Shown: positions 1 through 64,000 of the stretch, piece after piece
Layout of the letters: each line of letters starts with the position of its first letter
Numbering within the stretch: position 1 is the first letter of the stretch
From: Klebsormidium nitens
Lineage: Eukaryota > Plantae > Klebsormidiophyceae
DNA: 64,000 bases
Assembly (NCBI GenBank): GCA_000708835.1
Contig: DF237389.1
Location: 1 to 64,000, forward strand
Direction of reading: 5' to 3'
Made by a program: the position numbers and the translations under genes
Notes under the pieces: model-generated
Database searches by the model: none
Seen by the model: only the letters and a program-made list of their open reading frames with translations
What the model was told of the DNA's origin: nothing

Positions 1-2170
1 GAAGCAGACCCGAGGCCGGTCTCTTGGGCATCATGGGGGAGGCTTTGGAATTTACCGTTATTATTATATGGGGGGTTTCCGGAGCATGTTCGAGGCCCTG
101 TTTGAGATCTGCCTATTGGTCGATACGGGCTTTCTGCACGCATCGGAGTCGGAATTGCTCCAAAATCCGAGGAAAGCAGGGCAGGCGGCAGTCCAAAATT
201 TATGAATCTGTCACCCGTGTTCTAGCACATTCGGCGGCAGCTTTCCGGCTTTCCGTCGCGCCCATGACGGCCTATCTGCTCAGCTTCTGTGCGCACTTTG
301 GTGAGCAGTTCGAGGCACTTTGTTGTTGTTTTGCTGCAGTTCTGCTGCTCATTTGTCCGCGCTTGTCCGCTGTTTTGCACCATCTGCCGGGCCCGCGGTC
401 TACAGTTTCCGCAGTTTTCCGGCCATTATGGGCAGCAAATCCTGCAAATGCCCCCTGTTGCCCGGCCTTTGAGACCGGATGCGTCCGCCGTACCCCCGGC
501 CTTCCGGCTCCGGGTCTCTGCATCCTTCTTCTGAGCCTTTCGTGCGAGTTTCTGGGCACATGTGTGCCCGTTTGGGCACAGTTGCGGGACATCTGGGACA
601 GAATGTTTGCGCTGACGGAGCACATGTGGGCGCCGTTTTGGACACGCTGGGGGGCTGAGGTCCGCCTGATCTTCAAGCATTTCCACCTGATGTCTGACTA
701 ATGTTCGGCAAACGCCGCCTGATGTTCGCCTGATGTTCGCCTAATCTCCGCCTGATATTCGCCTAATCTTCGTCTGACCGTTGCCGTTTTTTGGCCGCCG
801 CTGGGGCCGTTTTTGCGAAATTGGCGTGTGAATCGACACCGATGATGTGCGCGTTCGGGCCCAGATTGTTGGGCGGCTTTCACCGATCTGTCACACAAAT
901 CCGCCAGAAGTGCTGCACATTTGCGGCTGAATTGGGGCTGGAAAGCAAGGCGACTAAGGATCGAACCGCGGCTTCTCCGGAGGCCGTTTGGCAATCTGGC
1001 GGCTGATTGCGGGCTGATTGCGGGCTGATCTGCGCGCAAACGGTAGCGGCTCTTCCAGGGCCGGTCTCGCGACTGCGTACTTGTTGTGGATGAGTTCTGA
1101 GACCATCCCAGGCGATTTGGCCACAGGACGCCCGGGTTGGCACCGTTTCCACTCCGCTTTTGGGGCGATTGCGGCCCCATTTGGGTATGCAAGCGGGCGA
1201 CTGTCACCGTGGTTTGGGAGATCCCCGTTTTCGTGCAATGAGATGGGTGGGGACGGTGTCCAGCTCAAACTCGGGCATTTTGCCGACAAACTGGGAGACT
1301 TTCTCCCACAAATGGAAGTGGCGAAAATGACAGGATCGTAATTCCGCCTGTGGCGAAAATGAGAGTTGGCCCCCAAAATTGTGCGTGTGGCTCGGCAAAT
1401 GCTGGCCAATCTGAGACCGTTTGCCAACAGACTCGGCGAAGGCGCAGTTCGATGAACCACTGAGCATTTCCCGGTCCTCTTGAGGCCGAACAGAGGCTGA
1501 GCTGAGGATGAAAGGCAGGTGTTTCAGACCAACTCGACACAGTTTGGAGTCACCCATGGAGCGAAATGTTGGCCGCTGAGGGGTTGGATTTCGTCCTGGT
1601 GCAGCATTTTTGTCGTGAATTTTGATCCCGGCTGTGACCATGCAGCGTCCGGCCAGGCGCAGCTGGCTGGCATTTTGCTGCGGTTCTACAGGCAATTTCT
1701 GGCAATTTGGTGGCAATTTTCGACGAATCTGCGACGCGGAATGCCGGGGGATGTTGGTCCGACTCTGCCAATCTGTCGAGCATTTGTCGAGCCGTGGCGC
1801 GGAGGTGTCCAGCCGAAACGGAGACGGAACAAGGCAGAAGTTGGCGCGATCCGAAGGCAATTGTTTGCTGGTTTCTGCGTGAAAGTTCGGCCGACTGAGG
1901 CCGAATTGCAGCCCGAAGTTGGAAGATTTGGCACCGAGAATCGGGGTTTCGGCCACAGGTTTTCGCCGAAATGAGGCCGAAATGAGGCCGAAATGTGGGC
2001 GTTCGGGGGCCCGCTACAGCCGAAAAACAGCCGAAAATTGGTCAATTCGTTGCCACTTCGAGCGCGGATGGGAGCTGGGCGCGGCCTGGGGAGTACGGAT
2101 CTGCCTGAGCGGACTCCAGATCGGCGAAATTGTATGGCCCGGGCTAAATGGGATAGAGCAAGACTTGATG
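1..2170. repeat. GC-rich, apparently non-coding tract with several 10-11 bp tandem motifs; possible TE-derived sequence
   Basis: No ORF here resembles a known protein and no exon-like splice pattern is visible. Tandem motifs: CGCCTGATGTT-like (716-775), GGCTGATTGCG x3 (1001-1033), GGCAATTT x3 (1691-1720), GCCGAAATGAG x3 (1965-1997). No element termini identified. Confidence 0.35.
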
Positions 2171-3875
2171 TACCGGTAGGACTAACCGATGACTGAGATG
2201 AATGCTGCCATTGCAACCTGCATTTGCCGGAACTCCGGTATATTATGGTCAGGGCCGCTAGCTGCATGTCGCGCCGCGGGAGCACACTTCAGACAATTGT
2301 GTTGGCGGCCGGGAGCAACATTAACGCCCTACTATCGGATTCGATTTGAGATACAAAATAAGTATGAATCAGGCCGAGGAGTTGTGGCTGCATTGTGGCA
2401 TGCACTGTCAGCCAACGTTAACGACAGTACGTGGAGCCTATAGGCCTGCTCAGTGGTTGAGCTTTCACCTACATTTTGACGTGCACTCAATGATCTAGCA
2501 TGTACTAATTAACTTAAGAGAAGACCTAGAATTGTAACCGAATCATAACGCAATCGATATACCCCCCATAACCACCCTAGTAGGTAGCTTGTGTCACTTA
2601 TGGCGGCCGCCTAGGCTATCAATGCTTGAATGTGATTAGCTCGATATACCAGTAAGTTCAGCCGCGATTGCATAAATCAAATTAACGAGTCTGCTTGAAA
2701 GGTTGCGGACGTGCGCCGCAGATAGCTAGTAGGGTCTGCGTCCCATGCGTGCGATAGATGGTGAATGGACTGAACACCCGAATGATGACAGTTGTGCGCG
2801 GGACGTGTAAAGGCCTGCGAGTCCGGTCCATACACGACCTTTCCGATAAGTGAACATAGTTTGGCCTTCGTGCGTCTGGACCGCGCAAAACTAAAAGTAT
2901 CAAAATGGGGATGTCCGTGTTCAGAAGCAAGATTTGCCTATGGTACAACATTGATAAGCTTGCAAAGTCTTCACTTTTGGAGCATGTAAATGGCATGATC
3001 TAGACTCTGTTCAAAGCCCGCAAAAACCGCACTGTCAAGACTACAGAAACAATAAGTAGCATGCAAGCAGTAAGCATCCGGTGCAGCGCCCGCCCCTTTT
3101 CCGCTCGCAATAATCTAGATTTGCAACACCAACTTTTCATGGGTTCCCGTACTGCATCGAAAACGAGAAAATGTCACGACCAAAAGCAGAGGAAGTCGTT
3201 AGAGCACATAGCCGAACGACTTGCGAGCAGCACCATTCAGCGTCCTAGAATATAGCAAGACGAACAGCGAAACCGCATGTGAAAGCGAGACATGCAAAGT
3301 CTCGGCCAAGAAAAACCTACGACTAGTCCTGATGTCAGCGAGGGGCGGTGTGGTTGGAAGGGGGTACCCACCTGGTACGCTGCAGTTCAACATTTTCGAC
3401 GTTTTCAAACTTGAGACTCTTCAACACGTTGCCCGAGCTGCAAAGCCGTAGGACATGCTCAACGCCAGTTCCAGAAGAATAACTGCAATCTGAAGCTGTT
3501 TGCGAAGGACCGTCTTGGCATGCAAGAAGACGGGTATGCAACAAGCCGGCGCTCTCGCTAGAAACGGTGCAGCTTAGCAGAGACTGTTGTGGATCCGGAG
3601 ACAGATCGATTCAACGGGTTCCGAGATGGCAACGATCCGAGTCTCGTCATACATGGTCGCCTTCAAGCCGAGTTCAGTACCAAAACCCAGCAGAGCGATA
3701 CATCTTATGCATCTGTGACCCAGAATTTTCTCAGACACAACATAACGCCTTGGAGACCATCAGCCTTTCACAAGCGTTCCACTTTGGTCCTTCCCGCAAT
3801 CACTTTTATCCTAAGATCATCTCCATAAGTTTTCAAGCGGGAGCAAACTCCGACAGATCGAAGAAAGCCGCGCAC

Positions 3876-6800
3876 CTCGTTCGTTGAATCGACAGCAACT
3901 TGCGCGACGCCACGTCCTGGAAGGTGTTCAGGTAGTTTCGCAGCTTCATTCCGCGCCCCGGAAGGGGAAGCTCTCCCGGAGCGGCCGGAACGGTGGCGAG
4001 CGTCGTCAAATTGTCGGAGCTCTGACTGTGAAGAACGGCCCCCCACTGCTCCCCGGGAATGCGCAGGTACGTGGCAGCAATGAGAGTAGTCAACGCCTTG
4101 TTCACCTGCGGGGAAGAAGAGTTCATCTCTTAAGTACACAAGAGCGAGCGTCGTTAACCTGTCAGAGTCTTCGCTGTAGTAACGGCCCCCCACTGCTACC
4201 CGCGGATGCGAAGATACATGGCCGCAATGAGAGGAGTCAGGGCCTTGTCAATTTGCGGGAGAGGGGAAGGGTTCGGCTCGGGTCAGGAAAGTAGTGAAAA
4301 GCGAATCATCTCCAATCATCTGACCAAACCCTCTTCTGAACAAGGCTCCCGCCTCATGGCGACGAGAAACATTAAGCTGTAAAGAGCGGTGGGTACACCG
4401 CAGAAATTCGTGGTCAGTTCACCAAGCTTCTTTTCCTGATGAGGACTTGGAAGACTCAAGCACGAAGCAGCGAGTTGTGTGCTCGAAAGGAGCAAGAAGT
4501 AAGTATTCGTGCAAAAGAAGAGTTTCACTCTTGCTACCGCGAAAAATGTCCCAAGTGGGCGCTGGCACACGGAGTGCTTAGTGTGAAGATCACCTGGAGA
4601 GGAGGAAATGTTTGCAAGGTAGGGTCTGCAGCGCTGAGAGTAGGGATTCCGGCGTTACAATACAGAGTCTCCGGATTTGAGGAAATTTGTCTTCAGAAAA
4701 TAAGAGAAAAATAAGTCACATAGTTCGTTCGAGGGCTCGAAAGTTCAAAAAATGCCATTTACCAAGGCGGGAAAGCCTTGTTCTCTTGCGCGATTCTTTG
4801 AACAAGCGATTCGAGGTGCCTTTCTCGCAACGGGGCGGTAACTTAGATATTCAAACGTTCGCAGGCAACGCACACAGAACAAAGCAGTCACGGAAACAGG
4901 TGTCAGCAAATGAACCACACCCTCACTAACTTTTTAGCCCAGGTAACGGAAACCGGCAGCGTCTCACTTACCAACCCCAGACTCTCGAAGTGAAGAGGAT
5001 TTCAGAGACATTACCTGTTCGGCAGATTCTCGCAGTACCAGATGCCCCCCGGGCATAACCACCAGTCGCGCGACTGGCGTGAGCCGCTGTGCCAGCTTGT
5101 TCGCATGGTGGACGGAAGCAACAATGTCTCCCCTGGGAAGCAAAGGGATAAGACTTACAGCCTGGTCTAGACTGAGTTTCTAGCAAAACAAAGACACACA
5201 AAGGACAGAGCCAGCTTGTTTCAAATGACGTAGTGTGAGGTGTTCTCGATTGAGTTTCTTAATGAGATTCACAGTCGGGCCTGCTCTGAAACAATCCAAT
5301 GGCGTAAAGCAGGTACTCTCCGTTGCCCGATGAGCGCTCAGCATTTGCACAATCAGGAACTACGTCGTTTGACAAAGCAGCACCAAAACGGATCGTCTCA
5401 ACTTCCGAACACAACTGAAAACCAGGAACCCAAACCAAATGAAGACCTACCGTCCGTGGATGATCGACACGAGGAAGCCCCCAGTGCGGATCGTCTCAAT
5501 CTCCTTGTCATCCACTCGGTGCGTCCAACACGCGTTCTCATGTCCCTTCAACCCGTGCTTCGGCTGCAGCCCCGCCGCAGAAATCGCCTGAACGTATTCC
5601 TTGTACAACACGTCTCGTCGCCGCCCCCCCTCAATCGTTTCCTCCAAGTATTCCTGGGGAGAAAGCAGAGAAGCTGAGCAGTGGAACTCCGATGTGGGCA
5701 GAAAGAAGCTTCGAACACGTCTCGTCACCGGACCCCCTCAATGGGTTCCTCCAAATATGATTCAAGAGAAAGGAGAGGAGCGCCATGATGGTTGGGGTTT
5801 TAAGAACAGGAGGCGTGCAGAGAGGAGCTTGGAACACGTCTCGTCGTCGCCCACCCTCGAACGGATTCTTCAGGTGTTTCTGAGAAACAAGGAGAGAAGC
5901 TGAGCGTGGGGTTCTGATGTGGGCAGTCTTTAAGTTTGAAAGTTGGAGGCGCGCAGAAAGAAGCTTCAGAACAGAGCGCGCAGAGTCGAGTGCGAAAAAA
6001 GGGAGCAAATAGACGTTGTAAAACACGTCTCGTCACTGCTTCACCTCCATAGGTCCCTCCGACTACTCTTGTAGGAGGAGGAGAGAAGCTGAGCAGTGCG
6101 GATCAGAAGTAGGAAAACTTTGAGTTCACAGAGAGGGAGGCGATAAGCGTGATGCTTTGGCAGAATAACTGTGTTGAGGAGAAAGGTGATTCGACGCGGT
6201 AGGATCAAGGTGAAAGAGGTAAGGTCGAGAACTGCAGGACTGGAGGGGAGGCCGTTTGCGCAAGCAGGGGACGGCTGACTCGGTCAGAAAGGCGGGTCAA
6301 GTCGGGTTTCCTTCAAAGTTTTACAGCTCCTAAAGTCAACGGGAGCAATGTCGTGTTTGCAGGAGCGAGACTGTTTTAGAAGCGGCACAAGAGCAGCTTT
6401 GCCAGTACGATTGTATCTGCATTTATCAAGTAAGCTGAGAACAAGTAGCAACGAACTTCGATTTCCAAAGCCTTGCCGGTGCTTGGATTGAGAAGTAATA
6501 TGAGGAAGATGCGGCTTACGGGCGTGAAGTGGCAGTCGAGATCCACGTCAGCGCGCGACTTGGGGTCTTTAGCCTTGAGGAAGCGGTACGAGATGTTGAC
6601 CATTGTCTTGTTCATCTGCACAAAAAAGGTATCAGGAACCATATGTTCGGAACCGACAAGAAGGTGTGGAGAGAAAAGTTGATCGATCCATTTTGCGAGA
6701 GGCAGCTTCCTGTAACGTTTTTGCGCTCGGCAAGGCGCAGGAAGACCACGATAAATCTGGATGTATTGGTGCTCAGATCTCTGCGAAAATATACTCAAAA

Positions 6801-9538
6801 CAATAAGAGCAAGAAAAGCGAAAGACCGCGATGAGCAGTCTGCGGACCAGGAGCTCCGTTCCCCTATATCAGGAGCCTTCTTGCTTTGGTAGGAAAGTGG
6901 CTGTATCGATCAATGATTCAAGTCTTGAAAAAGAACGGCCAAAGATCCCAACTCTGAAAACAAGGCGTTGAGTGCCTAAGAAACTTCGACGGAACCCCAG
7001 ATTGGTCTGACGCTTCATCCTGGTGAAAACCCAACTGAATTTCGGGAACGCTTAACATGCAGAGCCCGAAACCCTTTTCAACAGTCTGCTTGATTAAAGT
7101 AGTAAAGTCACTAAAAGGGTCTTCCGCAGTACAAGATTTGGCTAGGCGACTCAGTCCTTCAGAATGATGCTGTGTTTATTGACTTTCCTAAGCGGTCTAG
7201 AGAAGCTGCCCTTGATGTAAGGACGCTTTATCAGTCCTGGTATCAAACCCATAATGTCCTTACCGCAGGTATACATTCAAAGCCTCCGCCAGTGACGCTG
7301 ATGAGTGCCAAAGACGCAATTCTGTGGGGCGCCATGGCGGCCAATTTGCAGGCGATCATGCCCCCCATCGAGTGCCCAAACACGTGCGCCTTTTCCCACC
7401 CTAGATGGTCCAGCAGGGCGAGGGCGTCTTCCGCCATAATCGTCGTGCTGTGTAAATGATTGAAGTCGTCAATGAAAGTTGGGGTTAATCAGAGTGCGAA
7501 AGCAACGAAAGTCATGTCTGAAAGTTTCATTACATAAAACAACGTGATCTGAACAAGTTATGAAGACAGAGGTTGCTGAGAACCCCACATTGCATATGAT
7601 GAGCGAACAGTCAGATGCCTGTTCATGTCAAGAAACTCTCAAATCCAGACGTCACACAGCCGCTTTGAGATATCGGTTGCATGCAAGCCGGCAGAAATCC
7701 AAGGTGCCCCCCCATCATTTGGCTTTCGTCCGTTACTTCATGATGGGGAGATCGGCTATTTAAACGCTCCAGCTTGGAAAAGCATGAACAATGAGACAAC
7801 GCACCAAGTGATATCCAACAAACACTGACGAATGTGCAGAGGTCTTTCACTCACTTGTAGTCCGACTTCTTCTTTGGGATCGTGCTCCGGCCCACCCCCC
7901 GGTTGTCATACGCACAACACATCCGGCCACCCCCGGGAATTGTGGGCCCCCCGTTTGCATCCCCCGACCCACTTGCTTGCTTCGCCCCATCATCCTCACT
8001 CTTCCCCGCACCGCCCTTGCTGACATCACCAACGCCCTCACTCTTCTCCGCCCCGCCCTTGCTGACATCACCGACGCTCAACGAACTACCCGACGGACTG
8101 AGGCCCACGGAGTCCCTTCTGCCGCTGTCACTCATGCTCTCATCGCTGTCATCGACCTCCAACCCCTCCAGCTCTTCCAGAACCGCTTCCTCCTCTTTTG
8201 ACGCGTGCACTTTTGAGTCCCGATGCTTCTCGGCTCTCGCATTGTCTTCCAACTCTAGTTGCTCGGTGGCGCTCAGCCTGATGTCGCTTCCTGACAACGA
8301 GTGCGTGTTTGGCGAGTTGGGCACGTCTGTGCCCGCCAGTTCTTTCAACTGGTAAGCCCATGCGGCGTGCGTGCCGGCAAGGCCTGCAACGAAAAGATGA
8401 TGTCAGCTTTACTCTATAAAAAGTCTTGGTTGAGCCAGTAAGGAAGATTAAGACTGGTGAGAAAAGAGAGTCTCAGAGGTGAAAGGCAACATGGGCGAGC
8501 ATCTGAGTATGACAAGTGGGCCAAAGGGAACACTGGCAGCGATGTTCGCTATCAAGACATTTCCACATTTCTCTGTCCTAATGTCTTTGTCTTTCTCGCT
8601 CGCTAACCCGCACAATCAGCTGGATCCAAGATCAGACCCATGGCGATTTGTAAGCTCGGTCAAAGGTACTGTTAAGAGCTGAACTTTGCAAGAAATTGGC
8701 AGCAGTGGTGGAAGATATTTTTGGAACCACCTTGCATAGCCAACAAGTGAGAAGCTGCTCAGAATGCAATCTTTTCGTTCAACTACCTGGATGTGAATTA
8801 TGGTCAATAGCATTGCTTTGGCACCAAAAGCTAGAAACATCTGGTGAATAGGGTCCAAAGACTCCTGAAAAGTCTTCGGTGGTGGCGGACTAGAACAAAC
8901 CACCTCCAAAGGCTAAACCGAAAGGAGCATGGCTGAGATCGACTCTTGTGATTTCATGAAGCCTTGCCCACTAAGAGGCTACGCTCAGGACCCCACCGCG
9001 ATCAATCAGACGACCGCCCCACATGTGGAAGCCACGCTAAGAGGGCGATCACATCCAACTTTTAAAGATAATTGATTGCTTTCTTCATTATGGGATGTTT
9101 GCTGGGGACCTTTGTAAATGTGGTGACACTCCAAGCATTGTGCAATCAGTCTGGTCGAGCACAGATGGCTCACCATGATCACAAACTCTCTCAGATACCC
9201 AGTACTCACTGTGAAACTGGCCAAAATACCTATATCTAAGCACTTCGCAAGCCTGGCACAATTGCATGGGCTTTCAGCTAGGGCCAGATTCCTTTGGCAG
9301 GAGTCGGGCGAAATGTCCGCAGAAGAGACTCATAGCAACCTCTCTTTTGTTGGGCACCCACATGCAAGAGCACAGAAGGGCGCCTTCTTGGAAAGGAGCA
9401 CCCAGGACCACAGATGAGCTTCTTACCCATAATCAAGAGGCATTTTGCGTCCCCGCTTCCGTACAACTCGTAAAACAGGTTGACTGGCCGTGTCTTCTTT
9501 CCCTTGGCCCGCTCATGCGACACCTCCAGGAACGGCAT
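3876..9538 (-). CDS. Alpha/beta-hydrolase fold protein, plant At5g53050-like; final exon below 3876 unresolved
   Basis: Spliced exons: 9538-9427 (MPFLEV...LFYELYGSGDAKCLLIMG), 8383-7855 (GLAGTHAAW...AYDNRGVGRS), 7447-7264 (nucleophile elbow GHSMGG), 6615-6520, 5653-5451, 5132-5015 (MPGGHLVLRE, candidate catalytic His), 4105-3876. All junctions are GT-AG and in frame. Confidence 0.88.
4034..4256 (-). repeat. Tandem duplication (period 147 bp) of the acceptor and 5' part of hydrolase exon 7
   Basis: AACGGCCCCCCACTGCT occurs at 4034 and 4181. The intronic copy has GCAAAT instead of GCAG|GT and an in-frame TAG. Confidence 0.85.
5607..6095 (-). repeat. Four tandem units spanning the acceptor of hydrolase exon 5
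   Basis: AACACGTCTCGTC at 5607 (true exon), 5714, 5833 and 6022, each followed by a GAGAAGCTGAGC-like intronic segment. Confidence 0.85.
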
Positions 9539-10109
9539 CTTGCAAGAGGCGCCTTAACGCAGTAAGCGATTGCTCTCACCAGCGTGCTTGATAGAAAGAT
9601 CTAGGTGCTAAGTGGCCCAGACTGTTAGGAATCTGGAGAAACTGCACCGTGCAATGCTACAGGTCTATTCAACCAATTTTGTGCAATAAACTTGGGGCGG
9701 AGCAAAAACCCCACGAAGAACGCGCCTACAGCATTACAAACTTTGACTGCAAACCATAGATTACGGAGGACCCTTCTCCACTACTCTCTCAAAGGATCCC
9801 CTTGGCAGTCTATGAGCGCAACCCTGGAAGAAATTGTCTCGAGGTTGTCGCCAAGGGGAAGATTCTCAGAAGAAAAGAACTCCCCTTTACAAGGCTGCAT
9901 TGGTCAATCATGGAAGTGCAACTGCAAGATGCAAGCCATGCTCGCAACTGCGCTCCTTGCCGGAAAGACAATTGTCCAGTCAAAGGCTCGAAGCACACGT
10001 CATGCAGCATTTCGACGAAAATCCATGTGTTGACTTCCAGATGCGGCACTAAATGCGACTACATCGAACGGCATATGCAGCGTCGCCTTCATGATCGACG
10101 GACAGGAAA

Positions 10110-10162
10110 CTAGATGCTGCCGATCGGGTCTCTCACTCTCCCAAGAGATCGGCAGCATCTAG
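10110..10162. repeat. Perfect 16-bp inverted repeat with a 21-nt loop
   Basis: CTAGATGCTGCCGATC (10110-10125) is the exact reverse complement of GATCGGCAGCATCTAG (10147-10162). Confidence 0.85.
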
Positions 10163-11290
10163 CATAGGTACTCTCACCAGTACACTCTGGAAGCTGGATT
10201 CTGTGCAGTGCGCGGAACCACCATGCACTCGACACCAAACGGGATATTGCCTGGATATTGTTGTCGGCCTATCAGCCGGAACGGTCCTGGCTCCTCACAT
10301 GCAGGCCCCCATCATGGTCCGCAACTGATTACGCACTGATAAGAGCTGGACCTAGCTATTAGCTTGATCCAAAGGTACACAGATTCACAATATATATATG
10401 TTGTATATCTACCATTGTGTGCATATATATAATCTACACGCACGAGCTGGTTGTCATTGCTTGCGATTGGCCCGATCGTGAAACGGACTACCAAACTTGG
10501 ATCATTGATTTGCACTGGATGCATCATGTGACACTTCGATTGTACACCCAACCCTTTCACACGCGCAGATTCATACTAGCCTCGTAATTGGTGGCATACG
10601 TGTAGCAGTAGCTGATTTGTGTCAGTCAGGCGCGCACGAAGTTTCAACAGGCTTTGGGTGTGATCAAGACCATTTCATACACTAGTATGAACACGCCCGC
10701 GGCCTTTATGCAGTGAAAACCAAACCCAAAAGCACAACGGCAGCTGATCAGCGGCCGTTGGACGATCCACGTACGTCATGACCAAGGTGCGTTTCTTGTT
10801 TGTTACGGATTGAATTCTAAGATTTCGAGGCAGTGTTCTCAGTGAGTGACTGGAGCGCTGAAAATGGTTGTCTCTCAACGTCGATCCGTGCTTATCTCGT
10901 ATGTACAATTGATTGGTGCACGGGAAGCCTGCTCTTCCTGTTCTGACATCTGAGCGCTCTGCAGATTTGTGACTCACTCTACACGTTTTGTACTTGACTC
11001 TAGTCTGCGACCAAAAATCTACTAACGACGAACTGTATCTGATCATTTTATAAAAGAGGAATTGCTAAGAGCTTTTTTCTCCGGTCTTTGTCTCTGCCTC
11101 ATCAGGGGCTCATGCCGCAGATGCGCGATTTCGACTATTGTTACACTCCCGACACACATCTATTTTTATGTAAATTTCGTCTTTGAGCACTCACATGAAT
11201 TCTATACTACTCTCACCACCGGTGTATTGACAGCTTATTATGTGGGTTGAGTCCTCTATCTACAAAACTCTGGCCGCATGTCGATCAGGT

Positions 11291-23701
<12,411 letters not shown>

Positions 23702-23884
23702 TGCTTCGCTCGCGACGTGCGTCGATTGGACTTTTCTGAAGACAACTAACAACGAGGACGGACAGCTGCACTGCCGTTGCAGACTCTCTAGAGATGCTAG
23801 CTGCTTTTAGCCGCATTTGCCTCAGGCTCCCTCCCATATGGAAACGCAACCGTGAAAGCTTTTGCTGCTTGCATTGAGCCGGGT

Positions 23885-23899
23885 TTTCTAGAAGCTTTC
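23885..23899. promoter_or_regulatory. Heat-shock-element-like motif in the Hsp70/VLRF1 divergent promoter
   Basis: tTTCt aGAAg cTTTc matches the inverted nGAAn trimer consensus with one mismatch and lies about 185 bp upstream of the Hsp70 ATG. Confidence 0.5.
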
Positions 23900-24220
23900 T
23901 GGTTGGCGACAAGTGGCGCCAGTTGGCTCAGGCTTGCCAAAAGTGAAATGTCATCGGGCTTCCTAACCGTCGATGATACTTTGCCACACGCATTCGACGG
24001 CTTGTAGAATTTGTAGCGAACAATGATGTCCAACTGGCAAGTTTCGATGCCGCACTGGCAGTTTGCTGCCAGAACCTGCTGGAATGTCGGATGTCCCCCG
24101 TCCTAGTTCGCAGCTCGTTTTGCCAGAAGAACGAAGAGCTCTCTCTAGAGTCTAGGGAGGCCCATTTTCTCTGCTGGTGGTGCTCACGGTTACGGCTGCT
24201 GTAATTCTCAAATTGAAGCA

Positions 24221-26698
24221 ATGCACGCTGCTATTCGTGGAAGTGCCAGAAACACTTCTTTAATAAAGCTACACAAACTCTGTCGGCCGAGGGAAAGTGG
24301 GCGACAGACCGAGGTTGGGGAGATCTTCACTTGTCCCCTGGCATCATCTTCTCGTCTTTGCTTTCGTCTTTCATTTCAATCTGCATACCTCTGCACCAAT
24401 TCAAACAGTCAGCGGCATAGATTGCTGGTGAAAGCAGCCCGGAAGGAAAGCTCGGTAGATAAAGCCACCTTTGAAGAGTGGCTTGCAGCAAACCCCTTGC
24501 CTTCCGCAGCAAGTTATCAAGTTCAAAGCCCTGAACGGAAAGCTGAGGAGGTTGTCCTCTCAAGTTCATCACAGGAGCTGATTCATCGGTCTGATTCAGG
24601 GGGGCTTAATGAACGAGCCAGCAAACAGAAAGGCGAACTTGACCGACTGGAACCACAGTGGTGTGACTCAGCATTGTCTGTTCAGAAGGGGGAAAGTGCG
24701 CACATTGTGCCAGCGCTTTTAGTTCAAGCTCCTTCCGTTGATTGGTCAAAGATTCAAAATGGGGCGCCGACAGTGCGCTCTCATTTCCTTGACAGTCTAG
24801 GACAAAGCAAAAGGTCGAGCGGCAGCCATGGTCACTGGAGAAGCTTCAGTTGGAAGGAGACAGGAGAATCTCTGCAGCGGTTGCTACATCAGGGAAGGCA
24901 GCTGTATTGGTGTCCTGAGAGCAGGAGCTTTGTAGAGGTGGATCTGGACACTAGAGCGCCAGTCTTTTGCTTTGTGCCACCAAGTATGCAGAGTTGGGGA
25001 ATGAGACAAGGCGCTATCTTAAGTGTTGGGCACTTCCTCGACCAGCTTCAACAAAGTCACGAGTCTGCTCAAGGGAAAATCAGTTTAGCCCAGCAAAAGT
25101 TGCATCAAAGACAAGCGGGATCTGTGCAGCCTACAGCAGGAGAGGAATCCATGGAAGAGACTGGATTACAGGGGAGCCAGAATCGTCCTGAGTTGCAAGC
25201 TCCTGAGCTTCTGACGGTGCAGTCTTCGGATGATTCTCGTGAGGACGGAGTGTCATTCTCTGATTCAATGATTCAGACCTTGGATCAGAGCCCTGAAGAC
25301 CCTTCACATTCAATCAGCCTGGCGGCCCCGACCAAAGCAGGACCGAAACAGCTCAGAAGGGTAAGAAGGCTGTCACTTCTCCGCCGGAAGGAGAAGCATC
25401 TGGTGATATTGCTGACGTCAGCAGCGGCAGCGCTGTGCATCTGGGAGGATGGGCAGCTGGTGCGGCACAAAGTGATCACCGCTTACACGGTGCGCGCAAA
25501 GCAGGGCAAGTCGCAGCTGAATCACATGAGGGGGAAAACGGGCGGGGGGCTGAGCGTAGGAGGGTCGTTGCGGATGCAAGAAACTGCCCGCCTCTTTATT
25601 AGAGTCAACGAGGTGAGGTGATTCAAAGTCAGTGAGGTGATTGACTGTGGCTGCTCGTTCAGACCCCATAGAAGGGGAACACGGGGCTGCCCTGGAACCT
25701 CCCCGTGCTAAAAGCCCATCCATTCGAAGGCCCTATTCAGTCGCTGATGTTAGAGGCCAGGCAGCCTTCTGAAGGTAGCTTTCAGAATCCACATTCTTCA
25801 TTCGCCAAGTTTTGCAGGCCCTTGTTACTTGCGGGATCGTTTCGAAAGATCTCAGGAGACTTAGAGAGGAACGAATCTACGATCCTCAGGGAGTACTCCA
25901 CTTGCGTTTAGCCCCTTTCGAGCAGTGAGAGCCACTGATCCCTTTCTACTTCTTGCGCTCCAGGCCCTCTGGTTTCAGATGATGCGTACGCGCTGTTGCG
26001 AAGCTCCCAAGCAAGCATTGTTCCGAAAAAAAATCATACGGACGTTCCTGTTCTTGCAGAAGCTGACGGAATGGGCTGACGCCCTCGAGGGCTGCGGAGC
26101 TCTTTTTCACAGTGGCCCGATCCGCGCCTGGAATGAGGTTGGCCCCGACACCTTCCACGTGGATTCGACCATGCAACGTGGATGTTCGCTGATTGGTAGC
26201 AGGCTTGTGTCCCTGAAAGTTCGATTCGTATCTTCCTTCCTTCTTCTCTCGTCGTCTTGGCGACCAAACTCCCCACGTTCTTTGCGTGAGCGGCTCTTTT
26301 CGTGCTGCACTCCAATCAAATAATAGGACCCCACTTCCAGAGAAGGTCTATCTCTATTTGGCAACCATGTCGCAACTCCCACTCGTCATGCAAGGCCTTC
26401 CTGAACGTCGCCAATCAAGGAAATTCGCCTAACCAGCGCCCCGCTTTATCTGAACACTGGAGCTGACCTCAGGAAATAGGGACCTGGTTGCGGAAGTGGC
26501 TACTTTGGCGAAGAGTCAGGTTCAAAGTTGTGTGCGTGTTTGCAGGTCTTCTCGTGTCGTGATGTGCCATGTCCGCTGGATCGAAGGGACCCTCGATGGG
26601 TGCGCGTGGGTCTGAGCACACAAAAGCCGAGGCTGAAAGAGCTGCAAAGGTGGGCTCTCCGGTTGGGAAAAGCTGCCCTGCTCAGCCTTCAGTTGTAG
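24221..26698 (+). CDS. VLRF1-family (Vms1/ANKZF1-like eRF1 homolog) peptidyl-tRNA release domain protein with long N-terminal extension, putatively plastid-targeted
   Basis: Exons 24221-25612, 26060-26137 and 26546-26698 splice in frame to 540 aa. The C-terminal domain LVILL..AAAALCIWEDGQLVRHKVITAYTVRAKQGKSQ...GGSLRMQETARLF...LDRRDPRW..VGLSTQKPRLKELQR matches recalled VLRF1 motifs (HKxFxRYTVRAKxGxxQ; DPR..I...T.RPT..EL.R). Confidence 0.8.
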
Positions 26699-28606
26699 TT
26701 TGCAATCAGGAATTATTTAGGCACTTGATTTACAACATGACGGTTCCGACGTTCGTGAGGTTGCAGTCATCGTTGTTGTATGGGCTGGATTCAGGACTAG
26801 CTCTCTAGTCCTGAATCCACGTAAGAAATCAATGGTCTGCAAGGAGATTTTGGAGATTGTGCGGGTGTCACTGTACATACTGAATACTGAGGATCGATAT
26901 GCTTTTGCAGGATATGCTACATCCTGAGCCATGGTGCGATGGGCCCAATCGACTGAGAGCGTTGGCTTTCATACTTGCGGGGTGCTTGTGTTTCGAAATG
27001 AGCCTGGGTCAGCAATTACAACGAATCTAATACTCGAGTCAGGTTTGTATTAGCATGTTGCTCAATAGGCCCCCGAAGAATCTTGCACATTCGACATGCC
27101 GGTGGCCCCCTGTTACGCTTTGACGGCGATTGAGGAGAAAACTCGTGAACGACCGAGTTGGTCGTCGGATCATATCATGGAAGCCTGCAGACAAGTTTCA
27201 AAGGTCAACCCATGTGTTATAACTGAGCCTTTGACCGGACAGTTGACCGCAAGGCTAGCAGTAGTGGATTAATTGGTTCGACGGTCACTAATGTGTCGAT
27301 CCGATTCAATCCGGTTACCGTCGGGCGGCAAGGGCCGTTCGATGCATAAGCAGCTAATTGTGCTTATACATAATATCAATCGTATTGCGGTCCAGCTGTC
27401 GTGCCCGCGGGCGCGCAGCATATGCTATCTACACGTATGTCCTCGATCCTCGATCTATCCGCGCCAATCGATCGGCCCATGCAGCGCGGCCTCCTGTGGC
27501 TCCCGGCACCCTGACTGGCCCCACTGGCATCGATCTCTACCATATTGAACACTCGCAGCTAGCTTGCCGCGGGCCCGGGCATGATATATCATGCATAACA
27601 ATGCAAATGATCGATATGTACGTACAGCCGCGGACTCATGCAATATCGAGGTCCATTTGGTCCCATGATATAGCTAGCTGTCGTGGCCTTATAAATTGAG
27701 TTAGCTCGCGAATCCATTGCACATACATGCGCCACTGGCCCAATTGCACGGATCTACTGAGTGACTTTGACAACATAAATATGTCCGATTACCGCCACTC
27801 AGTGCATGCGCGTTGTCGGAACGAAATTCGAATGATAGCGCTAGGTCGATTCCAGCTTCCGCGCCGGCCGGGCGGCCATGCAGAGCCATAGCTGGTCCGG
27901 GTCCGGACGTATCTAGCGGCCTCATGGAGCCACATGCGATATGTGGAGCTCAACGTACTTGCAGCTATAGACGGTACTAACTAAGGATTGAACTAATTCA
28001 ATCAAAGAATGTATGGATTATTTATAACAGGAGAACCATGCACTGTGACCGGATCATATCGAAGCTGAATCGCACGCACCCACACTGACACTTGGAAGCT
28101 TTTGGATGAACTCGGACGGGTCTGAGGGGAATCAATCAAATCACTGTACGAGCATGTCGGAAGCGTATGCATACAACCGTGAATGATTTCTTGAACGATC
28201 CAATCAAATGATTGGTTCGACATGCGTTACACTGGCACGTCGTCAGTTTCTTGACTGCACCTTGAGCAGGTTTGGAATTGCATCATCGCTAGATGCAACA
28301 CCGCAATCAGGATTGTAAGTGTATATATCAAAGGCCTCAAGTTCAACAAATCAAATATCTTTGCAGGTGGACTTCCATTGAGACGTAAGTATAAACAGCG
28401 GAGTATGGTTGAAAGCAGATTTTCCGGTGGGCTCGATAGCAACCTGACCATACCACACGAGGATGAGGAATGGACTAACCTAGCAACAACCTGATTCCAA
28501 GTGCTCAGAGCCTACTTCTGTATACAAGAATCTGTTGCCTGCACACCCTGAACATTGTCCTGTGGTTGCAAACGAAACCAGCCGCTCTTACAGCCCCTCC
28601 ATGTGC

Positions 28607-36205
<7,599 letters not shown>

Positions 36206-36414
36206 ACTATGCAGCTGGGAATAAAAAGGCTTTTTATGGAGGGATCAAAGCCACCCCTGCCAGAGGGGATCTGAGCTGCTTCCGGGTGCGCCAATCAGTG
36301 CTGACTAGGCACGCGTATCTGAGTCAGCACGAGGGCATAGACCGCAGCCATGGCAGGTGCAAGTTGAAACCTGCCCGTATGTCGTCTTCCTCCCCTTTTC
36401 TCGATTGTCCGTTT

Positions 36415-36456
36415 TAGGGTTTTTAGGGTTTGCTTTTCTTGGAACTGTTAGGGTTT
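36415..36456 (-). promoter_or_regulatory. Three telo-box motifs (AAACCCTA) near the aconitase 5' end
   Basis: TAGGGTTT at 36415, 36424 and 36449 on the + strand. Confidence 0.5.
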
Positions 36457-39400
36457 CTGGCTGCCGAAACGCCGCGTAACATCTGACCCTCAATACAATT
36501 CTTGAGAGCCGTCCGATGTATTCCAAAGGCAGTACCCTGCCGTCAGATGTGATAACAACGGAGAGTCTGAGCCGTTCAAGGCATGGACCTTGTTAAAACC
36601 GTCCGATCATGTGAGCCTACCGGGTCATCCTACTGGACGGACTCAGTCGCCCGCCGCTTTGAAGATAATATAGGTACCATGCTCTGCCTTCGATTCGGAT
36701 GGGCGACTGGGCGTACTAATTTATCCATTCCTAGGGCCCTCGTTCTCAATACTTGTCATCCTTGTGCCCGAAGACAATGTTTTTGCTTGTAGATCGATCC
36801 TATACTATCTATACTAGGCCGTTGCGAATCGGAAAAGTTTGTCTCCTTAGGCTTAACTTGGCTGCGACGTTAAGGGGGGCGTTGACGACGTCTTCGAGCC
36901 GGGGGCCCCATGGCTGTAGCTTAATCAGGTCGAAGATATAGATCTGTACCGTTCAACTAGGAAAGCAAAGCGTCGAGCAGATTCCGCCGAATCCAAGAAA
37001 ACAAGCAACCTTGCCGCTCACCGGCAGTGCAGTCCGACGTCCGATCGTCAGTTTGCCGCAAGGAATACGGTCTCGACAATGGTCAGCGGACTGCCACAAT
37101 TGCCTGGCCTTCTGAGTTTTTGAACGGTCTCACGGGCTGGCACCTGCGTTTCTGGCCCGTTTCTGGCGCTTTAAGATTGAAGACGCAAAGATGCCAATGG
37201 TTCATTCGCCCTAGTACTAGCTCATGCCCAGCACAGATGACAGCTCCCTGTGAATGCCCACGTCAAAATGAAGGTTCGAGACTAGTGCAGAGAGTAGACG
37301 TCAATTGGACGCTGCATGTCAATCCGGGGCTGCAATTGATGCTTCGACAGAATTTTGCAAACGTTTCAGGCACACTAGTGCACTGATCTATAGCATGCGA
37401 AGCTTGGAAACCACCTGATCTAGATACGCAAAGATTGGAAACAAGCACGACTCAAGTACGTAAAGTCGTATCAGCCCCTCGATCTAACACTGAACCCTTT
37501 TCCTTGCTGATCGATATCTTTTGAGATTGAATCTTTGAAGTTCACAAGGCTTTCGGGATCTCAGACAGATTTGCATCAATAGATGACATTACCTGGAGTC
37601 ACAACACCTCCGAGGAAGTGGGTCGAACCCAGAATTATCTCCTCACGCAACGTTCAAATATATCTTGAAGTTCCAAAGAAGCCGTTCGCGGAAGAATCCT
37701 TCCGACGACATACCTTTTATTTAGAGAAGTTCTGAGTATATCCCGGTGTCACGAAGACTCAGTGTCAGCTTAGGGTTTGTGGCACTCGAAGGAATCCGGA
37801 TAGACTTCAGAGAAACTTTTGACGAACGTGGTAAAGACGTGTCACAGGATCAAACGTTTGTTGGAAAGTTGCTGATAAAACCTTGGCACAGGACAAGAAA
37901 CGCAGACGTTCAAGTTCCAGCTCCAAATAATGTTGCTGACGTTCTGCCGTTAGACAAACGTACATGAATCGGGAGATTGGGCGTGAACACTTCGTCAATT
38001 CTAAGGTGGGGCCAAAACGCGTACATGCCTGATTGCCTCTTTCCCTAATTCAAAACAGCGTCTAAAATTAAGAATTTTATGGTCTTCGATGTAAAGTGTT
38101 TGGCCATGAATGATCAGTACATGATCAAGGTCGACGCTAGAGGAGCTACTGCTGGCCGCCGCCAACAGCGTACGTCGGAGCCGCGAGGAAGCTTCCCTAG
38201 AGCTTCGAGGCATGTACGCAAGCTGTTTATTCAAATAGCCGTGTCAGGGGGGGTTTCAGCCTGGTGGATCAGCACATCAGGGTTTGAGAGGAATCTTGGC
38301 GCTATCTTCGAGGGTCACCATTTACGTACAGCTTGAGTTGGCCATTTGAAGAATGGACATAATGCTCGCCTTTTGGCCTTTTATGGATGTAGAGACCAAG
38401 TTTTTCAAACCTGAAAGGCTTCCCGATGGTTGATGGCTGAGGTTACAGAGTCCTCAATCGACGTCCGTGAATGGCGTTCTTCTTTCCATTAAACCACTAT
38501 TCGGAGTTGAGTGCAGCACTTTGCAGGGGGCATCTGGGGATGTGTGCGGCGCTGTGAAGCCTGCTTTCTTTCTTTCTGTGTGAACTTCGTCCGTCTGAGC
38601 ATCCTAATATCGGACGTGTACTCCACAGAGATGTGTCAAATCTACGAAACAGTTTGTTTGGTAACCATCACGTATTCCGGGTGGACCGCACCTAGCAAAC
38701 TGTTCCGTAGGTACTGAATCTCGCGGCCATAGTCTGCTGCAGTTTCCTCCTCTATGGTTGCGGGGTTATCGTGACGACGTTCCCGTCATGGGCCGTCATG
38801 CAGCTGCAAGCCGTCACTATCTGCTGCCTGCAGCATACGCAACGTGGCCAGTGTACGTCAGCAACGGATGATTCCTAGCGTGTGGGTAACGCAGCTCTGT
38901 TTGGGTTCCTACGGGCAGCAGTAAAGTGAGCCAGCAGCATCGAGGGGGCATCGAGGCAGCATCACCATGAACTAGAACGGCAGCACGGGCCGGGCCCGCT
39001 GCCTTGCACATGGGCCGCCTTCTTGACATTGCCACTTGCTCACAGAGCTGATATCCGAATCTCTTATTCGAGCCCCATTCGAGCGCCACCGTCGTCACTC
39101 ACTCGTCTTCACGTACGATACATACTAAGCCGTCAACCTATTAGCCTGAAGGAGTGAAGGTGCAGGTAGGCGCTTCCAAGATCTAGCCTGACCGGACTGC
39201 AGCCTGCGCGCGCAGCTGCCACCTAGGCTATTTCAGCATCGCGACTCGATCCAGTAGCAGAAAGAAGCCTGGCCACTTATATCTATAAAGCATTCAGAGG
39301 AGGTTAGCAGTACGTACGTACGTGGATATGCATCGAGTCCTGCATGGCCCATGTGTGCATGATCGCTTGTCTCGAGACGGTTGAGCCTAGCTCAGGCTGA

Positions 39401-39479
39401 CCATGTCATGAGGTCAGAGCCCGGGGCGCTATAGGCGGCTGTGCATGCAGTGAATTCAAACCTGAAAACATGCTACCCT

Positions 39480-39953
39480 CACAAGCAACCTGGGAATTCT
39501 TTTTTGTTCGCGGTAGATTCTTCGTTATCTGTTTGAGTCGAGCGCGGCGGTGAATTTTCGAATTACCGCCGGCGAGTCGTACGGCGGTTTTCGATTCAGT
39601 GTAAAAATTCGGGACTTAGCCGTTTTCGGAGGTCAAAATCGCCCGTACACGGGGCAAAAGTCAAAATCTGGCCGAAAAGCTGCCATAAGTCGGTCGAAAA
39701 AATTATTTGGACCAAACCCTCCGGTCAATCTCTTGTATACGCCCTCCCCATGAACTCCAACATTTTACATCGTCCAATTTGACCCACATATGATACCGAC
39801 CATGTCAAATATGATCTTAAATATCAAAAAATGGCAATTCTGCGGGTAAAAATCGCCGTGAGTACACGCATACGCGACTCGGCGCGAAACTCCCTATTGC
39901 GCACGGATTTTTCAACTTTTTGCCTCTAGACTCGCAGGTTCAGGTTGCTTGTG
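39480..39953. mobile_element. Non-autonomous TIR DNA element (474 bp), superfamily uncertain; CAC-terminated, possibly CMC/CACTA-related
   Basis: Perfect 13-bp TIR CACAAGCAACCTG (39480-39492) / CAGGTTGCTTGTG (39941-39953); CT on both flanks; no ORF; internal hairpin CGGCGGTGAATTTTCGAATTACCGCCG. Confidence 0.6.
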
Positions 39954-40509
39954 CTACTCGAATAATTCGGATCGAGTTAAAGTGCCAAATGTGCACTGCA
40001 CATGCACAGCTAGTATAGCACATGGACTGGCGCTGCGGGGGCCGTTCGCGGCCGCGCGGCCTCGTCGAATGTATAGGCTGGCCGGCGCGGCGCAATGAAC
40101 GGGGCGCACGTACATTATATGGTCGGATTCGATGTTGCCGGCCCTTCGCAACAAGCTGGCAGCATGAGCATGGTGAGCAGTCTGCCCCGCATGCATTAAA
40201 TTTTAAGCACAGAAGTTTGCGCAGGTCAAATCAATACTGAGTTGAGGTTCACTGAGCGCGATAAGTAATCGCACAACAAATTACTTTCCTCCAACATATG
40301 GCATATGGCTGTGTTCATATTTTCAATTCCCGGATCGTCTCTATCTCTTGCTTTGAAAACACTAGATCATACAGAACGTGGGACGTTTTAACAGATCGAA
40401 ACCTCATTATTGACAAATTAGAATCTGGAAGAATTTGGCCTTCTACTACCAAGGTAAGGGTTCATTAGCCTAAGCGTAAGCGACGGAGTACTTCCCCCAA
40501 CCGTGCCGG

Positions 40510-43500
40510 TCACGGCCCTTCCCAAAAATTAGTCGGGTCTTCGCTATACAACGTCCTATCGGCTATCTCGAGGTTCCCGACGTGATAGTCCACAGTGCGT
40601 GCTTGGAGAATCTTGACAAGGAAGAGCAAGAGGGGGAACAGCCACCACCCATATTCAGAGTCACTCGTTCCGGAGGTCACGGACGGCCAGCCCTGGTGAC
40701 TGTGGGCAATAGCACCGCAAACGACCGCAACAACCTGCGAGCGATGAAGGATAAGAGTCACTCAGGGCTGCGTTTTCCGGCTGCTTGCGGCTGACGTGCT
40801 CAAAGCTTCACGCGTACGAATTGGCGTTTCGGCGTTCAAGTACTGCTCAACAAGGGAATTCACGGACGATTCAGACCGCTTAGATGCAGCAAAGTTCTCC
40901 TTATCCGCCACGAAAGAAGTCCGCTGCAGAACGTGGACCATGACTTCACAACTCTGTTCTACGTGTTGGTCCCATTACATCGTTGACACTGCTAATTCGG
41001 TTGCCAGTAGGCCCCAAAAGCAGAACCACTCTCCTCATTATTTCCAAAAACGATGCCACGAGGTTTGTCAACGGATCCTGTTACGAACTGCCCCCTGAAA
41101 CTGGTCCCGTCACCGTTCCCTTCCAAACCACAAGCGGCCACGTGGCACTCACCACGTTCCACATGGAGGTCCCGTTCCAGAGGTTGTAGTAGCGCGCCAG
41201 GCTGGCGGCGCGGCGGGGCACGTGCGTGAAGAGCGCGTTCAGCCCCGCGGCAGCCGCAAAGAAAGCAATGAAGGGGGGGAGCAGCAGGACGAGGAGAAAG
41301 GCGGTGAGGCTGATGCTGTAGAACTGGAGGAGGAGCAGCAGGCTGAGGCACAGGTCGGAGAGGAGCAGGCTCGACATGAGCAGGCCCACCGCAGCCTGCA
41401 GGGGTTAGGGAGCGGGTTTGGAGACGGGTTAGGAAAGCCCTAACCATAGTGTTTGAGACGGAAAAACGCTCGAGGTGCTCGTGAAACGAAGCAGGCTCAA
41501 CGAACAGGTCGGAGAGGAGCAGGCTCGACATGAGCAGGCCCACCGCAGCCTGCAGGCGTTAAGAAGAGGGTTAGCGGGACGGTTAGGGAAAATTTAGGAG
41601 GCTGGTGGTACAAACGAAAGCTCAAAATACGGAGGCGGTATCCCAGGAGGGGAAGACAGGCCTGCTCGATATGAGCAGGCCCACCGCAACCTGCGGGTTA
41701 GGAGGAGGGTTAAGGAGAGGGTTGAAAAACAAAGTAAAGACACTGCAGGAGGAATGATTACCCAAGACATAGAAGCGGTGTTTGAGAAAGAAGAAGGCTC
41801 ATTAGATTGGAGAGGGGCAAGCTCGACGGAAGCAGGCCCACCGCAGCCTGCAGATTAGGAAGAGGGTTAAGAAAGCCTAAAAAAAGTGTAAGACAAACAT
41901 GACACAAGATTTGAAGATAGAACACTGCTCCCTGGTGTGAACCGTTGGTCACCGTGGAACAAGTCGTTGGCAGCCGAGCAGAGAGGATCTTCTAATACAT
42001 CGAGCAGAGAGCTCCGGAGCGCGCAGAAAGATCGGAGTCATGATCATTTCGCAAAAACGAATTGAACCGCGTACTGCCCACTCACATGGTGCCCGAGCGG
42101 CTTGAGATTCGTCATGACGAACTGCGTCGGGTACAGCAGCGTCTTCCGGTCCTGCAAGCTGCGCAGCGTGACCCCATCCACGATACCCCCCCCTATCCGC
42201 CGCCGCGCAAGAGAGTACGAGTAGTGATACATCCCCCCCCCGAGATGGGGGGGCGCCGCGGAGGGAGCGTGGCGCGGGCTCGCTACGGGGCTGGTGGGAA
42301 GGGGTGGGGAGGCGATTGAGGAGGAGCCGAGAACTGGGGAGGGGGGCTCGGCTGATGAAGAAAGGATGACGCCCAATTGGTAGTAGCCGGAAGACGTCGC
42401 CTGCAGAGGAAGGACGAGGGTTGCAAAAAAGCTAAGCCTTTCTTTCTTTTTGCCCTTTTCTCCATGCGCGGGGGTAAATTTTTGGACCAATCCTTAAGTC
42501 GGGGTGGTCACAACCGGATCGGAGAAAGTTGGCGCTGTTGGGCTGTCGCCAAGGGGCATCAGCAGTCGCATATTGAAGCCTGAAGCCGAACAAGCTGGAC
42601 TTACGATGACTGAGTGCTGTGCACTCACCCGACCCACAAACACAAGCAGTTTGAAGGACTACTACTTATAATCAACCTTCTTTATAAACAGAAGACAAGG
42701 GCTTTGAAGGGGAGCTAGGTTTGTATTAGTAAACGCAATCACACGTACGAGTGGATTGGGGCGGTAGACGTATTGACACCGACCATTATTATGTCGTTAG
42801 AGGAACTTTAATATATGGTACATCGTAGGCCATCATGAGTGGAGAGCCTATAACATCCCAAGAGCCATCCCTTCTGAACCTCAACTCGGGGTGCTAAACA
42901 CAGAGCCGTTGGATTCCAAGTCTAAGGATCAAGATACAAAGCACTGTTGGCTGACCTGGAACCAGGCGAGGTCTATCCGCAGGCCGTGCATTCGCAGCCA
43001 GGGGTTGGCGTGCGTCCCGATCCAGGCCAGCAGCGGCGCGAGCCCCCGCCGCAGGCAGCCCTGCCGTACCGTGCGCAGCTGCGCGTTTAAGCCGGCCACC
43101 ATGCGGTACCAGATGGAGGCGGGGAGCATCTGTGAACGGATAAAAGATGCTCTGTGATTCGTTGCTTTTGCAAAGAATGCAGTTGACAGCAGGTTGACAA
43201 CAACTTTCACAATTTGTAAGCCACTGATCCGTTGTCAGCTGCGCGTTCAGGCCGGCCACCTTGCGGTCTCAAAAGGAGGCGGGGAGCATGTGCGGACGGA
43301 AGAGGAAAGGATTGTTTCTAGGAGGTAAACCCCAGTTTGTTTACCAACCAAGTAAATATATGGTATAGCAGATGGAGCTGAGAGACGTCTGCTAAGTGAA
43401 TGGACAAAAACCCTCGTGAGGCAGTGACGTGATCAGCGAGGCGCTTGAAGGTGACCCACAACCAGCACCTTTCGTTGCAAGTTGCAGCGCGACACACGTC

Positions 43501-46500
43501 TTCTCTTTTCGGCTTCAATAGGCCGAACGTCAATTCAGATGGCTGGCGACTTCTTACGTCGAGACCACAGACAAAACGTCTAACTCTCGAAAAGATCTTG
43601 AGGCGAGCGTTCCAGCCGATTGACAAGGTCGGTTGTTCGACTTTCTGACCGGATCAGGGCGGGTCTGTCTCGAAACCTAATTGCTGCCACCTTGGAAGGC
43701 AACACAGGATGTAAATTCAAACTCTTGAACCTTCTTCCCGGAGCAATAAGCACCCCAAAAGACCTGATGCACACGAGAAAAAACAATCCACAGAACCTAC
43801 CACTTATTTTTGGCACCCAGGTTTCCCACCTGTCCGAGTAGGCTGGTAAGCAGGTCGTCTGAATGCAGGTGGTAGGGCGTCATATAGCCGCCCTCGCCGC
43901 CAAAGATGAGCGCCAGCGGCAGCCGGTCCGGCAGCCGGGGGGGCAGGTCGGAGCGCTTCTCGTCCCCCCCCAGAAAGAAGTCGATGTAGCCCAACAGCAG
44001 GTCGGGCGTCCAGTGGACCTGCGCGAGAGGAGTAAGCAATGAGCGCCAAAGAAAGGCAATGCCTACATTTGAAGAATACTGCTGATGTCCCGCTGAATTG
44101 ACCTTGCAGCCCAGCCTTGCGCTCTTTCGTTGCTGACCTGCCAGGAAACAAAGACGATTTTGAGCTGTCCTTGCTTCCAGTCTCCAGAAGCGTAGCTTTC
44201 ATTTGGTGGATGAAGGCTGGGTGAGTCAATCGCTTAATTCTCAATCAAAGAATTGTGTCGTACAACTAAAGGCGTTGCGGAAAGTGATTGCTTGCGGACC
44301 CTTCAGCCTCTTATCCCGTCAACGAAAGCCAGACCCCAGAGACGGCCGAACCCTTTCTCTCTCATGTTCCCGAGTCCGTAATCTCTCCGCAGCTTGACCT
44401 TCTCGACGAGCGCTCTTGAAGCCCTGAATGCCGGAACCGCTCATGACCAGATTTTCCACGACATACGGATCCTCCAGATTGCGTAACCCCTGCATTTCGC
44501 CAGATCTTCCTACCGTTGAGCTTCCAGAGTCGGACTAGAGGTTCTGGTTCTGCGTTGCAAGACGTTCACGGTCATCGCAAATCACGGCGATGATCGGTAA
44601 ATGTGGTAGGCTGCCCCATGTTATATTCATCCACATCTGACAGCGTCAGCGTCGTCTTAACTGTACCGAGATCCGATCAAGGCCTGTTACATCGTCGAGT
44701 GAAACCCGTAAGAATTCTGAACCCATCCCCGTACCTTGATAACTCTTCCGTTTCAAAACAGAACGCCTTAAAAGCAGAAAGCTCCTAAGCTGACTCTCAA
44801 GACCAACTCTCGAGATTACCTGCTACGCCAAGGAAACCATCCTGCACCCCCAAAGTAACCCTACCGGTCGAAACTGTGGTGTTCCCATCATATTAAACGC
44901 ATATGTTTCCGAGGTTGGATCGTACCTTGAGCCCCTCGTAGAGCGCGCGCGCGCGGCAGGAGCGCAGGCACGCGTGGTCGTACTCCTTGGAGACGTACTG
45001 ATGGAGCGCCTGCGCGCGCACCTGCCGCCGCCACTGCAGCCAGCTCCACGCCAGAGGGCAGCACACCGCCAGCAGCGCACTGTACACCATGCCCTCGTAC
45101 CTGGAAAATAGTGTCAACTAGTTCGCGTTTCCGCTTTGTCTGCGGAAGTGCTTTTCAAGTGTCCTCAAAGCATGCCCTCGTACCTAGCGGGGAAGTTCTA
45201 GTGTTTCTACATTTGCTGTTTGCACATTTCTGGAAGTCCTTCTCGTGTGCTCGTACAAGATGCGCTTGTACCTGCGAGGAGACGATAAGTACACCTCGTT
45301 TTCTCTGCTCGGACGTCCGTGAAAAGTGGTTCGTATCTGCTCGTCGATGTGGTTCTCGCTTTCGCTACTTGTACGGTTTTAGAAGTGCTTCTTGCGTGCT
45401 TTTACAAGGTGCCCTCGTACCGGGCGGGAATGGTCTCGTTCGTGTGGTTTGGAAATCTTCAAAAGTGCTTCTTGTGTGCCCACATGACAGCCCTCGTACC
45501 GGCAGAAATGTGGAATTCGTTCTCGCTTTTGCTGATTACACGTCTTGAGACCTGCTTCCAGTGTGCTCGTATGACATGCCCTCGTCCCTGCCAAAAAACG
45601 TTTATGAGTAATCCCTCGCTTTTGCTACCTGTGCGTCTATGGAAGCTTTTCTTAGTTTTCGGAAAGCATGCATGCGTCCGTAACTGCGACACGAGAGCAG
45701 CTTGCAGTCTCCTTGGATCACTCGCCATCTTCTTTGCAAAGCCCATCCTATCTCACTGCAGCATGACTTCGTAATTGCATACGCAAAAGCCCCCTGTGTT
45801 GTGATCTTGTAAGTACGATTGCTTGTGAGCACTCTCCCACTCTCCCACTTCTAGTAAACACAGTAGCATGGGTTAGTCAGTCAGCTTTCAAGAGCAGAGG
45901 GGCTCGTTAGTTGATACTAGAACCAATGATGCTATATGCCAGCGTCAATCTGATTGCCAGGTTCTTGATTGAAGTGGTGTCTCTTGGAACACCAAAGGAT
46001 ATCGAAGGACACGTTGTCCGTTCCCGCAACCAGCCGTTTGTTCTGCTCCTCTTTCGCCACTTCGTAAAGGTGTTCGGACTTTGCAAAGGGGTGTCGAAAA
46101 CGGCCCGCCGAATTCTCACCATTGGTAGCCCGCTCGCTCATTAACCGCCTCCACGAATCGGTTGTATGCGTCCTCATACACCAGGTCTAGGATCTGTTCC
46201 GGGGGCGGGTGCGGCAAGCGCCACGGCTCGCCGAACGAGTTGCTGCCCGTGAAGTACAGACGGTGCAAATGGCCCGCAGACTCCTCCGCGCGGTTGCTCT
46301 CCATCACCTGGGGAGGTTCGTGCGGGTTGGTCAGTGCGAAAGGCGGCAAGTTTGACTTGTCGTCTCGTCGACTATCAGAACCAAAATATTTTCGGGGAGT
46401 TAAATGCGGGAGGGTCGGACTTGGAAGCAGCAACACGGATGCTATAAGCTTTGCTCCCCTGCATTGAAAGACAAATGCAACATGTGAGCACTTGAGCATA

Positions 46501-49500
46501 ATGAGCTTTTACCAGTAGATCGAGCGGTGGGCAATTCCAGACAAACAAGAGCATTTGACAATCTCTTAGACCTATGTGCAAGAGCCCTCAGAGCTCTTGC
46601 ATATACAAAGGCATAGCAGCACTCCGGATTCTGCCCGAAAGCACCTCTTCCAGAGCAGTCCATTGGGCCCGGAATCATCTAACCCCACATCCTCAAACAG
46701 CAAAAGAATTCCGAGCTCGGAATTCCGACCAACTGCCAGAGCTCTGCAGACTGGAGCTTTTAAACATCGCATCCCAGCCCAATGTTTTCCACCCTTGCTC
46801 GCACTCTCACCTCGTTGAGCGACTCCAGGAAGGGGTGGCTCTGGTTGATGTGCATCGCGTCGGGCGTCTTGGGGCTGGGCGGGTCGTCCGCCTCCCACGT
46901 GCCAGCAATGCGGACGCGCGCCACGCTCAGTGTGACGGCCATGAGAACTAGAACGGCGGCATTCAGCAGGCTGAAGGTGAGCGGCCCGCCGAAGCTGGAG
47001 ATGAGGTCCTCGATGGGCGTGTTGCAGTGGGGGAGGCTGTACTTGGAGGCAACGCACTCGTACGGGCACGGGCGGGAGGTCACGCCGCCTGCGGAAGAAG
47101 TAACAGGCTTGGGGTTCACGATTCGGGAATACCATTAGGCATGGGCGGGAGATCACGCTGCCTGTGAGAGAATACAGTAAACGGTACTGTCTGGGGTGGG
47201 GATGAGTAGCTTACGTCAGGCTTCGGTGGCAAAAGCGGACGCATGCTTGGAATGTCGATCGCAGAATAATGATCCTGAACCGAAAGAAGGGTTGCGCCAG
47301 CATATATCCATTTCGTCGCAGGTGACGAAGCCAGCAGCATGTTACAAAATCCCAGTGAGGCTTGCTTGCATCCTGGCAGGTGCTTCATAAAAGCCCTAGA
47401 ACGATATAGCCGAGCATTAGTGTCTAGATAGTCAAAACTCCTGAGGCGAGTCCGTGAACTTAAGAGAGTAGCTTCCCAGCACAATACACAAACGCATCAA
47501 GCAACTGCGTTACACAGGAAAAACGGTTGCTCCCACATGCCTGCTGATATTCAGATGCGCATGAAGCTGCTCGCGATTTGTGTGCGCACCTTTCTTGGCA
47601 ATGTGGCGCGAGTGGTGGGGCAGATCTTCCGGTGGGCACGGCTTGCAGAGCGACTCGTTGTATCCGAACTCGTTCTTGTAAGTCCCCAGCGGACACTCGT
47701 CGCAAAACAGCCCGTACAGCCCCGGGGGGCAGTCCAGCGCAGTCAAGCTCCCGGGCTCGCCGTCCCCGCCGTCGTGATTGCCGCGACCGCCGCTGCGCCA
47801 ATGTAGGAAACATACGGTTTGGAATGGTGTCTTATGCAGGATCTAAGTCGGACGTTCTTTGGCTTGTGTGCTATTTGAGTTGTCGGCTCTTGTTTGGTGA
47901 GTGTGCTAAGGATTGACAGCTCGCGACCAGGACGTACAGACTGCAGTCTATGCTGTTGGACAAGCTCCATGAGCACTTTCGGCTGCAATAGTAAGACATC
48001 TATCATCCGACGTTGCTTTCGTGAAGCGAGCGCCTCCAGTCTCGGACCCTATATGGGATTATAGCGAGCGCACGTGGAAATCCCTCAGAAACAAGATTCT
48101 GCACGGACAGAGAAGACCTACCAAGTTCGTCTTGATCAACGTTACGAGGATAACACTTGGCCAAGTACTGGCCGATCAGACAGTGCAAGCAGCTTCACGG
48201 TCAGCGCCAGATAGAAGTAAAAGAACGACGAAAGGGCAGAGGATAGTTGCGAAGGGCTCCTCACATGCTCCGTAACACTCCGCTCGAGTTCGCCTTCCGC
48301 ACATATGCATCCCCCTCCTTTATATTCGCCCACTCGAAGTGGACCCTCCCCCCGGCCCCGCCCCCTCCTCCAATCGACCCCCCAGAACCCCCAGAGCTCG
48401 AAATGATGGAACCCGGCTCCCCCTGAAACGAGTTGAGAAACATCAGGATCGTTCCCCCAGACCCGCCACCCCCTCCCGCCGAAATCGCTTGAGGGCTATT
48501 CGCACTAGTCTGTCCATCAGCCAGAACCCACCCCCTTAGTTCCAGCATCTGCAGCGGGTGCGCCTTCCCCCCCAGAACGATCACCCCGCCCCCCGCCCCG
48601 TCTTCCCCAGTTCTCGAAACACCCCCCCCGCTGCCCAACGCGCACGGCAGAGCCGCCGCACCGTAGGCGCCCCCCCCTAGCGCGGTGTTATTGTTGAACG
48701 ACCCGTTTCCGCCTCTCCCGCCGTGCCCCCCCCGCCGCCAACCCCTTCCGCCCCAGCCTGTCCGGCCCCCATTCCTTGCCCCCCCCCGCACCCCTGTCCG
48801 GCTGCGGTCAACTGCCCCCCCTTGTCGATGGTCACCAACTTGGTCCTCTGTATGTGCACCACGGCGCCTTTTACCACCCCCTCGATCAGCAGCTCCTCAA
48901 TGCGGCACAGCTGCAGTGTGAACGGGGACTCCGGGTCGATGCTGCAGTCCTGGGAGGTTTGGATCACACTAGGGGGGCACGTGGGCTGGTCGCAGTAGAG
49001 CGCGACGGGGGCCCCCTCGGAGTCGCTGAAACTGGTGGGGGCTTGGAGGGTCGCGCCCGCGGCGACTTTGAGCAGGAAGAAGAGCGAGACGAACAGCTTG
49101 CGCGCGGCGATGCGACAGCTGTCGTAAACGGCCATCAGGCCCTGACCCTGGATGCCCAGGTTCGCGTTCGACTCGATGCTGGACAGCGTCTGCGAAGAAG
49201 AGCGGACGGAGATCCATAAGCACGTTCGATATGACTCACAAGCAGCGTAACTGGCATGGGGTTCTGTAGGACTGACTATCACTCCGTTCCTTTCAAAGTA
49301 CCAGGTGGTGTTTACGTGGATCTCGATGCTGGACAGCGGTCGGCAGAAGGGCCAAAAGAGCGACTAATGTGGGCGGTCGACAGTCCAGCTCTTTTCACAT
49401 CCAGGTTTGAAGGAGAAGACGCTCTCGTGGTTGTACCCAAGGATGCCGCTCTGAATCGTCCCTGAGGGAAACCTGGCAACCGTGATTCTTTTCCGCTCAG

Positions 49501-52500
49501 ACTTCTGTCTTCGTCCGGAGGACTTGTCAGAATTGCCGTCGTCCACTGAAGGGTTCTCAGAAGTTCAGCCGAAACCTTCCCCAAGGGCCCCTGTCGCAGG
49601 CGATCTTCCAACACACAACCAAACTTTGGAAGGGAAGAGTGCCCTGATCGCCAGCAAATCGACAAACCGTATCTTTTGAAATGATTCCCGAGTACTGAGC
49701 TCGAGGTGATTGACCTCCACGACCGTCGTTCTTGTCAGCACAAACGAACCCCTGATGGTTTCCAACGTTGCGTTTGCGAGGAGCAGCTGGTTGGCACAAA
49801 CCGCAATTGCACTCTCAACACCCCAAAACTTTGAAAGTATGAACTTCAAAACTCTGAAAGCAAAGTCCCACCTTGAGCTCTAGGTGGTTGACCTCCACGA
49901 CCGTCGTTCTCGTGAGCACGGACGAACCCCCGATGATCTGCACCGTCGCGTTGTCTAGCAGCAGCTGATTGGCGGCCAGCTTCATGGCGCCGTAGACGTA
50001 CATGCTCGAGTTGCGCATCACGATCTCGTCGCCAAAAAGTTCGAGCTCCGCCCACGCGGTGCCCGCCAGCCCGAAGTTGAGCACCGAGAAGCCTGTCAGC
50101 ACGATCTTGCCTTGCACCTGGGAGGGAGGAAGAACTAGTGTTTCTAGCCACGACCCAGTTTGCATGGTGCTGGACCTTTTCTGGCTGAGTTGTCAGTATG
50201 GTTTGTGCAACTTCCGACGCCAGTCGATGTATTCTCCGTTTAGATCCCGTGTTTCCAAACCCTTTCAACTTCGACAAACCTGAAAATCGTGATCCCAGCA
50301 TCTGGAGAGCCTGCGATTGAAAAGTGTTAGGCGTTGAGACCGCCCGCTACCCGCCCCCTGCTCCAGGACAAAATCTCGACGAGCCTGAATTGCTCAGACC
50401 TACGAGCGGAGAGATACAGACTCGTGAGCCTTTGTACTAGAAAAGCGGCCGCACCTGCACCCTGTTCAGACCGAGAGCACATCATTTGAGTAGAGACTCT
50501 CAGTGGCTTCAAAACACGCAAAATTCCAGTTGAGCACTCTGTAAGCGTCCGCACCTGTACTCTGGTCCAAAGCAAGACAGTCCGGACCGCCAAAAGACAG
50601 AAATGTAGAACCCAAAAGCCGCGAACGCCTTGCACCTCCACCCTCCTCCAGAGCGAGAGCCCGACAACCTTGAATCCGCATATTGTATTAGAGTAGTATG
50701 CTATTTCGCAGGAACGTCTTCCGCAAAAGCGGCCGCACCTGCACCCTGCTCCAGAGCGAGAGCACGACGACCTTGGCCTGGTCGTCCATGACGAAGTTGG
50801 TCCACAGCGGGTGGTTCGGAAAGTCGAAGAGCGGCGTGCGCGTGCGAGTGTGCCGCCCCTCGTTACTAATCGTCAGCGTTTGCAGCGATACGTCGAACAG
50901 CGTCCCCGCGGCGCCCGCGTTGTCAGGGCAGCCCAGGCTCTCGCCGCCTGCAGAGACCGAAGGATTGGTGTGATGACTGTTGGAGCGTTCATTTTCGAGG
51001 CGGTGACTTGTCTTTTCATTTGGTGAGATGTGCTGACAGCGTCATTATACGGCGTCCATAGCTGGTTGCCAAGAAAAGTGAACGAAGCAAAGCAGGCCAG
51101 CTTTTGAGGAACTTGGAGGCCGTAATGAAGAAGCTAAGCAGGCCAGTTGAGTTCATTGACGTGGTAGGGTGGGTATGCTTAACGCTGTCTTGATCGAAAC
51201 AACGTTCTTTGCTACCGTACCGGAATGGTATGATTCCGGAGAATCAAATAATATATTTGCCCCTCGGAAAGCTACGTTACCTGTTTTTCGTCCGGAAAGT
51301 GATTTTCCGGATTCAGTAGATAATTCCCGACTTGCTGTCGGAAATGAAAAATCGACAACCGGTCACTCTCTTCGCAGCTTTTTGGGGGCAAAAGGTGCTC
51401 AGGAGCGTTTTCAGGGCGGATTCTGAAACAGGTCGGGATCATGAATTATTCGTCAAAAGAGGTCGGATTCAATCAAAATAACTGTCATTTTCGAGCATTC
51501 GGAATCATACCGTTCCGGTACGGTATAATGGTTGGGTAACGGCCATACCCACAAGAGAACGTGATGGACCAGTTCTTGACTTACATCCCATCTTACAGAG
51601 GGTTTGAACTGCAAAACAATTGAACTTATATTCGACATCCGGATGAATCAAAGAAGGCAGCATTGCTAAAACCCAACTCGTTGCATCCTTTTCTGTTGAT
51701 TCTTGATCCTACCTCCTTTTATGAGGTCTACTCGACTGACAAAAAAGTGACGAACCATCGGTAGAGGGGATCTCTACCTCAAGACGAAAAATGTGTCTTT
51801 GCCGGGAGCCAGGGCAGAATTTTGAACACTTCTGTTGTCCTCACCGTTTGCCACGATGTCCACGTTCGAGCGGCTCTCAAAGTCAAAAGCCACCCGGCCA
51901 CCTCCTCCTCCAGCGTGACCATCCCCCCCTGCTGCGCTGATGCGGCCGGTGGTGAGACCGTCACTGCAGAAAGAAGGTGTCGTTGATGCAACTTTCGCGA
52001 AAAGTGGAGCGGGCTGGCCTAGTACATGAGCCCATCCTGCGGGCGTATTGCCATGCATGGGTCGACCGCGCTGAGGCAAACAAAGCTACTGCGCCGATCC
52101 GGTCAAACAGACCCTTGCAACGCTTCCACTGCGTCAATATCAATCTGTGTTTCTGACAGATCGGACCACCTTTTGAGATTTGGATCTTGCTCCATATATC
52201 AGACGCAGACTTCTTTTTGAAAAGTACGAAATCACTTACAGTGTGCGTGCTTTTGCAACGACACTGCCCCCAGATCCGCCCCCGCCGCTGTCTTGCCCGT
52301 CCCCTCCCTCTGCGCTGATCTCCCCTTCAACATACAGCAGCTCACGGGCTACCATGTGGATGCGCCCTCCGCCACCGCCACCTGGCACCAGGAGGATAGC
52401 GGTTTCGAATCTCTTGGTTAGGCGGCAGATCCCCCTCTCAACAATGTTTTATATCAATGCGCATAGATGGATTGCTTCTCTCTTTGGACTGCAATGACAG

Positions 52501-54222
52501 GAATAAAGGTATCAATCCAATGGTAAGCCAATGGTCTAGCCAATGATCCAATGATCCAATGTTCCATTGGTAGATAAAAGCAAGCACATCCCATGGCACT
52601 AAGTGCCCCTTTCTTCTGCATCCAGACGAAGGGAGAAGTGCTGTATTTTAGTTTACTGCCACAGACAACTAATAGAAGGGCAAGGTCAAAAGAACTTTAG
52701 CGAAGAGTTTGACCAACTTCATTGGCCTCAGGTTCAAACGGACCAGAATACAACAGGTGTGCCTTGCCTTGCCTTGTGGAAGCCACCCGTCTAATGTGCA
52801 ACACTAATATACTGACAGCGCAATTGAACCACACTCAGATTTGGTTGTCAAGGTTGAGATCCGCAGGACATGTGCGAGTCTGGCAGACTGACCTGTCCCA
52901 TTGCCTTTGGTTGGGCCCCCCTTGCTGCCAACCATCCAAGGGGCATCCAGAGTGGACCACGCATACACGTCGCCCCCCCAGGTGTCAGTAGAGAAACTTG
53001 CCCCCTTCTTTGAACAAGATGCCCCCTGGAAAGGACAGGACAAACTGTGACCTGGAAGTTTGCGCGCAACGGTGTGCTTGCTCAATCAGTCCAGCAGAAT
53101 AGCACCTCCGCTTTTACAGGCAGCTTTTGTTGCTCAGATGCCGTATTGCTTTTGTCATTATGCCTACATGCCTTTCACATCCAGTAAGGCCAATCTGAAA
53201 AACAGTACAGCAGTTACACTAAGAATCAAAAGAAAACCCAAAGAATGCAAGTAGACAGCTGTCAAAAAGCCCCTTTCTCTTGCTCTCCTAGAGACAAAAA
53301 AGCTCGAGGCACTGAGCCGTATGGAGCTCCTACAGCAATCAGCGAACGACCAGAAACCGCAAGGTTAGATCTCCCGCCTTCCTGGTGGGAGACTGATAAC
53401 TTTGGAACTACAAAAACTTTACTGCCTCTGTTCAACTGCAGGCTTAGACTGTTCCTGACCATTGCGCGTCAGCAAATGCTTCTCGACGGTGCCTTCATTG
53501 GCAAATTTAAAAAAAACTTTGGCTCTTACCCGGCCCCCATGTCCTCCCCCGGAGCCATCTGAGGTGGTGGGGCTGCCGCTTGTCTGGGGGGGCGGTTTGC
53601 CCCCTAGTGCCTTGGCACTGATTGTCCCCCCCTTTTTTATGACAACATTCTCCGCCTCTACATGTAATTGCCCTCCCACAATTGCTGCGTCCTTCAGCAA
53701 TTTCAAGTCGCCTCCGAGGGTTATGTTTATGAGGCAGTCTGGGAGGGAGCAATTGATAGTGACGCCCTGAAGCAGAGTCAGGTTGCCGGCCCCCTGTATA
53801 CTTGACGCACCGCTGAGAGTGACCGAATCTTTCAGCTCACAAGTAGCATCCAGCGACCCTTTGCCTCCAAGGTCAACGTCACACGCTAAACTAGCCTGCA
53901 ATTGATCGCTCGATAGCAAACCTTCGCTGCTACCAGTGACGAGCGGCAAATTCGGATGCTTTGCCGAAAGCAGCCTGCCTTCAGCTGCAACCTTATTCTC
54001 AGGATTCGGTAGCTCCCAGCGTGCAATGTCCCGGGGGTTTTCTAGGCGAAACCCCTCTTCTGAAACGCTCGTCTTGTGAAGCTGAAGCCCAACTCCAACC
54101 CGCTCTCCATGCAATGCCTCTGCGGATTGGAATGCCAGAAGGATGCTCAACAACAAAATGGCCCTCGTCGACCGCCCCATTCCAAACTTACAAGGTTTGG
54201 GCCTCCTTCGCAGGTCGTCCAT
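40510..54222 (-). CDS. Large glycine-rich secreted/membrane protein of the uncharacterised plant At4g32920/At5g11700 family
   Basis: Signal-peptide-like MGRSTRAILLLSILLAFQSAEA (ATG at 54222 or 54180). Repeated GGG(H/G)GG motifs, a Cys-rich CPPGLYGLFCDECPLGTYKN...CPYEC module, several C-terminal hydrophobic segments, and the family-type C-terminus VGNLEIADRTLYSEDPTNFWEGP* ending at 40510. Confidence 0.8.
41350..41860 (-). repeat. Four tandem units (about 150 bp) spanning an acceptor of the glycine-rich protein gene
   Basis: GAGCAGGCCCACCGCA(G/A)CCTGC at the true acceptor (exon start 41395) and in three intronic copies near 41549, 41690 and 41848. Confidence 0.9.
43078..43300 (-). repeat. Single degenerate copy of an acceptor plus exon start
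   Basis: GCTGCGCGTTTAAGCCGGCCACCATGCGGTACC...GGAGGCGGGGAGCAT (43078-43129, exon) versus GCTGCGCGTTCAGGCCGGCCACCTTGCGGTCTC...GGAGGCGGGGAGCAT (43238-43289, intron). Confidence 0.85.
45089..45590 (-). repeat. Array of about 80-bp units spanning an AG|GT acceptor junction
   Basis: CATGCCCTCGTACC-like junction at 45100 (true), 45183, 45271, 45420, 45499 and 45587; recurring GAAGTGCTT motif. Confidence 0.85.
49695..49990 (-). repeat. Intronic copy of about 110 bp of an exon 3' end
   Basis: The exon encodes ANQLLLDNATVQIIGGSSVLTRTTVVEVNHLELK; the intronic copy reads ANQLLLANATLETIRGSFVLTRTTVVEVNHLELS. Confidence 0.88.
50340..50770 (-). repeat. Four degenerate copies of a donor junction (about 95 bp period)
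   Basis: AAAAGCGGCCGCACCTGCACCCTG at the true donor (exon end 50739) and at 50441; weaker copies near 50555, 50636 and 50351. Confidence 0.75.
51215..51523. mobile_element. MITE, Tc1/mariner-type (309 bp), in an intron
   Basis: 24-bp TIRs matching at 23/24 positions: CCGTACCGGAATGGTATGATTCCG (51215-51238) / CGGAATCATACCGTTCCGGTACGG (51500-51523). TA on both sides (51213-14, 51524-25), the Tc1/mariner target-site duplication. AT-rich, non-coding interior. Confidence 0.88.
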
Positions 54223-55124
54223 GGCTCCTGCCTGGATGCAACATGAGGGCCGTCCTTTTCACCGACACAGGGAACGGTTTCTGAGCAGACGGCGAGTCCT
54301 GAGCCCAATGTTGCATGCAACCTGCAACTAGGAGGTCAGGAGTCTACCTGCAACTAGCTGGTCAGGAGTCAGGACTCAGGAGCAAGGATGCAGCCTCAGG
54401 AGTCAGGCCGGAGTTTGGTCCCGCAAATCTAGCATACCTGGGTAGATTTCTCAATCAACAGATCGTGATCGTCCATCCCTCCTTTTTGCACTGTTTGACG
54501 GCAGCGATGAACCCTGAGTTTGCAGCGTTAGCTCTCCCATTGGTCGACATGGCTCTTGCGCGAATCTGTAAGCATGTCCTTAGCATTCTATGTAGCCGAT
54601 CGAGCTACCTACATGACGCACCCAGCTGATGACCAGCACAGGACAAGATAATACAATTAAGAAGTTTGAGACCATTATGTAGCTGGTTGGACTCGAGAAA
54701 TCAAGTGAGCGACGTTTCCTAGCTGCTCGGATATTCCAGGCTGTACCGATATACTAAAACGTATCTGTTTGAAGAAATCATGCATGATTGAAGGCGCGGG
54801 CCAACTATAAGGTTTTGAGGAGCTCCGACGAAATCACCCGTACCATATGCCATCATTATTCGAAATTGAAACAACTGGGCGGCACTCTTCAAGAATTGGA
54901 CTTGGTGAGCGGCGTGAGAGATGGTGGAACTTTCAAAGCAGAATGTTGCAGATTGCAAACTTGATTTAGTATGCCCATCGATGACGATGAAGCAATGCAC
55001 CCGCCTTTAACTCGGTGTAAGATTTGAGCAAATGCAATCTGCAACATTTTGCTTCAAATGCTCATAGTCTCTCTTCTTTGGGCGACTAAGTTCGCACACA
55101 ATTCCTGCTTCTTGCGACCGACGT

Positions 55125-58100
55125 TTAGAACGGTTTTGGTCTCCATAGGTGTAATGATCTATCATAGAAAGAGCATGTTGCAACCAGGCCACAGGGAAAG
55201 GCACCTTCTCGTAACGACTTCCCGCTCGCACTGACCTCTTTCGTCCGCGAGAAACCCTTTCTAGAGACGCCCCCTAAGGCCTCTGAACCTAACGTGCCCG
55301 AATCTGCATGCAGTTGTTTAACCAAGGAGACTAAGCTTCTGTCTCCTCCAACCTCACCGCTTTCCAAGCACTCAGTTTTTGCTTCAGTCGCCGCTTTCAA
55401 TCCAGTACCAATGATCTCCGGCTGGCCGCCCGCCAACCCGGAATGCCCCGCCGCTCTCTCTTCGCAGAGGCTTTCTTCCGCCGGACTTGCCGTAAAAGTC
55501 TCAGACACTTGCCCCTGGCATGTTTCGTCGAAAGCATTGTGGATCTCAGAACAAGACTCCGAGTCGGGCTCGCCCTGAAACTGTGTGAGGGCTCGAGGAT
55601 GGTAGCACCAATCTGCTCCGTATGTCAGCGAACCGTGCGCAACGTACTCCTCTGTAACGGCTACCTCGCCATTGTCAGGGACCTGGTCAGAGAATCCTCC
55701 GTTAGCAAAACTTTTTGCAACTCGACTAAGTGACGTGGGGACCCATCGGATGAGGGATCGTGAAGGTGCTCCATATGAGTCCCATCGTGCACATGTGTGT
55801 GCAGTCGTCTACAAGAGGGTCTACTTCAGATCACTTCTTGACTCACGAAAAGGTCTCTTCACATGAAGCCACATTAAAGAGGAAAGGACACACATCGCCA
55901 AGAACGAGTCTGTTTGGCAATCCGATTCAGCCTTCCTCCGCAAAGGTGAAACATCACATGAAAGTCGTTTCAAACAGACCTATCCAGCACCATATCCGAA
56001 TGGCCCTATCCAACGGTCAGTCAATCTTCACATAAGAAGAGTTGCTTCTTGCTTCCCGAAACTCCAATCAGTCCCAAAAGCATATCGGGCATTTTTGGCG
56101 TCCAGCGAAGAACAAACCGCCAAAACGGTCCGGGCAGCTCGATGCCACTGGCAACATCAAAACTCGGCTTTTTCCCCAGCCAAACGTACTTCTACGCACA
56201 GACACGGCTTGAAAACGTCCAGAGCAAAGACTCGAAGACTCACAGAGAAGATCCGCGCGCCACCGTGCATGCAGGCCCCCAGAAGGAGGCCCACGGCGTG
56301 GGGGTGCCATTTGAGCCGCCACACGCCCCCCCCGACCTGGGCGCCGACGTGCACGCACACCGGGCGGCGCAGGTTCCGGTTGTCCCACACACGAACACGC
56401 TCGTCGTAGCTGCCGCTGACGAACTCGTGCTCCTGAGACAAGCATAGCGGACACAGAAGTCCATTTCAATGTAGTACATTGAGTTTGTCAGGACGCTTCG
56501 TTTTGACATGGAACAGAAAGAGCGACAGACGGCTTTCACGAAGGCGTCTCCAAGTGATCAGGTTAGAAAGGCATGAACCGGTACAGAGCCGATCCTTTGC
56601 CTTTTGCGACCATCACACGCACTAAGTTTTCCCAACCAAGTTTTCGTATTCATTGTCAAACACCTCATCCTCGCAAGTATGAGTCCATCAATGAGGGTCC
56701 AATCGAGACGGACCTTCGAGGGGTTACTTGCGAGCGTGCACACCCCCATGGCGTGCTCTTTCCTGTTGCTGAATGCCGGTGCGCCACAATCTGTACGCAG
56801 GTCCCAGCCTTTCATCGCGCAGTCGTCCGCACCCGAATAGACCAGGTTCGTGTCCCACCGGTCGAATGACGCAACCCAGACCTCGAGATCGTGGGCGGGC
56901 CAAGTTTGGGAGAGTGTGACGCCGGCAGGGGAGAAGGAGAGGGAGGCGATCTGGCCGTCTGACTGGCTCACGACTACCTGGTTGGAACGACGGAGGAGGT
57001 TAGACGCTGGCACACCTGGCTGTTAACTTCTTTTGCGGAAGGCCTTGCAAAACCCGCCCACGAGAATGAACTCCGATTGCCTGGCGGCGTTGGATATGGC
57101 CATTTGGAGGCTTCGCAACCATTGAATGTTTGACTACTACGGTAATGTGCAAGCCAAAGCGGGCTGAGTGAAGTGTGGACTGGCTGACGCTTGAGGCATA
57201 TACTCCTCTTTGGTTGCTCAGACTCGCTTTTTGTTACGCGGCCCAACTGGACGTTGAAGACAGATGCTAAGGAGGAAAGGAGGACAAAGCTCCTTTGAAT
57301 ACACTCCTGACGTCTAACAAGCTATGGCTCGAAGTGGATCGAGAGGCAGCCCCAAGTTCCTTTAATCGATTTGTCTTTCTCGCACATTAAACAGAAAACC
57401 CTGGAAAAGGTGGTGGATCCAGAAGTTGCTTCCAAGCAGGAAACGATGCCTTGAGTGGTTCTATTTCAATCGATCTTCTAAGATCAAGCTTCGAAGAACT
57501 CTATCCGAAAGCTCAGAAGCATCTAAGAGTTTCGGGCTGAAACTTCTGGTTGTGGCAGAAACCGAAGCAATAATTGGCATCTCGGGAGTTCTCTACTCAT
57601 TGGCTTCTTTCTGAATTATATGCAGAGGAGGGGCGCAATCCACCGTCTGATTGTGGCTTTTAGTACCAACAACTATCTTCAACAATTCATGTCTACCTGA
57701 ACCTTTGGTCATTCCTAAGACAAATGGGAGGTCAGACTGTGCCTACAGAACCCCCTCAAAGGCTTGATGCAGCTTCAACAACAGCAAGGTTTATCACTTT
57801 GATCCAAGAAAGGCCCTTACGTGTTCCCCTGTCGTTGGGCGCCAATCCAGCGAGAGGCACATGGCCTCGCCAACTTCACACCTTGAGAGATGCTCCATTG
57901 AAGCTGACTCTGCAGCCCTCAGAGAGTAGAAGGACAGCGACCCGTCTGCGCTGGCTTGCCCCAGGCACGGCGCCGAGTCGAGCAGCTGAGGCGCCCACTT
58001 GAGGTCAAAGATGCCAGCTGTGTCCTGCTCAAGAACGCGGCGCATCCTGGAAGGGCAAGAAGTGCTGTCATCCAAGCCTTCCCATTATCTAATTGATCTT

Positions 58101-58619
58101 CGAATCAATCAAATCCGTGTACTGGTGGTGGTTTCATGTTTGTCCTGATTCTCAGTAAACAGGCACACAGCGCAAGTGTTTCCTAAGTTGGCATGAGGAC
58201 CTCCGAGTTGCAAGATGCGTTTCTCTGGATCATGATAAGGGGTCAACAAAACAGCCGAGTTGCAAGATGCATTTCTCTGGATCATGATAAGGGGTCACCA
58301 AAACAGCAAAAAGTGCGATAAAGCGCTTTCTGTGACAAGCAGAATCGTGTCCCAGTACTGCATTCGCGAGTGCTTGATGTGGGTGGTGCATGAAGCAAAA
58401 GCCCAAAACTACCACCCTCACTCACTTGGGGTCAGTTTGAACACCATCTGCGCTTGTGTCCACATCATAGAGGTACAGCTGGCCCAGCCGCTGCGGGGGA
58501 TCCCCCTCCACCAGGTTGTAAGTGGCTGCCGCCAGAAAGTTTTCAAAGCCCTCGATGGGGCAGAACTCAACAGAGTCAGCATTGCCACCGAGCGTGTGCA
58601 CATCTCTAGTTTGCGCCAT
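55125..58619 (-). CDS. DPH7: Diphthine methyltransferase (WD40, WDR85/Rrt2 family)
   Basis: Exons encode ADSVEFCP...LAAATYNL...RLGQLYLY, TAGIFDLKW, CLSLDW, AHDLEVW...SGADDC..KGWDLR, H.MGVC, FVSGSYDE.VRVWD.R, GGGVWRLKWHP, LLGACMHGG, HGSLTYGADW and VATCSFYDRSLHLW*. Confidence 0.9.
58203..58306. repeat. Near-perfect 52-bp tandem duplication in DPH7 intron 1
   Basis: CCGAGTTGCAAGATGC(G/A)TTTCTCTGGATCATGATAAGGGGTCA(A/C)CAAAACAG x2, two mismatches. Confidence 0.95.
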
Positions 58620-59258
58620 AGAAAGCGGGGCCGCCTTTCAAGCACACACGGTGCAATGCTGTGTGGCCCACGCGCTTGTCAGAGAACATAGAGTCTTGGG
58701 TTTCAGAAAGGAGTGCTGCACCTTCGGGGCATGCAACTCTTTTCAATTGCTTACGGCGCTAAGGCTGACACTCCCAGCTCAATTTGATGTGGCCCATCTC
58801 GAAATTTCCTGCAAAATACCAGCTCGAGCTTGAACCCAATACAGTCACACTGCGAAGGTAATGTCAGAACTGCTGTGGAGGGACTACAAAGGGTGTGCAC
58901 CACCTGTGTCCCTCTGCGATCTGCTTGCGGCTTCGCCTCTGCCTCAGGCTCTAGCCTAATAGGTCCTAGCTGGGTCTGAGCGTAGCGCCCTAGCTGCAAC
59001 TCGGGCCTTGAAGTTGAACAGACTTCACACCGACAGCCTTGGAAGTTGGCAGGCCTCGAGCATGGGTCTCCTGAATTTCAAGGTGGAGGCTGGCCCAGGT
59101 TTGTCGTCGAAACTTTCACAGTTCAAATTGCCCGGAGGGCAAGTCGACGCCGACGCTTTCAATAGATTTGCTGGAGAAGAAAGTCGCGCTGCGAAGCTTT
59201 CTTCGTCCTCTTTCTCACTACGATTGACCAGCAGGATTAGGCTCCCTGCGCCAGCAAG
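58620..59258. promoter_or_regulatory. Bidirectional promoter DPH7/RPL10a with three site II-like motifs and a pyrimidine-rich RPL10a leader
   Basis: GGCCCA at 58665, 58791 and 59092; CTTTCTTCGTCCTCTTTCTC about 40-60 nt before the RPL10a ATG. Confidence 0.5.
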
Positions 59259-62085
59259 ATGAGGTGAGCGGGCCCCCCTCCCTTCTCCCTCTCCTGCCCT
59301 TGCCCGCGTTATTCTACTCCTTAAGGTTATCAATGTGGTGTCAAGAGATTGCTTATGCTTAGCGGTGAAGATGATGGAATGCGGCTGAAGTGCAGACATT
59401 CAGCAAGTCTGTCCACAGGGTCTGCCAAGAAATCTTTGCAAGCTCGCACTTTCGCCTGAGTGCTGATGCACAAGTTGTAGCACAATGGGCTGCTCGTCCA
59501 TGGGCCGTGGCCAGTTTCTTTCGTATGCTTTACCATTACCGGCTGCAAGGAGGGTGCAAACTATTGAAGCATCTGCTTTGGGCTTTCGGGTGGAACGGGA
59601 ATGGATTTGCGGCAAAGAAACATCGGGAGAGCGCTTTCCAGGGACAAAGTGATGATCTGGACATCATTACCAATATAAAAGCATATATCACAGGCGCAGC
59701 TAGGCCGGTGCCATTTGATGGTGAATCTATATCACTTTGAACCTATCTCTATCTGTTTCCTTGTAGCTGATGTCTCTTGCCTACAACGAAGGTTATTGTT
59801 AAATGACAATATTCGTAGGTTCTTACTGCCCATGCTTGAGAGCAGGGCAGTCAGTTTCGTTGTTGTGTTGTGGTGGCGCCTAGGTTTCGTTGATTTACAG
59901 GGTTTCAAACATCGGAGTTCGACACTGTGGTCAGCATCTCCTCTATTACTCGCATTTAATCGAACTCGGTTTGGCAACCCGGCACAACCGCCAAGGAGTG
60001 CTTGGTCCGTGCTGAACAACAAGCCCTTATCACCAGTGCTTCCGAAGTCCCTCTGGCGGGGGCCAAGTTCATTTGGGTGAATCTCCCACTCAGAGCATGT
60101 CCGTCCCCTTGACTTTCTCAAGAGGAATTGGAGTCAGCACTGTAACGCAGGTTGGTTCTGACCACCATCACTTTTTTCCCCTCTTGCAGCAAGCTCCAGA
60201 GCGACGTGTTGCGTGAGGCGATCACCGGCATCAAGAACGATGCCGCTGAGAAGCAGCGCAAGTTCACGGAGACCATTGAGTTGCAGATTGGTCTCAAGAA
60301 CTATGACCCCCAGAAGGACAAGCGGTTCAGCGGCTCCGTGAAGCTGCCCCACATCCCGCGGCCCAAGCTGCGCGTCTGCATGCTCGGTGATGCCCAGCAC
60401 ATTGAGGAGGTGAGGGGCCTGGTTTGCCTCTTTGCTTTAGGCTTACTCTCTTTCAAAAGGTGTTTTTCCTCGGTCAGCTCTGTCTTGGTACGCGTTGTTA
60501 TTGGGCACGGCCAAGCATTCAAAGTTTGCATCCATAATGGTCGCATGTACTCTGTTTGTCCTGGCCACAGAGAGCTTCAAGCACACTCATGAGTTTCAAG
60601 CGGACGTGTCATTGGTCTACTGCCAGGATGATTATCATTACTTTGTTCTCTTGAATGGACTGCATGTGTGTGGAAGATGCTAAGTCAATGTCACATCCTG
60701 TGGAAGTTTCTCAGCCCACTGACATTCGTCTGCCGATGCGCACCCCCATTTTGTTGTTCCATGATGAATCATCCAGTGCGCTGTTCCACAAGTCATACTT
60801 CTTCCTCGGAGCACTTTCCTGACGATGCGCCCCTTCTCTGTGCAGTCCAACGCGATTGGGCTGGACAGCATGAGCGTGGAGGACCTGAAGAAGCTGAACA
60901 AGAACAAGAAGCTCGTCAAGAAGCTGGCCAAGAAGTACCACCAGTTCGTGGCCTCTGAGGCCATCATCAAGCAGATCCCACGTCTCCTTGGGCCCGGTCT
61001 CAACAAGGCCGGAAAGTTCCCCACCCTCGTTACGCACCACGAGAACCTTGAGGGCAAGGTGAGCTGGCTGGGGCAAGTTTTACTGTGTGCTTCGTTTTCA
61101 AGGCCGGTTCTTTTTCGGGCTGAAGGTGGGATTATGAGCGATCTGGGGAGTTGTCTTTTGCAGGGTGAATGTGGATTCCAGCTAGCCTGTCTCGGCACTT
61201 GGCGAATCGTTGCTAACTTCGTTGCTTTCTGTTCGATGCAACTTATTCAATCAACCAGGGAGTCAACATCGACCTGTGTAGAAGGCTGTGCAAGATTGTT
61301 GTATTTGCAGTCAACCCAGATTTGTCTGTATGCTCACGTGACAGTCACCTTCATAGCGACTGCCGTTGACAATCTTTACCAAGGTGGAACTTGAACGACT
61401 TCCTTCTACGTTGCCTGACAAAGTACTTCTCCCTACCCCTTTGCTGACGGCCCTTGTTTTCGATTTCTTGCCCAGGTGAACGAGATCAAGGCGAGCGTCA
61501 AGTTCCAGCTGAAGAAGGTGCTGTGCCTGGGCGTGGCGGTGGGCAACGTGAGCATGGAGGACAAGGAGTGCTTCTCCAACATCCAGCTCAGCGTCAACTT
61601 CCTCATCTCGCTCCTCAAGAAGAACTGGCAGAACGTAAGCCACCCAGGCACCTTCTTGAGGCGTAGTCTGCCCTTTCAAATGGCTGCATCTCACTATTAT
61701 GGCGCTCTTCTGCCAAACTTTGAAGAGGCTTTCAATTGAGTTGACGTGAAGTAGATCGTCTACTTTCAAGCTAGAAGAGGTCTGTTTGTCTGCTTTTGCT
61801 CTGCGACTCGTTGGTCAATCAGAAAACGCGCATTATGCCAAGTCGTTTCGAGGATTGCAAAGCTCGTCAGAGGGTTTACGGGAGTCATAACAATCAGATT
61901 TCGCTGGAAGATTCGATCCCATCCTGCCTCAGATGGAAACCCTTAAAAGTCTGAGGTCAGCAAGCTCTGCGCCACAGAGACAACGAAGCTTCGAGGTTTT
62001 GGTTGCTGACTCGGTCATTGGTTGTATGCAGGTCAAGTCGCTGCACCTCAAGAGCACGATGGGGCGGCCGTACCGCATTTACTAA
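59259..62085 (+). CDS. RPL10A: 60S ribosomal protein L10a (uL1)
   Basis: Exons 59259-59263 (ATGAG|gtgag), 60190-60409, 60846-61058, 61476-61634 and 62032-62085 give 216 aa. Motifs [41 protein letters not shown] and [12 protein letters not shown]. Confidence 0.98.
59641..59776 (+). ncRNA. Candidate intronic box C/D snoRNA in RPL10a intron 1
   Basis: C box GTGATGA (59649-59655), D box CTGA (59767-59770), terminal stem GGGACA/TGTCTC. No rRNA-complementary guide recognised. Confidence 0.3.
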
Positions 62086-63809
62086 GCGCACCTGTGAGCG
62101 AAGCGCCCAGAGGCCCGCCACCTCTGGGCAACCCAACGTTGCAAACGCAACGCCACCAAGGCCCCCCCCAAAAGGGGGTCGATGGAAGCTCACACGGAGC
62201 GCTTGTGTAATCTGCTGGACAAGAAGCCTAATTGAGTTTTCCATCTGGTATTCCGTTCGTCACTGTCCAACCTCGTCATTGTGGCAATCCGGCGTTTGCC
62301 ATGGCATGCTTCTGATGCAAGTTGAGGCGGCAGGGTGCGCATCATTTGAATCATGTGATGGTTGCACTTAGGTTGCGAATTCATTCACGGGCACTCTGCG
62401 CCGGTGGAGCATTGCAAGATACTCAAAGGCGATCTCCTCCAATGGAGGCCACGGGCACCACCATGCCGGCCGGCAGTATATCATATACCGTCGACGCCGG
62501 ATGCACGCGCCCTGATACCCTGATTCAGTGGCCGGACCACCGACCAATGATTTATAGTGTGGCGGCCTAGCCCAGGCTAGGCTGGAGATGCGTGCTGTCA
62601 TTAAATGCAGGGGCTAGGGCTACATGTAAGGCTAGTGCTACATGTAGCCGGCTAGACGGTATAGCCCGCCGGACGTTTCAAATCTCATGCCAGGCGGCTA
62701 GCTGGTCACTATCTACAGTGGCCTTGCATGGCACGCAGTATGGTGCATTATTGTTCCAACGAACATGAGTTGCAATGATCATTAAAGATCGATATCTTTA
62801 AATCTATATGCATGTGTCATTCCGCGATCATTCATAAATAATGATGCTAGCTGGCGACGGTGCTACAGTATTATGACTGTGCATTGCAATTGTGATTGCC
62901 GCGCCGCGGGTACGGTACATAAGTCTGCTCCAAATCACAATCACTTCAGCATGCCTAGGCTACTGAGCGTAGAGCCGCCCCTCCCAAGTTGATGCAAAGA
63001 TAAAAGACATATATGCATAGCCTCCGCATGACGCGTTCAATCATTCGTTGAATCAGAGCCCACTGAACATAATGCATACGCGCGACATGTTGTCGCCGGC
63101 CGAAACTGAGCTTCTTCACAAAGCTCGCTAGGTACTCAGTAAATACATTGTCAATCAATCAAACACAGAGCCGAAAGCTGGGCGCTACTTAGGACCCCAA
63201 GTTCGACGTTCAACATCCTACCAACACAACCTGTTCGACGTTTTGCCAAGCAACATGAAGCGGTCCACGTTGCCGTTGAAATACTTTACAACAGCATCTA
63301 CCAAACATATGGATGATCGACTCGGTTGCAGCAACGAACTGCAGCAACAATTTGAGCGGTAGCTAAAGCAGCCATCAACGGTGATTGCTGTAACAACGTC
63401 GGTCAAAAAGGAACTTAACGCTACAAAAAGCGTGCCATGGCTGTCACCAGTTTCTCTGGCCTGCACACACAGAGCACACGGGCAAGTTGACTCTGATCCG
63501 CCTCTGGAGCATCGCTAGCCGTTTTAGACGTGTCGAAACTACCCTTCACTATTTTCCTCTCGGTCATGCGTCCGAAAAGACTTCACCCTTTCCCTGGTAC
63601 TTTCTGATTCACCCTCCAAAAATCAAGTCGTTGCAGTCAGTGTTTCTGTTGTCGTGGGAACACAGGTTGCCCACAATCCCCAAAGCGTTAACTCGAGAAG
63701 CATGACGAAAAAACTGATTCCCAGCCCATTGTCGAAACGCTGAACTAGGGACTGTAATAACCAAGAAGTGAACCACAAAGACTAAGCCAAGATGCTTGAC
63801 TATCCCTCC

Positions 63810-63850
63810 AACCCTAAAGCCCTATGTTTGGCTTTGAATTTTATAACGCG
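63810..63850 (+). promoter_or_regulatory. Telo-box-like AACCCTAAA and TATA-like TTATAA, possibly the promoter of a gene beyond the window
   Basis: AACCCTAAA at 63810-63818 followed by TTTTATAA; no downstream CDS visible within the window. Confidence 0.25.
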
Positions 63851-64000
63851 GCCCCACATCTGTAATCCCGACACATAATGAGTGTCATCGAACCAGTCAA
63901 CGTATTTTTCCTTTTCTTTCTCGGCTTCCGCCCAAAAAGAGAATGAAGCTCACCAGTCGTCTTGCGGCTGGTGCGCCGCCCCGTCTAGATACTGCACCTC

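Follow-up and report, generated by a model that had tools for sequence, protein, structure and literature searches.

A bVLRF-1-like protein family of green algae and bryophytes with a candidate organellar presequence, traced from a spliced gene of Klebsormidium nitens

Does the alga Klebsormidium nitens make a Vms1-like release factor for the ribosomes of its organelles? The question is raised by a gene on the forward strand of a 64,000-nucleotide stretch of its genome (the window: positions 1 to 64,000 of contig DF237389.1, assembly GCA_000708835.1). An original prediction had read this gene as a bacterial-type VLRF1 release-factor domain behind a plastid-like presequence. Vms1/ANKZF1 (eVLRF-1) belongs to the RQC machinery of the cytosol and releases the nascent chain of a 60S-peptidyl-tRNA complex, either by cutting the tRNA 3' CCA end or by hydrolysis. 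In rice, Vms1 acts on the 60S subunit and yields cP-deltaCCA-tRNAs (PMC11831146).

Based on transcript contigs from four runs, which belong to four studies, the gene has four exons and not three. It is a nuclear, spliced and expressed gene that encodes a protein of 539 aa, with a stop codon ending at 26956. The 540-aa spliced ORF first proposed was right in its strand and in its start at 24221; its length was not, because intron 3 had been overlooked. The last 16 residues of the earlier C-terminal tail (...WALRLGKAALLSLQL) are intron read-through, and the protein ends in ...KELQR-ICYILSHGAMGPID. The parts of the transcript are as follows.

24125..24220, + strand: 5' untranslated leader; starts of transcript contigs at 24125-24145
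24221..25612, + strand: coding part of exon 1, residues 1-464; the GT donor at 25613 is backed by joints in 4 runs
25613..26059, + strand: intron 1, GT..AG; contig joints in runs X1, X9, X10 and X12
26060..26137, + strand: exon 2, residues 465-490, VLRF1 core; kept in relatives L001 (93%) and L002 (69%)
26138..26545, + strand: intron 2, GT..AG; from transcript contigs
26546..26649, + strand: exon 3, VLRF1 core (…DPRWVRVGLSTQKPRLKELQ-); from Pfam, transcript contigs and conservation in relatives
26650..26910, + strand: intron 3, GT..AG; joint 26647/26909 (cut +2) in 4/4 runs
26911..26956, + strand: coding part of exon 4, …R-ICYILSHGAMGPID and then the stop; from transcripts, and kept in L001 and L002
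26957..27270, + strand: 3' untranslated region; contig ends at 27138-27270

The public model of the gene (GAQ88565.1 / A0A1Y1IC80) has 190 aa, starts at Met350 and is without the 349 N-terminal residues. Taken literally, it would mean that only this short protein is made and that the upstream ORF is untranslated. We consider this highly unlikely: the mRNA contigs begin about 80-95 nt before the ATG at 24221, which is the first ATG, in a leader that has no ATG of its own and carries an in-frame stop at 24146. In relatives, moreover, the 349 codons before Met350 stay open and are conserved at the protein level, including an N-terminal extension found in all family members. Exon 1 as a whole stays open over its 464 codons, with in-frame indels, in relatives that are only 40-57% identical. 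All four exons are kept in the two relatives L001 and L002, and the product of exon 4 is identical to a public C-terminal fragment (P0004). A transcript start downstream of the presequence had been named as a point against the original prediction; the contigs begin before the ATG and cover the presequence region.

The gene stands head to head with one for a DnaK-type Hsp70 that is extended at its N-terminus; the start of this neighbour lies at 23459..23843 on the minus strand. About 280 bp separate the transcript starts of the two genes, and the arrangement is repeated in relative L001.

At the protein level, the following elements can be told apart within exon 1.

24221..24439, + strand: leader, residues 1-73, ending ...RLLVKAA; candidate organellar presequence, from composition and family pattern
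24470..24502, + strand: motif FEEWLAANPLP, residues 84-94; first conserved element past the leader, specific to the green family
24830..25006, + strand: bVLRF-1-type N-terminal extension, residues 204-262, WRSFSWKET...LYWCPESRSFVEV...FVPP; from alignment to a prokaryotic HMM
25007..25390, + strand: lineage-specific linker of about 128 residues between N-extension and core, rich in Gln, Ser and Glu; from alignments and composition
25391..25612, + strand: first part of the VLRF1 core, residues 391-464; near-invariant in relatives whose identity elsewhere is only 40%
25466..25516, + strand: catalytic loop region HKVITAYTVRAKQGKSQ, residues 416-432 (His416...Gln432); from alignments

The VLRF1 domain makes up the C-terminal 149 aa of the protein, at the end where the original prediction had placed it. 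Pfam PF18826 matches residues 395-463 in exon 1 (E 4.7e-11, 43.3 bits with a cut-off of 27, profile positions 3-72) and matches exon 3 as well (profile positions 106-140). With the full-domain fragment P0004 as query, a PDB search matched yeast Vms1 at E 5e-4; the PDB profile search with exon 1, whose query held half the domain, had no Vms1 among its matches. The GKSQ loop (residues 429-432) places Gln432 under the Gln of the yeast Vms1 GGSQ, so that the catalytic Gln described at the outset is intact. The His, Tyr, Arg, Gly and Gln positions do not vary across 30 green and prokaryotic sequences, and Vms1 has these residues too. An AF2 model of residues 375-539 has a pLDDT of 86.5, and its best Foldseek matches are the Vms1 entries 6R84 and 6R87 (Vms1-60S; TMq ~0.65) together with 5WHG (TMq 0.56-0.66 overall), followed by Balon, eRF1 and aRF1. 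By alignment and by model, the core is a predicted VLRF1 fold of the eRF1 middle-domain type with its His/Tyr/Arg/Gly-x-x-Gln set intact.

Balon-ribosome complexes among the fold matches could point to a protein that binds the ribosome without catalysis, for hibernation or occupancy in the manner of Balon, and not to a release enzyme. The best fold matches are nonetheless Vms1, and the G-x-x-Q loop and the His, Tyr and Arg are invariant both in the family and in its prokaryotic relatives. We therefore regard such a role as very improbable and treat the core as a candidate release domain.

Contrary to the original prediction, the domain is not stand-alone: the leader, FEEWLAANPLP, the bVLRF-1-type N-extension and the linker all precede the core. 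FEEWLAANPLP is missing from prokaryotic members and is a short helix in the model of an orthologue (pLDDT 86). The N-extension aligns with positions 5-55 of the full-length prokaryotic bVLRF-1 HMM and is contiguous in several orthologues. In the orthologue model it is predicted to fold as an alpha/beta unit (pLDDT 93-97), and with it the match in structure to Vms1 grows from 160 columns to 220-250. The green proteins and the full-length HMM align from one end to the other. The linker is poorly conserved among three Klebsormidium-like relatives and short or missing in other homologues, and an atlas search with residues 78-285 gave no usable match.

Beyond the core there are only 5 more residues. 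Pfam finds no C2H2 zinc finger, ankyrin repeat or VATC domain, a regular expression finds no C2H2 pattern either, and the VIM pattern (R-x5-A-A-x2-R) has no match in the 539-aa protein by a regular expression, which a divergent motif could escape. These results agree with the earlier statement that no C2H2 finger, ankyrin repeats or Cdc48/p97-binding motif is evident. In orthologues, PF18826 is alone in P0005 and alone at significance in P0012. The identical Pfam search found Ank and/or VATC in the canonical controls L167, L143 and L119.

Homologues with the same layout are found in Klebsormidium, Chlorokybus, Spirogloea, Closterium, Calypogeia and Sphagnum, and also in Cymbomonas, Tetraselmis, Myrmecia, Apatococcus, Bryopsis, Volvocales and Prasinoderma. 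The groups covered are thus Prasinoderma, chlorophytes, streptophyte algae, a liverwort and mosses, so that the original assignment to streptophyte algae was too narrow: the family extends across Viridiplantae, including bryophytes. No vascular plant is present among the homologues with an identified organism (around 30 of the hits). In word-index protein searches the only matches were 3-4 close relatives; canonical Vms1 was not among them, a blank that is no evidence of absence. By alignment, this is a Viridiplantae-wide family defined by a variable basic leader, F(E/D)xWLxxNPLP, a bVLRF-1 N-extension and a terminal VLRF1 core. The family appears to be undescribed, as the original prediction had supposed: in the literature that was searched, there was no paper on it.

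Next, we asked where the family belongs among VLRF1 proteins. To our knowledge, activity has been shown for no bVLRF-1-type protein. The bVLRF-1 family is described from Bacteroidota, Planctomycetota, Calditrichota, Myxococcota and Asgard archaea (Burroughs & Aravind 2019, PMC6514570). An exhaustive HMMER search gave 214 matches, and the best 150 of these 214 all come from green or prokaryotic sources, none being a canonical Vms1. The green family scores 134.5 bits against a prokaryotic bVLRF-1 profile and 52.8 bits against a Vms1 profile; on the Vms1 side, the HMMs and the trees took only ORFs of at least 380 aa, fungal or protist. Exon-sized fragments with an animal-type loop also occur among the metagenome loci L083-L196, outside the HMMs and trees.

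Maximum likelihood trees recover the green clade with support of 100/99 and 100/100 (123-row and 61-row sets), and the Vms1 sample, ten rows from fungi and protists, is a clade of its own at 100/100, with the green family outside it. In the 61-row tree, which has no outgroup, 13 green rows group with 9 prokaryotic rows (a Planctomycetota MAG, Ca. Uabimicrobium and relatives) at 96/94. On these alignments and trees, the family is separate from the sampled canonical Vms1 of fungi and protists and much more like prokaryotic bVLRF-1, the nearest being the Planctomycetota type. The greater closeness to bVLRF1 than to Vms1/ANKZF1 had been anticipated, from a loop signature that turns out to be weak evidence: the canonical Vms1 loop is nearly the same (HKTFHRYTTRRKQGGSQ). 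The Pfam name of PF18826, 'bVLRF1', was considered as a sign of bacterial type and rejected, as fungal Vms1 (189-204 bits) outscores bacteria (107-111) on this profile, with green proteins at 82-90.

The likeness to bVLRF-1 extends to the whole layout, with a two-part arrangement of N-extension and VLRF1 core, an end straight after the core and PF18826 as the sole Pfam family. His, Tyr, Arg, G-x-x-Q, Gly and Arg are invariant in both. The differences are that the K. nitens gene is nuclear and eukaryotic, with three introns, whereas bVLRF-1 is prokaryotic, and that the green side adds the leader and FEEWLxxNPLP and, in Klebsormidium, the linker. Green proteins also have SADSAALG where bVLRF-1 has QAGxAALG, YTVR in place of YMVR, and a Gly-rich stretch in place of KTKGKSR. 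With Vms1 the green protein shares the fold, an alignable loop (H-K-x-x-x-x-Y-T-x-R-x-K-Q-G-x-S-Q) and a structural match of the N-extension. It differs in being without the Rei1-type zinc finger, ankyrin repeats, VATC and VIM, and in the residue before the invariant Tyr, which is Arg in all sampled Vms1, where the green family has Ala or Gly. The probable compartment and the ribosome type of the green protein may also differ.

How the green lineage came by the gene can be read in more than one way. Inheritance from the cyanobacterial endosymbiont was considered and rejected: no cyanobacterial homologue is found in the best 80 of 286 prokaryotic loci, and the gene is therefore not a simple plastid-endosymbiont inheritance. 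Lateral acquisition from bacteria independently of Vms1, as originally proposed, is not demonstrated, because an AU test on the 61-row set fails to reject a grouping of the green family with Vms1 (p 0.46, delta lnL 1.5).

This test gives room to another history, in which Vms1 has an ancient sister paralogue in eukaryotes, the present family, which retained the ancestral bVLRF-1-like form and survives only in Viridiplantae, with no separate transfer from bacteria. Green and Vms1 proteins have YT(V)R and S-x-G-x-x-x-R in common, where most bacteria have YMVR and R-x-G-S-R-x-R, and the placement of Vms1 is unstable because its stem is very long (more than 2 changes per site). Set against this, the free trees put the green clade with Planctomycetota-type sequences (96/94 in the 61-row set), the prokaryotic rows make up one side of a branch in 0/200 bootstrap trees (61-row) and in 10% of bootstraps (123-row), and by HMM the green members are twice as similar to prokaryotic ones as to Vms1. 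Losses would also be needed in all other eukaryotic supergroups. A sister paralogue is thus rather unlikely in our estimation, and the gene is most likely bacterial, gained before the divergence of the green lineages and lost in vascular plants.

In one metagenomic protein (P0118), bVLRF-1 is fused to a PolyA_pol head domain. A link to CCA-adding enzymes as a conserved neighbourhood was rejected, as this is a single fusion and a GGxVRD-type ORF lies within 3 kb in 0/80 prokaryotic genome loci.

Finally, we considered where the protein may act. In keeping with the description of the N-terminus as rich in Ser and Arg and poor in acidic residues up to RLLVKAA, residues 1-73 contain 12 R+K, 14 S+T and 3 D+E. 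Variable, basic and acid-poor leaders of 24-113 aa stand directly before the conserved motif in around 35 homologues, and in orthologue P0007 the corresponding leader is modelled as disordered (pLDDT <50). Judged from these features, organelle targeting by the predicted presequence is plausible.

Some acidic residues in the leader, 3 Glu among the first 35 residues in K. nitens, and a catalytic set common to Vms1 would also suit a cytosolic VLRF1 paralogue whose N-terminus is no targeting signal and which has a 60S or other role beside canonical Vms1. That is quite improbable: non-conserved basic leaders of very different lengths before an invariant motif are the usual pattern of cleaved presequences, every Vms1 module for coupling to Cdc48 and 60S-RQC is missing, and the greatest similarity is to proteins that work with 70S ribosomes.

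Given an organelle as the more probable destination, composition points two ways. The same enzyme might be imported into mitochondria and not plastids, there to rescue split mitoribosomal large subunits with peptidyl-tRNA. Many orthologue leaders are 24-60 aa long, Arg-rich and acid-free (P0006, P0020, P0034), and those of several chlorophytes and of Prasinoderma are short, very Arg-rich and like mitochondrial presequences, with 16-18 R+K in 60 residues in a Prasinoderma-like cluster; mitoribosomes are also of bacterial type. The plastid transit peptides of chlorophytes, for their part, resemble mitochondrial ones. Streptophyte leaders (Klebsormidium, Closterium, Sphagnum, Calypogeia) are long, at 73-113 aa, with much Ser, Pro and Ala, features more typical of plastid transit peptides, and the only lineage in which the family is seen bears plastids. 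These points are not decisive. We consider an exclusively mitochondrial enzyme unlikely and slightly favour the plastid over the mitochondrion, with dual targeting possible.

Taking these results together, we estimate a probability of roughly 55% that the family is an organellar (plastid or mitochondrial) Vms1-like release factor of bacterial type that was lost in vascular plants. The leader would be a cleavable presequence that brings the protein into the organelle. There the protein would act as Vms1 does on the 60S, on the A-site side of a split 50S-type subunit with peptidyl-tRNA, for example on plastid subunits left after MutS2 splits collided ribosomes. The GKSQ loop would extend to the peptidyl-transferase centre and there set the nascent chain free, either hydrolytically or through a cut at the tRNA CCA end. 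A fuller version of this reading is more tentative, and we would not bet on all of its parts at once: a Vms1-fold factor gained from a Planctomycetota-like bacterium before the diversification of Viridiplantae, imported into the organelle, performing after MutS2 the final step of ribosome quality control in plastids (or mitochondria), the release of nascent chains from split 50S-peptidyl-tRNA, possibly by CCA clipping, and lost in vascular plants.

The proposed job is that of ArfB/ICT1, plastid ArfB (At1g62850) and mtRF-R/C12orf65, namely peptidyl-tRNA release by an imported, nuclear-encoded protein. Organellar rescue factors of this kind are nuclear-encoded, imported, and release peptidyl-tRNA on stalled organellar ribosomes (10.1101/2025.09.02.673837). 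The fold differs, being the aeRF1 M-domain in the green family and the bacterial RF GGQ domain in the ArfB/ICT1 group. The expected substrate differs as well: the target of ArfB is a 70S ribosome whose A site is empty, while split large subunits are what a Vms1-like factor would be expected to act on.

The players downstream of plastid MutS2 have been called 'entirely uncharacterized', and bacterial-type RqcH and RqcP were not found in Arabidopsis (10.1101/2025.09.02.673837). For the release of peptidyl-tRNA from split plastid large subunits, this conserved, leader-bearing family is a concrete candidate. For annotation, the public K. nitens model is short by 349 N-terminal residues, and the Pfam name 'bVLRF1' is misleading as to bacterial type. 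The family occurs in tractable organisms (Chlamydomonas relatives, Marchantia-like liverworts and mosses) and would give a first functional handle on prokaryotic bVLRF-1. If the organellar role is true, the Vms1 fold would be at work on 70S-type ribosomes.

The VLRF1 gene is real and expressed. From the sequence and from assembled transcript contigs placed on 23700-27300 (4 runs, 4 different studies), we defined four exons:

24221-26956, + strand: VLRF1 gene
25612/26060 and 26137/26546, + strand: first two splice joints, with canonical GT..AG borders, present in 4/4 runs
26650-26910, + strand: third intron, skipped by a joint in 4/4 runs
23459-23843, - strand: start of a DnaK-type Hsp70 gene, head-to-head with the VLRF1 gene

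Exons 1-3 have the borders of the original prediction, and its C-terminal tail turns out, from the transcript joints, to be read-through into the third intron. Without that intron the reading frame closes at 26956, giving a 539-aa protein that ends in ...KELQR-ICYILSHGAMGPID. All four exons are kept in two contigs from Klebsormidium-like relatives, L001 and L002, with identities of 57% and 40% in exon 1 and 82-88% in the short exon 4. The putative presequence would have been discounted had transcripts begun downstream of it; the spliced contigs start upstream, at 24125-24145. From there to 24221 there is no ATG, and an in-frame stop lies at 24146, so the mRNA includes the leader-encoding part, and its first start codon is the one at 24221.

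The last 190 residues are identical to a public K. nitens protein (GAQ88565.1; KFL_004400030; UniProt A0A1Y1IC80) automatically named 'VLRF1 domain-containing protein'. This 190-aa model begins at the internal Met350 and is without the 349 N-terminal residues (window 24221-25268). Transcript contigs and conservation support the 539-aa product against it.

In one RNA run, X1, low-depth contigs retain intron 1 and intron 2 (25583-26087 and 26110-26573), with a word depth of 5-13 compared to 62-125 in spliced exons, and other runs contain short pieces of intron 1; such contigs come either from precursors before splicing or from traces of DNA. One X1 contig also has the A homopolymer of intron 1 lengthened by one base at 26025, which is length variation or an assembly error.

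The VLRF1 call itself was correct. Pfam PF18826 matches residues 395-463 (E 4.7e-11) and, with exon 3, profile positions 106-140, the gap between the two matches being filled by exon 2. The public 190-aa protein aligns with PDB yeast Vms1 chains over 119 residues (E 5e-4), with GKSQ under GGSQ and the His, Tyr and Arg of HK....Y..R also matched. Modelled with AlphaFold2 on an alignment of 86 sequences, residues 375-539 (mean pLDDT 86.5) have 60S-bound Vms1 (6R84, 6R87; TMq 0.65) and 5WHG as best structural matches, followed by Balon, eRF1 and aRF1. Unlike canonical Vms1, and as anticipated for the C2H2 finger, ankyrin repeats and Cdc48/p97-binding motif, the 539-aa protein showed neither a zinc finger nor ankyrin repeats, VATC or VIM in Pfam and pattern searches; the same Pfam search detected Ank and/or VATC in metagenome-derived canonical Vms1 proteins.

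Upstream, the domain is not 'stand-alone' as had been proposed. In an alignment with three close relatives the core is near-invariant and the remainder 40-57% identical, with N-terminal motifs also conserved. A prokaryotic HMM from 51 full-length proteins (180-260 aa) covers residues 206-255 plus the core, and in more compact orthologues aligns contiguously across the whole prokaryotic protein. We therefore assign residues 204-262 to the N-terminal extension common to bVLRF-1, the prokaryotic family, and eVLRF-1, that is Vms1/ANKZF1 (Burroughs and Aravind, PMC6514570). In Klebsormidium a Gln/Ser/Glu-rich linker of ~128 aa separates extension and core. In the model of a compact orthologue, P0007 (pLDDT 82.5), the leader is disordered, the FExFLAANPLP motif forms a short helix, and the extension is a well-folded alpha/beta unit that raises the Vms1 structural match from 160 to 220-250 columns.

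An exhaustive HMMER search with the exon-1 profile against 1.84 billion representatives (E up to 1e-3) gave only 214 matches. Reading the best 150 of these, we sorted them into eukaryotic proteins of ~200-750 aa with a leader, motif, extension and core, and prokaryotic proteins of ~200-250 aa; none had the canonical Vms1 layout. The taxa are as follows.

Streptophyte algae: Klebsormidium, Chlorokybus, Spirogloea, Closterium
Liverwort: Calypogeia
Mosses: Sphagnum
Chlorophytes and prasinophytes: Cymbomonas, Tetraselmis, Myrmecia, Apatococcus, Bryopsis
Volvocales: Edaphochlamys, Pleodorina, Gonium, Volvox
Further member: Prasinoderma
Prokaryotes (reference genomes): Planctomycetota (including Ca. 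Uabimicrobium), Cytophagales and other Bacteroidota, Calditrichota, Myxococcota/Deltaproteobacteria, Spirochaetia, Bdellovibrionales, Asgard archaea

This green family thus reaches well beyond the streptophyte algae to which it had been confined. No vascular plant is among the ~30 matches with a readable organism; given the many public angiosperm proteomes, this suggests, without proving, that the gene was lost or strongly diverged there. Cyanobacteria are absent from the best 80 of 286 prokaryotic homologue loci.

The PF18826 profile, named 'Bacteroidetes VLRF1', does not discriminate bacterial from eukaryotic type: it scores highest on fungal Vms1 (189-204 bits, compared to 107-111 for bacterial and 82-90 for green members; sample L163, L103, P0035, P0118, P0005, P0012), so a match is no sign of bacterial type. 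To sample canonical Vms1, we back-translated the yeast Vms1 loop into a DNA pattern, scanned metagenome contigs with it and kept only ORFs of at least 380 aa (fungal or protist), in some of which Pfam confirmed Ank and/or VATC. Exon-sized short ORFs with an animal-type Vms1 loop on further metagenome contigs (HKTFHRYTVRAKRG...; L089, L104, L115, L126, L127, L145, L149, L156, L164, L166, L172, L194) were excluded from every comparison.

HMM cross-scores (bits)
K. nitens core: prokaryotic profile 134.5, Vms1 profile 52.8
Green family, median: prokaryotic profile 100, Vms1 profile 51
Prokaryotic sequences, median: green profile 97, Vms1 profile 51
Vms1 sequences, median: prokaryotic profile 56, green profile 61

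By these scores the green and prokaryotic members lie close to each other and equally far from Vms1, in agreement with the proposed closeness to bVLRF1 over ANKZF1. Two maximum-likelihood trees (LG+C20 PMSF; 123 and 61 rows) supply the suggested phylogeny, and the K. nitens protein does not fall inside the sampled fungal/protist Vms1 clade. With 123 rows, the green sequences form a single clade (100/99), and so do those of Vms1 (100/100; stem >2 changes per site); beside the green family stands a Planctomycetota MAG pair (66/80), both within a 37-row green/prokaryotic set (86/94). The 61-row tree groups 13 green and nine prokaryotic rows (96/94), and the prokaryotic rows make up one side of a branch in 0/200 bootstrap trees. 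That the protein is outside the sampled Vms1 clade and far more like bVLRF-1 than Vms1 is robust. A common origin of green family and Vms1 is not rejected: holding them together costs a delta lnL of 1.5 (AU test, 61-row set, p 0.46). Separate bacterial acquisition is more parsimonious, rather than demonstrated, because the family is restricted to Viridiplantae.

Asgard bVLRF-1 sequences (L011, L012, L060; Promethearchaeota, Hodarchaeota, Heimdallarchaeota) group within the large prokaryotic clade and adjoin neither Vms1 nor the green family in either tree. In P0118, a 395-aa metagenomic protein, a bVLRF-1 domain (88-232) is fused to a PolyA_pol head domain (265-391, E 6e-19) as in CCA-adding enzymes, and this hints at a link between bVLRF-1 and tRNA 3'-end repair; a neighbour of that type within 3 kb was found at none of 80 prokaryotic genome loci.

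Around 35 distinct homologues carry a 24-113-residue leader immediately before the invariant motif F(E/D)x(W/F)Lxx-N-P-L-P. Leader sequences are not conserved; they are Arg/Lys-rich, often Ser/Ala/Cys-rich and Asp/Glu-poor. The K. nitens leader, for example, has 12 R+K, 14 S+T and 3 D+E in 73 residues and ends in ...LLVKAA. This pattern, with the disorder predicted for the P0007 leader, resembles that of cleaved organellar presequences, and we put organellar import at a probability of roughly 0.7. The long streptophyte leaders seem more plastid-like; those of Prasinoderma and several chlorophytes, short and very Arg-rich, would be mitochondrion-like or typical for chlorophyte transit peptides. 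Plastid over mitochondrion is only slightly favoured as the probable destination.

The neighbouring Hsp70 (counterpart L001:79-2409) has an Ala/Ser-rich N-terminal extension, and the two transcript starts are ~280 bp apart. The pairing is also found in L001 (57% identical) and was not seen in L002; two genes of organellar proteostasis may share a bidirectional promoter here.

Canonical Vms1/ANKZF1 acts by binding 60S-peptidyl-tRNA and releasing the nascent chain. In rice, Vms1 carries this out on 60S and yields cP-deltaCCA-tRNAs (PMC11831146). The His/Tyr/Arg/G-x-x-Q set is invariant across aligned green and prokaryotic proteins, which argues for the same chemistry: the green-family protein would free nascent chains as Vms1 does. 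Both the prokaryotic affinity and the leader point to a 70S-type large subunit, presumably in an organelle, as substrate. Nascent-chain release in an organelle is a concrete candidate function; of the original prediction, the VLRF1 domain, bVLRF-1 likeness and missing Vms1 accessory domains stand, and the tail, stand-alone architecture and streptophyte restriction do not.

A role in plastid ribosome quality control has been ascribed to MutS2, whose downstream players are described as 'entirely uncharacterized' (10.1101/2025.09.02.673837). Full-text literature searches, covering sources other than subscription journals, turned up no account of a VLRF1 from the green lineage or from organelles. 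The K. nitens protein is a bVLRF-1-type protein with an organelle-style leader in a eukaryotic lineage, and its family is a candidate for the release-step factor of plastid ribosome quality control in algae and bryophytes.
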